Positions 1 through 64,000 of a stretch of DNA of 64,000 bases are shown here, in pieces. The position numbers were made by a program, and so were the translations under genes. The notes beneath the pieces were generated by a model. That model had not been told where the DNA came from and did not search any database. It saw only the letters and a list, made by a program, of their open reading frames with translations. Numbering within the stretch: position 1 is the stretch's first letter; each line of letters opens with the position of its first letter. The stretch comes from a bacterium (GTDB taxonomy: Bacteria; UBA8248), in NCBI GenBank assembly GCA_965204535.1, contig OZ241996.1, positions 1,088,001 to 1,152,000 of the forward strand, given 5' to 3'.

Positions 1-47
1 CCACCGCCAAATAGGATAACAATCACCGATAAGTTTGGTCAAATTGG

Positions 48-1496
48 TTATGCGCGGTGCTCCGAGGTGCGCGAATCCCGGAAAAGAGAGAGCTGATAGT
101 CGTTTTCCTCGACTGGAATCGGGTAATTTCCCGAAAAACAAGCCGTGCAAAACGCATCTTCATTCGGATGAACGCAGCGAAGCAGACCCTCCAGGGATAA
201 ATAACGGATGCTATCCGCCCTCAGGAACTGCCGGATTTCCTCCACGCTGTTCGAAGACGCCTTCAGTTCCGCGAGGGTAGGCATGTCGATACCGAAGAAA
301 CACGGGTGGGTGATGGGGGGAGAACTGATGCGCATGTGCACTTCTTTTGCCCCTGCTCGCCGGATGAGTTCGACGATTTTTTGGCTCGTCGTGCCCCTGA
401 CGAGGGAATCATCGACCACGACGACTCGCTTGTCCGCCAGAAACTCTTTCATTGGGTTTAATTTGAGTTTGACTCCGAAATTTCGTATGGACTGTTCCGG
501 TTCGATAAACGTGCGGCCCACGTAGTGATTGCGAATCAGGCCCCATTCAAAAGGTAAGCCCGATGCGTCTGCATATCCGAGCGCGGCGGATAGGCCCGAG
601 TCCGGAACGGGCGTGACGATATCCGCCTCCACATTGTCTTCCTCGGCGAGCCTAGCGCCTAGTTTTCGCCTGATGCCATAAGCGTTCTTCCCGAAAATGA
701 AGCTGTCCGGACGGGCGAAATAGATGAACTCGAAAATACATTGCCGATGTTCAACAGACGCAGAGTGAGAAATGCTCCTTAAGCCGTTTTCGTCGATAAT
801 GACCATCTCTCCGGGTTCAATTTCGCGGATATATTCGGCGTCAATCAAATCGAGTGCGCACGTTTCGCTCGCGAGAACCCAGGAATCGCCTCCGCTTTGC
901 CCGGCGGGGAGTTTGCCCAATGCCAGAGGGCGGAAGCCAAGAGGGTCACGGACGCCAATCAACTTATCCTCGGTCATCATCGTGAGCGTATAGGCGCCCT
1001 CCAATCGTTGAAGGGCTTCGACAATGGCTCCCTCGGTGGTTTTCTCCGCGGAGCGGGCGATGAGATGCAGGATGACCTCGCTGTCCGTCGTGCTGCGGAA
1101 TATGGAGCCGTTCGCTTCGAGTTCCTCGCGTAGGGAGCTGCCGTTGACGAGATTTCCGTTGTGGCCGAGGGCGAGGGTTCCTTTGGCGTAGTTCACCAGA
1201 AACGGTTGGGCATTCTTGATGTCGGATTGCCCGGCGGTGGAGTAGCGGTTGTGTCCGATGGCGATGCGGCCTTTAAGCTTGGCGATGCGCTCTTCCGTGA
1301 AAACATCGGCCACGAGACCCATGCCGACTTCGCTGTGCACCTTCTCCCCATTGGAAGCAACGATGCCCGCACTCTCCTGTCCTCTGTGTTGAAGTGCGTA
1401 GAGTCCCAGATAGGCCATATTGGCTGCTTCTGGGTGACCGTAGATTCCAAAAACCCCGCATTCTTCTTTCGGATGGTCATCTATCGAAACAGACAT
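48..1496 (-). CDS. purF: amidophosphoribosyltransferase
   Basis: Propeptide followed by CGVFG, QHRGQES, HNGNL and PRPP motif VVVVDDSLVRGTT. Confidence 0.97.
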   Translation of the reverse strand: MSVSIDDHPKEECGVFGIYGHPEAANMAYLGLYALQHRGQESAGIVASNGEKVHSEVGMGLVADVFTEERIAKLKGRIAIGHNRYSTAGQSDIKNAQPFLVNYAKGTLALGHNGNLVNGSSLREELEANGSIFRSTTDSEVILHLIARSAEKTTEGAIVEALQRLEGAYTLTMMTEDKLIGVRDPLGFRPLALGKLPAGQSGGDSWVLASETCALDLIDAEYIREIEPGEMVIIDENGLRSISHSASVEHRQCIFEFIYFARPDSFIFGKNAYGIRRKLGARLAEEDNVEADIVTPVPDSGLSAALGYADASGLPFEWGLIRNHYVGRTFIEPEQSIRNFGVKLKLNPMKEFLADKRVVVVDDSLVRGTTSQKIVELIRRAGAKEVHMRISSPPITHPCFFGIDMPTLAELKASSNSVEEIRQFLRADSIRYLSLEGLLRCVHPNEDAFCTACFSGNYPIPVEENDYQLSLFRDSRTSEHRA

Positions 1497-1497
1497 C

Positions 1498-3731
<2,234 letters not shown>

Positions 3732-3735
<4 letters not shown>

Positions 3736-4433
3736 GTTGAAGCCACCATCCGCAGCACGGACATAAACATCTGCAACCCGTCCTCGCCGCCCAGCAGGGG
3801 GTCGCAACTTCGCTCGGGATGCGGCATGAGGCCCACCACGTTACCTTGCTGATTGCATATGCCCGCGATGTTATCCATCGAACCGTTGGGATTCGCTTGC
3901 GCGTTCACGTCACCTTCCGCGTCGGCGTAGCGAAAAACAATCTGATCGTTATCTTCGAGTGCGGCGAGCGTCTCGGGATCACAAAAATAGTTTCCCTCGC
4001 CGTGCGCGATGGTCATTTTGAGGATTTCGTCCGGTTCGATGCCGCAGGTGAAGGGGGTTCTCGACGTTTCGCATTTGAGCCAAACTTCCTCACAAACGAA
4101 GCGAAGCGACTCGTTTCGCCTCAAGGCCCCGGGCAGGAGACCCGATTCGGTCAGGCACTGAAAGCCGTTGCATATGCCGAGTAGGGGACGCCCCTCACGT
4201 GCATGCGTGGTAACGGCCTTCATGATGGGCGAGAAGCGCGATATGGCGCCGGCTCTTAGGTAATCCCCGTAGCTGAAGCCTCCTGGAAGTATCACCACTT
4301 CCGCGTCTCCCAAAGAGGTCTCCTTGTGCCATACGAATCTCACCGGCTGTTTTAGAACATCCTTGATGGCGTGGTAGCAGTCGTGATCGCAATTGGAGCC
4401 GGGAAAGACGATGACGGCGAATTGCATTCTCAT
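3732..4433 (-). CDS. purQ: FGAM synthase glutaminase subunit PurQ
   Basis: [29 protein letters not shown]. Confidence 0.97.
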
Positions 4434-4690
4434 CTCCCGCCGTTGGTGGATTCATCCGTCATTTCGATGCGGTAGTCTTCGATGACGGGGTTGGCGAGCA
4501 GGTCGCGGCACATTTTTTCCAGATCGGCATGAACGTCTTCCGCGTCTTCGAGTTCTATCTCGATAAATTTCCCCACGCGCACGTCGTTCACGCCCTTGAA
4601 TCCAAGAGAGGAGAGCGCTCCCCGGATGGCTTCTCCTTGGGGATCGAGCACGCCCGCTTTGAATGTCACGTAGACCAGGGCCTTCGGCAT
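4430..4690 (-). CDS. purS: FGAM synthase subunit PurS
   Basis: VLDPQG and [10 protein letters not shown] motifs; lies between purC and purQ; GAGGTGG upstream of ATG 4690. Confidence 0.95.
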
Positions 4691-4708
4691 TACCACCTCA
4701 AGGCGAAG

Positions 4709-5422
4709 TTAATCTATGACGAGTTTTTCGACTTCGGCGTATGCGTCTTCCACCTGCCCCAAGTCCCTTCGGAAGCGATCTTTATCCAGTTTGCGACCCG
4801 TGCCCTGCTCCCAGAAACGGCAACCATCCGGCGTGATTTCATCGCCCAGAAGCAGCTTGCCGTCCTCGGCCGCACAGCGCCCGAACTCGAGTTTGAAATC
4901 GACGAGGTCGATGTTTCGCGCAGAGAAAAACGCGGTGAGGATGTCGTTCACCTTGAAGGCGTATTCGCGCATCTGAGCGAGTTCTTCGCGCGTCGCCAGG
5001 TCGAAGGCCACGGCGGTGTCTTCGTTGATGAGCGGGTCGTCGAGTTCATCGTTTTTCAAATGCAGATCAACGATCGTGTTTGGGAGACGCGCACCTTCTT
5101 CCACCCCCATTCTCTTGGCCAGGCTTCCCGCGATGATGTTTCTCAGCACGACCTCGACCAGAATGATGTCGAGTTTTTTCACCAACATCTCCCGATCGGA
5201 GAGTTTTTCCACGAAATGCGTGGGCACGCCCTGACGCTCGACCTCCTGGAGCAGACGAGAGGAGATGGAGTTGTTGAAAACGCCTTTGGCTTCGATGGTG
5301 CCCAGTTTCTTGGCGTTAAAGGCAGAAGCATCGTCTTTGAAGAACTGGATATAGTAGTCGGGGTTGTCGGTCTCGTAGATGATCTTGGCCTTGCCTTCGT
5401 AAACCTGTCTGCCGCATTCCAT
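4709..5422 (-). CDS. purC: SAICAR synthetase
   Basis: YEGKAK, LVDFKLEFG, DEITPDGCRFW, LDKDRFR. Confidence 0.97.
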   Translation of the reverse strand: MECGRQVYEGKAKIIYETDNPDYYIQFFKDDASAFNAKKLGTIEAKGVFNNSISSRLLQEVERQGVPTHFVEKLSDREMLVKKLDIILVEVVLRNIIAGSLAKRMGVEEGARLPNTIVDLHLKNDELDDPLINEDTAVAFDLATREELAQMREYAFKVNDILTAFFSARNIDLVDFKLEFGRCAAEDGKLLLGDEITPDGCRFWEQGTGRKLDKDRFRRDLGQVEDAYAEVEKLVID

Positions 5423-5575
5423 GAACAATTCTCCATATGAGGATCGCTGAATTCGAACCTTCGTCTCAGGGGTTATTCCATCATTTTAAAGGGTTAAAAA
5501 ACGACCATGCCGGGCGTTCAGGACTTGCAATCCTAACATAACCGAGCCGGTTTTTGTCACCCCGTATATTCAGTT

Positions 5576-6883
5576 TCATTCCTCATCGGGACCGAAGACG
5601 CGCTCGAAAATCCGATCCAGATTTTTCAGGTGGGCGTCCATATCGAAGCAATGAGCGAGTTCCTCTTCACCCAACACGCCGCCCACTTGTGGGTCCGCCG
5701 CCAGTTTCGCCTGGAAATCGCCTCCCTCGGCCCATATTTCCATGGCGGGAGCCTGAACCCGCGCGTAGGCATCCTCCCGCGTGATGCCCGTTTTGCGAAT
5801 CAGGGCGAGCATGACGTGTTCACTGAGGAGCAATCCCCTCGAGCGCGCAAGGTTTTCCAGCATCTTGTCGGGATAGATCACCCAGTTCTTCATCAAGTCG
5901 TTGAGTTTGGCCAGCATGTAATCCACGAGAATCGTGCTGTCCGGCAATATGACGCGTTCCACGGATGAGTGGGATATGTCGCGCTCATGCCATAGAGGAA
6001 CATTCTGCAGGGCCGCCGTGGCGTTCCCCTGCACCACGCGGGCAAGGCCGCACAACTGCTCCGAAACCACGGGGTTTCTCTTATGGGGCATGGCGGAGCT
6101 TCCTTTCTGGCCTTTGCTGAAGAACTCTTCCGCTTCGCCCACTTCGTTCCTTTGCAGGTGGCGCACCTCCGTCGCCACGCGGGAGATGCTCGTCGCCACG
6201 AGAGCGAGAGTCAGGTGAAACTCCGCATGGCGGTCGCGCTGGATGATTTGGCTGCTCACGCGGTCCACCTTGAGGCCCAGGCGCTCGCAAATGGTCTCTT
6301 CGGCGTCTGGGGGAATGTGGGGACACGCGCCTACGGCGCCTGATATCTGGCCGACGCGAACGGTTTCACGCGCGCTTTGCATTCGCTCATAAGCGCGCTC
6401 GAACTCGGTGTACCAGGTGGCTATTTTGAGACCCAAGGTTGTGGGCTCGGCGTGCATCCCGTGGGTTCTGCCCGAAATGATGGTGCGCTTTTGCTCCAGA
6501 GCGCGTTCTTTCAGGGTCTTTTTCAGTTCCTGAATATCATCGAGGATGATGTCGGCCGCCGATATGAGCTGAAGCGCAAGGCCGGTATCCAGTACGTCGC
6601 TGCTCGTCATGCCGAGGTGAATGTAGCGCGAGGATGGTCCTACATGCTCCGCCACGTTCGTGAGAAAGGCAATGACATCGTGCTTGGTTACGCGCTCAAT
6701 TTCCTTGATTCGTTCCGTTTCGAAAGCCGTTTTTGATTTAATCTCATCCAGCGCCTCCGCCGGAATTTCGCCGCGCGCGCACATTTCCTCGCAAACGGCT
6801 ATCTCCACATCGAGCATGCGCTGCAGTTTTTCCCGTTCTTCCCATATTTTCGCCATTTCGGGGCGGGTGTATCGCGGAATCAA
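5576..6883 (-). CDS. purB: adenylosuccinate lyase
   Basis: MIPRY start, GRTHG, GSSAMPHKRNP. Confidence 0.97.
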   Translation of the reverse strand: MIPRYTRPEMAKIWEEREKLQRMLDVEIAVCEEMCARGEIPAEALDEIKSKTAFETERIKEIERVTKHDVIAFLTNVAEHVGPSSRYIHLGMTSSDVLDTGLALQLISAADIILDDIQELKKTLKERALEQKRTIISGRTHGMHAEPTTLGLKIATWYTEFERAYERMQSARETVRVGQISGAVGACPHIPPDAEETICERLGLKVDRVSSQIIQRDRHAEFHLTLALVATSISRVATEVRHLQRNEVGEAEEFFSKGQKGSSAMPHKRNPVVSEQLCGLARVVQGNATAALQNVPLWHERDISHSSVERVILPDSTILVDYMLAKLNDLMKNWVIYPDKMLENLARSRGLLLSEHVMLALIRKTGITREDAYARVQAPAMEIWAEGGDFQAKLAADPQVGGVLGEEELAHCFDMDAHLKNLDRIFERVFGPDEE

Positions 6884-7674
6884 GGAAGACCCTCCGTTAT
6901 CCCTCCGGCGCCCACGAGGGGAGTCGGCTCATCCTGAGAAGCGCTCAGGAGATTTTTCCGTTCGTGGCCGTTCAACGCTTTTCGGGCCGTTTCCAAGATA
7001 AGCTGGTTCTCGTTGTTCTCTTGGGAGATATGGGCGCAGATGAGCCACTCGAAGTCGGCCGTTACGATGTTCCTAAGCAGCTTGGCTGCGTCCTCGTTGC
7101 TGAGATGTCCGAGTTTGCCTCGAATCCTTTGTTTGATCGGCCAAGGGTAGGGGCCGTTAATGAGCATTTCCACGTCATGATTGAATTCCAGGACGAGTCC
7201 CTGAAGTCCCTGGAGCCGCTGGCGCGCCAGATTCGTGACGAATCCCATGTCGGTGGCGAAACCGACGCGGCGCCCGTCTTCATCGTTGAATATCAACCCG
7301 AAGGGGTCGGCCGCGTCATGGGGCGTGCTGAAAGGTTCGACCCGTATGCCGCCGATGTGAAAGGGGAGTCCCACTTCGATTTCCGTCCACGCAGGAGTCT
7401 CGCCTATCGTTTCCTGGCTCGCTGTGTAGGTAGCTTTGTTCGTCCAAAGGGGCAGATTCCACCTTCTCGCCAAAGTGCCGGCGCTTCTGATGTGATCGAT
7501 ATGTTCATGCGTGAGCACGACCGCCATCAGATCCTGTGGATGGACGCCGTAGGTTTCCAGGCGCTTTGTGATTTGCCGTGCGCTGAGGCCCGAATCGACG
7601 AGAAACGCCGTACCGTTTGAGCGTACCAAAGCGGCGTTTCCCCGACTCCCGCTGCCTAGAATTCCAATTTCCAC
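6880..7674 (-). CDS. MBL-fold metallo-hydrolase (YycJ/WalJ-like)
   Basis: SGSRGNA, THEHIDH, PHDA, GHLSN. Confidence 0.88.
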   Translation of the reverse strand: MEIGILGSGSRGNAALVRSNGTAFLVDSGLSARQITKRLETYGVHPQDLMAVVLTHEHIDHIRSAGTLARRWNLPLWTNKATYTASQETIGETPAWTEIEVGLPFHIGGIRVEPFSTPHDAADPFGLIFNDEDGRRVGFATDMGFVTNLARQRLQGLQGLVLEFNHDVEMLINGPYPWPIKQRIRGKLGHLSNEDAAKLLRNIVTADFEWLICAHISQENNENQLILETARKALNGHERKNLLSASQDEPTPLVGAGGITEGLP

Positions 7675-7700
7675 GTCTCTCGTCCCGTCGTTATTTCCAC

Positions 7701-8306
7701 TCAGCGATTAAAGGCGATTTTCCGCTTTTGCGAGTCCCTGGTGAAAACCTCATCAATGCGGTGGCAAATATAATGAAGGGCGGCTTCATGGGCTTCCTGT
7801 ATAAAATCTGTGTCATTCGAGGGAACCTTCGCCGCATATTTTGCAGCTTGGGAGGCTGGGCTTCCGCCGCTTCCGGTCATCGTGACGCCAACCAATCCAA
7901 AGGCGTCGGCTCGTTCAAGGGCAGAGACGACATTGGCCGACTTGCCGCTCGTACTCAGACCCAGGGCGACGTCTCCCGCTCGTCCGTGCGCCTGGATCTG
8001 GCGAGCGAAAATTTCCTGGTACGCGTAGTCGTTCCCGATGGCGGTGAGGGCGCTCGTGTCGCCACTGAGGCAGATAGCAGGCAGGGGAGCGCGCTCAGCC
8101 AGGAAGCGACCTACGAGTTCGCCCGTGAAATGCATGGCGAGCGCGGCGCTCCCTCCGTTGCCGAAAGCGATGATTTTCCTTTCGGATATCAGGCATTCGA
8201 CGATGACGCTGCATATGTCGTCTACCTGCCGGGAGTAGTCGCTCACAGCAAGCGATTCATACTTCACGGCGCGTTCGGCCAGGAATTCCTTTGCCGATGA
8301 TCCCAA
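7701..8306 (-). CDS. gmhA: phosphoheptose isomerase (SIS domain)
   Basis: GNGGSA, TAIGNDY, STSGKS, IQEAH; start uncertain (TTG 8306 with GAGG upstream; ORF open to 8357). Confidence 0.85.
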   Translation of the reverse strand: MGSSAKEFLAERAVKYESLAVSDYSRQVDDICSVIVECLISERKIIAFGNGGSAALAMHFTGELVGRFLAERAPLPAICLSGDTSALTAIGNDYAYQEIFARQIQAHGRAGDVALGLSTSGKSANVVSALERADAFGLVGVTMTGSGGSPASQAAKYAAKVPSNDTDFIQEAHEAALHYICHRIDEVFTRDSQKRKIAFNR

Positions 8307-8395
8307 ATGATGCCTCTGAGTAGTGGGGCGGTAGGGAAGGTGGAGCAGGGAATCCACCCGGTACTCTGCAATCTAGCCGATCCATGGACTGAATT

Positions 8396-9358
8396 TCAAG
8401 GGTTGATGCTCAATCGTTTCCTGAAGTCATCTATTGTGGCCAGGAGACCCTCTTCCAGAGAAATTTCCGGCTCCCAACCGAGATGTTTTTTTGCTTTCCC
8501 GATGTCGGGTTGGCGGATTTTTGGATCATCAACGGGCAGCGGCTCATGCTGTATTATCGAGTCTGCGCCTGTAAGCGCAATGATTTTCTCGGCCAAGGCG
8601 AGGATCGTCATCTCGAAAGGATTCCCGAGGTTGAGAGGTTCATGAATTTCGCTGTCCATCAGCTTGATAAGGCCGTCGATGAGATCGGTGATGAAACAAA
8701 AACTTCTCGTCTGCATGCCATCGCCAAAAACACTGATTGATTCGTTCCGAATGGCTTGGGAGATAAAGGCGGGTATCGCGCGTCCGTCTGCAATTCGCAT
8801 TCTCGGACCATAGGTATTGAAAATGCGGGCGATGTGTACGTTCAGGGCATGGGTCCGATGGTAGGCCATTGTCATGGCTTCGGAGAATCTCTTGGCTTCA
8901 TCATACACGCCGCGCGGACCGATAGGGTTGACGTGGCCCCAGTACTCCTCGTGCTGCGGATGGATCTGGGGGTCGCCATATACCTCCGAGGTGGAAGCCA
9001 GAAGAAAGCGCGCTTTTTTCTCCTTCGCAAGCCCCAGGGCGTTATGAGTGCCGAGGGAGCCGACCTTTAGCGTCTGGATGGGAAATTTCAAATAATCATT
9101 CGGGCTTGCAGGGCTTGCGAGATGGAAAACGGCGTCCACGTTTCCCTTGATGTGAATGTGTTCGCTCACGTTGTGTTTGATGAGCGTAAAATTTGGATGT
9201 TCGTTTTCCAGGAAATGTTTGATGTTGAGATGGTGTCCGGTAAGAAAATTGTCGACGCATATGACATCGTTGCCCAGCGCGATGAGTTTATCGCACAAAT
9301 GGGAGCCGATGAAGCCCGCTCCGCCCGTTACCACAACGCAAGAGTTTTTCATTGTCAA
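8396..9358 (-). CDS. UDP-glucuronic acid decarboxylase family SDR
   Basis: [34 protein letters not shown]. Confidence 0.92.
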
Positions 9359-10680
9359 GGTTTGGGCGACGTTTTCCCGATGCTGAAGTATTCGAAGCCA
9401 GCATCTCTTATTTGTTCAGAAGAGTAGATGTTTCGGCCATCAAATATAACCGGTTCCATCATCTCTGATTTCAAGCGGTTCAGATTTAACTGAATAAATT
9501 CGCGCCACTCGGTGACAATTATAATCCCGCTTGCGCCTTTCGCGGCCTCGTAGGGGTTTTTACAATATTCGATATCCTCATCTCCAATGATTCGCTTGGC
9601 GTTTGCGGTGGCGATAGGGTCGTATGCGCGCAGCCTGGCACCCGCCTCGCGGAGTGCGTGACATATCTCGATGCTTTTTGCTTCTCGCATGTCATCCGTG
9701 TCCGGCTTGAACGATAACCCCAAAACGCAGATGGTCTTTCCCTTGAGTGGCAGTTGGTTCTTCGTACCGAGTCTTTCGATGATTCTTTGTACGAAACGAG
9801 GCACCCGGTTGTCGTTTTCCACTTTCACGGCCTCTAAAATCGACATTTCAGCGCCAAGTCTTCTGGAGGCGTGTAACAGGGCATCCACATCCTTAGGAAA
9901 ACAGGAACCGCCATAGCCCAAGCCTGCCCCTAGGAAAGCGTGGCCGATGCGGGAATCCGCGCCAACCCCTTTGATGACTTCTCGAATATCTGCTTGCGTC
10001 TCTTCACAAAGGTTCGCCACTGCGTTGATGAATGTTATTTTCGTCGCCAAAAATGCGTTCGAGGCGTATTTAATCAACTCCGCACTTTGCGTGTCCGTGA
10101 TGATGCAAGGAGCGTTCAGAGCCTGGTATAGAAGCTGAACGGTTTTTGCCGCTTTCTCGGATGATGAGCCGATGACGATACGATCCGGCTGGAGCGTGTC
10201 TCGCACCGCCTGCCCTTCGCGCAAAAACTCTGGATTGCAGACCACGTCGAAATCTGTTGAAGCGACGCCGCTTCTTTCGATGATCTCCTGAACGAAATCC
10301 CCCGTGCCGACGGGCACGGTGCTTTTGTTTACGATGACCTTGTAGCTATTCACCGCGTGAGCGATGCCTATCGCCGCCGCTTCCACATGTGAAAGGTCGG
10401 TTCCACCATCCTCGGCAGGCGGCGTGCCCACACAGATGAAAATAATCTCACTTTTCGAAACAGCCTCATGTATGGAGGTGGTGAATGTTAGCCTGCCTTC
10501 TTGTCGGTTGCGCTCCAGGAGTTCGGGTAGCCTGGGTTCATGAATTGGGCAGCCGCCCGTGTTCAGGGTGTCTACACGGCTTTGGTCGATATCCACGCCG
10601 ATGACTTCGTTGCCCAAGTCGGCGAATACGGCCCCTGTGACTAATCCGACATATCCACAACCGATAACGCAAATGTTCAC
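9355..10680 (-). CDS. ugd: UDP-glucose 6-dehydrogenase
   Basis: [33 protein letters not shown]. Confidence 0.95.
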
Positions 10681-10739
10681 TAAATTGCCTCACTCTGCAT
10701 CATATGAGCAGGTTGAGCAAAATTTAAGAAAAAAGCCTA

Positions 10740-13073
10740 TTACTCAAAAGGCAAAGGCGCCCATGAGCGACTATTCCAAAATCCGCCTTCTCGTAAAACA
10801 TTTCTTCCGCGTGTGGAACCCAGGGCTCTTTCACCTTCGAGAAGGCCGACAAGGTTGAAACCGACATAAACTTCGCTTTTATCCTTTGTGTCGGTGAATG
10901 TGAGTTCCACGCCCCAACAGCAATCAAGGTAGCGCGCCGTAATACTTTGCTCCAGCGTGGTCTTCTGGGTTTTGTTCAGACGCGAGACGTATTCGAGAGA
11001 AAGGTTCTGGTTGATGGAGAACCCCCCTCCGAAATTCAGGTGGCTACCCTCTGTATTTACCGGGTCGTTTCCATTTTGGCGCGTCCAGGTCCGATCGAGA
11101 TTGAGATACCACTTCTTCCCGCCGTCGACAAAGACACCTGTGGAATGTTCGCTGATTTCCAGGTCATAGGGGTTGTATTTGAATTGTTGTAGCAGGCGAA
11201 GCTTGGAGAAGGGCTGCGATTCGAGCCTGAAAGTGATATCGCTCAAGGGGCGTTTCGGCTTCGTGTCCAGTTCTTCATTCCTTCGCGCTTCGACGAGATC
11301 ATAAATCTGGCTGATTCGGTAGCGAAACAACTGCCTAGTCTGGAACCCGTCATTTAGGGGTAGTTTCGTCAATACACGATTCACGATGGCGTATTCGATG
11401 GCATGTTCATGCTGAAGAGTGTCCACCATATCCAGAGGGAGGATCAGGCTCCTGTCGTACGCGTCGTTGTTCGGGCTGTATTGATACATCGTTTCAAACG
11501 AGAGGATGTGCTTGAAATCCCGGAAGGGACCGAGTTTTCCTCGGTAAACTTTACTGTATCGCGGACCAATCGCATGGAGCTTCGCAAACCACATTTCACG
11601 TGAAAGACCGGATTCCACGTGTTGCGTATCATCGAAATACGAACCTGCGCCCGGCTCCGTTCTTTGATGCGTCCAGTGGGTCCTGCGGAATCCGATTTCG
11701 GGTGTCAGGCCAAGCCAGGGAACAGCCTCCAAGCGAAGCGATAAAGATGGTTCGACGTGAAAACGGCTCAGCCGGAGCGTGTTGTCGTTCTCCGTTTTTC
11801 TGAAATTGGTGAAAGAGGAATCCAAATTGAAGTAAAAATCGCTTTTCCCAAAACGTTTGTTGTGGATGTCAAGAATCACTTCCGGTGCTTTTTCGAATAA
11901 CTGTCCATCTGCTTCGCCCAAGCCTTCGCGTCTTCTCATTCCTAGTTGAAGCTGTCCGGCAATCTTGGGGAAATTTTGCGTGAAAGTGACCTGGGTATCC
12001 GTGTCCTGGCGCGTGCGAGTCAGCACATCGCCTTCAAGGGAGCGATCGCTTGACGGGCGTTTTTGTAAATCGACTACGGCGTGCAAATTGGCGCCTAAGT
12101 CCTTAAAATTCGTGCGGTGGACGCCCTTGACGTCCCAAAAGGCTGCACGCTCGATTTTGTCTTTCAGGTAGCGGCCCGCTATCTGTCCCGAGGTATTTCG
12201 ATTTGGTGTGTAACGGTACTCTCCTTTGTAGCGAGTACCGCGCTTGGTGAAATAATCTGCCCCGAAGGTGGCGTCCGTCGAATCGTTGATAGCCCAGAAA
12301 AATGAAGGAGAAAACTGAAAGCCGTTTCGACTGCTCGAGCCGATGCCCGGCAGGAGGAAGCCGGTGGCTCTTTTTGTTTTTATCGGCACCATCGCCCAGG
12401 GGAAAAATGCCGCCGGCACGCCTTTCACCGTCATGGTGGGGGCTTCTAGTTGAGCATAGCCCTCGATCTGGAAAGTCGCCCGCTCGAAGCCGAAAGCCCA
12501 GTCTGGAAGATCCCCTTCGCACGTTGTGAAAGTGCCCCCCTGGACTTCGTACCGATCTTCTGCCAAGCGCCGAATCACGCGTCCCGTCACATAATATGTG
12601 GTGCCGATGATGCCGCGCGCGTTGAAAACGACCATCCGTTCGGTATCGAGATTAAACTCGATGCGGTTGGCAACGATGCGGTCATTCGTGGTTTGAAAAA
12701 CAATGTTTCCAGAGGCGACGCCGTCGCGCGTCGATGTTTGCACCTCGATATGGTCCGCTTGGATTCTTTTGCCTAAATATTGAATGTCCGCAGAGCCGCG
12801 GCCGATAATTCGCTGTCGCTCCCGATCTTCTCGTATCTCATCGGCCGTGATGGCGATGGCGGCTTCGGGTTCTCTTAAGAACTTCAGACCCTCGTCGCTT
12901 CTTGTAGACGGAGTGGGTGGGACTTGGGCTTGCATGCCGTTCTTAGGCTGCGCTTGCGGGCAAGGTGGTGTCCAGAAAAGTACGAAAGAGAAAATGATGA
13001 TTGATGAACAAAACCCATTTGCTGTCAGAAAGGTGAATTTTGAATTATTTGACACGAAAATTCTCATCATCAC
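10740..13073 (-). CDS. lptD: LPS-assembly protein LptD
   Basis: OstA-like ITADEI region, FTTC, KRATGFLLP, C-terminal LDCCW; start uncertain. Confidence 0.85.
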   Translation of the reverse strand: MMMRIFVSNNSKFTFLTANGFCSSIIIFSFVLFWTPPCPQAQPKNGMQAQVPPTPSTRSDEGLKFLREPEAAIAITADEIREDRERQRIIGRGSADIQYLGKRIQADHIEVQTSTRDGVASGNIVFQTTNDRIVANRIEFNLDTERMVVFNARGIIGTTYYVTGRVIRRLAEDRYEVQGGTFTTCEGDLPDWAFGFERATFQIEGYAQLEAPTMTVKGVPAAFFPWAMVPIKTKRATGFLLPGIGSSSRNGFQFSPSFFWAINDSTDATFGADYFTKRGTRYKGEYRYTPNRNTSGQIAGRYLKDKIERAAFWDVKGVHRTNFKDLGANLHAVVDLQKRPSSDRSLEGDVLTRTRQDTDTQVTFTQNFPKIAGQLQLGMRRREGLGEADGQLFEKAPEVILDIHNKRFGKSDFYFNLDSSFTNFRKTENDNTLRLSRFHVEPSLSLRLEAVPWLGLTPEIGFRRTHWTHQRTEPGAGSYFDDTQHVESGLSREMWFAKLHAIGPRYSKVYRGKLGPFRDFKHILSFETMYQYSPNNDAYDRSLILPLDMVDTLQHEHAIEYAIVNRVLTKLPLNDGFQTRQLFRYRISQIYDLVEARRNEELDTKPKRPLSDITFRLESQPFSKLRLLQQFKYNPYDLEISEHSTGVFVDGGKKWYLNLDRTWTRQNGNDPVNTEGSHLNFGGGFSINQNLSLEYVSRLNKTQKTTLEQSITARYLDCCWGVELTFTDTKDKSEVYVGFNLVGLLEGERALGSTRGRNVLREGGFWNSRSWAPLPFE

Positions 13074-13194
13074 GATTCGTTAAAAACTATCTCTAACTTC
13101 GGATGAGCCGGGTTTTTCAAAACGGTTTTGAAGCAAAATTGATTATGAATACTATTCGAAGAGATCGCAATCGAGGGGAATAGTCAATTAGATA

Positions 13195-13223
13195 AGAAAT
13201 GGCTCATCATTCGAGCCATTTCT
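13195..13223 (-). terminator. stem-loop after pssA
   Basis: AGAAATGGCTC-N7-GAGCCATTTCT, perfect 11-bp stem. Confidence 0.6.
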
Positions 13224-13251
13224 AGCGGCATGAGACGCGCCTATAGGCGGA

Positions 13252-14112
13252 TCATGAAGATTCCGAGTGGGTTTCTTCGAAGTTTTCGGGAGTGCTCTCT
13301 CGTTTGGTTCTCCGCCATCTCGTTATCATTCCATAGGGACCGGATGCGGCGTAGCCAACAAATGCCAGACAGGCAACTACCTGAGGAATCGCCGCCGCCA
13401 CGAAAAGAGCCAACACCGCGCCGACGAGGACGCGGAATGGTCTCCTGAGCGGTCCGCTTAAATCCTTGAAACTCTTGTATCGAATGGTGCTTACCATCAG
13501 GAATGCAAGAACGTAGCTGAGCGCCGCGATGAGAATAAGGGGGACATGGATCTTAATCGAAAAGTCTTCAACCAAATATACGATGGATGCTAAAACACCT
13601 GCGGCTCCGGGTATCGGCAGTCCCCGAAAATCCATGGGGCCACTGCTCGCTTGCGCCAGCACGTTGAAGCGCGCCAGCCTCAGGGCGCCGCAAGCGGCGA
13701 ATATGAACGTGGCTAGCCAGCCGATTCTGCCGTAAGGAGCGAGGAGCCAAGTATATATCAAAACGGCCGGCGCGATACCAAAGGCCGTCAGGTCGCACAA
13801 CGAGTCGTACTGAAGGCCAAAAGAACTTGTGCTCTTCGTCAACCGGGCGACTGTGCCGTCGAGCCCATCCAAAACGATGGCCAATAATATGGCCAGCGAG
13901 GCCCAGGTGAAGTCTCCCTGGATGGAAGCGACGATTGCGTAGAAACCGGCAAAAAGGCTGCCTGTCGTCAGCAGGTTGGGAACCAGGAATATCCCTCGTT
14001 GAAAGGAACGCCTTCCGGAGCGGCGTCTTCTCCTGCGTGAACGACGACCAAATTTATTCCGCGGCTGTCTGTTGGTTTGTTCGTCCAACGATGGTTTCTC
14101 CTCCGCGAACAC
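13252..14112 (-). CDS. pssA: CDP-diacylglycerol--serine O-phosphatidyltransferase
   Basis: PNLLT, DGLDGTVAR...FGLQYDSLCD CDP-alcohol motif, LRLARFN; start uncertain. Confidence 0.93.
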   Translation of the reverse strand: MFAEEKPSLDEQTNRQPRNKFGRRSRRRRRRSGRRSFQRGIFLVPNLLTTGSLFAGFYAIVASIQGDFTWASLAILLAIVLDGLDGTVARLTKSTSSFGLQYDSLCDLTAFGIAPAVLIYTWLLAPYGRIGWLATFIFAACGALRLARFNVLAQASSGPMDFRGLPIPGAAGVLASIVYLVEDFSIKIHVPLILIAALSYVLAFLMVSTIRYKSFKDLSGPLRRPFRVLVGAVLALFVAAAIPQVVACLAFVGYAASGPYGMITRWRRTKRESTPENFEETHSESS

Positions 14113-14710
14113 GCTGCCCCTGTTCTACGGATATATTATATCCTGCCGGAAAATATAGGTCCGTACGCGAGCCGAACTGAATCAGCCCGAATCGCTCTCC
14201 CGCCCTTATGGTATCGCCCTCCTTGGGCCAGCATATAATGCGTCGTGCCAAAACGCCGGCGATTTGAATGACTTTGAAATTATCGCCTGAGTTTGTCTTG
14301 ATTTCCAGAGTGTTTTGTTCATTGATGTTCGAGGCGGCTTCTTTGTATGCAGCCAGGAAACGGCCTTTTTTATAATGGATGCTCGATATTCTTCCCTCCA
14401 CGGGGGATCGGTTGATATGAACGTCCAGGGGAGAGAGGAAAATCCGGACCACACTTCCACCATCTTTGGCGGAGGCGATCTCCACGACCCGGCCATCAGC
14501 CGGAGATAAGACGACGCCCGGTTCATCAGGCGGGGTGCGATCAGGGTCTCTGAAAAAACCGGCTACAGCCGCGGCCACAAGAAAAGAAATGGTTGCCCAC
14601 ATCCATCCCCCGAAAAGGAGCGAGATGAGGCCGATGGCCGATAAACCCAAAATATAGGCCCAACCTTCTCTAGCAATAAATGGCCTGTTGGAGGGGCCTC
14701 TTTCACTCAT
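14054..14710 (-). CDS. psd: phosphatidylserine decarboxylase proenzyme
   Basis: FFRDPDR, SPADG, DVHINRSP, FGS cleavage motif. Confidence 0.94.
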   Translation of the reverse strand: MSERGPSNRPFIAREGWAYILGLSAIGLISLLFGGWMWATISFLVAAAVAGFFRDPDRTPPDEPGVVLSPADGRVVEIASAKDGGSVVRIFLSPLDVHINRSPVEGRISSIHYKKGRFLAAYKEAASNINEQNTLEIKTNSGDNFKVIQIAGVLARRIICWPKEGDTIRAGERFGLIQFGSRTDLYFPAGYNISVEQGQRVRGGETIVGRTNQQTAAE

Positions 14711-14713
14711 GGG

Positions 14714-15244
14714 TTAATTTTTAGAACCCTTAAGAGTTTTGCCCCCACGGGTGAGGGCGACCTTGCCTGTGCGGGCGATCTCTTTGATGCCGAATGGTTG
14801 GAGTAAATTCAAGATGGCGTGAATCTTTCCTTCATCGCCTGTGACTTCAACAGTAATGGTATCTGTAGACACATCGACGACGCGGCCCCGGAAAACGTCG
14901 ATGATTTGAAAAATCTCCGGCCGCGCGGCTTTCGGAGCCGAAATCTTGATGAGAATCATCTCTCGTTCGACGCTGTCCGTCTCACCCATGTCCATTACCT
15001 TGAAGGTGTCGATGAGCTTGCTGAGGTGTTTTCTGATCTGCTCGAGAACTTTTGCATCTCCGCGCGTGACGAGAGTGATTCGGGATACGCTCGGGTCCTG
15101 CGTTACCCCCACGCAAAGGCTGTCGATGTTGTAGCCTCGGGCGCTGAACAGACTTGCCACCTTGGCGAGAACGCCGAATTTGTTCTCCACCAAAACCGCT
15201 ATCGTATGTGTATCATCCTTGGTGTTGTTGGAATCTCTGGACAT
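14714..15244 (-). CDS. ilvN: acetolactate synthase small (regulatory) subunit, copy 1
   Basis: VENKFGVL...FSARGYNIDSL ACT domain, EIARTG; ATG 15244 overlaps the upstream stop (TAATG). Confidence 0.93.
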   Translation of the reverse strand: MSRDSNNTKDDTHTIAVLVENKFGVLAKVASLFSARGYNIDSLCVGVTQDPSVSRITLVTRGDAKVLEQIRKHLSKLIDTFKVMDMGETDSVEREMILIKISAPKAARPEIFQIIDVFRGRVVDVSTDTITVEVTGDEGKIHAILNLLQPFGIKEIARTGKVALTRGGKTLKGSKN

Positions 15245-15747
15245 TATGCGATGGGCTCCCAATCGTCGGGCATGCCGTCGTAGGGCAGCGAAATCATACC
15301 CGTACGCGCCATCTGCGAAATTCCGTAGCCTTCGAATGCCTTGAGGAGAGTTCTGACCTTATGATCGTTGCCGCTCGCTTCGAGCGTCACAGTGTCATCG
15401 GTCATATTAATTACCTGAGCACCGAAGGCGTTGGCGAGTTGTATGATTTCACTTCTTTTGTTGATGGGCGCTTCGATTGTCGCGAGAACGAGTTCGCGCG
15501 TGACGGCTTGGTTATAAGAGATTTGCTCGACTTCCCGCACGTCGTAGAGCTTGCGGAGTTGTTTAGCGATCTGGTCGAGTTCGTTTTCTTCACCGATGGC
15601 GACGATGACGATGCGCGTAATTGTGGCATCCTCCGTCGGTCCGGCGGCGATGCTTTCGATGTTGTATCCACGGCGCGTGAAAAGGCCCGCTACGTGGGAA
15701 AGCACGCCCGCGTGGTTATTGACGAGAATGGAATAGACTTGTCTCAT
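15244..15747 (-). CDS. ilvN: acetolactate synthase small (regulatory) subunit, copy 2
   Basis: VNNHAGVL...FTRRGYNIESI, MARTG. Confidence 0.92.
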   Translation of the reverse strand: MRQVYSILVNNHAGVLSHVAGLFTRRGYNIESIAAGPTEDATITRIVIVAIGEENELDQIAKQLRKLYDVREVEQISYNQAVTRELVLATIEAPINKRSEIIQLANAFGAQVINMTDDTVTLEASGNDHKVRTLLKAFEGYGISQMARTGMISLPYDGMPDDWEPIA

Positions 15748-17438
15748 GATTTCGCTTCTCTGGAGGGAGGAGCGAGTTGCATCTCATCGTTTCCGGCGCC
15801 GGCAGGAACCATGGGCCAGACGTTTTCCTCCTTGTTGACTAAGAAATTCAACACTACTGGCCCATCGTGCTCGGCCGCCGTCTCGAGGGAATTCCGTGCT
15901 TCGTTCACGTCAGTGATGTTGATGCCCTTTACGCCATAGCCCTCTGCGATCATGCCGAAATCGGGATTTTCCGGATAGTGCGAGTGCGAGTAGCGCTTAT
16001 CGAAGAACAGTTCCTGCCACTGGCGCACCATCCCCAGGTAAGCATTGTTCAGGATGGCGACTTTGACGGGGACGTTATAGGTCGCCGCTGTAGCGAGTTC
16101 GACGAGCGTCATCGCGAAACTGCCGTCGCCGTCGATTAGCCAAACATCTTTCTCTGGACGGGCGAATTTCGCGCCGATGGCGGCGGGAAGGCCAAAACCC
16201 ATCGTCCCGAGACCGCCGGAAGTCACCCAGGTCTTGGGTTCGTTGAAGCGGATGAACTGTGCCGCCCACATTTGATGCTGCCCCACACCGGTCACATAAA
16301 TGCCGTTGCCTTCGGTAATTTCCTGAATTTGATCGATCACGTACTGAGGTTTGATAGAGCCGTCCCAGTCATACTGGAGGGGATAGTTCGTCTTCCAATC
16401 CGTCCAGGTTTGTCGCCACTCATCGTAATCCCCGGGCGTTAGATGCTCATTGAGCGTAATCAGCACGTCCCGTACATTCCCGAGAATCGGAATGTGCGTG
16501 TGCACTCGTTTATCGATCTCGGCGTCGTCGATGTCGACATGCGCGATGGTCGCGTTAGGGCAAAAGCTCGACACCTTACCCGTCACGCGGTCGTCGAAAC
16601 GGGCGCCGAGGTTGATGAGCAAATCGCATTCACACAGAGCAAAATTCGCATAGGCCGTGCCGTGCATCCCCGGCATACCGAGGAAAAGCTCGTCCGTGCC
16701 CGGGAATCCCCCGAGACCCAACAATGTGTTGATCACCGGGATGCCCGCCGCTTTTGCGAATTTCGCGAGTTCCTCAGACGCCCCGGACTTGATGATGCCG
16801 GCGCCGCCGATGATGACGGGCCGCTCGGCCCGTTCGATGGCTTCGATCAGTTTCTCGATTCCCTCCATATCGAGTTCGGGATATTCCCTGATAGCCGGAA
16901 GAGGGGATTCAGAGGATTCTCGCGGCGCGTATTCCGCCTTGGTGATCTGGATATCTTTGGGGAAATCGAGCAAAACGGGGCCGGGCCGGCCTGTCGTCGC
17001 CATGCGAATCGCTTCTCGCGTAACGTGTTGAATCTCGTTGACGTCTTTAATGAGCCAGTTGAATTTTGTGACCGGAATGGAGCAGCCGTACACGTCGGCT
17101 TCCTGGAAGGCGTCGGTGCCAATCATGTTGGTAGCCACTTGGCCCGTGATGGCGATGAGCGGCACGGAATCCATCTGCGCATTGGCGAGTCCGGTGATGA
17201 GGTTCGTGGCTCCGGGGCCTGAAGTCGTGACGACGATGGCGACTTTACCACTCACGCGCGCGTATCCATCCGCCATGTGTGCCGCACCCTGTTCGTGACG
17301 GGTGAGGATGTGCGGAAAATCCGCCTTCAGCAGTTCATCGTAAAACGGCATAATGGCGCCACCTGGTATGCCGAAGGCCATCTCGATGCCTGCCGCTTTT
17401 AACTCTTCAATCATAATTTGCGAGCCATTGAGCTCCAC
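15744..17438 (-). CDS. ilvB: acetolactate synthase large subunit, copy 2
   Basis: RHEQGAAH, TSGPGATN, RFDDRVTG, GDGSF, GMVRQWQ. Confidence 0.95.
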   Translation of the reverse strand: MELNGSQIMIEELKAAGIEMAFGIPGGAIMPFYDELLKADFPHILTRHEQGAAHMADGYARVSGKVAIVVTTSGPGATNLITGLANAQMDSVPLIAITGQVATNMIGTDAFQEADVYGCSIPVTKFNWLIKDVNEIQHVTREAIRMATTGRPGPVLLDFPKDIQITKAEYAPRESSESPLPAIREYPELDMEGIEKLIEAIERAERPVIIGGAGIIKSGASEELAKFAKAAGIPVINTLLGLGGFPGTDELFLGMPGMHGTAYANFALCECDLLINLGARFDDRVTGKVSSFCPNATIAHVDIDDAEIDKRVHTHIPILGNVRDVLITLNEHLTPGDYDEWRQTWTDWKTNYPLQYDWDGSIKPQYVIDQIQEITEGNGIYVTGVGQHQMWAAQFIRFNEPKTWVTSGGLGTMGFGLPAAIGAKFARPEKDVWLIDGDGSFAMTLVELATAATYNVPVKVAILNNAYLGMVRQWQELFFDKRYSHSHYPENPDFGMIAEGYGVKGINITDVNEARNSLETAAEHDGPVVLNFLVNKEENVWPMVPAGAGNDEMQLAPPSREAKS

Positions 17439-17450
17439 GGATGAAACCTC

Positions 17451-19235
17451 CTAGTTATCGGGCAATGCGCTGAGCTTGCCTCGAAGGACTTTTTTCCGGC
17501 TGTCCCGAACAATCATGTCTTTTGTCGCGCCGCCCGCGGGTACCATCGGAAAAACCAACTCATCGGGGTCGACGATCACGTCCAGAATGTAGGGTCCCGG
17601 CGTGGTGATCATTTCCTGGATGGCGGGTCTCAATTCTTCTTTGTCCACAATCCGTCGACCACTGGCGCCGAATGCCTCCGCGAGCTTGACGTAATCGGGC
17701 GAAGAGTCGAAATCCACTTCGCTGAATCGCCTGTCCATGAACAAATCTTGCCATTGGCGAACCATGCCCAATGTAGCGTTATTCAACAAAAAGACTTTTA
17801 CGGGAATTCCATACTGAACAGCGGTGGCGACTTCTTGCATCACCATCTGAAAACTACCGTCTCCCGCAATATCGATCGCCAGCTTGTCTGGCCTCGCAAG
17901 CGCCACGCCGATGGCCGCGGGAAAGCCGAAGCCCATAGTTCCGAGGCCGCCGGATGAAATGAACTGACGCGGGAAGGTGAAATTGTAAAATTGAGCGGCC
18001 CACATCTGGTGTTGTCCCACCTCGGTAGTGATGATCGCCTTATCGCCCACTTCCTCACTTAAGGCGACAATGGCCTCTTGCGGCTTGATTGGTGCACCCT
18101 CGGGGGAGTCGAACGTGAGCGGGTATTCCGTTCTCAGGTTCTGGAACCGCTTTTTCCACAAAGCGCGTTTTTGAGGCTTGACGAGTTTATTGACTTCGGC
18201 GAGCACCAGGCGGGCGTCGCCGACAACGGGGATATCCGCCGCTTTGTTCTTTCCAATAGCCGTGGGGTCTATATCGATATGGATGATTTTCGCCCGGGTC
18301 GCGAATTCCGAGACCTTTCCGGTGACGCGGTCGTCAAACCTTGCGCCGACGGCGATGAGCAAGTCACATTCCATGGTCGCGTAGTTGGCGTATGCCGTCC
18401 CGTGCATGCCGAGCATGCCCAATGAGAGTTCATGGGCGCTGGGGAAAGCACCTGCTCCCAAAAGCGTATAAGTGACAGGAATCTCCGCCGTTTCCGCGAG
18501 TTTCAGGATTTCCTGATGTGCTTCCGAATGGATGGCGCCACCGCCCACGTAGAGCAGGGGCTGTTTGGATTCTTTAATGGCTTCGGCTACGCGCTGAATT
18601 TGTCTGGGGTGACCTTTTGTCGTGGGCTTGTAGCCGCGCAAATCCACTTTCTCTGGCACCTGGTAGTGTCCATCGCCGAGAAGGACGTCTTTGGGCAAAT
18701 CGACGAGTACCGGGCCGGGCCTTCCTGTGCGTGCGATGTAGAAAGCCTCTTGGATCGTTTCGGCGAGTTCATCTGTGCTCTTGACCAGATAGCTGTGCTT
18801 GGTGACGGTTCTTGTCATGCCCACGATGTCGGCTTCCTGGAAGGCGTCGTTGCCCACCATCGTAGTGGCAACTTGTCCAGTGAGGCATACGATGGGAATG
18901 GAATCCATGTAGGCATCCGTGATGCCCGTTATGAGATTCGTGGCACCTGGGCCGGAGGTGGTAAGACATACGCCGACCTCACCGCTGGCGCGGGCATATC
19001 CCTCGGCCATATGCGCTGCGCACTGTTCGTGTCGAATGAGTAAATGCTTGATTTTGCTTCTTTCGAGGAACAGATCCAGGAGCGTGAGGAGTATGGCACC
19101 CGGATGCCCGAAAACGTACTTCACACCCTCACGCTCAAGGCTGCGGTAAATAATCTCGGCCCCTGAGATTTTCTTGGGCTTCAGTTTTGCAGGTTGTTTT
19201 GTAGTTTGGCTTCTTGTCTTGGTCGCCACGGCCAT
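17451..19235 (-). CDS. ilvB: acetolactate synthase large subunit, copy 1
   Basis: RHEQ, TSGPGATN, RFDDRVTG, GDGSF, GMVRQWQ. Confidence 0.95.
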   Translation of the reverse strand: MAVATKTRSQTTKQPAKLKPKKISGAEIIYRSLEREGVKYVFGHPGAILLTLLDLFLERSKIKHLLIRHEQCAAHMAEGYARASGEVGVCLTTSGPGATNLITGITDAYMDSIPIVCLTGQVATTMVGNDAFQEADIVGMTRTVTKHSYLVKSTDELAETIQEAFYIARTGRPGPVLVDLPKDVLLGDGHYQVPEKVDLRGYKPTTKGHPRQIQRVAEAIKESKQPLLYVGGGAIHSEAHQEILKLAETAEIPVTYTLLGAGAFPSAHELSLGMLGMHGTAYANYATMECDLLIAVGARFDDRVTGKVSEFATRAKIIHIDIDPTAIGKNKAADIPVVGDARLVLAEVNKLVKPQKRALWKKRFQNLRTEYPLTFDSPEGAPIKPQEAIVALSEEVGDKAIITTEVGQHQMWAAQFYNFTFPRQFISSGGLGTMGFGFPAAIGVALARPDKLAIDIAGDGSFQMVMQEVATAVQYGIPVKVFLLNNATLGMVRQWQDLFMDRRFSEVDFDSSPDYVKLAEAFGASGRRIVDKEELRPAIQEMITTPGPYILDVIVDPDELVFPMVPAGGATKDMIVRDSRKKVLRGKLSALPDN

Positions 19236-19504
19236 TTCCTCTCAGCCAGTAGAACTTGCTCTCTCGCTGGCAATGATGTTGATCCGAAAAACGCCGATGA
19301 TGCCGGCGGTCGTTAAGCAGAAATCAGGGGACGGCGCACGAGGGCACACCGCCCCCTTCTTACGCCAGACTCCTTATTCCACAACATCTTTTTCGGACCC
19401 ATATGGCCGTCTTCCATAATAATTCGTGCGCCAAAACCCTGAATACGTCTCGGGAAATGCTCGGGTAGATGGTCTACCCTGATATCTCAAGTACACGACG
19501 CGTG

Positions 19505-19534
19505 ATATTACTGCATGTTTTTCGGTCTGGTCAA
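19505..19534 (-). promoter_or_regulatory. sigma70-like promoter of the ilv operon
   Basis: TTGACC-N18-TAATAT on the minus strand, about 270 nt upstream of ilvB. Confidence 0.55.
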
Positions 19535-19600
19535 GGATGAAAACATAAAATCTTTTATTTCAAGGTTCTAGCGTTCCTCGGTGAACGAAACACCGATCTT

Positions 19601-19807
19601 TCAACTCTTCTCCATCGTTTCCAGTTGCGTCTTGATAGCGAGCTTTTCTTTTTTGAGTTGTTTTATCTGCTGTTGTTCTTCCGGGGATGGAAACCGAATT
19701 TCTTCGAGCGCGAGAATCTTTTCATCCAAAACGGAATGTTCTTTTTTCAAGAGTGCGAGTTCCTCGTCTACATTCAAAGTTTCTTCCACTTTTTCAGTTG
19801 CTTCCAA
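19601..19807 (-). CDS. DUF465/YdcH-like small coiled-coil protein
   Basis: LKKEHSVLDEKI...IKQLKKEKLAIK pattern; AGGAGA RBS before TTG 19807. Confidence 0.75.
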   Translation of the reverse strand: MEATEKVEETLNVDEELALLKKEHSVLDEKILALEEIRFPSPEEQQQIKQLKKEKLAIKTQLETMEKS

Positions 19808-19914
19808 TGAAAAATCTCCTTTCAGGTATCCATGGTGAAAATTCCAGGTTCTCATTTGTGGTTGTAATCGTGTCTTTGAATAATCGTTTAATCTACGAAA
19901 TCTTGACCTCGGGA

Positions 19915-20658
19915 TCAACTCTGCGAATCGGGCCATTTGGTTTGCGCCTGTGATTTTCGGCAATAATTCAGAAATATGTTGGCGCTGTGCGGGGGTGTTC
20001 GGTTTTCGAGTGCCCTGTGGGTCAACCATGCGGTCGCAATGGCCGAGGAATCCACTTCATGGTGCCTGATCGATCCTTGTGAAGTTTCCAAAGCGAAGTT
20101 CTGGGGCAATTCCTCTTTTTTCCCAGCGAGCAGAGTGCCGCCATCCTCCGGGAGACGGAGTTCTTCGGGGGCGATGACTTCATCCTCCCAGAGGCGAGAG
20201 AGGGTATTTCCTGTGGATGATTGGGGGTTTGCCGATACTTGAAACAACCCGGTGAACAATTCCCCATATCTGGCGTCTCGATAGGGAAGAATGTAATCGG
20301 GCAGACTGCGGCCCGCGCGCATTTCATCCAACAGCGCGGCCGTCGCCAGGGTTTCCAAAGATGAAAACCCATAGAGCGGGCAGCCCCAGCCCAGTGAAAG
20401 CCCTTTTGCGCAAGAAAGTCCCACTCGCAATCCGGTGAAAGTTCCCGGGCCGATGCTCACCCCGATGGCCTGGATCATGTCGGCGCGAAGGTTTCTTGAA
20501 TTTAGAAGTCGCTTTACCTGGGGCAACAGCGTCTTGGAAATCCGAACGTCACCCGAGAGAAGCGTCTCTTCCTCGGTGGTTCCCGTTGAGTAAAGAAATG
20601 AGCACTTCCCATTCGGTGTCGAAGTATCGAAAGCCAGGATATAGCGGGGTTCATCCAT
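19915..20658 (-). CDS. tsaB: tRNA threonylcarbamoyladenosine biosynthesis protein TsaB
   Basis: ILAFDTST, GPGTFTGLRVG, DAR motif. Confidence 0.9.
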   Translation of the reverse strand: MDEPRYILAFDTSTPNGKCSFLYSTGTTEEETLLSGDVRISKTLLPQVKRLLNSRNLRADMIQAIGVSIGPGTFTGLRVGLSCAKGLSLGWGCPLYGFSSLETLATAALLDEMRAGRSLPDYILPYRDARYGELFTGLFQVSANPQSSTGNTLSRLWEDEVIAPEELRLPEDGGTLLAGKKEELPQNFALETSQGSIRHHEVDSSAIATAWLTHRALENRTPPHSANIFLNYCRKSQAQTKWPDSQS

Positions 20659-20673
20659 GCAGGTCCGAGCCCC

Positions 20674-21315
20674 TCATGGGTTTTGAGAGAGATAAAATGA
20701 GAGATGTTCCAGTTCGCTGCCCAAATCCACGTTTTTCACCTTCACATGGCGTGGCGTTTGAATTTGGGTGGGCGCGAAATTCAATATACCGGTGATGCCG
20801 GCATTCACGAGCGCCGTCCCTACGTTTTGTGCGTTTTTGCTCGGCACTGCGATGATGCCGATCTTGATCTGTTTTTCTTTCACGAGCTCATGTAAATCCG
20901 ACATCGGCAATACAGGAAGAGGACCGGTGCGGTGAGGGGGTATTTTATCGGGGAATTTATCGAAGACGGCGTCGATTTCAAAGCCATGAGCCAGAAAACC
21001 TTTGTACGCCAATAGAGCCGAACCGAGATTTCCTGCTCCGACGAGTACGACTTTCCATGTTTGGGTCACGCCCAGGATTTTTTTTAGATTGTCCCTCAAT
21101 TCCTTGATGTAATAGCCCTTCCCACGGACGCCGAATTCACCGAAATATGCGAGGTCTTTCCTGATTTGCGCGGGCTTGAAGCCACACTGTCGCGCCAGGT
21201 CGGCCGACGCGATGAGTTCGGTTCCCTCACTTTTTACTTGATCCAGTATGCGGGCGTAGGTGGACAATCGGTTCACAGTCGCCTCTGGGATTTTTGTTTT
21301 CGTGTTTTCCCACAT
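20674..21315 (-). CDS. rex: redox-sensing transcriptional repressor Rex
   Basis: IPEATVNRL, QIRKDLAYFGEFG, VGAGNLG, ILNFAP. Confidence 0.95.
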   Translation of the reverse strand: MWENTKTKIPEATVNRLSTYARILDQVKSEGTELIASADLARQCGFKPAQIRKDLAYFGEFGVRGKGYYIKELRDNLKKILGVTQTWKVVLVGAGNLGSALLAYKGFLAHGFEIDAVFDKFPDKIPPHRTGPLPVLPMSDLHELVKEKQIKIGIIAVPSKNAQNVGTALVNAGITGILNFAPTQIQTPRHVKVKNVDLGSELEHLSFYLSQNP

Positions 21316-21390
21316 AAATGTAATGCGCACCCGCAATTTAGAAGTCAAGAGAAAGTCTCGCAGAGTACGACGCCTCTCTAGCGAGAGTAG

Positions 21391-21418
21391 ATTTTATGCG
21401 TTTTAGTGCGCAGGGCAA
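21391..21418 (-). promoter_or_regulatory. sigma70-like promoter of rex
   Basis: TTGCCC-N16-TAAAAT on the minus strand. Confidence 0.45.
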
Positions 21419-21515
21419 GTGGAGATTAGCCGGCAAGGGAAAAAAGATACGCAATCCTTACGCCAAAAGGGTTTCCTGTGAGAGCGCATTCAGATAGTCG
21501 ACGTTGAGGAACGCG

Positions 21516-21543
21516 AAAGGGGGGCCGTCCGGCCCCCCTCTTT
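21516..21543. terminator. intrinsic terminator after atpE
   Basis: AAAGGGGGGCC-GTCC-GGCCCCCCTCTTT, GC stem with A/T tails. Confidence 0.7.
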
Positions 21544-21565
21544 GAGTCTGCGAACGCTGGTTTAT

Positions 21566-21886
21566 CTAGCCGAGGATGATGATGAGGCAGATAACGAACG
21601 TATAAATGACAAGGGACTCGATCAGGGCGAGACCGATGATCATCGACACGCGAATATCTCCGCCGGCACCCGGGTTGCGCGCCGTACCGTCCAACGCGCT
21701 GGCGATGCTCCTGCTCTGGGCGAAAGCGCCGGCTGCGGCGGCGATGGCGAGAGCAAACGACGAGGAGATCATTCTCCATTTCAGAACTTCACCGCTTCCG
21801 GCATCACCGGCTGCGGCGGCGAAGGCATTTGTGGCCATGGCTACGAAGCTGGCTAGCGTAAATCCGATTATCCCCAAACGTTTCAT
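21566..21886 (-). CDS. atpE: ATP synthase F0 subunit c
   Basis: ARNPGA loop, LALIESLVIY; signal-like N-terminal extension. Confidence 0.95.
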   Translation of the reverse strand: MKRLGIIGFTLASFVAMATNAFAAAAGDAGSGEVLKWRMISSSFALAIAAAAGAFAQSRSIASALDGTARNPGAGGDIRVSMIIGLALIESLVIYTFVICLIIILG

Positions 21887-21932
21887 CCCTTACTTCTCCT
21901 TGTTGAAGTGATTCCTACATGAACCGTTATTG

Positions 21933-22655
21933 TTAATGAGCGTGGGCGGCCTCATGGCCATGCTCTTCGTCGTGGTCGTGCCCTTCAAGCGACCCGGCGA
22001 TATATATCATGGTCAAGAGGGTGAAAACAAAGGCTTGAATGAAACTTCCGAAAATTATAAACATCTGCATCGCCCAGGGAACGGGCAGGAAAATCTGCAG
22101 GCACAGCAGCATCAAAACGCCGAGCACCAATTCTTCGCCGGTGATGTTCCCGAAAAGGCGCAAAGAGAGTGAAAGGGGACGGCTGAGATGTGAGATGATC
22201 TCGATGGGGACCATAAGCGGAGCCAGCCACATGATAGGTCCCGTGAAATGCTTGAGATACGCCATTCCACTTCTTTTGAATCCCACGTAATGCGTGGCGA
22301 AAAATACGGTGAGCGCGCAACCCACGTTGGTGTTCAGGTTGCTCGTCGGCGCCATGAAACCCGGCAGTATCCCGATGACGTTGCACAGGAAAATGTAGGT
22401 TCCCAGCGTGAATACGAGGGGGAAGAAGGGTCGCCCCTCATTGCCGAGAGGGCCTTCCATGAAGGCGGAAAACCCGTCGAAAATCGCCTCAAAGAGGTTT
22501 TGTCCACCAACGGGTATCTTTTGCAGCGCTTTGGTCATGAGCAACGAACTCGCGATGAGGAACACCATCACCAGCCAGCTGTACACGATGTTCGGATAGG
22601 CGGACAGCCCCGGGAAGAACTCCATGAGATATAGGTACGGGTGAAATTTTTCCAT
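21933..22655 (-). CDS. atpB: ATP synthase F0 subunit a
   Basis: PTSNLN, SLSLRLFGNI, IQAFVFTLL. Confidence 0.96.
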   Translation of the reverse strand: MEKFHPYLYLMEFFPGLSAYPNIVYSWLVMVFLIASSLLMTKALQKIPVGGQNLFEAIFDGFSAFMEGPLGNEGRPFFPLVFTLGTYIFLCNVIGILPGFMAPTSNLNTNVGCALTVFFATHYVGFKRSGMAYLKHFTGPIMWLAPLMVPIEIISHLSRPLSLSLRLFGNITGEELVLGVLMLLCLQIFLPVPWAMQMFIIFGSFIQAFVFTLLTMIYIAGSLEGHDHDEEHGHEAAHAH

Positions 22656-22658
22656 GTG

Positions 22659-23054
22659 CTATGCTCTTGTAGATCCTTGTATTCGCAGGGCGCTGCGAGC
22701 CCCATGAATGAAAATGGCCAACGGCGGAACGGTCAACCCTATCACCACGCTCACGGCGGGAAGCCGGAGCCAGCCTATTGCGAGCGCTACGACGCCCATC
22801 AGGGCGAAAAACCTCAAAATGTATAAAACGTGATGCCACCATTTCGGGCGGCTGATGTTTTTCCGAAAAATGCGCGCGAAGTATACATCCATCATCCGAA
22901 AACTTCCAAGCGCGCAGGCGCCGCCGACCGCCACGCCGGCGCCCGTCGAAACGTCCCTCAGAACCACTCCCGCCAGGCTCATGACAGTCAGAATCACCCA
23001 GCCGGAATTCGAGATGCTTCTGAGGATGAACGATGGCGGGTCTTGGTTTCGCAT
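22659..23054 (-). CDS. atpI: ATP synthase protein I
   Basis: Four hydrophobic segments; directly upstream of atpB. Confidence 0.75.
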   Translation of the reverse strand: MRNQDPPSFILRSISNSGWVILTVMSLAGVVLRDVSTGAGVAVGGACALGSFRMMDVYFARIFRKNISRPKWWHHVLYILRFFALMGVVALAIGWLRLPAVSVVIGLTVPPLAIFIHGARSALRIQGSTRA

Positions 23055-23324
23055 TCAACGGACCCCTCTGATGAGATCGACAAAAGCGGAAACAAAACCC
23101 AAAAACAATCCGACCACCATCGCCCACGGATATGTACCGAAATAATAATCAATGACATATCCAATACCACCGCCTACGAGCGGCGCAGTCACAAAGTTCC
23201 AGCCCAATGTCGCGAGTTGCACGTTTCGCACACCCCTGCGAATCTTCTGATCCCGCGGCTTGGTCTTATTCTTCGCTTGCGGTCCGCGACTCGGCTCTGG
23301 AGAAGGATCGGAGGCCATGCCCAT
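23055..23324 (-). CDS. AtpZ/AtpI family protein
   Basis: GGGIGYVIDYYFGTYPW...GLFLGFVSAF motif; first gene of the F0 operon. Confidence 0.85.
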   Translation of the reverse strand: MGMASDPSPEPSRGPQAKNKTKPRDQKIRRGVRNVQLATLGWNFVTAPLVGGGIGYVIDYYFGTYPWAMVVGLFLGFVSAFVDLIRGVR

Positions 23325-23369
23325 CTTTCTCCCCGGACGAGAGGTGCGGCAACGAAATTTACGGGCGCG

Positions 23370-23398
23370 AACCTACCAACACGGCCCGAGGGTGTCAA
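23370..23398 (-). promoter_or_regulatory. sigma70 promoter of the atp F0 operon
   Basis: TTGACA-N17-TAGGTT. Confidence 0.6.
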
Positions 23399-23540
23399 GA
23401 CGACTCGGGCGTCTCGGCGGGAAAAACGCATTTTTCCCGCATTTGCCCGTTTTTTCTGTGATTTGCGCGGCTACGGCGGCGAACAAAAGGGGTTATCCTG
23501 CCGATTCGGCGGTAAAGCGCCGCCGGAATCAAGCCTGAAA

Positions 23541-23601
23541 AATTTATCGTCAATTTATCGAAAAACCCCGTGAATTTATCGAATTTTATGGGAATTTTCA
23601 G
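23541..23601. repeat. AT-rich short direct repeats (AATTTATCG x3 plus 2 degenerate copies)
   Basis: Exact copies at 23541, 23552 and 23573; degenerate AATTTTATG 23582 and AATTTTCAG 23593. Confidence 0.6.
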
Positions 23602-23779
23602 AAATTCCTTTTCTGCGAATACACCGACTCGCGTCTCAATCCTGCCACATTCACCCTCCTGCTTCGTAACGGCAACTGCACGCAACTGCGTGAGCGTCGG
23701 GTCCCGACCCGGGGGTTGCGCGCCCCGCGCCGGAATCCGCTTTTTGACAACCCCGCAAGACGACTCGACCGGGCGCGGA

Positions 23780-23808
23780 TTGACGCCGCCGCTCTCCTTT
23801 GCTACTCA
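23780..23808 (+). promoter_or_regulatory. sigma70-like promoter of katG
   Basis: TTGACG-N17-TACTCA with an extended TG. Confidence 0.45.
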
Positions 23809-23902
23809 GAATCGCCCGCCGTTCTCCGGGAGGTGCCGGGTGAAGCGCACGCGCGAGCCGTCCCGGAATAGCGTTATCCGTCAACATATGACCGGAGGGA
23901 AC

Positions 23903-26095
<2,193 letters not shown>

Positions 26096-26199
26096 GGAAC
26101 GGAAACGGAGTATATTCCGCTGAAACCCGGGCCGCGCGTTGGGCGTGGCCCGGAGTCGCACCTTGCCAAATCCACTAGCGGACGGCGCCGTTTAAGAGT

Positions 26200-26437
26200 G
26201 TAGGGGCCGCATATATGCGGCCCGGCCTTTCCGCAGCCAAACGGGTCGCATGTATGCGACCCCTACATACCGAATACGAAATCATCGAAAACGGCGATCG
26301 ATAGGGCGGACACATCGGTCCGCCCCTACACACACCTCATGTTTCGAAACGCTCCCTACGGAATGATGTGGTTCTCACCCTGGCCGTCATTCCGGCAATC
26401 TCTCTTTCCTCGGTCGGCATCGATTGCCGGAATAACG
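26200..26437. repeat. REP/REPIN cluster (GTAG-type pair, two single GTAG REPs, CGTC-type hairpin)
   Basis: GTAGGGGCCGCATATATGCGGCCC...GGGTCGCATGTATGCGACCCCTAC; GGGCGGACACATCGGTCCGCCCCTAC; CGTCATTCCGGCAATC...GATTGCCGGAATAACG. Confidence 0.85.
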
Positions 26438-26672
26438 TATGAGAACACGCATCCGCGCGGGTCGTCACCTGAAAATCATTTTCGTTCCGGCTATCTTATG
26501 CGGTGGGTAAGTAGTATATTGAGCTATCTGAAAATTGAGGGATACAGGCCTCTTTTGATCTTTTGAGAGCATCGGAAGTGGTTTTCATCGTCTCCGGCGG
26601 AGTTGGCTGGAAGATGGCTGCGCGTACATTCGGTCCGGAATTTCTTGGGAAACTATCGAAAAGGAGAATGGT

Positions 26673-27794
26673 ATGAAATGGAACCTGAAAACCTGTTTGT
26701 TCTGCATCCCTTTCGTCATGATCCTGACAGCGGCTTTCGTTGCGCCCGCCTTCGGCATGACCCCGATTTCGCCCCAGGAGAAAAAGCTGATTCCGCTCGC
26801 CAAGAAGGAAGGGGCCGTCACCTTCCTCCAGACCTCCTTCAATAACCCGACAATCCGGCGCATGGGCGCGGCCTTCATCAAGCATTATGGCTTGGGAAGC
26901 GGCTTCAAGCTGAACTCCATCCAGAAGGGTACGGGGCCCACCGTGTCCCAGGCCCGGCAGGAGATACGGGCGAACAAGTTCAGTTTCGACGCCGTCGCCG
27001 TCGCATCGGCGGGCTTTTTCATCGGCGCCGCCAGGGCGGGGGCCTTTCTGCCCCTCGACAGCGGCCAGTTGAAGAACCACGAGGAAAACGCCAAGGCCCG
27101 CGGGATTTTCTATGACTACCCCCATTTCATCGCGCCTTTCTCCTACACCTTCCAGCCCGTCTGGAACTCGGGATGCCCCGGCGTAGGGGATTTGAAGGTC
27201 AACTCCTACAGCGACATCCTGGACAACCCCAAGCTGAAGGGGAAACTCATCGTCAGCGACGTCACCAAGAGCACCTCCTACTCCCTCACGACCATCGGCC
27301 TGATGGAGAACGGTTTCGACGTGCACGGGATGTGGAAGAAGATGAAGGCCCTCGACCCGCTCGTGGGCTTCCGCACCTCGGCGAAGCTTCAGTTGATGGC
27401 CAACTGCGAAGGCGCCGTGGACATGTGGAACATCACCGGCCGGATGATGCAGATCATCCGCAAGAAGCCGGACCTCGCCAAGGTCCTGCGGTGGGGCACC
27501 TACAAGGACGGCCACGTCCTCTTCGGGATGCAGGCGGGCGTCGTCAAGGGCGCGGCGAATCCCAACGCGGCGAAGCTGCTGATGGATTTCCTTCTGACAA
27601 AAGAGGCGGTGGACATCGTCGCCGAGGAGGAGATCAGCTTCTACTCCATGCTTAAGGGCTACAAGCCGCCCGCGTCCGTCAAGAAGTACATGATGGATTT
27701 CAATAAGGTGAAGACCCTTCCTATCAAGGATCAGACCGCGGCGGCGAAGAAGTTCAAGAAGATGCGCAAGGAGTGGCAGAAGGTATTCCGTTAA
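26673..27794 (+). CDS. ABC transporter substrate-binding protein (Fe3+/thiamine-type family)
   Basis: Signal peptide, AKKEGAVT, ANPNAAKLLMDFLL; followed by a permease. Confidence 0.85.
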   Translation: MKWNLKTCLFCIPFVMILTAAFVAPAFGMTPISPQEKKLIPLAKKEGAVTFLQTSFNNPTIRRMGAAFIKHYGLGSGFKLNSIQKGTGPTVSQARQEIRANKFSFDAVAVASAGFFIGAARAGAFLPLDSGQLKNHEENAKARGIFYDYPHFIAPFSYTFQPVWNSGCPGVGDLKVNSYSDILDNPKLKGKLIVSDVTKSTSYSLTTIGLMENGFDVHGMWKKMKALDPLVGFRTSAKLQLMANCEGAVDMWNITGRMMQIIRKKPDLAKVLRWGTYKDGHVLFGMQAGVVKGAANPNAAKLLMDFLLTKEAVDIVAEEEISFYSMLKGYKPPASVKKYMMDFNKVKTLPIKDQTAAAKKFKKMRKEWQKVFR

Positions 27795-27819
27795 TCGATT
27801 GCGGCATGCCCCAGGTTCC

Positions 27820-27852
27820 GAGCCGGGAGACGAGATAGTCGTCTCCCGGCTC
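27820..27852 (+). other. intercistronic stem-loop between binding protein and permease
   Basis: GAGCCGGGAGACGA-GATAG-TCGTCTCCCGGCTC, perfect 14-bp stem. Confidence 0.65.
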
Positions 27853-27878
27853 CGGAGCCGCTCGATTGAGGGGATATC

Positions 27879-29627
27879 ATGGCTGGCATATCCGGGTCTG
27901 AGGCTGTTTCCCGGAACAACTTAGGCTACCTGCGAAACTTCTTTCAGGCAGAGAATCTCGCCACCACCATCGTCAGCATCCTCGTTACGTTCATCGTCGT
28001 GACGCCCCTGATCGCCCTGGTGGTGGGAAGCTTTCTCGTGCTGGACGATCTGGGATTCGGCGCGGAGTGGGGCCTCGAGAACTACCGGGAGATGTTCGAG
28101 GATCCCGTCATCCGCAGATCATTCTTCAACACCCTTTTCGTCAGTACGGGCGCCACCCTGCTGGCCACCTTCCTGGGCGTCTCGCTTGCCTGGATCAACG
28201 CCCGGACGAATTGCCCCTTCCGCGACAGGATCGAGCCGATGAACCTCATCCCGTTCTTCTTAAGCCCTTTCGTCGGGGCGATCGCCTGGCACAACCTGGC
28301 CTCGCCCAAGGTCGGGATGCTGAACAATCTGGCGCGCGGGCTGTTCGGGATTGAAGGCGCCCTCCTGAACGTGAACAACCTGTTCGGGATCATCTGGGTG
28401 ACGGGGATTTTCTTTACGCCCCTTATTTATCTCTTCGTTGTGGGGTCGCTCAGGCGCATGGACCCCTCTCTCGAGGACAGCGCGCGCGTGAGCGGGGCGG
28501 GTCTGCTGCGCACCACTCTGACCGTCTCCTTGCCGCTCGTAGCACCCGGCATCCTTTCGGGCGCCATCATCGTTTTTGTCACCAGCGCGGGGGAATTCGG
28601 CGTGCCCTTCAAGTTGGGCGCGCCCTACGGCTATGAGACCCTGACGACCCAGATATTCACCAAGGCCGTGAGCGAGCAGGCGAACACCTACATGGGCTCC
28701 GCCATGAGCATGACGCTCGGCGTCATCACGGCCATCTTCATCTGGGTGCAGCGGCGCATCATCGCCCCTCGTGAGTTCACGACCGTGACCGGCAAGGGCT
28801 TCCGGCCCAACCTCATCGACCTGGGCCGGTGGAAGTGGGCGGCCTTCGGCTACAACGTCTTCTACATTTTCGTCACCGTCGTCCTGCCCATCTTCAGCAT
28901 TCTCGTCGTGAGCCTGCACAACGTATGGGTGGGCAGGATCATACCGGCGGATTTCACTTCACTGAATTACGAACGCATCCTCTTCTTCTGGTCGCCTAAT
29001 GTGATCCAGCCGGCGACGAACGGCATCCTGAACAGCTTCATCCTCGCCATATCGGGTTCCACGATCGCGATGGTCCTGGCCATCATTCTTTCCTTCCAGA
29101 TTCACCGCCGTAAAGGCAGGTTCGTCGGTCTGCTCGATTTCCTGTGCGCCGTGCCCGTGGGTTTCCCGGGCATCGTGCTCGGGATGGGGATACTCGTCGT
29201 CTACATCAAGACGCCTATCTACGGCACCCTCTGGATACTCCTCCTCGGCTACGTCACCCGGTTCTTCCCCTACGGGCAGCGAAACGTGGCCTCCGTCATG
29301 CTCGCCGTCTCCGAGGAACTCGAACAGAGCTCCCGCCTCGTCGGCGCCTCCTGGGCGACGACGCTCAGGCGCATCACTATCCCGCTTCTGAAGCCTGGCA
29401 TTTTCGCGGGCTGGCTCCTCATGTTCCTGATCTTCATCCGCGAGCTTTCCATCTCGATCATCCTGTTCACCGCGGGCACGGAGACACTATCCACCGGCAT
29501 CTACTACCTCCAGGAGTACGAGACGGAATCGCTCACGTGCACCCTTTCCGTCATTCAGACTTTCGTCCTCCTTGCCTGTGTCCTCCTGTTCCGTAAGATA
29601 GTCGGCCGGGAGGCGCTCGTCGCCTGA
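27879..29627 (+). CDS. ABC transporter permease, fused two-domain FbpB-like
   Basis: Two EAA loops (LEDSARVSGA; LEQSSRLVGA) and about 12 TM segments. Confidence 0.9.
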   Translation: MAGISGSEAVSRNNLGYLRNFFQAENLATTIVSILVTFIVVTPLIALVVGSFLVLDDLGFGAEWGLENYREMFEDPVIRRSFFNTLFVSTGATLLATFLGVSLAWINARTNCPFRDRIEPMNLIPFFLSPFVGAIAWHNLASPKVGMLNNLARGLFGIEGALLNVNNLFGIIWVTGIFFTPLIYLFVVGSLRRMDPSLEDSARVSGAGLLRTTLTVSLPLVAPGILSGAIIVFVTSAGEFGVPFKLGAPYGYETLTTQIFTKAVSEQANTYMGSAMSMTLGVITAIFIWVQRRIIAPREFTTVTGKGFRPNLIDLGRWKWAAFGYNVFYIFVTVVLPIFSILVVSLHNVWVGRIIPADFTSLNYERILFFWSPNVIQPATNGILNSFILAISGSTIAMVLAIILSFQIHRRKGRFVGLLDFLCAVPVGFPGIVLGMGILVVYIKTPIYGTLWILLLGYVTRFFPYGQRNVASVMLAVSEELEQSSRLVGASWATTLRRITIPLLKPGIFAGWLLMFLIFIRELSISIILFTAGTETLSTGIYYLQEYETESLTCTLSVIQTFVLLACVLLFRKIVGREALVA

Positions 29628-29715
29628 TTCATTGCTGTACGGCCCGATATCGTTTTTTCGACATTCCTTGATTCAGCGCTTTTCGCGTCAATGGAGCATA
29701 TGAAGGAGGTTTTTC

Positions 29716-30603
29716 ATGACGCTGCAGACCATCGCCATCATCAGTCCCGGAGAGTTGGGAAGCGCCGTAGGCGGCGTCTTGAAGGAAAATGGACTAAACG
29801 CCGTCACTTGCCTGTCGGGACGAAGCGCGCTCACGCGGGAGCGGACCTTGGCGGCGGGATTCCGGGACGTTCCGACGATGGAAGTTTTATTGGAAGAAGC
29901 GGACCTCGTGCTCTCCATCATGCCGCCCGCCGATGCGGTGGATAAGGCCAGGGAGGTCGCGGCGGCGATGAGAGCCACCGGCCATCGGCCGGCTTATGTC
30001 GATTGCAACGCCATATCGCCCGACTCCAGCCGCCGCGCCGGGAAAATCATCACGGAAGCCGGAGGGGTCTATATCGACGGCGGGATCATCGTCGGCCCGC
30101 CGCCCTGGGAGGGGAGGGTTCCGGTTTTCTACGTCAGCGGCGAAGAGACCGACCCGATGACGCAACTGGACGGGAAAGGGATTTCGGTAAGGGTCGTCGG
30201 GAGCGAGGTCGGCCGCGCATCGGGCCTCAAGATGTGCTCCGCCGCACTCAGAAAAGGGACCCTCGCGCTGCAGACCGCCGTTCTGATCGCCGCAGAGGCG
30301 ATGGGACTGACCGAGGAATTCGAAAAGGAGATGCTCGGCAGCCGCGAGGCCCTTTACCGCCAGATCGAATCGGGAACGCGGCGCCTCCCCTCCGTAGCGG
30401 CGAGGTACGTCGGCGAGATGGAGGAGATTGCCGCGGCCTTCTCGTCCGTGGGCGTCACGCCTAAGTTTCACCAAGGCGCGTATGACGTGTATCGGCTCCT
30501 CGCCGAGACGCCGTACGCCTCCGAAACCCCGGACACGATAGACGGCGGCCGAACCCTGAAAAAAGCGGCGCAGACCTATGCCAATTACCTTCCGATGGGA
30601 TAG
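29716..30603 (+). CDS. NAD(P)-dependent 6PGD/3-hydroxyisobutyrate dehydrogenase-like protein (DUF1932-type C-terminus)
   Basis: SPGELGSAVG, DCNAISP, ASGLKMC, RYVGEMEEIA. Confidence 0.8.
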   Translation: MTLQTIAIISPGELGSAVGGVLKENGLNAVTCLSGRSALTRERTLAAGFRDVPTMEVLLEEADLVLSIMPPADAVDKAREVAAAMRATGHRPAYVDCNAISPDSSRRAGKIITEAGGVYIDGGIIVGPPPWEGRVPVFYVSGEETDPMTQLDGKGISVRVVGSEVGRASGLKMCSAALRKGTLALQTAVLIAAEAMGLTEEFEKEMLGSREALYRQIESGTRRLPSVAARYVGEMEEIAAAFSSVGVTPKFHQGAYDVYRLLAETPYASETPDTIDGGRTLKKAAQTYANYLPMG

Positions 30604-30655
30604 TCGTCTTGAATCCAGTGCAGGGCGATCCCGGAATCGTACCGGATAACTCAAG

Positions 30656-31936
30656 TCAGCCCGCGGGTTGGGCGACGGGGTGCGCCACGTCCTCTTTTCT
30701 GAGCGGTTTGATTCTCGAAGGGTAGGCGAGGACGAACAGCAGCGAGGTGACGCCGGCCGCGAAGCTGAGCAGGATGGAGAGCGTGTAGTCGCCCGTCATG
30801 TCGTGCAGCAGCCCGCCCATGAACCCGCCCGTGGCCATTCCCGAACTGGCGCCTGAAATGAAGGCCCCGTACAGGATGCCCACCCTTCTGGTGCCGTAGT
30901 ATTCGCGGGTGACCATCGGGTACATCGTCCCGTGTCCTCCCATGCCCGTCCCGACCATGAGGGCGACGGCGTAAAATACATAAATGGAATCGGACCACCA
31001 GAGCAGGGGAACGGGTATTGTTTGCGTCAACAGCGTGGTGAACAGCGCCCATTTCGACCCGATGCGGTCCGCCAGAATGCCCAGGCTGATTCGGCCGATG
31101 AGCGTCCCCAGGCCCATGACGCCCACGAGGCCCGCCGCCTGTATGTGGGGAATGCCCGCCTCGATCGCGATGGGCACCAGGTGAACGATGAGCACCGAGT
31201 GGCATATGCAGTCGGTGGCGTGGCTCGAAATGATCATCCAGAAGGGCCTGCGCTTCAGGATTTCCCGCATCCCCAGGGAGGCTTCGGGAAGAATCGGGGC
31301 GGTATCTTCCTGTCTGGCGGGGGAACCGGCGGACTCGCCGCCGTTAGCCTGTGGCCTTTTTTGCGGTACGAGAGACATGGCCGCGGGTATGGCGAGGACG
31401 AAGAAAATGACGCCCAGGTACAGGTAGGAGTTTCTCCATCCGTAGTTGCTGATGAAATAACCGGTGAGGGGCGCCAGAATCAGGATGCCGAGACCCGTGC
31501 CCGAGCCGGCCAGCCCGGTGGCCAGCCCCCGGTGTCTGGTCAGGTTGCGCTGTATGAAGGCCTGCACGGGCGTTGCGATGGCGGCGCGTCCCGTGCCCGC
31601 CATCACGCCGGTGAACAGGAAGTAGTGCCACAGGTTCTGGATGAAAAAGGACAGAAGCAGCGAACCGCCGGAGATAAGAATCCCGATGATCAGCACGGGT
31701 CTCGTGCCGAACTTGTCGGAAAAACCGCCCGCGATCATAGAGCAGAACGCTATCATGAACATGTTGATGGAAAACGCCGCCGAGGCCGTCGAGCGGGTCC
31801 AGTCGAATTCATCTACCAGGGGGTTCAGGAATACGCCGAAAAGAAAATTGAGGCCCGAGAAGAGCCCCAGCAGAACGAAAGCGGAGACGATGAAAACCCA
31901 GTGTCTGGGTGAGAAGAGACGGTGTAGTCGTTCCAA
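30656..31936 (-). CDS. MFS transporter (OFA/monocarboxylate-like)
   Basis: 12 TM segments; GGFSDKFGTR and GILADRIG motif A; RGLATG. Confidence 0.9.
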   Translation of the reverse strand: MERLHRLFSPRHWVFIVSAFVLLGLFSGLNFLFGVFLNPLVDEFDWTRSTASAAFSINMFMIAFCSMIAGGFSDKFGTRPVLIIGILISGGSLLLSFFIQNLWHYFLFTGVMAGTGRAAIATPVQAFIQRNLTRHRGLATGLAGSGTGLGILILAPLTGYFISNYGWRNSYLYLGVIFFVLAIPAAMSLVPQKRPQANGGESAGSPARQEDTAPILPEASLGMREILKRRPFWMIISSHATDCICHSVLIVHLVPIAIEAGIPHIQAAGLVGVMGLGTLIGRISLGILADRIGSKWALFTTLLTQTIPVPLLWWSDSIYVFYAVALMVGTGMGGHGTMYPMVTREYYGTRRVGILYGAFISGASSGMATGGFMGGLLHDMTGDYTLSILLSFAAGVTSLLFVLAYPSRIKPLRKEDVAHPVAQPAG

Positions 31937-32155
31937 ATGCGTTTTCCCAAAAACGGCCGAAAGGTTTTATAAAGGGCTGCGTAGAAGCCATCCTAGAAGA
32001 TGCGGTGCTCACCCGCAAGCGGGATGGGCGGTCCTCCTTGTTTTCCATGTCCCCCGGTTGCCCTTTATGCCCCCTATCGTGTAAGCAGTTCTCTTTGTGT
32101 CCCTTGGGCATAAGCTCTTGAGGGCGCGATATGGTTCCAAATAGGACATTCAAAG

Positions 32156-33568
32156 ATGCCGAAGCGAGTTGCGAAGTCCCGGAAGACGAAGTCCATGAAA
32201 CCCTGGGGCGGAAGGTTCCGGGGCGGGACGGACGCGCGCGTAGAGGCTTTCACCGAGAGCGTCTCGTTCGACTACCGCCTGGCGCCCTACGACGTCCTCG
32301 CGTCCATCGCCCACGCGGAGATGCTCGGAGCGCAGGGCATCATTGCGAAAAAAGACGCCCGCGCCGTCGTCAGGGGCCTTAAGGCCATCTTGCGAGAGGT
32401 GGAGTCCGGTAAATTCGAGTTCCGGGCCGAACTCGAAGACGTGCACATGAACGTCGAGGCGGCGCTCACGGAGCGAATCGGCGCCGCCGGCGGCAGGCTG
32501 CATACCGCGCGGAGCCGGAACGACCAGGTGGCCACCTCGCTCAGGCTGTGGCTCAGAGACCGGGTCGACGAGACGCAGGAAGCGCTTCTGGAGATGAGGC
32601 GCGCTTTGCTCGCGCAGGCGGACGCGCACGTCGACACCGTGATGCCCGGCTACACGCACCTACAGCGCGCGCAGCCCGTATCGCTCGCGCATCATCTGCT
32701 CGCGTATTCCCAGATGCTCAGGCGCGACGGGGAGCGATTCGCCGAAGTGCGCGCCCGGGTCAACGTATTGCCGCTGGGGGCGGGCGCGCTGGCGGGCACG
32801 AGCCACCCCATCGACAGGAAAATGGTGGCGAAAAAGCTCGGGTTCGCCTCCGCCTCCGAGAACAGCATGGACGCGGTGAGCGACAGGGATTTTGCCCTGG
32901 AATTCGCATCCGCCGCCGCCATCGCGATGATGCACTTGAGCCGCCTGGGGGAAGAGGTCATCCTCTGGGCGAGCGGGGAGTTCGGTTTCGTCGAGCTGGC
33001 GGATTCGTTCGCGACGGGAAGCTCCCTGATGCCGCAGAAGAAAAACCCCGACGTGGCCGAGATCGTCCGGGGAAAGAGCGGACGTGTTTTTGGAGATTTC
33101 ATGGCCCTGCTCACCCTGATGAAGGGGTTGCCGCTCACCTATAACCGGGACTTGCAGGAGGACAAGGAATCGGTGTTCGACGCCGCCGATACCCTGCTGG
33201 CCTCCCTGGAGGTCATGGCGCCCATGGTCGAATCCATGCAATTCAGGCCCGAGGCGATGGCCCAGGCTGCCGAGGGTGGGTACATGACGGCGACGGACCT
33301 GGCGGATGCCCTGGTGCGGCGGGGGGTTCCGTTCAGAGAAGCGCACGAGGCGGCGGGGCGCGCCGTGCGAATCGCCCTCGAAAAAGGGGTGGCGCTGGGT
33401 GAGTTGAGCGCTGAGGATTTGAAGCAGGTGGATTCCAGGCTCGACGCAAATGATTTGGCGGAAACGGATCTGGGGAAATCACTGCGTTCGAGGAGCAGCG
33501 CGGGAGGAACTTCCAAGAGAAGTGTGCGGGCCCAGATTCGGGCCGAGAAAAAACGATTGGGAATATAG
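32156..33568 (+). CDS. argH: argininosuccinate lyase
   Basis: WGGRF, RSRNDQV, PGYTHLQRAQP, GSSLMPQKKNPD. Confidence 0.97.
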   Translation: MPKRVAKSRKTKSMKPWGGRFRGGTDARVEAFTESVSFDYRLAPYDVLASIAHAEMLGAQGIIAKKDARAVVRGLKAILREVESGKFEFRAELEDVHMNVEAALTERIGAAGGRLHTARSRNDQVATSLRLWLRDRVDETQEALLEMRRALLAQADAHVDTVMPGYTHLQRAQPVSLAHHLLAYSQMLRRDGERFAEVRARVNVLPLGAGALAGTSHPIDRKMVAKKLGFASASENSMDAVSDRDFALEFASAAAIAMMHLSRLGEEVILWASGEFGFVELADSFATGSSLMPQKKNPDVAEIVRGKSGRVFGDFMALLTLMKGLPLTYNRDLQEDKESVFDAADTLLASLEVMAPMVESMQFRPEAMAQAAEGGYMTATDLADALVRRGVPFREAHEAAGRAVRIALEKGVALGELSAEDLKQVDSRLDANDLAETDLGKSLRSRSSAGGTSKRSVRAQIRAEKKRLGI

Positions 33569-33569
33569 G

Positions 33570-33689
33570 ATGATGAAGAGAATTTTACTGGCGGGCGCCC
33601 TAGTGGTCGCGATGGCCTGCATGGCTGCGGGTTGCGGCGTCAAGGGACCGCCGAAACCTCCCAAGAGTCCGGTCGCCAAGAGTTTGTAG
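33570..33689 (+). CDS. lptM: small lipoprotein, LptM/YifL-like
   Basis: Lipobox MAAGC followed by GVKGPP; canonical argH-X-lysA position. Confidence 0.75.
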   Translation: MMKRILLAGALVVAMACMAAGCGVKGPPKPPKSPVAKSL

Positions 33690-33729
33690 GAACTCAGGCT
33701 CAGCGGGACTCGGAAAGAGAGCTTTCAGA

Positions 33730-35007
33730 ATGCACCATTTTGATTACAAAGACGGCGAGTTGTGCGCCGAAGACGTATCCTTGACGCGGCTGGCGGAGGA
33801 GGTGGGAACGCCTTTTTACGTCTACAGCCACGAGACGCTGACGAGGCATTTCCGCGTTTTCAGCGAGGCGTTCGCATCCGTCCCGCACCTCATCTGCTTC
33901 GCCATGAAGAGCAACTCGAACCTGGCGATTCTCAGGCTCTTCGGCGCGATGGGCGGTGGGCTGGACATCGTTTCGGGCGGCGAGTTGTTCCGCGCGGTGA
34001 AGGCCGGGATGTCGTACGATCGCATCGTGTTCGCGGGCGTGGGCAAGTCGGACGAGGAGATCGCCTATGCGCTCGAAAAGGGCGTGTTGCTCTTCAACGT
34101 GGAGAGCGAGGAGGAGTTGGTGAACATCGGCGCGGTGGCGAGCCGGGTGGGCAAGCAGGCGCAGGTCGCGATCCGGGTGAACCCCGACGTCGACCCCCAG
34201 ACGCATCCCTACATCACCACCGGCCTCAAGAAGAGCAAGTTCGGCATCGACATCAACCGGGCACGAGAGCAGTACCGGACGGCGGCGAAGCTCGAGGGCG
34301 TCGAACCCACAGGCGTTCATTGCCATATCGGGAGCCAGATCACTTCGAGCAGCCCGTTCGCCGACTCGGTGGAAATCGTGGCGCGCCTGGTGGGCGAGTT
34401 ACGCGGTGACGGGCACGACATCGGCTATCTGAACCTGGGCGGCGGCTTGGGCATCACCTATCACGACGAGGCGCCGCCGCTGCCGAAAGACTATGCGGCG
34501 GCCATACTGCCGAAGCTCCGGGATCTGGGATGCACGCTCATTTTCGAGCCGGGCCGCGTCATCACGGGCAACGCAGGGATCCTCGTCACGCGCGTGCTGT
34601 ACGGGAAGGAAAATCCCGAGAAACGCTTCGTGATCATCGACGCCGGCATGAACGACCTCATCCGTCCCAGCCTCTATCAGGCCTTTCAGGACGTGTGGCC
34701 GGTGGAGGAGGCGGCGCGGGAGAGGCCGAGGCATATTACGGACTTGGTGGGCCCGGTATGCGAGAGCGGGGACTATCTGGCCAAGGACCGCGATTTGCCC
34801 GAGTTTTATCGCGACGATCTGGTGGCCGTCATGAGTTCGGGAGCGTACGGCTTCACCATGGCGTCGAACTACAACTCGCGCCCCAGGCCGCCCGAGATTC
34901 TTGTGCGCGGGGAGGAGTATCATATAATCAGGGAGCGCGAGACGTATGACGATCTCGTTCGCGGCGAGCACATTCCGGGGTTTATCGAAGAGAGGCGGAT
35001 TCCGTGA
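33730..35007 (+). CDS. lysA: diaminopimelate decarboxylase
   Basis: FAMKSN, HCHIGSQ, EPGR, GPVCESGD, SNYNSRP. Confidence 0.97.
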   Translation: MHHFDYKDGELCAEDVSLTRLAEEVGTPFYVYSHETLTRHFRVFSEAFASVPHLICFAMKSNSNLAILRLFGAMGGGLDIVSGGELFRAVKAGMSYDRIVFAGVGKSDEEIAYALEKGVLLFNVESEEELVNIGAVASRVGKQAQVAIRVNPDVDPQTHPYITTGLKKSKFGIDINRAREQYRTAAKLEGVEPTGVHCHIGSQITSSSPFADSVEIVARLVGELRGDGHDIGYLNLGGGLGITYHDEAPPLPKDYAAAILPKLRDLGCTLIFEPGRVITGNAGILVTRVLYGKENPEKRFVIIDAGMNDLIRPSLYQAFQDVWPVEEAARERPRHITDLVGPVCESGDYLAKDRDLPEFYRDDLVAVMSSGAYGFTMASNYNSRPRPPEILVRGEEYHIIRERETYDDLVRGEHIPGFIEERRIP

Positions 35008-35828
35008 GTAAAATCGCATTCACCAAGTTCAGCGGAAGCGGCAACGACTTCATATTCATCGACAACAGGAACCTGGAGCACCGGGCCGACGAGATGATCG
35101 GTTTCGTCCAGCGGGTTTGCCGCAGGGGCCAGTCCGTCGGCGCGGACGGGCTGATGTTCATCGAGCCGAGCGAGCGGGCCGATTTCAAGTGGCGGTTCTT
35201 CAACGCCGACGGCTCTGAGGGCGAGATGTGCGGGAACGGCGGTCGCTGCGCCGCGCGTTTTGCGCGAGAGCTGGGCATCGCCGCGGATTCGGTGTCGTTC
35301 GAGACCATCGCGGGCGTCATCGACGCGACGATGAACGGCTCATCCGTGAAGCTCAGGATGACCCAGCCCTTCGATTACCGCGCGGGCATGGAACTCGATA
35401 TCAACGGAAGGGAAGTGGTGGTCGATCACATGAATACCGGCGTCCCCCATGCGGTGGAGTTCACCGACGACGTGGAGACCGTCGACATCGTGGGCGACGG
35501 CCGGGCGATCCGCACGCACGACGCCTTTGCGCCGGCGGGCGCGAACGCGAACTTCGCCCGCGTGATCGGAGAGAATTCGGTGATCCTGAGAACCTATGAG
35601 CGGGGCGTGGAGAACGAAACCCTCGCCTGCGGCACGGGCGCGGTGGCGACGGCGATACTCGCCGCAGCGCGCGGGTTCGTATCCTCTCCCGTGGACGTCA
35701 ACGTGCGCAGCGGCGAAATCCTCAAAATCTATTTCGAGGGTGTCGGCGCGGATGTGCGTGATGTCTACATGGAAGGGGAAACCAGGCTCGTCTACCAGGG
35801 AGAGATGACGGAAGAGGCTCTGCTCTGA
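35004..35828 (+). CDS. dapF: diaminopimelate epimerase
   Basis: GSGNDF, EMCGNG, ERGVENETLACGTG. Confidence 0.97.
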   Translation: MSKIAFTKFSGSGNDFIFIDNRNLEHRADEMIGFVQRVCRRGQSVGADGLMFIEPSERADFKWRFFNADGSEGEMCGNGGRCAARFARELGIAADSVSFETIAGVIDATMNGSSVKLRMTQPFDYRAGMELDINGREVVVDHMNTGVPHAVEFTDDVETVDIVGDGRAIRTHDAFAPAGANANFARVIGENSVILRTYERGVENETLACGTGAVATAILAAARGFVSSPVDVNVRSGEILKIYFEGVGADVRDVYMEGETRLVYQGEMTEEALL

Positions 35829-35829
35829 A

Positions 35830-36027
35830 GGGAGTGTTGGAAATGACTCCCTCTTAAGGAGTTTGTAAAAAGCCGGAGAGGGAAAATTTGATTGTGTGTA
35901 GGGGTCGCATACATGCGACCCTGATTTTTTCACCAACTACAAAGGCCGCATATATGCGGCCCCTACAAAAAACGCTCCCTCCTCCGTCGCGTCAAACCCC
36001 CATTCGTCAGACTTTTCCAACAGCCCC
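35830..36027. mobile_element. MITE-like element of about 198 bp enclosing a REP pair
   Basis: Inverted ends GGGAGTGTTGGAAA / TTTCCAACAGCCCC; internal GTAG REP pair 35898-35966; no clear TSD. Confidence 0.6.
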
Positions 36028-36232
36028 TTTGAATCGGAGGCTGCGTTATCCTTCTCCCCCGGATGGAACCGCGTTCGGGAAACCATCCCGCCGGGGCGCT
36101 CTCAGGAGAACGCACACCATCCCCGATGCGATGAGGATGGCGCTTGCAAGAGCGAAATCGAGCAAATCGTAACCGGCCTAAATCTCATACATCAAAATCC
36201 ACATGGCGGCTCCAAGCGATGGGCCCGCAAGT

Positions 36233-36262
36233 CCGGGGCATGGTTTTCACGCCATGCCCCGG
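36233..36262. terminator. stem-loop downstream of the Spy-like gene
   Basis: CCGGGGCATGG-N8-CCATGCCCCGG. Confidence 0.55.
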
Positions 36263-36276
36263 GGCGTCGGGATGTT

Positions 36277-36906
36277 CTAGTAAGTCTGGGGTTGGTTCCC
36301 GGAAGCCGGGCCCTTGAACATCTGTTCATGGAATTTGGGGCCCCGGCCGTGACGATTCCGCGACCGGGCGATTTTCGAGAGCTGCTTCTGCTGGTCGTCG
36401 TTCAGGACGGATTTCCCCTCCTGAATCGCCTTGAGGCGCGCAATCCGCAAATCCACCCGCATTTTCGATATCTCGCGGATTTTCTTCTCCACGTCGGCGA
36501 GGTCGAGTTTCTCCGCATCGAGCGCGCGCCTGAGGTCGATTCTGAGGGCCTTCATATCGGCGCGTTCTTTCACCGCCTTCTTGGAAAACGCGTCCCGGAT
36601 GTCCTTGAGGCGTTTCATCTGATCGTCGGTGAGCTTGAGCTCTTCGTGGTTCCTCAGCGCGATGGAAACCAGCGGACGCGCCGAGAAGGGCCTCGGTCCG
36701 CGCATTCCGCGGCGTCCCCGGTGGCCGGGCCAGCCGAGATGCGCTTCTTTCATCATCTTCTCAAGGATTTGCGGCATTTCGATGACTTGCGGTATCGAAT
36801 GCGGGCCGTGCGGGCCCCCCTGGGCCTGGGCCGCGCCGACGAGGCCCAGGCTCAGTGCTGCGGCCAGGACGGCTGTCGAGAGGGTAAGGCGTTTTTGACG
36901 TTTCAT
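36277..36906 (-). CDS. Spy/CpxP/ZraP-family periplasmic protein
   Basis: Signal peptide AQA; LTDDQ and LNDDQ LTxxQ motifs. Confidence 0.8.
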   Translation of the reverse strand: MKRQKRLTLSTAVLAAALSLGLVGAAQAQGGPHGPHSIPQVIEMPQILEKMMKEAHLGWPGHRGRRGMRGPRPFSARPLVSIALRNHEELKLTDDQMKRLKDIRDAFSKKAVKERADMKALRIDLRRALDAEKLDLADVEKKIREISKMRVDLRIARLKAIQEGKSVLNDDQQKQLSKIARSRNRHGRGPKFHEQMFKGPASGNQPQTY

Positions 36907-36966
36907 AATCAAATTCCTCCGGTAAGGCGTTTCGTCTTATTTTGGCGGCGCTGCTTCTACTGCGTC

Positions 36967-37527
36967 TTACTGTTTCTTCGACTGACCGGCCGGGTCGCCT
37001 AGGCGGTGCTTTCTGTACTTCCTCCATCTCCTTTTGCGTCTTTCCTCGAATTTTTTCACCATGTCGTCGAAAGACGTTTTTTGCTCATCGTCCAGGAAAG
37101 AACGCACGTCTCTGCGAATTTCCTGCATGATGGAGCTGATCTGCGGTCTCATGCTGCGTCTGATGTCGCGTATCCGCGCATAGTGGCGCTCGAGCGCGCG
37201 ATCCACGTTTTCACGCTGCGCGGGGTTCAGGTTCAGGTCCCGCTCCAGCCGGCGCATGAAGCGTTTCTCGCCTCTGGAGCGGCGTCTTGCATTTCTGTTG
37301 CGTTCGGCGCGGACACCACGGGCCTTGGATATCGCCGGCACGGATTCTGCGGCCCGGAAGCCGGACTCGCGGCTGCGTGACTCGAAGGCGCGGGACATGA
37401 ATTCCTTGTGGAACTTGTATTCCGCGTACTTGTGCCCGCCGACGTAGCCGGTGCCCGCTCCTGCTGCGAACACCACCAGCAGCACGGCTGAGGCCTTCAT
37501 GAATTCTTTTGTGAACCAGGTTTTCAT
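36967..37527 (-). CDS. membrane-anchored LTxxQ (Spy/periplasmic sensor-like) protein
   Basis: N-terminal TM VVFAAGAGTG; LNLNPAQ and LDDEQ motifs. Confidence 0.65.
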   Translation of the reverse strand: MKTWFTKEFMKASAVLLVVFAAGAGTGYVGGHKYAEYKFHKEFMSRAFESRSRESGFRAAESVPAISKARGVRAERNRNARRRSRGEKRFMRRLERDLNLNPAQRENVDRALERHYARIRDIRRSMRPQISSIMQEIRRDVRSFLDDEQKTSFDDMVKKFEERRKRRWRKYRKHRLGDPAGQSKKQ

Positions 37528-37546
37528 CGTCTCCGTCTCAAAATGC

Positions 37547-38005
37547 CTAACGCTCAGGCCCGGCGTGAACGGCGTATTGAAGCAGTTCCATGCCTGTTTG
37601 CGCTTCGAGTGCGTTGCTGATCAACATAGTGGGGTTCAGGGGATTTCTGTCGTAACTGACCACCAGATTCGGCTGTGGTCTCGAAACACTCATTTGCCTC
37701 TCGACGCCCCGGCTCCAGAAAAGGCTCGCAACGAGGAGCAGGACGCCCAGGGCCGCTACGGCGAACCTCGGCCCCGTCGCGGCCAGCGCCGCGGTGAAGG
37801 AGAAGGCACCGTTAGATTGCGCTTCATGGGCGGCGAGCTGGGGGCGCAGCTTCTCCCAGAGTTTCTCGTCCGGCTCCGGCGCATCCTCGTGTGCGGCCTC
37901 GAAGAGGGCCTTGAGTTCCTCGACCGTCTCGTCTTCGGGCCTGTGAGCGTCCCAGTCCTGAGCGCTTCGATCTCGGTTAAAAATGTTTTCCCACCAGCGC
38001 ATCAC
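37547..38005 (-). CDS. putative anti-sigma factor
   Basis: Single TM; start overlaps the ECF sigma stop. Confidence 0.6.
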   Translation of the reverse strand: MMRWWENIFNRDRSAQDWDAHRPEDETVEELKALFEAAHEDAPEPDEKLWEKLRPQLAAHEAQSNGAFSFTAALAATGPRFAVAALGVLLLVASLFWSRGVERQMSVSRPQPNLVVSYDRNPLNPTMLISNALEAQTGMELLQYAVHAGPER

Positions 38006-38625
38006 TTCGTCCCCTTTGTGCTCCGGGCCACGCGCTTGAGACCTGCGCGCGCGCGGTTGAGCCTGGAGCGCACCGTACCGGGCCGGATCTGGAGCACTTC
38101 GGCGATCTCATCGTAACTCATTTCTTCGAGTTCGCGCATCACCAGAATCCGGCGATGTTTCTCCGGCAGTTGCGCCAGAAGCTTTTGCAACTCCTCGCTC
38201 GCGCGCCTCTCCTGCATCTCACGCAACGCGTCCTGGGCATCCATGTCTTCGGGCGCGGGTTCGGCGGCGATTTGCTCTTCTTCGATCTCCAGCGGCGGCG
38301 GCCCGCCGCGCTTCAGGTAATCGCGGCAGTGATTGACCGCAATGCGGTAGACCCAGGTGGAAAACCTGGCGTCTCCCCGGAATTTCGGCAGGGCGAGATA
38401 CGCCTTCAGGAATATCTCCTGAACGACGTCGTCGGTGTCTTCCCTGCGTTCTCCGAGCATCCCCCACACGAGGCGCTGGATTTTTCCGGCGTTTTGGCGA
38501 ACGAGGGGCTCGAAAGCGTCCTTGTCGCCGTTCTGGCAGCGTTTGATCCAAGACGACTCATCGAGTTCTTCGCGGGGGGCTTCCAAAAGTCCCAATCCCC
38601 AAGCCGGTATCGCCAGAGTGAACAT
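38002..38625 (-). CDS. ECF RNA polymerase sigma factor
   Basis: GDKDAF, DVVQEIFLKAY, FSTWVYRIAVN, GTVRSRLNRAR. Confidence 0.93.
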   Translation of the reverse strand: MFTLAIPAWGLGLLEAPREELDESSWIKRCQNGDKDAFEPLVRQNAGKIQRLVWGMLGERREDTDDVVQEIFLKAYLALPKFRGDARFSTWVYRIAVNHCRDYLKRGGPPPLEIEEEQIAAEPAPEDMDAQDALREMQERRASEELQKLLAQLPEKHRRILVMRELEEMSYDEIAEVLQIRPGTVRSRLNRARAGLKRVARSTKGTK

Positions 38626-38796
38626 CCTCGTCGCCTTATCGTATCAAATATGCTGTCAGAATGCGGGCGTTTTTCATATTTCTTCTCCCTACACCCCTTA
38701 TGACGCCCCCAGGTTCCCACTTTCGGGTGGAACGCATATAATATACTTTACAATCAATGACTTGCTGATATTTCCAAATCAGGGAAGGGGAATCCC

Positions 38797-39594
38797 GTGT
38801 CGATACGAATCGTCGTGGCCGGAGCCGGCGGCAGGATGGGGGGCCGCATCATCCACCAGATCGCCTCATCGGACGATCTCACCCTCTCGGGCGCGCTCGA
38901 GCGCGAAGGGTTTGAAGAGTTAGGCAAAGATGCGGGCGCACACGCCGGCTGCGGGGATATGGGCGTCGCCCTCACCAGTGATTCATCCGCTTTGAGCGGC
39001 GACGTGCTGGTCTCCTTCGCGATCCCAGAAGCGAGCGTCGCCCACGTGCGCCTGGCGGCCGGGAAGGGGATGGCCGCCGTTGTCGGCACCACCGGCTTCT
39101 CAGACTCCCAGCGCGAGGAGATCGCAGGACTGGGCGACAGAATCGCCTGCGTTTTGGCGCCGAACATGAGCGTGGGGGTGAACGTCTCCTTCCGCCTGAT
39201 AGAAGAAGCGGCAAGGCTCCTCGGCGACGCCTACGACATCGAGGTCATCGAAACGCACCACAACCAGAAAATAGACGCCCCCTCGGGAACGGCGGTGCGC
39301 ATGGGCGAAATCCTGGCCCGTGTGACGAGCAAGCAATATCCCGAAGACGCGGTGTTTCACCGGGAAGGCCAGACCGGCGTGCGCCCCGAGGGCGTCATCG
39401 GCATGCAGACCCTGCGCGGCGGCGACGTGCCGGGCGAGCACACCGTCTATTTCTTCGGCATGGGCGAGCGGGTGGAGATCACCCACCGGGCCGGCAGCCG
39501 GGATAATTTCGCGGCGGGCGCCGTTCGCGCAGTCCGCTGGGTGGCAGATAAATCCCCCGGCATCTACGGCATGGCGGACGTGCTGGGGCTTTAA
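38797..39594 (+). CDS. dapB: 4-hydroxy-tetrahydrodipicolinate reductase
   Basis: GAGGRMG, GTTG, ETHHNQKIDAPSGTA. Confidence 0.97.
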   Translation: MSIRIVVAGAGGRMGGRIIHQIASSDDLTLSGALEREGFEELGKDAGAHAGCGDMGVALTSDSSALSGDVLVSFAIPEASVAHVRLAAGKGMAAVVGTTGFSDSQREEIAGLGDRIACVLAPNMSVGVNVSFRLIEEAARLLGDAYDIEVIETHHNQKIDAPSGTAVRMGEILARVTSKQYPEDAVFHREGQTGVRPEGVIGMQTLRGGDVPGEHTVYFFGMGERVEITHRAGSRDNFAAGAVRAVRWVADKSPGIYGMADVLGL

Positions 39595-39637
39595 TACTTT
39601 TAGTCCGTGTGTTCACGGCATCGTGAGGAGATAACGG

Positions 39638-40159
39638 ATGGCTGGGGAAATCGAAGCGGCGGGCGTCGAATACATAAAGGTGGCGGACGGGAGGACGCTG
39701 GCGCAGGTCATCAGAAACAATTTTGACGATTACGCCGCATTCCCGCCCTATCTCGATTCAGAAGAAGAGCGCGCCCATCTGGCGGAGGCCTATTCCGGCG
39801 CCGACCCGGAAACCGAGCGGAGAACGAAGGCGCACATGACGCCGGATGAGAACCCGCTCCAGATCGTCATGCTGAACAGAAACCCCGGCGCCGTCGTGAA
39901 GCCGCATTATCATGAGGTGACGGAGCGCCCCGTGAACACGACGCGCCACCAGATCATGATCTGCCGCTCGGGCCGGATGCGGATCGGCGTCTACGCCAAA
40001 GAGGGCGACCATGCCGCCGACGTGGACTTGGCGCCCGGCGATCTGATCCTCATGTACGAGGGCCACCGCATCGAGTTCCTGGAAGCGGGTACGAAGGCCA
40101 TCGAGATCAAGGAGGGGCCCTTCCCGGAGACAGACGAAGCGGACAAGGTGGATTTTTGA
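39638..40159 (+). CDS. cupin-fold protein of unknown function
   Basis: PHYH...Q...SG and LAPGD...EGH...EIKEGPF cupin motifs. Confidence 0.65.
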   Translation: MAGEIEAAGVEYIKVADGRTLAQVIRNNFDDYAAFPPYLDSEEERAHLAEAYSGADPETERRTKAHMTPDENPLQIVMLNRNPGAVVKPHYHEVTERPVNTTRHQIMICRSGRMRIGVYAKEGDHAADVDLAPGDLILMYEGHRIEFLEAGTKAIEIKEGPFPETDEADKVDF

Positions 40160-40192
40160 TTTTTTGAAGTGGTGAGGCCTGGCCCCAAGTCA

Positions 40193-40708
40193 GGGGATGT
40201 TGAAAACCCTTTGCCGTTAGGGCGGGAATTCACCGTAGGGGCGGACCGGTGTGTCCGCCCGTTTTTCGTTTCGGCGGGGCAGGGCGGCCACGGGGGGCCG
40301 CCCCTACGGGAACCTGCAAATCCAGATGGAGGCTGCTGTAGGGACAGGCCCCCGTGCCTGTCCGGGGTTCTCGTTCTGCAAAGGACAACCACAGGGGGTT
40401 GTCCCTACAGGTTGTAATTGACCACGGCCGTCATTCCGGCGAAAGCCGGAATCCATTTTTCGCCTTTTGTCTTTCGTCAGGGTTTTCCCGCGCATTGTCG
40501 GGGAAGGAAAAGCCGCCGTTCATTCATCCGCGTCCGCAAATGGATTCTGGCTTTCGCCGGAATGACGTGCAAAGGCGATACCCCCGGATTCCGGCATTTC
40601 CTCCCGTTTTGGTCGAAATGGATTTGTAGGGGCCGCATACATGCGGCCCATGGTTGGAAGGTGAAAAGGCAGGGTCGCATACATGTCGGACATATATGTC
40701 CGACCTAC
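40193..40708. repeat. REP/REPIN cluster with four inverted pairs plus a solo TIR
   Basis: Pairs at 40235-40307, 40338-40408, 40429-40567 (CGTC type) and 40626-40708; GGGGATGTTGAAAA at 40193. Confidence 0.88.
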
Positions 40709-40732
40709 AGCGCCGTGAGACTTATCCCCGCC

Positions 40733-41701
40733 CTACGCGCCGGATTCTGCGACCCCGACCTGTTTGGCGAGCGTTTTCGCCGCCTCCTGGTAGGATTTCT
40801 GCAGTTCGGGGCTCGGCGCGACCGGGTTGTGGTAGCGGCCCAGGAAGCGGTTCTCTTTGCTCCATATCTCTCGGACCTGGAGAATGGAATCGACGGTTCC
40901 GTCGCTCTTGTCGTCCACGAACATGTAGTAGTAGCGGCTGTACTGGTTCGTGACGTTTCCGAAGAATTTCTCGTCCTTGTGGTAGATTTTCTGGAACGGC
41001 CCGGTCGGGGCCTGGAGCCTTAAGGTCCTTCCGCCGAATATCGAATCCGACACCTCGAGCGTATATTTCTTGCCGCCGATCGTCTGGTTGACCGAATAGA
41101 CGCTGCCCGAGAGCGTCGGTTTCCTGTCTCCCAGCGCGAATGCGCTCAGTTTCCCGTAGAGGCTGGTGTTCACGGATTTCGAAAAGTTGTTCGAGATGCC
41201 GTAGACCACGAGCAGTATCACCGCCGCGGCGAGGAAAACGAGGGTAGGGGAGCGTCTCGCCGGTTTTCTGTCTTCTTCCATGCCCCGGTTGGTGGCCACG
41301 TCCTCTCTCATCTCGGAGAGGTCCTTGTACATCTCCTCCGGCGTGAGCTCCAGAGGCTCGGGCAGCGGCTCTGGTTCGGGCGCCGCCTTCTTGGCCGGAG
41401 CGGCCGCCGCCGCGCCACCGCCTGCCGCTGCTGCTGCCGGGGCCGCCGCCCCGCCGCCCGCGAAGAAATCCGCGTTTATCTGGGTGTATTTGCTCCACTG
41501 GGAGGGCAGGTCGCTTTCTTCGAAAATGGCGTCCACCGGGCAGGCCGGCACGCACGCCGCGCAGTCGATGCACTCGACGGGGTCGATGTAGAGCATCGGG
41601 CTCGATCCGTCCGCCGCCTCATGGATGCAGTCGACCGGGCATACGTCGACGCATGCGGTGTCCTTGGTGTCGATGCATGGTTCCGCGATGACGTGGGTCA
41701 T
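40733..41701 (-). CDS. 7Fe (FdxA-like) ferredoxin fused by an Ala/Pro linker to a TM helix and an unknown C-terminal domain
   Basis: C-x7-C-x3-CP plus CxxCxxCxxxCP; low-complexity linker; TM LVFLAAAVILLVVYGI. Confidence 0.8.
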   Translation of the reverse strand: MTHVIAEPCIDTKDTACVDVCPVDCIHEAADGSSPMLYIDPVECIDCAACVPACPVDAIFEESDLPSQWSKYTQINADFFAGGGAAAPAAAAAGGGAAAAAPAKKAAPEPEPLPEPLELTPEEMYKDLSEMREDVATNRGMEEDRKPARRSPTLVFLAAAVILLVVYGISNNFSKSVNTSLYGKLSAFALGDRKPTLSGSVYSVNQTIGGKKYTLEVSDSIFGGRTLRLQAPTGPFQKIYHKDEKFFGNVTNQYSRYYYMFVDDKSDGTVDSILQVREIWSKENRFLGRYHNPVAPSPELQKSYQEAAKTLAKQVGVAESGA

Positions 41702-41892
41702 CGGAATGCGCTCCTCAAGCTAGAGTCCGGGCAAATGATTGCGCACCTTGACGGCGCGATTTTGAACGCAGGGATGTTAGCACTTTTTTTCGAGGAAACA
41801 CAATCCGCGGCAGGGATAAGATGAGGTTTTTGGGGAGGGGCGAAATATGGCGGGGAGGCGAAGATCACGCCCGTCCGTGGCTTGTTTTCCGC

Positions 41893-42004
41893 CGTCATTC
41901 CGGTGTCGGAGCTGACCAAAGAGGGGACTGTAGGGACAGGTCGCGACCTGTCCCTACGAGATGGTGCGGTTTTGTTCGTCATTCCGGCCTTCGCAGGAGT
42001 GACG
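41893..42004. repeat. REP cluster (CGTC arms around a 28-bp GTAG palindrome)
   Basis: GTAGGGACAGGTCGCGACCTGTCCCTAC at 41930-41957; CGTCATTCCGG copies on both sides. Confidence 0.8.
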
Positions 42005-42273
42005 GCCACAGACCTCACCGAGCTTTTCACAACCTCATTTCAGCAGGAATGTATCACCTTTCTCGATTCAGCCCATAGACCGGATTCAGCCGTATCCCCC
42101 ACCCACCCCCAATCCTTGCCGTTCCATCCCTTCCGTGCTAGGTTTCCGGCTCATGGAATGTGAATAACCGCGCAGCTTGCGATAAACTGCATCAGGGAAG
42201 CCATGCAACTGACTGAAACATAACTGCTAACGGATATTTTAATTGCTATCCCACATCACTCTTGAGGAATTTC

Positions 42274-43449
42274 ATGGCGTCAATCAATATCGAACGCGCG
42301 CACAGGCTCAAGCGCTTGCCTCCCTATCTCTTCGCCGAAATCGACCGGATGAAGGCAGAAGTCGCCGATTCGGGCATGGACATCATCAGTCTCGGCATCG
42401 GCGACCCGGATCTGCCGACCCCGACCCACATCATCGAAGAACTGGACGTGGCCTCGCGAAAGCTCACGAACCACCAGTATCCCTCCTATGAGGGCATGCC
42501 GTCCTACCGCAAGGCCGTGGCCGACTGGTACGGGTCGCGGTTCGGGGTCGCTCTCGACCCGGCTTCCGAGGTCATCTCCTTAATCGGCTCGAAAGAGGGC
42601 ATTGCGCATATTCCGCTTGCGTTCGTGGACCCGGGCGACCACGTGATCGTGCCGGATCCGGCCTATCCGGTCTATGAGATCGGCACCTATTTCGCGGACG
42701 GGCAGGTGCACTTCATGCCCCTCCTCAAGGAAAACGATTTTTTGCCCGATCTGGGCGCGATTCCCACGGACGTGGCGAAGAACACCAAGCTCATGTTTAT
42801 CAACTACCCGAACAACCCCACCGCGGCCTGCGCGGAAGTGGATTTCTACAACGCGCTCGTCGAGTTCGCCCGGGCGTATGACATCATCGTCTGCAGCGAC
42901 AACGCCTACTCCGAGATGGCTTTTGACGGTTACGAGCCCATCAGCTTCCTGAGCGCGGAGGGTGCGAAGGACGTGGGCGTCGAGTTCCATTCGTGCTCGA
43001 AGACCTACAACATGACCGGCTGGCGCATCGCCAGCGCCGTGGGGAACGCGGAGGTACTGGCGGGTCTCGGTGCCATCAAGACGAACGTGGACTCGGGCGT
43101 GTTCGGTGCGGTGCAGGAAGCGGGCATCAAGGCGATGAGCGCGGACCAGTCCTGCGTGGCCGAAATGCGCAAGATGTACCAAGGCAGGCGGGACGTCGTG
43201 ATGGAGGGTCTCAAGAAACTGGGCCTTCAGGCGAATACGCCCAAGGCCACGTTCTATGTCTGGGTACGGTGCCCCGAGGGCTTTACGTCGGCCGAGTTCA
43301 CGGCGCACGTTTTGAGAAACTGCGGCGTCGTCACCACGCCGGGGAACGGTTTCGGCCCCTCGGGCGAGGGGTATATTCGTTTCGCCCTGACGGTTCCGGA
43401 AGCCAGGCTCAAAGAAGCGCTCGAGAGAATCGAGAAGGCGGGCTTTTGA
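42274..43449 (+). CDS. dapL: LL-diaminopimelate aminotransferase
   Basis: [39 protein letters not shown]; lysine-pathway context. Confidence 0.88.
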
Positions 43450-43955
43450 GCAATAAAGCGCGCGCTTTCATCGGCGCGGGCGCGAACCTGGGTGAGCCGG
43501 CTCGCCAGATTCGGCAGGCGCAAGATGCGTTGCGAAAAAGCCCGGGTATAAAATTTCTCGGCGCCTCGTCCCTCTACCGCACGCAGCCGGTGAGTCCCGT
43601 CGAGCAGCCTCCCTTCATCAATGCCGTTTTTTCGCTCGAACCCGAAATCGGCCCCAGGGAATTGCTCGCTCTCCTTCTGGAAATCGAGCAAAACATGGGC
43701 CGCGGCAGGATTGAGCGGTGGGGACCCCGGGTGATCGACCTGGACCTGCTCTTCTTCGGTGAGGAAATCATCAAGGAGCAGGGGCTGGAAGTCCCCCATC
43801 CCAGGCTGCACGAGAGGCGCTTCGTCCTCGCTCCCTTGGCCGAAATCGCACCCGGCTTCGTTCACCCCGTCATCAAAAAATCCGTTTCCGAACTGCTGGC
43901 CGGTCTCTCAGCGGGAGATTTCTGGGTCGAGAAGTTTCAAGCGGAGTCTCCCTGA
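43446..43955 (+). CDS. folK: 2-amino-4-hydroxy-6-hydroxymethyldihydropteridine pyrophosphokinase
   Basis: [31 protein letters not shown]; TTG start overlaps the dapL stop. Confidence 0.95.
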
Positions 43956-43974
43956 AGCCTGAGCCGTCCTGCCG

Positions 43975-44118
43975 AGGCAACCCCCCCTTGACAGGGGGGT
44001 ATAAAAAGGCGACGCCCACTGCCGGTAGAGGGGCTTTTGTTTTTTCTTGCCCCCCTGACAAGGGGGGGTAGGGGGGGTTGCCTTTATCCCCTGAAAAAGG
44101 GCCTTATTCAACAACCCC
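43975..44118. repeat. C/G-run palindrome cluster ending in a TIR-like motif
   Basis: CCCCCCTTGACAGGGGGG and CCCCCCTGACAAGGGGGG; ends TTATTCAACAACCCC. Confidence 0.75.
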
Positions 44119-44200
44119 TTGTTTTTCCCTCTGATTTTTAAGAAGATAGCCTACCGCCACCCATTACGGCGCATTTCGCCCGTTTTCCCGGTGAATTCCG

Positions 44201-45055
44201 ATGAAAGTCGTCGATACGCCTCAAAAAATGCGTGAGCTGGCCGAAACTCTCAGGCGGGATGACGCCCCGCTCGGGCTGGTTCCCACGATGGGAGCGCTGC
44301 ACGAGGGGCACAAAAGCCTCATCGCCCGGGCGAGGGAGGAGTGCGGCGCGGTGGTCGTGAGCATTTTCGTGAATCCGGCCCAGTTCGGGGCCGGTGAGGA
44401 TTACGACACCTACCCGAGGACTTTCGAGGCGGATCTGGAGGCCTGCCGGGAGATGGGCGTGGCCGTCGTCTATGCGCCAAGGGCGAGTTCCATGTACCCC
44501 GGCGGATACGACACCTGGGTGGACGTGCCCGGTCTGGGCGCGCCCCTTTGCGGGAGCCACCGGCAGGGGCATTTCCGCGGCGTGGCCACGGTCGTGCTCA
44601 AGCTGCTCACGGCCTGCCTTCCGCACCGGGCCTATTTCGGCGAGAAGGATTACCAGCAACTCGTCCTGATCCGCCGGATGACGGAAGACCTCGACTTAGG
44701 CATTGAGATCATTCCCTGCCCGATAGTCCGAGAAGACGACGGGATGGCGCTCAGCAGCAGGAACGCCTACTTGTCGACGGATGAGCGGTCGCGCGCGCGC
44801 GCCATCAGCGGCGCCTTGTTCGACGCGAAAAAGAAGGTGGCGGCCGGGGAGAGACTTTCCGCCGCCATCGTTCGGGCTTGCGTGGATGAGTTGGAAAAGG
44901 TTGAGGCGAGGGTCGATTATGTGGAAATCGTGGAACCGGCGACGCTCGAAAGGGTAGAGAAGATAAACGGCGCCGCCCGGATGGCCGTGGCGGCCTATAT
45001 CGGCGAAACCAGACTGATCGACAACATCTTGCTGGAGCCTGACGATGAGGCGTAG
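44201..45055 (+). CDS. panC: pantoate--beta-alanine ligase
   Basis: VPTMGALHEGH, SIFVNP, FGEKDYQQ, ALSSRN, RLIDN. Confidence 0.97.
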   Translation: MKVVDTPQKMRELAETLRRDDAPLGLVPTMGALHEGHKSLIARAREECGAVVVSIFVNPAQFGAGEDYDTYPRTFEADLEACREMGVAVVYAPRASSMYPGGYDTWVDVPGLGAPLCGSHRQGHFRGVATVVLKLLTACLPHRAYFGEKDYQQLVLIRRMTEDLDLGIEIIPCPIVREDDGMALSSRNAYLSTDERSRARAISGALFDAKKKVAAGERLSAAIVRACVDELEKVEARVDYVEIVEPATLERVEKINGAARMAVAAYIGETRLIDNILLEPDDEA

Positions 45056-47708
45056 TCTCCTCATTATCGCGGCGCTCGTCCTGGCGGGGTCCGCCCTCGC
45101 GCCGGCATCCCTGGTTCGGGCGCAATTCAAGGAAACCCCGCAGTCTCATCTCGAATTCGCCCTGAACACCTACCGGGACGGGTTTTACGAGCCTGCGATT
45201 GACGCCTTCCGGGCCTACTTGAAAGCGGCGGGCAACAGCAAGGCGGCTTCGATCGTGCGTTATCTGCTCGCCGAGGCGCTGCGTCGTGAGGATCGACTGG
45301 GAGAAGCGGTCGCCGCGTATCAGACGTTCCTCAAACGTCATCCCCGCCACGAAAGGGCCGGCGAGGTTCAGTTCCGCATCGGCGTGCTCGCCGAGCGGAT
45401 CGGGGAGGAGAAAGAGGCGATCCGCGCCTATTCTTCCGTAAAGCTTGGGCGCTACCGGATAGAGGCCGTCTACCGGGTCGCCGCGCTCAGGCTGGCGGCG
45501 CGCGAGTGGCGGGGCGCGGTCGCCGCGCTCGATGAATTCATCAAGTCGGTACCCAAAGACCCACGGGCGGAAGATGCCCTATTCGAGCGGGCCATCGCCC
45601 TGGATCACATACCGCTGATCAAGGAGGCCGAGAAGGCCTACAGCCTGGTCGTGCGCCGTTTTCCCAAGAATCCGCGGGCGCACGCCTTCAGGCTGCGGCT
45701 GGCGAAATTACAGCTTGAGCTTAAGAAGTTCGGTTCGGCGGAGAAGACGTTTGATTCCTTGTTTCAGGGACGTCCCGGAGAAAAAAAACGCGCCGACCTG
45801 AGACTGGGGCAAGCCGCGAGTCTTTTTGCGCAGAAGAAGTACCCCGAGGCGGGCGCGGCATTCGAGGCCGTTCTGGGCATGAAACTCTCAGAATCACAGC
45901 GCAGGACGGCGGAGCGAGGCCTGGCGTCCTCATGGTGGCGCGCCGGTGAATACGCTAAAGCCGCGCCGGCCTATCAACGGTTGATTCGGGAGCCGGCCAG
46001 GGACGGGGCCTATCTCCTGTTTTTCCTGCAAAGCGTCGAAAAAGCGGGGCTTTGTGCGGAGGGGGGCAAAAAATATCTCGCCTTTGCGCTCGACGCTATC
46101 GCCAATGGCGCGCCGCTGCCTTCTTCTTCACGTTTCCGGATGGCGGATTGCCTGCTCGGCGCGGACTTGAAGAAAGAGGCGCTGGGCCAATACGGCGAAC
46201 TCATCCGTCGCGCGCCGAACACGCGCGAGGCGGTGTGGTCCGGATTGCGCCTGGCCGACCTGCTCGAAAAAGAGCCTGAGCGAAACACGCAAAAACTTCT
46301 TGAGCGGTATGGGCAGATATTGGCGTCGTTCGAGGAGCTCAGAAAATCGGAGAAAAAACTCGAGTCCGGGATCATGCGGGCCGCGTATCAAGGCGTTCTG
46401 CGGGCGGCGTTCATCCACAACGCGCGAAAGGATTGCGCCCGATCCGTCGCCCTGGTGAAAGTGGTTCCCGAAGCGTATGTCCCCCGGGCCTTACGCGCGG
46501 AGGTGGCCTTCCTGAGAGCCGAGTGCGCGTGGAAAGCCGCCAGGTTCGATGAGGCGGGCGGGTATTATCGTCAAGTCGTCCCCGGCGGGAGACGCCCCGA
46601 ACTCAGCATCCGGGCGCGGTATCGCCTGGGCGAGTTGGCCGAGAAGCGCGGCGACCATAAAGAGGCCTTGAAGCGTTTTCAGGGCGTTTTGCCGCATCTC
46701 CCTGAAAAATTAAAGCGCGAGGCGCGCTTGAAGATCGGCAACCTGTATCGCGCGCAGGGTGATTTGCGAAATGCTCAGAATTTTCTCCTCCCGCTTGCAG
46801 GCGATCAGGCGGTGAGCGCTCCGAGGAGGCGTTCGATCTGGTATTTCCTGGCGCGAAATGCCGTCAGCGCGCGGGACTGGAAGGGCGCGGATGCGGCCTT
46901 TTCGTCCTGGGACGCGCTCGCCCCGCCCGAGCCCGGCGAGGGGCTGAGGCTGTGGGCGCTTGTGTTGTTCGAGCGAAAAGACTGTGGCCGCGCCGTGAAG
47001 ATGTCCGCGCGGGCGCTGCAGCATGAGAGGACGAAGAGCGAGAAGTTGGCTTTGCACCGGCACCGGGCGTCGTGTTTTCTCAAAGAGGACAATTTGAGGG
47101 AATTCGCGGGGGCGCTGCGCCATATTCGCACCCTTGCCCCCCAGGATGCGGATGTGGCTCTGAGGCTGGGGGAAGCCTTCGAGAATCTGGGAGATAACGA
47201 CAAGGCCGCGAAAGCCTATACGGATTTTCTGGGCAAATTCCCTGGAAACGGCAAAGCGGGTATGGTGGCCTTGCGGCTTGGTACGATTGAGCTGCAGCGA
47301 AAACGGCCCGAGGCGGCGTTGGCTGCTTTTCGAATCGCCGCCAAATCGAATGACGGGAACATTTCCGGTCCCGCCCGGTTCCAAATCGCAGTGTGGTTCG
47401 AGGAAGAGGGGGAATGGAACAAGGCGCTCGATATCTTCGAGTCGTTGATGCGCTCGGGTCCGGGCCATCGGGAGTGGGTGCGCTCGGCGGCCTGGCGCGC
47501 GGCGGCGATTCGTGAATCGCGCCGGGAGTGGAAGAAGGCGATCGGCCATTACCGAAGCATTGCGGCGCTCGAGAACGGACGGGCTTCGGCGCGGATGGGA
47601 GAAGAAATCAAGAAGGCGAGATTAAGGATTCGCAGGCTTGAGTCTTACCTGGCTTCGGTCAAGGAGCGCGAATGGAAAATGAAGAATCAAAAGCCGATGC
47701 TTCGATGA
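45045..47708 (+). CDS. secreted tetratricopeptide-repeat protein (887 aa)
   Basis: Signal peptide; many CpoB/BamD-like TPR units (YQTFLKRHP, VRRFPKNP, FLGKFPGN). Confidence 0.8.
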   Translation: MRRSLLIIAALVLAGSALAPASLVRAQFKETPQSHLEFALNTYRDGFYEPAIDAFRAYLKAAGNSKAASIVRYLLAEALRREDRLGEAVAAYQTFLKRHPRHERAGEVQFRIGVLAERIGEEKEAIRAYSSVKLGRYRIEAVYRVAALRLAAREWRGAVAALDEFIKSVPKDPRAEDALFERAIALDHIPLIKEAEKAYSLVVRRFPKNPRAHAFRLRLAKLQLELKKFGSAEKTFDSLFQGRPGEKKRADLRLGQAASLFAQKKYPEAGAAFEAVLGMKLSESQRRTAERGLASSWWRAGEYAKAAPAYQRLIREPARDGAYLLFFLQSVEKAGLCAEGGKKYLAFALDAIANGAPLPSSSRFRMADCLLGADLKKEALGQYGELIRRAPNTREAVWSGLRLADLLEKEPERNTQKLLERYGQILASFEELRKSEKKLESGIMRAAYQGVLRAAFIHNARKDCARSVALVKVVPEAYVPRALRAEVAFLRAECAWKAARFDEAGGYYRQVVPGGRRPELSIRARYRLGELAEKRGDHKEALKRFQGVLPHLPEKLKREARLKIGNLYRAQGDLRNAQNFLLPLAGDQAVSAPRRRSIWYFLARNAVSARDWKGADAAFSSWDALAPPEPGEGLRLWALVLFERKDCGRAVKMSARALQHERTKSEKLALHRHRASCFLKEDNLREFAGALRHIRTLAPQDADVALRLGEAFENLGDNDKAAKAYTDFLGKFPGNGKAGMVALRLGTIELQRKRPEAALAAFRIAAKSNDGNISGPARFQIAVWFEEEGEWNKALDIFESLMRSGPGHREWVRSAAWRAAAIRESRREWKKAIGHYRSIAALENGRASARMGEEIKKARLRIRRLESYLASVKEREWKMKNQKPMLR

Positions 47709-47715
47709 GGGATAA

Positions 47716-50700
47716 ATGATGCGATTCCCGGCGTATGATATGCGGCGCAAGCTTCTTCTCGGCCTGGCGGCGATATGCCTTGGTTGGCCGGGTGCGGAAA
47801 ATCATGCGTCGGCGCAGGGAAAAAGCGCCGCCGGTGGGGAGCAACTCACCATTTCCCTGCCTGAAGTCGTGGTGGAATCACCCAGCATCGAGCATCTCAT
47901 CGCTGCCCGCGTGCGGCCCGTGCCTCCCAAGCGACTGGGCGTTCGCCTTCCCCCCGTATTCATAAAACTTGAACCGCCATCGATTCGCCTGCCCGCCCGC
48001 CCGATACCGGTTGAGAAAAAACCGGACCAGGATTTGACGCTATACTTCGGGAGTTCGTCGGATGATTTTGTCAGCGAGAGTGAACATTTCAACACGGCGT
48101 ACGCCTATCTGCGCAAGGGCTCGCCCGTAGAGGCGCTCGTTCTTTTCGATGCTTTGGCGAATAAAACGAAGCTTCATTTCTGGCGCGCGGCGGCGCTCTA
48201 CTGGGCGGGAGAGACGCTTCTGGATTTAAGAAAACCTCAGGAGGCGAGGGTTAGAAGAGAGAGGTTGTCGAGCCTGCTGCTGGCCGACGGTCTGGACTAT
48301 GGGGCGGCCGCAAGATACGCCCTGGCGCAAGAGCGTTGCGAGGCGCGTGACTACGAGGGGTGTCTCGGTCTGCTGGAGGGGGGATCGTGGGAAAAAGGAA
48401 GCTTCGCCTATGAAGAGGCGATTTTCCTGAAAGGCTGGGCGCAGGCGAAAGCGGGCGCCGTCGATGAGGCGATCGAGACCTGGACGATGCTTGCGAACGT
48501 GAAGGGGCGGCTGACGTTTCAGTCCCGCGTGGCGCTCGGGCATATCCATCTCCAGAGAGGAGATCACGCCCGGGCGGAAAAACACTATGCGGCCGCCGAA
48601 GCGCTCGCCTCCGGCGAAGGCAAGCCTGACGAGGCGCTTCAGGGAGAAGCGCTGTACGGCATCGGGTGGACGCGGTTGTTCCTGGGCCGGGTCGAGGAGG
48701 CCAAGCGCGCTTTTTCTCTCTTCATGCGCGATCACCCGAAGCATCTACTCGAGGTTTTCGTACACGCGGGTTTGCTTTCCGCTGAAATCGAGTCGATCCG
48801 GAAATCCCGGAAAGGGTTGAAAGCGTTGAAAACCCGCCTTTCGGGATTTTCCCGCGCCAATCGCCGGAAAACGCTCGCCGGCGCTTTGCGCCTGCAACTG
48901 GCCTGGAAGTTGTTCCGGATTGGGGTGTATGAAGAAGCGTCCGTTCTGGCGGGCAAGGTAAGCGATGAGTTCCCGCTCGGCAGAATCTATCGCATCGCGA
49001 GAATCGTGGAAGGCCTCTCTCGATACCATCTCGGAAAAGTGAAGCGCGCCTACGGGATTCTGCGGCAGGGCGCGGATTACCCGCCGGTTTCCGCTCACCG
49101 GCTGGCGGAGCAGGATGCCGCCCGTTCTGCGGCGATGGGGACGGCTTTCGCCGCATTCAGGCTCCGGGATTTCAAGGGCGCTTTGAATGTGCTGAAGCAT
49201 TGGGCTTTCCTGCCGGAGAGGGGTTCCGCGGTTTCGCCGGATGGGCTGGCCATGTTGTGGTATGGGGAGGCGGCCTTCGAATTGGGCCGTCTCGATGAGG
49301 CGGCCCGCGCCTTCCGGGCGGTTCCCGAGCGGACGCCCGAGTATTACCGCGCCCTGGGAGGACTCGCGTGGGTCCAGTACCGTAAGATGAACTGGAAAGA
49401 AGCGGCGCTCGCCTTCGACCGCGTTTTCGAGCATAAGCCGGGGGGCGTCCTGGCGGCGGAAGCTCTCGCTCGTGCGGGAGAGGCCCGCTTCAACCTGAGA
49501 AACTACGACGGCGCCCTGCAATCTTTCGAAAGGATAGAGAAGAAATACAGAGGTAGCGACGTCGCCAAAGAGGCGTTGTACCAGAAGGCGAAACTGCTTT
49601 TCAGGCGCAGTCGTTTCGATGCGGCGGAGAAGAACCTTCATGTCTTTTTGAAGCGCTACCCCAAAAGCAAGGAGGTGGCCGAGGTACAATATATTCTGGC
49701 GCTGGTTCCCTTCCGCAAAGGCGATTACTCCCTGGCGCGGGAGAAACTTCTTGAGTTTCGCGAAACATATAGAGATTCCTCCCGGGCGGGCGAAGCGTAT
49801 TTGCGCCAAGCCGACGCATCATACAATGAAGGTCGCTACAGGGAGGCGAACCGGTTATATCGCCTCATGATGAACAAGTATCCTGCGCACCCGAAGTTCT
49901 CCGAAGCCGTCTATGGCCGTTTGCTCACGCACCTTCAACTCGGGGAGTATGCGAACTTCTTATCGGGCGCGCGTGCGTATGTTGAGCGGTATCCGGAGAG
50001 CAACCTGAGCATTTCCCTGGCTTTTCAAATCGGCGAGGTTTTGCTCACGCAGCGGAACACGGCAGGCGCTTTGAGGGCGTACAAGGATGTCTTCGCGCAA
50101 TACCCGCAAAACCAACTGGCTGCTCATGCCCTCTTGAGGATGGCGGGCATACATCGAAGCGAAAAAGATATCGACAAGGCCCTTGATTCATATGAGACTT
50201 TGCTGACCCGGTATCCGGCGGGCGGTTTCCGCGCCGATGGGCTGTTTGCCGTCGGGGAAACCCTGGCCGGCATCGGACGGTGCGCGGAGGCGAAGCAGAG
50301 GCTGACGGAATTCCTAGAGACGTATCCGGGCCATGACTATGAAATGCTGGCTCGATTCGCTCTGGGGCGCTGCCTGGTTCGGCTGGCCGAGGATCGCGCG
50401 GCGCTCTCTCACTTTGCGATGATCGTGAACAGTGAATTCGCGGGCGTGGATTTGCGCAGTCAATCCGCGCTCCTGGCGGCCGGGCTGTACAGGAAGCGAA
50501 GAAAATACGCCGATGCGCAGCGTGCGCTGGGCTTCGCCGTCGATTATGGAGCGCCGGAACTGGCGGCGGAGGCGTTCTTCGCGCACGCCCGGATATTCTC
50601 CGAGCGGAGAGAGCCGGGCGCGGCGGCAGAGTACTTGAAGTTGACCTATCGATACCCGGATCAGAAAATATGGGTGGCGCGGGCGTTGGGGCGGGCAGGT

Positions 50701-50850
50701 GAGTTGTATGAAAAAGCGGGGAAACGAAAGCTCGCCCTCCGGGTGTACCGGAAGCTGAGCAAAGTGGCGGAAGATACCGCATGGAAGCGGAAAGCTCGAA
50801 TCGCCATCAGGCGAATTACGAAACAAACCAGGAAGCGTGCGCGGCAGTGA
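47716..50850 (+). CDS. secreted tetratricopeptide-repeat protein (1044 aa)
   Basis: Signal-like N-terminus, Pro-rich stretch, repeated ..YP.S TPR units. Confidence 0.8.
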   Translation: MMRFPAYDMRRKLLLGLAAICLGWPGAENHASAQGKSAAGGEQLTISLPEVVVESPSIEHLIAARVRPVPPKRLGVRLPPVFIKLEPPSIRLPARPIPVEKKPDQDLTLYFGSSSDDFVSESEHFNTAYAYLRKGSPVEALVLFDALANKTKLHFWRAAALYWAGETLLDLRKPQEARVRRERLSSLLLADGLDYGAAARYALAQERCEARDYEGCLGLLEGGSWEKGSFAYEEAIFLKGWAQAKAGAVDEAIETWTMLANVKGRLTFQSRVALGHIHLQRGDHARAEKHYAAAEALASGEGKPDEALQGEALYGIGWTRLFLGRVEEAKRAFSLFMRDHPKHLLEVFVHAGLLSAEIESIRKSRKGLKALKTRLSGFSRANRRKTLAGALRLQLAWKLFRIGVYEEASVLAGKVSDEFPLGRIYRIARIVEGLSRYHLGKVKRAYGILRQGADYPPVSAHRLAEQDAARSAAMGTAFAAFRLRDFKGALNVLKHWAFLPERGSAVSPDGLAMLWYGEAAFELGRLDEAARAFRAVPERTPEYYRALGGLAWVQYRKMNWKEAALAFDRVFEHKPGGVLAAEALARAGEARFNLRNYDGALQSFERIEKKYRGSDVAKEALYQKAKLLFRRSRFDAAEKNLHVFLKRYPKSKEVAEVQYILALVPFRKGDYSLAREKLLEFRETYRDSSRAGEAYLRQADASYNEGRYREANRLYRLMMNKYPAHPKFSEAVYGRLLTHLQLGEYANFLSGARAYVERYPESNLSISLAFQIGEVLLTQRNTAGALRAYKDVFAQYPQNQLAAHALLRMAGIHRSEKDIDKALDSYETLLTRYPAGGFRADGLFAVGETLAGIGRCAEAKQRLTEFLETYPGHDYEMLARFALGRCLVRLAEDRAALSHFAMIVNSEFAGVDLRSQSALLAAGLYRKRRKYADAQRALGFAVDYGAPELAAEAFFAHARIFSERREPGAAAEYLKLTYRYPDQKIWVARALGRAGELYEKAGKRKLALRVYRKLSKVAEDTAWKRKARIAIRRITKQTRKRARQ

Positions 50851-50887
50851 TAATCGAAGGCTCACACTAACTCAAAGGTGGGTATTG

Positions 50888-51487
50888 ATGTTTGAATTTT
50901 TGGCCAGAGGCGGGGTGTTGATGATTCCGTTGGGTGTTTGCTCCATCTTGGCCTTGGCCATTGTCCTGGAGCGGACCCTGAATCTACGCACCAGGAAAAT
51001 CATTCAACTCGATATATTGCAGCAGGTCCGGGATCTGGTTGCGGAGAACCAGGTGTCCGACGCCATAACCCTTTGCCGGCGCTATCCTTCGGTCATGGGC
51101 AGGATACTGCTCGTTACGATAGCGAATCACGACAGAAATCGGGAAGAACTCCGCTCCGTCGTGGAGGATGCGGGCAGACAGGAAGTTACTACGCTCGACA
51201 AAAATCTGGGCGCCTTGGGAACGATCGCCGCCATATCGCCGCTCATCGGGCTGACGGGTACGGTTTTCGGCATGATTCGCACCTTCGCCATCATCAGCGA
51301 GAAGGGAATCGCTCACCCTAGCCAACTCGCGGGCGGCATCTACGAAGCGCTCATCACGACGGCGACCGGACTCGTCATCGCCATACCCACGCTCATTTTC
51401 TACAACTATTTCACCAACAAGGCGGACCGCCTCATCCTGGAAATCGAAAAGCATTCCTACCGGGTCGTCGAGACGCTGAAGAGGTGA
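50888..51487 (+). CDS. MotA/TolQ/ExbB proton channel protein
   Basis: LGTIAAISPLIGLTGTVFGMI and GIYEALITTATGLVIAIP. Confidence 0.93.
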   Translation: MFEFLARGGVLMIPLGVCSILALAIVLERTLNLRTRKIIQLDILQQVRDLVAENQVSDAITLCRRYPSVMGRILLVTIANHDRNREELRSVVEDAGRQEVTTLDKNLGALGTIAAISPLIGLTGTVFGMIRTFAIISEKGIAHPSQLAGGIYEALITTATGLVIAIPTLIFYNYFTNKADRLILEIEKHSYRVVETLKR

Positions 51488-51494
51488 GCGAGCG

Positions 51495-51920
51495 ATGAAA
51501 TTTCGTGATATCAGGCGCGTGCGGGCCGAACCCGGCATGACGGCCATGATCGACATCATCTTCCTGCTGCTCCTGTTCTTTGTCCTGAGTTCTTCATTCG
51601 TTCTCCAGCCGGGCGTCAAAGTGGAATTGCCGCGAACTGTCACGCAGGAACACCCCGTCCGCAAGGATTTGATACTCATCATTTCGCGTGATGAAAGGGT
51701 GTTTTTGAATAACGATCAGGTCCCCCTGAAATCGCTCTGGGGTCGGTTGATAGAAGAGTTGAAGGTGCAGCCGGAGGGCCTGATCATCATTCGGGCGGAC
51801 AAGGGCGTACCGCACGGGATGGTCGTGCAGGTGATGGATATCGCCAAGCAGGCGGGCGCTCTGCGCATGTCGATTGCGACGGCGCCGACGAAACGGGTAC
51901 AGAAAAAGACGACGAAATAG
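51495..51920 (+). CDS. ExbD/TolR family protein
   Basis: MIDIIFLLLLFF with the conserved Asp; IIRADKGVPHG. Confidence 0.93.
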   Translation: MKFRDIRRVRAEPGMTAMIDIIFLLLLFFVLSSSFVLQPGVKVELPRTVTQEHPVRKDLILIISRDERVFLNNDQVPLKSLWGRLIEELKVQPEGLIIIRADKGVPHGMVVQVMDIAKQAGALRMSIATAPTKRVQKKTTK

Positions 51921-51945
51921 CCCGAGGGAGGCCGGCTCAAAGACC

Positions 51946-52791
51946 ATGAGCTTTTCACTTATCCTGACGATTCTGGTTTCCATCGCCATTCATATGGGAT
52001 TGATTCTGCTCGGCCCTGCCGTAACGCTCGGCCCGATATTCGCCGGACAAACCGAAAGAATGGAAGTCGACCTCGTGCGCCGCGAGGTTCCCATCCCCGA
52101 AGCGCTGCTGCCGAAGGTGCTGCCCGAAGTTCCCCTGCCGGAACCGCTTGATTTGAGCCGTATGCTTCAAAAGCGCCCCTTGGGCGATCGGGACCTGAAC
52201 CTGGACGTTAAGACGAAGCTCGTAGCGCCCGATCCGGGGGAGTTGCCCGAGAGCGAGCCGCTCCCCGACGCCCCGGTTTTGGAAATGCCGAAACCGGTGC
52301 TTGCGCCCGGCGAGATACCCTCGATGGGCGCTTTGCAGGCGGGCGGGGCACTGGACGAAATCGTTTTGCCGGTAGATGAAAAGGCAAAGGCGGGGGAATC
52401 AAGGGGGTTGAAGCGCAGAAAAAAGGTGGCGCTGCCGGGTTCCGAAGCGGACCGGAAAATGCTGGAGCAATTATCGCGCCTGAATTTCTCCCGCTCCGCC
52501 AGGGAGAAGAGGCGGACGAACATCGCGGGGCCGGCGGCGAGGCGGAGAATCCTGTTTCAGCCCAAGCCCCCGAAACTCGAGAGGCTCGAGAGCACGACGG
52601 AGATCGTGCTGAAGTTCTGGGTGTTGCCCGACGGCACCGTCGGCCGCGTCATTCCGACCAGAAAGGCGAGCGCCTACCTCGAGGGACTGGCTTCGAACCA
52701 CCTGAAGCGCTGGCGTTTCAGTCCGCTTCCACCGGGCGCCGAGGACAAGGAGCAATGGGGCGAGATCGCCTTCCGTTTCCTTTTACGTTGA
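51946..52791 (+). CDS. TonB-like energy transducer
   Basis: TM with SxxxH (SIAIH), Pro-rich linker, TonB-C-like end (VLPDGTV...WRFSP). Confidence 0.8.
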   Translation: MSFSLILTILVSIAIHMGLILLGPAVTLGPIFAGQTERMEVDLVRREVPIPEALLPKVLPEVPLPEPLDLSRMLQKRPLGDRDLNLDVKTKLVAPDPGELPESEPLPDAPVLEMPKPVLAPGEIPSMGALQAGGALDEIVLPVDEKAKAGESRGLKRRKKVALPGSEADRKMLEQLSRLNFSRSAREKRRTNIAGPAARRRILFQPKPPKLERLESTTEIVLKFWVLPDGTVGRVIPTRKASAYLEGLASNHLKRWRFSPLPPGAEDKEQWGEIAFRFLLR

Positions 52792-52801
52792 GGAGTGTGT
52801 C

Positions 52802-53260
52802 TTGGAATACGAAGCTACAGGCTTGTTTTATGAGGAATTCGAAGAGGGCAGGGCGTGGAAGACCGCCGCGCGCACGATAGGCGAGTCCGACGTCAACGCC
52901 TTCTCCGCCCTGACGGGCGATTACACTTACCTGCACACCGATGCGGAGGCGGCGGCCAGGACGCCTTTCGGAGAAAGGGTGGGCCACGGATTGCTCGGGC
53001 TTTCCTTTCTCATGGGTCTGGTGACGAGGCTCGGCATCGTCGAGGGGACGGTCGAGGCGTTCCTGGGCGTGGACTGGCGCTTTCGCGGTCCGATCCGCTT
53101 CGACGATACGATCTCGGGCGAGGTCGTCGTGAAATCGAGGCGCATCTCGAGCAAGGGGCAGGGGATTGTGACGCTCGCCCTGACGCTCCTGAACCAGCGC
53201 GGTGAGTGCATCCACGAGGGCGACGTCACTATCATGGTGGAGCGAAAGGAAAAAGGATAA
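52802..53260 (+). CDS. MaoC-family dehydratase
   Basis: FSALTGDYTYLHTD, GHG, FRGPIRFDDT. Confidence 0.88.
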   Translation: MEYEATGLFYEEFEEGRAWKTAARTIGESDVNAFSALTGDYTYLHTDAEAAARTPFGERVGHGLLGLSFLMGLVTRLGIVEGTVEAFLGVDWRFRGPIRFDDTISGEVVVKSRRISSKGQGIVTLALTLLNQRGECIHEGDVTIMVERKEKG

Positions 53261-53436
53261 GTTCCGTTGTCTTTTTTATCAACTAGATAGACTGGTTATC
53301 CGAATGTACCTCTGGAAGTCAGGCGACACGTAATTCTCCGCAGGTCACCGGAGGAGAAAGGTCATATTTTCGGGCCGTTCGCAATTGTTCCCGTCTCGAT
53401 TCGCCATCGCTTTGTCCGATCAGGGAGGAGACGCCG

Positions 53437-54465
53437 ATGCGAGCCGTGGTTCTGCATGAATGGGGAGGTCCCCTGACGCTCGAAACGGTGCCCGACCCGG
53501 CGCCGGGCCACGGGGAGGTCGTGCTGCGCGTGCACGCCTGTGCGCCGGATCAGTTCGACGTGACCATCCGCGCGGGCCGAATCGGCGGCAAGCTGCCCCT
53601 CATCATGGGGCACGAGATCGCGGGCGAGGTGGCCGCACTCGGGCCGGGCGTCGAGGGATGGGCCGAGGGCGATCGCGCGGTCGTCCACGCCTATCTCACC
53701 TGCGGGCGGTGCCGCTTTTGCCGGTTCGGCCGGGTGACGCTGTGCGAGAATTTCGGGGGCTACTTCGGCGTGCACCAGGACGGCGGCTACGCCGAATACG
53801 TGCGGGTCCCGGCGGGGAACCTGTGCGCCATTCCCGATGGCGTGGGCTACGCCGAGGCCACGACCATCGTGAGCCCGGTGGCGACCCCGCTCAAGGCGAT
53901 CAAGACGCGCGCGGGCGTGAGACCCGGGGACGACGTGCTCATCGTCGGCGCCTGCGGCGGGGTGGGTATTCACGCCGTGCAGATCGCAAAAGCCTTCGGC
54001 GCGCGCGTGATCGCGGTGGACGTCGACGACGCCAAGCTCGCCCGGGCGCGGGAACTGGGCGCGGACCACTCGGTGAACGGCCTGAAGGAGGACTTCGCCG
54101 AGGTCGTGAGTGAGGTCACCGGCGGGGAGGGAGCGGACGCCGTGCTGGAGTTCGTCGGCACGGAGCAGACGCTGCCAAAGAGCTTCGCTTCGCTCGCGCG
54201 GACGGGCGTGTTGGTCGTCGTGGGTTTTCAGCCGGGCGCGGTTTTCGCGAGCGACCCCACCCGCTTCGTGAACGATGAGATCACGGTAACGGGTTCTCGC
54301 TACGTGAATCACGCGGAGTTGGCCGAGGCCGCCGACTGGGTCGGGTCGGGCCGGGTGAAGCCTGTCGTATCGAAGACGTACCCCCTGGCCGAGGTGGAGC
54401 GAGCGCTGGCCGACCTCTCGGAAAACAAGGTGGTCGGCCGCGCGCCGGTTCTGATCGATTCGTGA
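53437..54465 (+). CDS. zinc-binding (MDR) alcohol dehydrogenase
   Basis: GHEIAGEV, CGRCRFC-x7-C, GACGGVG. Confidence 0.92.
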   Translation: MRAVVLHEWGGPLTLETVPDPAPGHGEVVLRVHACAPDQFDVTIRAGRIGGKLPLIMGHEIAGEVAALGPGVEGWAEGDRAVVHAYLTCGRCRFCRFGRVTLCENFGGYFGVHQDGGYAEYVRVPAGNLCAIPDGVGYAEATTIVSPVATPLKAIKTRAGVRPGDDVLIVGACGGVGIHAVQIAKAFGARVIAVDVDDAKLARARELGADHSVNGLKEDFAEVVSEVTGGEGADAVLEFVGTEQTLPKSFASLARTGVLVVVGFQPGAVFASDPTRFVNDEITVTGSRYVNHAELAEAADWVGSGRVKPVVSKTYPLAEVERALADLSENKVVGRAPVLIDS

Positions 54466-54534
54466 GGTCAAACGCGAGCGAGGAGGGGATGTTGAAAAAG
54501 CTCCTTCGCCCTGAGCAGTGGCCCCGTTCGCCTC

Positions 54535-54835
54535 ACCCTGAGTAGCGGCGAAGCCGCGTATCGAAGGGGCCTGTCCGAAACCCCCCATGCCTGTCCACAT
54601 TCGATTTTGACTGTCATTCCGGCGGTGGGATTCCGTCCGGCCGAAGGGGTGTAGGAGTCGCATACATGCGGCCCTGCTTTTTCGCCGTCAATACATGGGT
54701 CGCATGTATGTCGGACATATATGTCCCACATACACGGGATATTTCGGAATTCTCTGGATTCCGGCATTCGCCGGAATGACGGCGTTGGTTTTGCCAAGCC
54801 GTAGGGTGTAGGGGTCGTTCGCGAACGACCCCTAC
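54535..54835. repeat. nested REP cluster
   Basis: CCTGAGTAGCGGCGAAGCCGCGTATCGAAGGG; CGTC pair 54613-54781 enclosing GTAG REPIN 54651-54733; 28-bp palindrome 54808-54835. Confidence 0.85.
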
Positions 54836-54923
54836 GAAAGCAAGACCTAAAAAACGCCATCTACAGCCGGAATGATGGGCGAAAGGGCATTGCCAAGGGA
54901 TTGGTGCCGCTCCTTCACACTGA

Positions 54924-55766
54924 TTACCCGACCGCCGGCGTCCAGTCGTAGATCCGCTGCAGGGCGCCTCCCATGAGAGTGGCGCGCTCCTCATCGCTCA
55001 GTCGGTCCGTGAGGCGGAACGGCGCCACGGCCTGCTCGTAAGTCAGCAGGTTGACCGCGCGCGTCCAGTCGGTGCCCCACAGGCAGCGGTCGAAACCGAA
55101 TGCGTCGAAGACTGTGAATAGCGGGTCCCAGATGTCGTCGTAGGGGTAGGGCTCGTGAGACAGCGTGCAGGCGCCGGTGACCTTCACTGCGACGTTTTCG
55201 TGATCCGCAAGCGCGAGGAGCTTAGGCAAGTCGGCGAAGGGCGCAGGTGGCACCGGCGGATAGAAGGGCTGCTCCAGACCTAAGTGATCGACCACCAGCA
55301 TCGCGCTCGGGTGCTCGCGCGCATACCGCGCGAAATGCTCCAGCAAGCCCCAGCCCATGAGGTTGACCGGCATGGAGGCGCGGGCGGCGGCGGCGAGAAC
55401 GCTGTCGATTCCCGGATGCTCGGGGTCGAGGCCGGGGCCGGGGTTCAGCATGATCCGCACTCCCACCGTCCCCTCCAGCGCGGCCCACTCGGAGATCGTC
55501 TCCGCCACGGCGGGGTCGGTCGGGTCGACCGGCTTGATCAGGGCGAACCGGCCCGGATGTGCGGCATGGACTTCCAGCGCATAGGAGGCGTCGTAGCGGT
55601 AGAGCGCGAACGGCGAGATGAGCACGGCGGCGTCGACGCCGACCGCATCCATGGCCGCGGCCATGGCCTCACCGGTGACCTCGGGCGGTCCCGGCAGAGT
55701 ACCGGCCCACGGCCGCCCTGGATGATCTTTCTCATAGGCGTGGACCTGAGCGTCTATCGTCAGCAT
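54924..55766 (-). CDS. amidohydrolase_2 family protein (lactonase-like)
   Basis: IDAQVH, VDHLG, FGFDRCLWGTDW. Confidence 0.85.
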   Translation of the reverse strand: MLTIDAQVHAYEKDHPGRPWAGTLPGPPEVTGEAMAAAMDAVGVDAAVLISPFALYRYDASYALEVHAAHPGRFALIKPVDPTDPAVAETISEWAALEGTVGVRIMLNPGPGLDPEHPGIDSVLAAAARASMPVNLMGWGLLEHFARYAREHPSAMLVVDHLGLEQPFYPPVPPAPFADLPKLLALADHENVAVKVTGACTLSHEPYPYDDIWDPLFTVFDAFGFDRCLWGTDWTRAVNLLTYEQAVAPFRLTDRLSDEERATLMGGALQRIYDWTPAVG

Positions 55767-56032
55767 GGCTTACGTCTCCGGGTTGGCGGGCAAGGGCGCC
55801 ATGATTCCGTTGCGCTACGCTACCACATCGGCCATTTTCGCCGCTATGCCCTGTGAGCGCCTCACACCCCGCCGGGGCATCGCCTCTACCCCCCTGACAA
55901 GGGGGGACCCAGGGGGGTGCTTTTTCAGTCGAGAGGGGTGTCCTTTCTGCCCCCTAAAAAGGGGGCTTTTTCAACAATCCCGAGGAGCGAGTGTTTGCGC
56001 CTTTCCCGACCGAGGAGAGAGGAAATGTGCGC

Positions 56033-56275
56033 CTATCCCCCCACGATAGGCGGGAACACGCAAAGTTCCGACCCTGCGGGTATCACGACGGATTTCTTGG
56101 CGTGCCGCCCGTCGAGCAGGACGATATAGGCTTCTTCATAAGGTATCTCGAAGCGGTCGAGCACGTCGTATATGCTGGCGCCCTCGGGCAGCGTGATTTC
56201 GGCGGTGCCCTCCGCATCCTGTTCGGCTGGCATCTTCTCCGCGAAATCGGCGAACAGTTTGATACGGATCTTCAT
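56033..56275 (-). CDS. MoaD/ThiS-family ubiquitin-like sulfur carrier
   Basis: 80-aa beta-grasp pattern, KLFA at the N-terminus, C-terminal FPPIVGG. Confidence 0.88.
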   Translation of the reverse strand: MKIRIKLFADFAEKMPAEQDAEGTAEITLPEGASIYDVLDRFEIPYEEAYIVLLDGRHAKKSVVIPAGSELCVFPPIVGG

Positions 56276-56344
56276 AGACAGCCTCTCGATTCTTTCTTCC
56301 CGGGGCTGCACTGCGCCTCGCGCATCATCTGTGAATGTGGATCT

Positions 56345-57583
56345 TCAAGATCCGCTCCCCGTCAATTCCCTCGCGCGAGCGAAGGCCGCCTCGATCACCT
56401 GTTTGAGGGGAACCCCGCTCTCCTCCGCCAGGCGCCTGCAGTCCTCGTATTCGGGCGCGAGATTCGTGAGGGCGCCCTCGAAGGTTCCCTTCTTGACGCG
56501 CACCCGGCCCCAGGGGAGGTCAACCTCCATCCATTCGCGCTCGGCGACCGCGCGACCCGTCGTGCGGCGGCGAACGCCTAGGGTCGACGTTTCGCGGAAC
56601 AGGAAGCGGGTCAAGGCGTCTTGTTTCGCCAGGGAACTTAAAAGCGTGAGCAGTTGTCCGGGCCTTCCCTTCTTGCCCGTCACGGGTATGGAGAATGCAT
56701 CGAGCGCGCCCGCCTTAAGCGCCCCTTCGATGACGTGCGGGAACAGTTCGGGGCTCATGTCGTCGATGTTGGCTTCGAGCACGGCGATGGTGGCGGGCGG
56801 CCTGTCGCCTACGGCGCCCGCCTCGCTTTCTCCCAGAAAGGCGCGAACGACGTTGGGGGTGTTTGGCTGGTCCTTGTCCCCCGCACCGTAGCCCACCCGC
56901 GCTATCGTCATCTCGGGCATGGGGCCGAAAAATTCCGCGCTCTCGGTGAGCAGCAAGGCCCCCGTGGGGGTCAGGGTCTCGCCTTCGAGGTCGCTCTGCG
57001 CCACGGGCGCGCCTTCGAGCAGCTTGGCGGTCGCGGGTGCGGGAACCGGCATCCGTCCGTGCGCGCATTGGACGAACCCGCTCCCCACCGGCAGGGGAGA
57101 GGCCGCCACCCGCTCGACGCCCAGCATGTGGAGACCCAGAAAATAGCCCGTGACGTCGATGATGGAATCAATCGCGCCGACCTCATGGAAATGAACCGCG
57201 TCGACCTCGACTCCGTGAATGCCCGCCTCCACGACGCCCAGGCGGTAAAACGCCGAGATGGCGCGGTTTTTGGGAGCCTCTGGTATCGGCGCATTTTCGA
57301 GGATTTCCCGAATCTGGCTGTAGGAGCGGCCATGGTGATCCGCGCCGTGGGAGTCGTCTCCTTCATGGTGATGATGGTGTGCTTCATGGGTGATGTTTAC
57401 CCTGAATTTTTGGGATGTAACGCCTTGTTTCAAAACGCTATCAGTGGAAAGGAAATAGCCGCCGATTTCCAGCTTCGCGAGTTCCTCTTCCAGGGCCGCG
57501 AAGTCCAGCCCCAAGTCTATCAGGGCACCCACGAGCATATCCCCGGCGGCGCCCGCGAAGCAGTCGAAGTAGATCGTCTTCAT
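56345..57583 (-). CDS. larC: nickel-pincer cofactor Ni insertase
   Basis: YFDCFAGAAGDM, His-rich loop, HFHEVGAIDSI, PVPAPAT, ETSTLGVR, PEYEDC; ATG 57583 overlaps the larB stop; single uninterrupted frame. Confidence 0.95.
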   Translation of the reverse strand: MKTIYFDCFAGAAGDMLVGALIDLGLDFAALEEELAKLEIGGYFLSTDSVLKQGVTSQKFRVNITHEAHHHHHEGDDSHGADHHGRSYSQIREILENAPIPEAPKNRAISAFYRLGVVEAGIHGVEVDAVHFHEVGAIDSIIDVTGYFLGLHMLGVERVAASPLPVGSGFVQCAHGRMPVPAPATAKLLEGAPVAQSDLEGETLTPTGALLLTESAEFFGPMPEMTIARVGYGAGDKDQPNTPNVVRAFLGESEAGAVGDRPPATIAVLEANIDDMSPELFPHVIEGALKAGALDAFSIPVTGKKGRPGQLLTLLSSLAKQDALTRFLFRETSTLGVRRRTTGRAVAEREWMEVDLPWGRVRVKKGTFEGALTNLAPEYEDCRRLAEESGVPLKQVIEAAFARARELTGSGS

Positions 57584-58338
57584 GAGCCGGCCGTTTGTCT
57601 GTTGATGAGGTGCGCCTGACAGGCCGCGCCGAATCCGTTGTCGATGTTCACCACGCTCAAGCCCGAAGCGCATGAGTTCAGCATGGCGAACAGCGCCGTA
57701 AGCCCGCCCAGGTTCGCGCCGTAGCCCACCGAGGTGGGCACCGCGATGACCGGGCATGACACCAGCCCTGCGACCACAGACGGCAGGGCGCCCTCCATCC
57801 CCGCCACGGCGATGACGGTGTTCGCCTCGCGCAAGGTCTCGACTTCCGCCAGGAGGCGGTGCAGGCCCGCCACGCCCACGTCGTAGACGCGCGTCACCTC
57901 CGAGCCCAGCACCCGCGCGGTCACCGCCGCCTCCTCGGCGACGGGCATGTCGGAGGTGCCCGCACAAACGACCGCGATGGAACCGACAAGAGCGGGCGGA
58001 TTTTCGCAAGGGATTTCGACGATGCGTGCGGTTTCATGGTGATTCGCGCGTGGGGAGAGTTCGAGCAGGGCTTCGGCCTGCTCCGCGCCCGCATGCGTGA
58101 CCATGACGGTCTGATCCTTCGCCATCAGGCTCCTGGCGATTTCGACGACCTGTTCCCTGGTTTTGCCCGCGCCGAAGATGACTTCGGGAAAGCCGTTCCT
58201 CAAGGCGCGGTGATGATCCACCCGCGTGTGGCCCAAGTCCTCGAAAGGCAGGTCGCGAAGACGCGCGGCGGCCTCATCGGGCGCGAGGCGGCCTCCTTTC
58301 ACCTGCTCCAGCAGATCACGGATGAGTTCTGGGTTCAC
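57580..58338 (-). CDS. larB: nickel-pincer cofactor carboxylase/hydrolase
   Basis: GFPEVIFGAGK, AGTSD, DVGVAGLHRL, PTSVGYG, NIDNGFGAA. Confidence 0.95.
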   Translation of the reverse strand: MNPELIRDLLEQVKGGRLAPDEAAARLRDLPFEDLGHTRVDHHRALRNGFPEVIFGAGKTREQVVEIARSLMAKDQTVMVTHAGAEQAEALLELSPRANHHETARIVEIPCENPPALVGSIAVVCAGTSDMPVAEEAAVTARVLGSEVTRVYDVGVAGLHRLLAEVETLREANTVIAVAGMEGALPSVVAGLVSCPVIAVPTSVGYGANLGGLTALFAMLNSCASGLSVVNIDNGFGAACQAHLINRQTAGS

Positions 58339-59183
58339 GAGAGGATGAGCAGATCGGAGTCGCGCTCGGTTTTAAGCACTTCGTTCATGCTCCCCGAGCG
58401 GAATCCTTCGAGATCGATGGTCACGTAGATGAAGCCGGCCTCTTTCATCCGGGCGATCACTTGCTGTGCGATTTCATCGTCCACCAGCCGCGCGATGTCG
58501 GTATTCGGCACCTCGATTCTGGCGACGTCGCCGTGGTGGCGCACCCGCAACTGCCGGAAGCCCAGCTCCCGCAAGCCGCTTTCCGCCTTTTCGACCTGGG
58601 CGATCTTCTCGGGCGTGATGCGGTCGCCGTAAGGGAAGCGGCTCGAGAGGCACGCCTGCGCCGGCTTATCCCAGGTGGGGAGGCCGAAGGATTGGGAAAG
58701 GGTTCGGATGTCCTCTTTCGTCATCCCGACTTCCATGAGCGGACTTCGCACGCCCAGTTCCCGCGCCGCCTGCATGCCGGGGCGGTGATCGCCCACGTCG
58801 TCGGCGTTCGAGCCGTCGACGATCACGGCCATCTTCTCTTCGGCAGCCACGCGGCTCAAGACGGAATAGAGCTCGTTCTTGCAGAAATAACAGCGATTCG
58901 GCGGGTTGTTCCCGAATGATTCATCCGCTATCTCGTCGGTGTCGACGATGAGGTGGCGAATCCCGATTTGAGCTGCGAGTGCGCGCGATTCTTCGAGTTC
59001 GGATGCGGCCAGGGTGACGGAGCGGCCCGTGACGGCGAGCGTGCCTGAGCCCAGGACGTCATAAGCCGCTTTGGCCAGAAAGGTGCTGTCCACCCCCGCC
59101 GAGAACGCGACCAGAACACTTCCCATCTCTTCGAGGGTTCGTTCGAGTCTTTTGAGTTTCACGTCGGGCTTCGCATCGCTCAA
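58335..59183 (-). CDS. larE: ATP-dependent sulfur insertase
   Basis: PP-loop FSAGVDST, RCYFCK, ACLSSRFPYG, RVRHHG. Confidence 0.95.
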   Translation of the reverse strand: MSDAKPDVKLKRLERTLEEMGSVLVAFSAGVDSTFLAKAAYDVLGSGTLAVTGRSVTLAASELEESRALAAQIGIRHLIVDTDEIADESFGNNPPNRCYFCKNELYSVLSRVAAEEKMAVIVDGSNADDVGDHRPGMQAARELGVRSPLMEVGMTKEDIRTLSQSFGLPTWDKPAQACLSSRFPYGDRITPEKIAQVEKAESGLRELGFRQLRVRHHGDVARIEVPNTDIARLVDDEIAQQVIARMKEAGFIYVTIDLEGFRSGSMNEVLKTERDSDLLILS

Positions 59184-59418
59184 GATGAGTCTCCGTTCGA
59201 CGGCTTGTTCCGCATATTCTAGCCCGTCCCGCTCTCTGAGGGCAACGCATCGACATTCAGGGCGCTATGGCGTATGACGACCTCCGGTTACCGGGCGGGC
59301 GGATGCCGCGAGCGCCCCTGATCGCCGGGGTGTGGCCAAATCGCACTGAATAGTCTATATGTTCGCCGTTCGGGGAGTTCAGGACGAGGACGATAAAAAG
59401 AGGGGTGAGGTCTTGGAC

Positions 59419-60501
59419 GTGGAAGAGTTGTTGAGAAAGGGCGTCTCGTCGCTCAAGGCGTATGTGCCGGGGCGCTCCATCGAGGAGGTGGCCGCCGAGT
59501 ACGGGCTGAGCGAGGTCGTCAAGCTCGCCAGCAACGAGAATGCGCTCGGCCCCACGCCAAGCGCAGTGGATGCGATTCGCGGCGCGCTCGACGGCCTGCA
59601 CCGCTATCCCGACGGCGGGGCGAAGGCGCTGGCGGGGCACCTGGCGCAGAAACTGGGCGTCTCCCCGGCCTGCGTGTTCATGGGAAACGGGGGCGACGAC
59701 GTTCTCTCCGTATTGAGCAGGACGTTTCTGAACGAAGGCGACGAGGTGGTCATCCCCCAGCCCACCTTCAGCCCATATGCGCACGTGAGCCGGGTGATGG
59801 GCGCGCAGGTCATTTTCTCGCCCCTGCGCGACATGCGAATCGATTTGGACGACGTTCTCGCCAGGGTTTCAGGGCGCACGAAAATCATATTCCTCTGCTC
59901 ACCGAACAACCCCACGGGCGGGATTTTGACCGAAGGCGAGCTCGTCGCCTTTCTCGAAAAACTGCCCGAAGGCCTCTTGGTGCTCCTGGATGAGGCCTAT
60001 GGCGATTTCGCGGACGATCCTTCGTATCCCGACAGTGTCTCCATGATCGAGCGCTTCCCACTCGTCGTCCTGCGCTCGTTCTCGAAAATCTACGGTCTGG
60101 CGGGACTGCGTGTGGGATTCGCCGTGAGCCGGGAGGGTGTCGTCGAGTACATGAACCGCGTTCGCGAACCATTCAACGTGAATCAGCTCGCGCAGGCGGC
60201 GGCCCTGGCCGCGCTGGAAGACGACGGCTACAAGGAACGCGCCGTCACGCTGGTGCGCGAGGGCAAGGAGGCGCTCTATGTGGTGTTCGGCGAGATGGGG
60301 CTCGAATACGTCGAAAGCCAAGCCAATTTCATCTTCGTGCGCGTGGGCGAGGGCGACGCGGTGACCGGCGCTCTGATGCGCGAGGGCGTCATCGTTCGCC
60401 CCGGCAGCGCTTTCGGGCATCCCGAATGGATTCGCGTCTCCGTCGGACTCCCCGGGGAGAATGAGCGCTTTCTCTCGAAGCTCAAGGATTTTCTTGCCTG
60501 A
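59419..60501 (+). CDS. hisC: histidinol-phosphate aminotransferase
   Basis: KLASNENALG, PNNPTG, DEAY, RSFSKIYGLAGLRVG; GAGG RBS before GTG 59419. Confidence 0.93.
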   Translation: MEELLRKGVSSLKAYVPGRSIEEVAAEYGLSEVVKLASNENALGPTPSAVDAIRGALDGLHRYPDGGAKALAGHLAQKLGVSPACVFMGNGGDDVLSVLSRTFLNEGDEVVIPQPTFSPYAHVSRVMGAQVIFSPLRDMRIDLDDVLARVSGRTKIIFLCSPNNPTGGILTEGELVAFLEKLPEGLLVLLDEAYGDFADDPSYPDSVSMIERFPLVVLRSFSKIYGLAGLRVGFAVSREGVVEYMNRVREPFNVNQLAQAAALAALEDDGYKERAVTLVREGKEALYVVFGEMGLEYVESQANFIFVRVGEGDAVTGALMREGVIVRPGSAFGHPEWIRVSVGLPGENERFLSKLKDFLA

Positions 60502-60687
60502 AGCCGTTTCAAGCGGCGGAATCAGGAAAAGAGTATACGCACGTTCTCCGGGTCGGGGCTGATTGCAGGAGACGCATGTGGGGTTGTTGAAAAGCCACAT
60601 CGCAGGATAAATCGCGACAGAAGAAAAAGAAATCTTGCCGAGAACAGGTCGCGCTACTAGACCTTCCCGGAGCGTATCTGAAAATAG

Positions 60688-60733
60688 GAACCCCCCGACG
60701 CCGGAGATTTTCACCTCCGGCGTCGGGGGGTTC
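60688..60733. terminator. long stem-loop between convergent hisC and hup
   Basis: GAACCCCCCGACGCCGGAG-N8-CTCCGGCGTCGGGGGGTTC, 19-bp perfect stem. Confidence 0.7.
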
Positions 60734-60779
60734 GCTCTATCGGATGATTCTTGTCCGAAGCGTCCTCAAAAGTCGGCGT

Positions 60780-61055
60780 TTATTTGTTCACAGCGTCTTT
60801 GAGGCTCTTGCCTGCGGAGAACTTGGGCGCCTTGCTCGCCTTGATCGAGATTGTCTCGCCCGTTTGCGGGTTGCGTCCCGTGCGCGCAGACCGCCGGGAA
60901 ACGGAAAAAGTCCCGAATCCGACAAGGGAAACGCGATTCCCTTTTTTCAGGGCTTGCGTCACGGAATCAAGCAAGGATTTCAGCGCCCGGTCCGCCGCAG
61001 CTTTTGATATGCCGGCATCCCCGGCGATTTTTTCTACCAGATCGGATCTCTGCAT
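60780..61055 (-). CDS. hup: DNA-binding protein HU
   Basis: [32 protein letters not shown]. Confidence 0.96.
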
Positions 61056-61130
61056 GGGGGTTCTCCCACTTTCAATGACGGGCCTTAACAAAAAATTGGT
61101 AGTCCAAAAGTTTTTCTAAAGAGACGTAGC

Positions 61131-61159
61131 AATCTATCGTAGCCGCGCAGAGAGGTCAA
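61131..61159 (-). promoter_or_regulatory. sigma70-like promoter of hup
   Basis: TTGACC-N17-TAGATT. Confidence 0.55.
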
Positions 61160-61330
61160 TAGAGAACATGGCGAAGAGCGGGATTTTTTATCAAGAGGCG
61201 AGAGTTTATGTGTATAAGTATTTTTATATCAATTGCTTAGAAAGTCAAAAAAACTTTGCCGAAACTTGAAAGCAGGGAGCGCTCGCGTTTTCGTTGTTTC
61301 GTGCAATTTTCGCTCGATGGATGCTTCGAA

Positions 61331-63052
61331 CTAGCGGAGCGACAGGCCGGTGCGGCGGGGCATTTTGCGAAGCCGTTCGTAGCGAGCAACGCGCGGCTGG
61401 TCGAGCAGGGGCTTGGGTTCGTTCTCGAGGTTTTGCTGGTGAACGTCGTCCGCGAAACCCTCGATGCCGACCCTGGGCAGCGCTTTTCCAATGAAGCGTT
61501 CGATGTTCTTGACGGGCGTGATTTCACCGGGCGACATGAGCGTCATGGCGTAGCCGATGCGGCCGGCGCGCGCCGTTCGTCCTGCGCGATGCACGTAGTC
61601 CTCGGGGTATTCGGGCACGTCGTAATTGATGACGTGGGAGATGCCCGTCACGTCGATGCCGCGCGAAACGATGTCCGTCGCCACAAGAATGCGGTGCTTG
61701 CCCTGGCGAAAGCCCGCCAGCGCGCGCTCCCGCTGGCGCTGGCTTCTGTCGGAGTGAATCTTGGCGACGGCAATTTTCTCGTTCTCCAGGAAATTGCACA
61801 GCACATCGGCCCCGGCCTTGGTTCTCGTGAAGATGAGAACGCTGGTGGGGTTGTACTTGTCGATGATGCCCAGTACGCCGCGGGGTTTGTTCGCCATGCT
61901 GATGGGGTAGACGCCGTGGTGGATGCCCTCCGCCGGCGTCGAGGGCGGCGAGATGTTGATTTGCACCGGGTCGCTCACCGCGCGATTCGCCAGATCCTGA
62001 ATTTTCTCGGGCATGGTGGCGGAGAAGAGCATGGTTTGCCGCTTTTTGGGGAGGCGCTTGAGGATTTCGGTGATCTCCTCGGCGAAGCCCATGTCCAGCA
62101 TGCGGTCGGCCTCGTCGATGATGAGTATCTCCAGTTTCCTGAAATGAACGGATTTGCGCTTCAGGTGATCGAGCAGTCTGCCGGGTGTGGCGACGACGAC
62201 GTCCACGTTCGCCTGAAAGGCCTGGAACTGCGGCTCGTAGTCCACCCCGCCGTAGATGACGGCGCACGAGGTTTCGAGGTGTTTTCCCAGCCGGTGGAAT
62301 TGCTCCGAAACCTGGATGGCCAACTCCCGCGTGGGCGTCAGGACGAGGCATCGGGTGCCCGAGCCGCCTTGGAGGCGTTCGAGCGTCGGCAGGGCGAACG
62401 AGGCCGTTTTCCCCGTACCCGTCTGGGCGCAGCCGATGATGTCGCGGCCCTCGCGCGCGATGGGAATCGCCTCCCGCTGGATGGGGGTGGGAGTGTCGAA
62501 CCTGAGGCCGTGAATCCCGCGGAGCAGTTCCGCCCCGAAGCCGAGCTCCCGGAAGCCTTCGGGCGCGTCGCCTGGGTCGAAATCGCCCACGCCGATGTCG
62601 GCGGGGTCTTTTTGGTAGGTGATGCCGTTATAAGAGGGATTCGCGGCTTTCTGGGATTTTTGCGGTGCGGTTTTCGCTCCGGCTGTTGCGGGTTTTTTCT
62701 TGCGGCGCCTTCTTGTCCTTTTGTTTTTGGATGTTTTGTCGTCGTTTTCCGGTTTTTTCGATTCTATGGTCGCTGCGTTTTGCTTATGCAAGTCATCTCC
62801 ATTATTTTGTTTTCTCCGGGGGCGTCGGCGACGACGGCGCTTGTTCCCGGGATTCGTCCTTTCCTGGTCGGTTTTTCCTTGAGGGGATTCACCGTTGAGG
62901 GGTGTCGAGGCGGAAAACGTGTCTCTCCGCCCGGCATTGTCTGCGGATGATATGGAAGCTGTTTCCTGAACCTCGGGACTTGACTGGCTATCAGGGGCTT
63001 CTGCTTTGCTTTTGGAGCGAATGATGCTCGCTAAACGTTTGATTATTCTCAC
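61331..63052 (-). CDS. DEAD-box RNA helicase (RhlE/RhlB-like) with a long basic N-terminal extension
   Basis: AQTGTGKT, PTRELA, DEAD, SAT, HRAGRTAR. Confidence 0.93.
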   Translation of the reverse strand: MRIIKRLASIIRSKSKAEAPDSQSSPEVQETASISSADNAGRRDTFSASTPLNGESPQGKTDQERTNPGNKRRRRRRPRRKQNNGDDLHKQNAATIESKKPENDDKTSKNKRTRRRRKKKPATAGAKTAPQKSQKAANPSYNGITYQKDPADIGVGDFDPGDAPEGFRELGFGAELLRGIHGLRFDTPTPIQREAIPIAREGRDIIGCAQTGTGKTASFALPTLERLQGGSGTRCLVLTPTRELAIQVSEQFHRLGKHLETSCAVIYGGVDYEPQFQAFQANVDVVVATPGRLLDHLKRKSVHFRKLEILIIDEADRMLDMGFAEEITEILKRLPKKRQTMLFSATMPEKIQDLANRAVSDPVQINISPPSTPAEGIHHGVYPISMANKPRGVLGIIDKYNPTSVLIFTRTKAGADVLCNFLENEKIAVAKIHSDRSQRQRERALAGFRQGKHRILVATDIVSRGIDVTGISHVINYDVPEYPEDYVHRAGRTARAGRIGYAMTLMSPGEITPVKNIERFIGKALPRVGIEGFADDVHQQNLENEPKPLLDQPRVARYERLRKMPRRTGLSLR

Positions 63053-63060
63053 GGTGAGCT

Positions 63061-63089
63061 TTTATAGGGAAGATGCTCGCGTCTGTCAA
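63061..63089 (-). promoter_or_regulatory. near-consensus sigma70 promoter of the helicase gene
   Basis: TTGACA-N17-TATAAA. Confidence 0.65.
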
Positions 63090-63130
63090 GCGCAGTATGC
63101 GAGGACTTGCAGTTGGAGGGGAGCCTGTTC

Positions 63131-64000
63131 ATGACGCAAAAAGGGGTCGTATTGTGGCATCAGGAGACCATCGACGCGCGCGACGTGCCGCGCTTCGCCC
63201 GGTGGTGCGAGGATTCGGGAATCGATTCGCTCTGGTTTCCCGAAACCTGGGTGCGCGACGGCGGTATCCTCATCGCCATGGCGGCGCAGGCGGTGGACAG
63301 CATCAATCTGGGGGCCGCGGTGTTCAACATCTACGGCAGAACGCCCGGCCTCATGGCACAGACGGCGGCGGAACTCGACGTGCTGAGCAACGGCCGCTTC
63401 CACTTGGGAATCGGCTCGAGCGGACAAGCGGTGATCGAGAACTGGCACGGGATGCCCTTCGGCAGTCCGCTCAAGCGCTCGCGTGAGATGGTCGCAGCCC
63501 TGCGTCAGGCGTTTCGCGGCGAGCGCGTGGAATTGGATGGTGAAATCTACCGGCTGAGCGGCTTCAAGCTGCGCCGCAAGCCGGTGCAGGAGCGCCTGCC
63601 CATCTACCTGGGGTCGAACGGCCCGAACTACACGAGGCTGACCGGAGAGATCGCAGACGGCTGGATTCCTTTCTGTATCCCGTTTTCGAGAACAAGGGAT
63701 GCCCTTAAATTCCTCGAAGAAGGCGCCGAATCGGCGGGCAGGGCGGTCTCGGAGATCGATGTGGCGCCCTTCGTCTACACGGTGCCGTTTGACGATCTCG
63801 AGCGAGCGCGTGCCCTCGTGAAGCCCGAACTCGGGTTTTACATCGGCGCGATGGGCGATTACTACCAGGCGCAACTCACGCGCTGGGGCTACGGGGAGGA
63901 TGCTCAAAAAATCCGGGCGGCTTGGAGGAAGGGCGGCCGGAAAGCAGTGGGAGAGGCGCTCTCGGATGAACTGGTGGATGACCTCGCCATCTGCGGTCCC
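63131..64000 (+). CDS. LLM-class flavin/F420-dependent oxidoreductase (runs off the window end)
   Basis: Manual translation MTQKGVV...SLWFPETW...RTPGLMAQTAAELDVLSNGRFHLGIGSSG...IENWHG; GGAGGGG RBS; absent from the ORF track because it has no stop in the window. Confidence 0.88.
   Translation, partial: MTQKGVVLWHQETIDARDVPRFARWCEDSGIDSLWFPETWVRDGGILIAMAAQAVDSINLGAAVFNIYGRTPGLMAQTAAELDVLSNGRFHLGIGSSGQAVIENWHGMPFGSPLKRSREMVAALRQAFRGERVELDGEIYRLSGFKLRRKPVQERLPIYLGSNGPNYTRLTGEIADGWIPFCIPFSRTRDALKFLEEGAESAGRAVSEIDVAPFVYTVPFDDLERARALVKPELGFYIGAMGDYYQAQLTRWGYGEDAQKIRAAWRKGGRKAVGEALSDELVDDLAICGP

Follow-up and report, generated by a model that had tools for sequence, protein, structure and literature searches.

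Which described systems come closest to a gene cluster that joins larE, larB and larC to a small ubiquitin-like carrier? One is a distinct class of MoaD proteins, class 3, that is linked to aldehyde:ferredoxin oxidoreductases (AORs). It occurs in tungsten cofactor neighbourhoods and is described, in the available part of that study, as strictly adjacent to AOR genes (PMC1779556). In Aromatoleum, aorD and aorE are listed as putative maturation factors (PMC6365974), and the addition of aorDE raised the activity of recombinant AOR from 4.5 to 16 U/mg, and to 85 U/mg with extra tungstate, while the tungsten content fell when aorDE was added without extra tungstate (PMC9295118). The function assigned to AorD-like proteins is itself putative in biochemical terms. 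Archaeal ubiquitin-like genes, for their part, have been linked both to AOR and to tRNA-modifying PP-loop ATPases (PMC2948915). On the nickel side, the three-cysteine LarE of Thermotoga turns over in vitro with E. coli IscS and cysteine (PMC9283937), a result that is restated elsewhere (PMC11796402). These statements are those of the available portions of the articles, as are all that we cite below. For the locus described here, we consider it fairly probable that the carrier is an AOR-type, MoaD/AorD-like protein for tungsten-cofactor maturation residing in a larEBC cluster, and that LarE is likely fed by a cysteine desulfurase.

The locus lies in a window of 64,000 nucleotides, by which we mean the whole stretch of DNA that was analysed, and consists of known parts in an unusual, phylum-wide gene order. 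All four genes are on the minus strand (window positions throughout): larE (58335-59183; 282 aa; TIGR00268, 343.8 bits, E 5.5e-103), larB, encoding the carboxylase/hydrolase of nickel-pincer cofactor (NPN) biosynthesis (57580-58338; 252 aa; NF033503, 294.4 bits, E 4.4e-88), larC, encoding the nickel insertase (56345-57583; 412 aa from the ATG at 57583; PF01969, E 3.2e-137, TIGR00299 and NF052512), and the gene of a ThiS/MoaD-family ubiquitin-like carrier (56033-56275; 80 aa). The lar genes were named by NCBIfam profiles, with scores well above the cut-offs, and larC holds C1 and C2 within one frame, with the His-rich insert present. The larE/larB and larB/larC overlaps measure 4 nt each, and larC is separated from the carrier gene by a spacer of 69 nt (56276-56344), within which no terminator-like site was listed. 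The initial annotation had read this arrangement as overlapping larE, larB and larC followed, after a 69-nt gap, by the carrier on the same strand, and its description is exact by coordinates. Upstream, the divergent larE/hisC intergenic region (59184-59358) contains a weak sigma70-like match at 59216-59245 on the minus strand, a consensus match at 9 of 12 positions. This region is likely a putative promoter region for all four genes, and larEBC and the carrier gene likely form a putative co-transcribed unit.

The carrier gene is real, as indicated by the predicted fold of its product and by purifying selection among its orthologs. The protein matches PF02597 (ThiS) with 30.6 bits at a cut-off of 22.5 and PF14451 (Ub-Mut7C) weakly, and it ends in GG, in keeping with the 80-residue MoaD/ThiS-like protein that had been annotated. 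Its AlphaFold model, with a pLDDT of 92, arranges five strands and two helices in a beta-grasp-like order, and dN/dS among the orthologs lies mostly between 0.07 and 0.19. In every family ortholog listed, a start codon stands where the 80-aa frame begins. A GTG at 56311 is an alternative start, which would yield 92 aa. G79 and G80 are invariant in 22 aligned orthologs. Five distant orthologs carry tails beyond the GG; decay was considered as an explanation of these tails and rejected, because such tails also occur on the MoaD and CysO-like proteins that these genomes encode. The carrier's sequence relatives in the PDB are MoaD and SAMP proteins; its profile matches 10 solved structures, with TtuB not among their names. 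The closest database relatives of the carrier are proteins labelled MoaD/ThiS from Nitrospinota bacteria. Profiles, tree and atlas clusters together suggest that the carrier belongs to an AOR-associated type (ThiS plus Ub-Mut7C).

LarE contains exactly three cysteines, C98, C101 and C178, which accounts for both the CxxC motif and the further cysteine noted at the outset. Its relatives in the PDB are 5udq and 8cnz, the latter being presumably connected with the Methanococcus LarE structures. By analogy with described enzymes, it is predicted to be a three-cysteine PP-loop sulfur insertase that binds a [4Fe-4S] cluster (PMC9283937). A counterpart of TtuA Lys137 was sought in LarE, and no position could be assigned to it. 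In a literature search that covered titles and abstract openings, and subscription papers to a small extent, no carrier protein feeding LarE was described, nor was one found by term search of the available parts of PMC9283937, PMC13524815 and PMC11796402.

How general is the arrangement? Among 51 genomes of the phylum in the genome collection, larC is found in 43 and an ortholog of the carrier (E < 1e-20) in 46. In all of the 40 genomes with both, the two are adjacent, so the arrangement, whose recurrence across genomes had been named as a check, is not unique to the source genome; by the listed coordinates, the carrier lies downstream of larC on the same strand and within about 160 nt in 40/40, often with a tight junction. 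The larEBC-carrier block is intact despite different flanking genes in G038 and G041-G045. This conserved adjacency is the strongest point for the idea of a LarE donor. That the junction holds throughout, even with different flanks, counts against the AOR-type reading, as does the observation that no ortholog in the phylum was encountered next to an AOR gene. The same observations, the position directly behind larC phylum-wide and the cohesion of the four genes where the flanks differ, together with the three-cysteine type of LarE, speak for a shared carrier, one that would serve AOR cofactor maturation and also deliver sulfur to the open iron of the LarE cluster in a TtuB/TtuA-like manner. 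There are precedents for such flexibility: in some organisms a TtuA-type enzyme works with TtuB and in others without it (PMC7138817), and the ubiquitin-like carriers of T. kodakarensis contribute both to the tungsten cofactor and to tRNA thiolation (PMC11323500). With a shared carrier, LarE could fall back on a desulfurase once the carrier is lost. All in all, we judge a shared carrier to be unlikely, given the evidence on its other side that comes from gene losses and from larC loci elsewhere.

Gene losses uncouple the carrier from lar in both directions. In six of the 51 genomes (G026, G029, G032, G033, G036 and G063; 90-98% complete), larC gave no match, while the carrier is intact at 80 aa; it sits in these lar-less genomes between hisC and maoC-tonB-exbD-exbB, the same syntenic site as in the source genome; a genome-wide search of five of the six found no match to larE. 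The persistence of the carrier under purifying selection in these genomes argues against a TtuB-like donor dedicated to LarE alone, the reading for which operon position, GG end and three-cysteine LarE can be adduced, and that larEBC simply went unassembled is unlikely for G029, the assembly of which is one contig. The losses of larC were probably two independent events; in a 23-row tree of flanking genes the two lar-less genera are not sisters, and uniting them was rejected in an AU test (p 0.029). For the carrier, four lar-less pairs gave dN/dS values of 0.068-0.113 and five lar-bearing pairs 0.074-0.194, 3 of 12 pairs having been set aside as saturated or nearly identical (G026/G032 and G023/G035 for saturated dS; G042/G045 with a dN/dS of 0.59 on a dS of 0.049, larE yielding 0.33 in that pair). 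That selection on the carrier is not relaxed after the loss of lar counts, as a weak test, against a shared role. In genus g5, some 200 nt separate hisC from the start of the carrier gene, the place that the start of larE has in the source genome. When the intergenic DNA on the hisC side in g5 was aligned with the window, no clear promoter homology emerged.

In the opposite direction, G039 and G040 (95% complete) possess larEBC, with the CxxC motif and third cysteine in place, and no carrier was found in them, their ThiS-family genes being only moaD, a cysO-like gene and thiS. The absence of the carrier beside an intact three-cysteine larEBC likewise tells against a dedicated donor, which we hold to be extremely improbable. 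The two are small (2.1 Mb) sister genomes and the only ones of the 51 without AOR. After the loss of the carrier, 2/73 conserved LarE positions are altered, versus 2/77 and 0/72 in control pairs; this lack of excess change in LarE, a weak test since it concerns one carrier-loss event, is a further point against a shared carrier. G021 is uninformative for carrier loss, as its contig ends within larC. G061 and G065 were excluded as losses of carrier or larC: the syntenic hisC ortholog is missing from them as well, their best hisC matches being 44-46% compared with 56-90% elsewhere, and the locus is probably unassembled; G065 has larA.

What links the carrier to AOR? AOR is found in 49 of the 51 phylum genomes, and among the 46 with a carrier none is without it. 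This co-occurrence is weak evidence, as AOR is nearly universal in both samples and larC co-occurs with it too, and the fact that carrier and AOR were lost together is suggestive at most, as this was one event in two small sister genomes. The closest paralog, a second copy in G038 that is 31% identical to the window carrier, ends a ferredoxin-AOR-flavoprotein-carrier cluster. G043 (93% complete) has two AORs, and apart from moaD, the cysO-like gene and thiS, its ThiS family comprises the lar-adjacent gene alone; G032 (91% complete) has kept the carrier with only one AOR match, which counts against the AOR-type reading. In a 62-row carrier tree, the lar-adjacent and AOR-adjacent rows group together, apart from the MoaE-, ThiG- and CysO-type rows, with a support of 94/48 over 88 columns, although the AOR rows had been selected for resembling the carrier, and the sampling is in part circular. 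The proposal of a LarE donor had presupposed a carrier apart from the AOR/Moco MoaD proteins, and this did not hold, as tree, neighbourhoods and the G038 paralog all place it with AOR-linked MoaD-like proteins. Since the carrier groups with AOR-linked MoaD and the losses uncouple it from lar both ways, the dedicated TtuB-like donor of LarE that the initial annotation envisaged is not supported; what is left of that proposal is the possible shared role.

Homologs outside the phylum bear on the same question. A genome scan with the single carrier protein returned at least 38 mixed loci, mostly canonical moaD-moaE, and no lar genes were seen at the loci among these matches listed. Outside the phylum, three of the five best-scoring loci among the matches listed flank AOR, and two of these three genomes have no LarE above the cut-off. 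The Anaerolineae, the class of G068, were selected since a match there flanked AOR; the phylum of G051 numbered just 2 genomes. In this sample of 121 kin genomes, the counts of which are not independent, a homolog occurs in 62, with AOR in 62/62 and larC in 36/62, and 33 genomes have larC without the homolog; overall, AOR is found in 108/121 and accompanies larC in 67/69. Among the best 30 of the 62 homologs, AOR lies within 1.5 kb in 18 and a lar gene in none; the other 12, with no AOR within 1.5 kb, count against the AOR-type reading. Starting from larC, no ThiS/MoaD-like frame was found beside it at 30 loci in Anaerolineae (30 of 69 genomes), 30 loci in the phylum of G067 (30 of 80 genomes) and 80 metagenome loci (the best 80 of 585). 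The sequence extended 500 nt or more beyond larC in 28/30, 28/30 and 66/80 of these, respectively, and the search profile recovered ThiS-family genes at 10/10 control loci. As 0/140 outside larC loci have it, the lar-carrier arrangement looks specific to the phylum in the samples searched, and its absence there speaks against a shared role.

The source genome itself holds five ThiS-family genes: thiS next to thiG, moaD next to moaE, a CysO-like gene in the vicinity of cysteine synthase genes, a gene behind an AOR gene, and the carrier studied here, behind larC. The annotated lack of moaE, thiG or AOR near the carrier is borne out, with the thiS-thiG and moaD-moaE pairs and the AOR genes all outside the window. 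Of three AOR genes, one has an adjacent ubiquitin-like gene and two do not, and the AOR gene nearest to the carrier is more than 1 Mb off on the contig. The carrier does not show the AOR-gene adjacency of the AOR-linked MoaD class, and because of this distance we class it as AOR-type on grounds of kinship rather than of neighbourhood. Elsewhere in the genome there are one copy of larA, two genes for ThiF/MoeB-family E1 enzymes, distant from the locus, and four class-V aminotransferase matches with candidate cysteine desulfurases among them. The single PF01171 match is TilS.

This inventory also bears on a third client, another sulfur-insertion pathway or a covalent protein modification, for which the lar position and the AOR correlation would be incidental. 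That the phylum ortholog is not seen beside AOR, that its loss together with AOR happened once and that some close homologs stand alone (L085, L118 and L121, as well as the 12 of the best 30 Anaerolineae loci) are in favour of such a client. On the other hand, ThiG, MoaE and cysteine synthase each have their own adjacent carrier, and no TtuA/NcsA-type client was found in the source genome and five lar-less genomes, which have one PF01171 match each. We regard a third client as distinctly improbable.

The AOR-type reading that we favour suggests the following scenario. Adenylation of the carrier's terminal glycine would fall to one of the two ThiF/MoeB-family E1 enzymes; the glycine would then become a thiocarboxylate, and the thiocarboxylated carrier would support the tungsten-pterin maturation of the two AORs that lack an accompanying ubiquitin-like gene. 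LarE would bind its [4Fe-4S] cluster via C98, C101 and C178 and take sulfane sulfur from a desulfurase persulfide, as Thermotoga LarE does with IscS in vitro. We propose that the carrier stays behind larC because it is dependent on the larE promoter. On this reading, conserved adjacency can mislead, and it is the gene losses that point the carrier toward the tungsten AORs. The alternative, an AOR-type carrier recruited into the lar operon and feeding both tungsten-pterin and NPN via thiocarboxylate docking on the open iron of LarE, is doubtful, and much would follow from it: if it is true, a route to NPN by way of a protein thiocarboxylate would be described for the first time, the supplies of the nickel-pincer and tungsten cofactors would be directly linked, and cluster-type LarE would gain a named physiological sulfur donor, where so far one has been demonstrated only in vitro and with a desulfurase from another organism (PMC9283937, available part). 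The four genes are a ready test system for such a shared role.

How does the locus then compare with the known systems? To the AOR-linked MoaD class and to AorD/AorE of Aromatoleum aromaticum it is akin in that the carrier is a small MoaD-like protein with a GG end, separate from moaD-moaE; its nearest homologs flank AOR, and it occurs only in AOR genomes in the samples searched. The aorABC-D order of Aromatoleum (PMC6365974, as far as its available part describes it) is matched by the G038 paralog, which follows ferredoxin, AOR and flavoprotein genes, and the likeness to AorD is one of description and gene order. While members of the class are strictly AOR-adjacent, the carrier instead lies behind larC and far from AOR. 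With TtuA-TtuB of Thermus thermophilus (PMC7138817) the locus shares the pairing of a three-cysteine PP-loop sulfurtransferase with a GG-ending ubiquitin-like protein, and the chemistry proposed for LarE follows TtuA; however, carrier and LarE have been lost independently here, and a partnership between them would be putative. The LarE of Thermotoga maritima, also of TIGR00268, has the same three conserved cysteines, and LarB, LarC and larA are likewise present in the source genome; its donor in vitro is E. coli IscS with cysteine, and the available part of that article mentions no carrier protein (PMC9283937). Finally, UblA, UblB and UblC of Thermococcus kodakarensis are likewise several paralogous carriers with partly specific roles in the maturation of AOR-family tungsten enzymes, but they are archaeal and deletion-tested, and a link to NPN is not mentioned in the available part of their description (PMC11323500).

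What enzyme does the nickel-pincer cofactor serve in these bacteria? LarA (PF09861) was found in 25 of the 51 genomes of the phylum survey, whereas larC is present in 43. In one family (f4), LarA was found in none of the seven genomes surveyed, while all seven retain larEBC; the client of the cofactor in this family is probably a non-LarA enzyme. The genome containing the window carries a single larA, at a locus outside the window (L009, G000:C2:2765172-2768741), whose neighbours, as judged by eye, resemble glycosyltransferase and cytidylyltransferase genes. This gene neighbourhood hints at a role of that LarA as a sugar-acid epimerase.

Within the window, the lar block has a convergent neighbour on the plus strand (45045-52791), in which a pair of long TPR-like genes precedes exbB, exbD and a TonB-like gene; this neighbour is conserved next to the lar block across most of the phylum. 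Two further genes, here an amidohydrolase gene (54924-55766) and a minus-strand gene for a 342-aa protein (53437-54465), are inserted 3' of the ubiquitin-like carrier gene in some members of the genus only. The latter had no family match in Pfam or NCBIfam searches; by eye it resembles a zinc-type alcohol dehydrogenase in which Asp seems to replace the usual catalytic zinc Cys. G+C hairpins at 55880-55975 separate the carrier from the amidohydrolase gene and may represent a dispersed repeat; a terminator-like site (55949-55966) lies on the plus strand, with the lar genes on the opposite strand.

Most carrier, MoaD and CysO-like proteins from distant families have variable tails after the GG (loci L076, L080-L083 and L348-L362), which implies a putative processing protease of the JAMM type. 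One genome (G038) combines 17 matches to the aldehyde:ferredoxin oxidoreductase (AOR) family with five to LarA. At two loci, a second ubiquitin-like gene (L119:6245-6607 and L120:2657-2938) accompanies an AOR gene and a GG-ending carrier. Lacking the GG and having an aromatic-rich tail, the products of these second genes are possibly of the type of AorE, a putative maturation factor of the Aromatoleum aorABCDE system.
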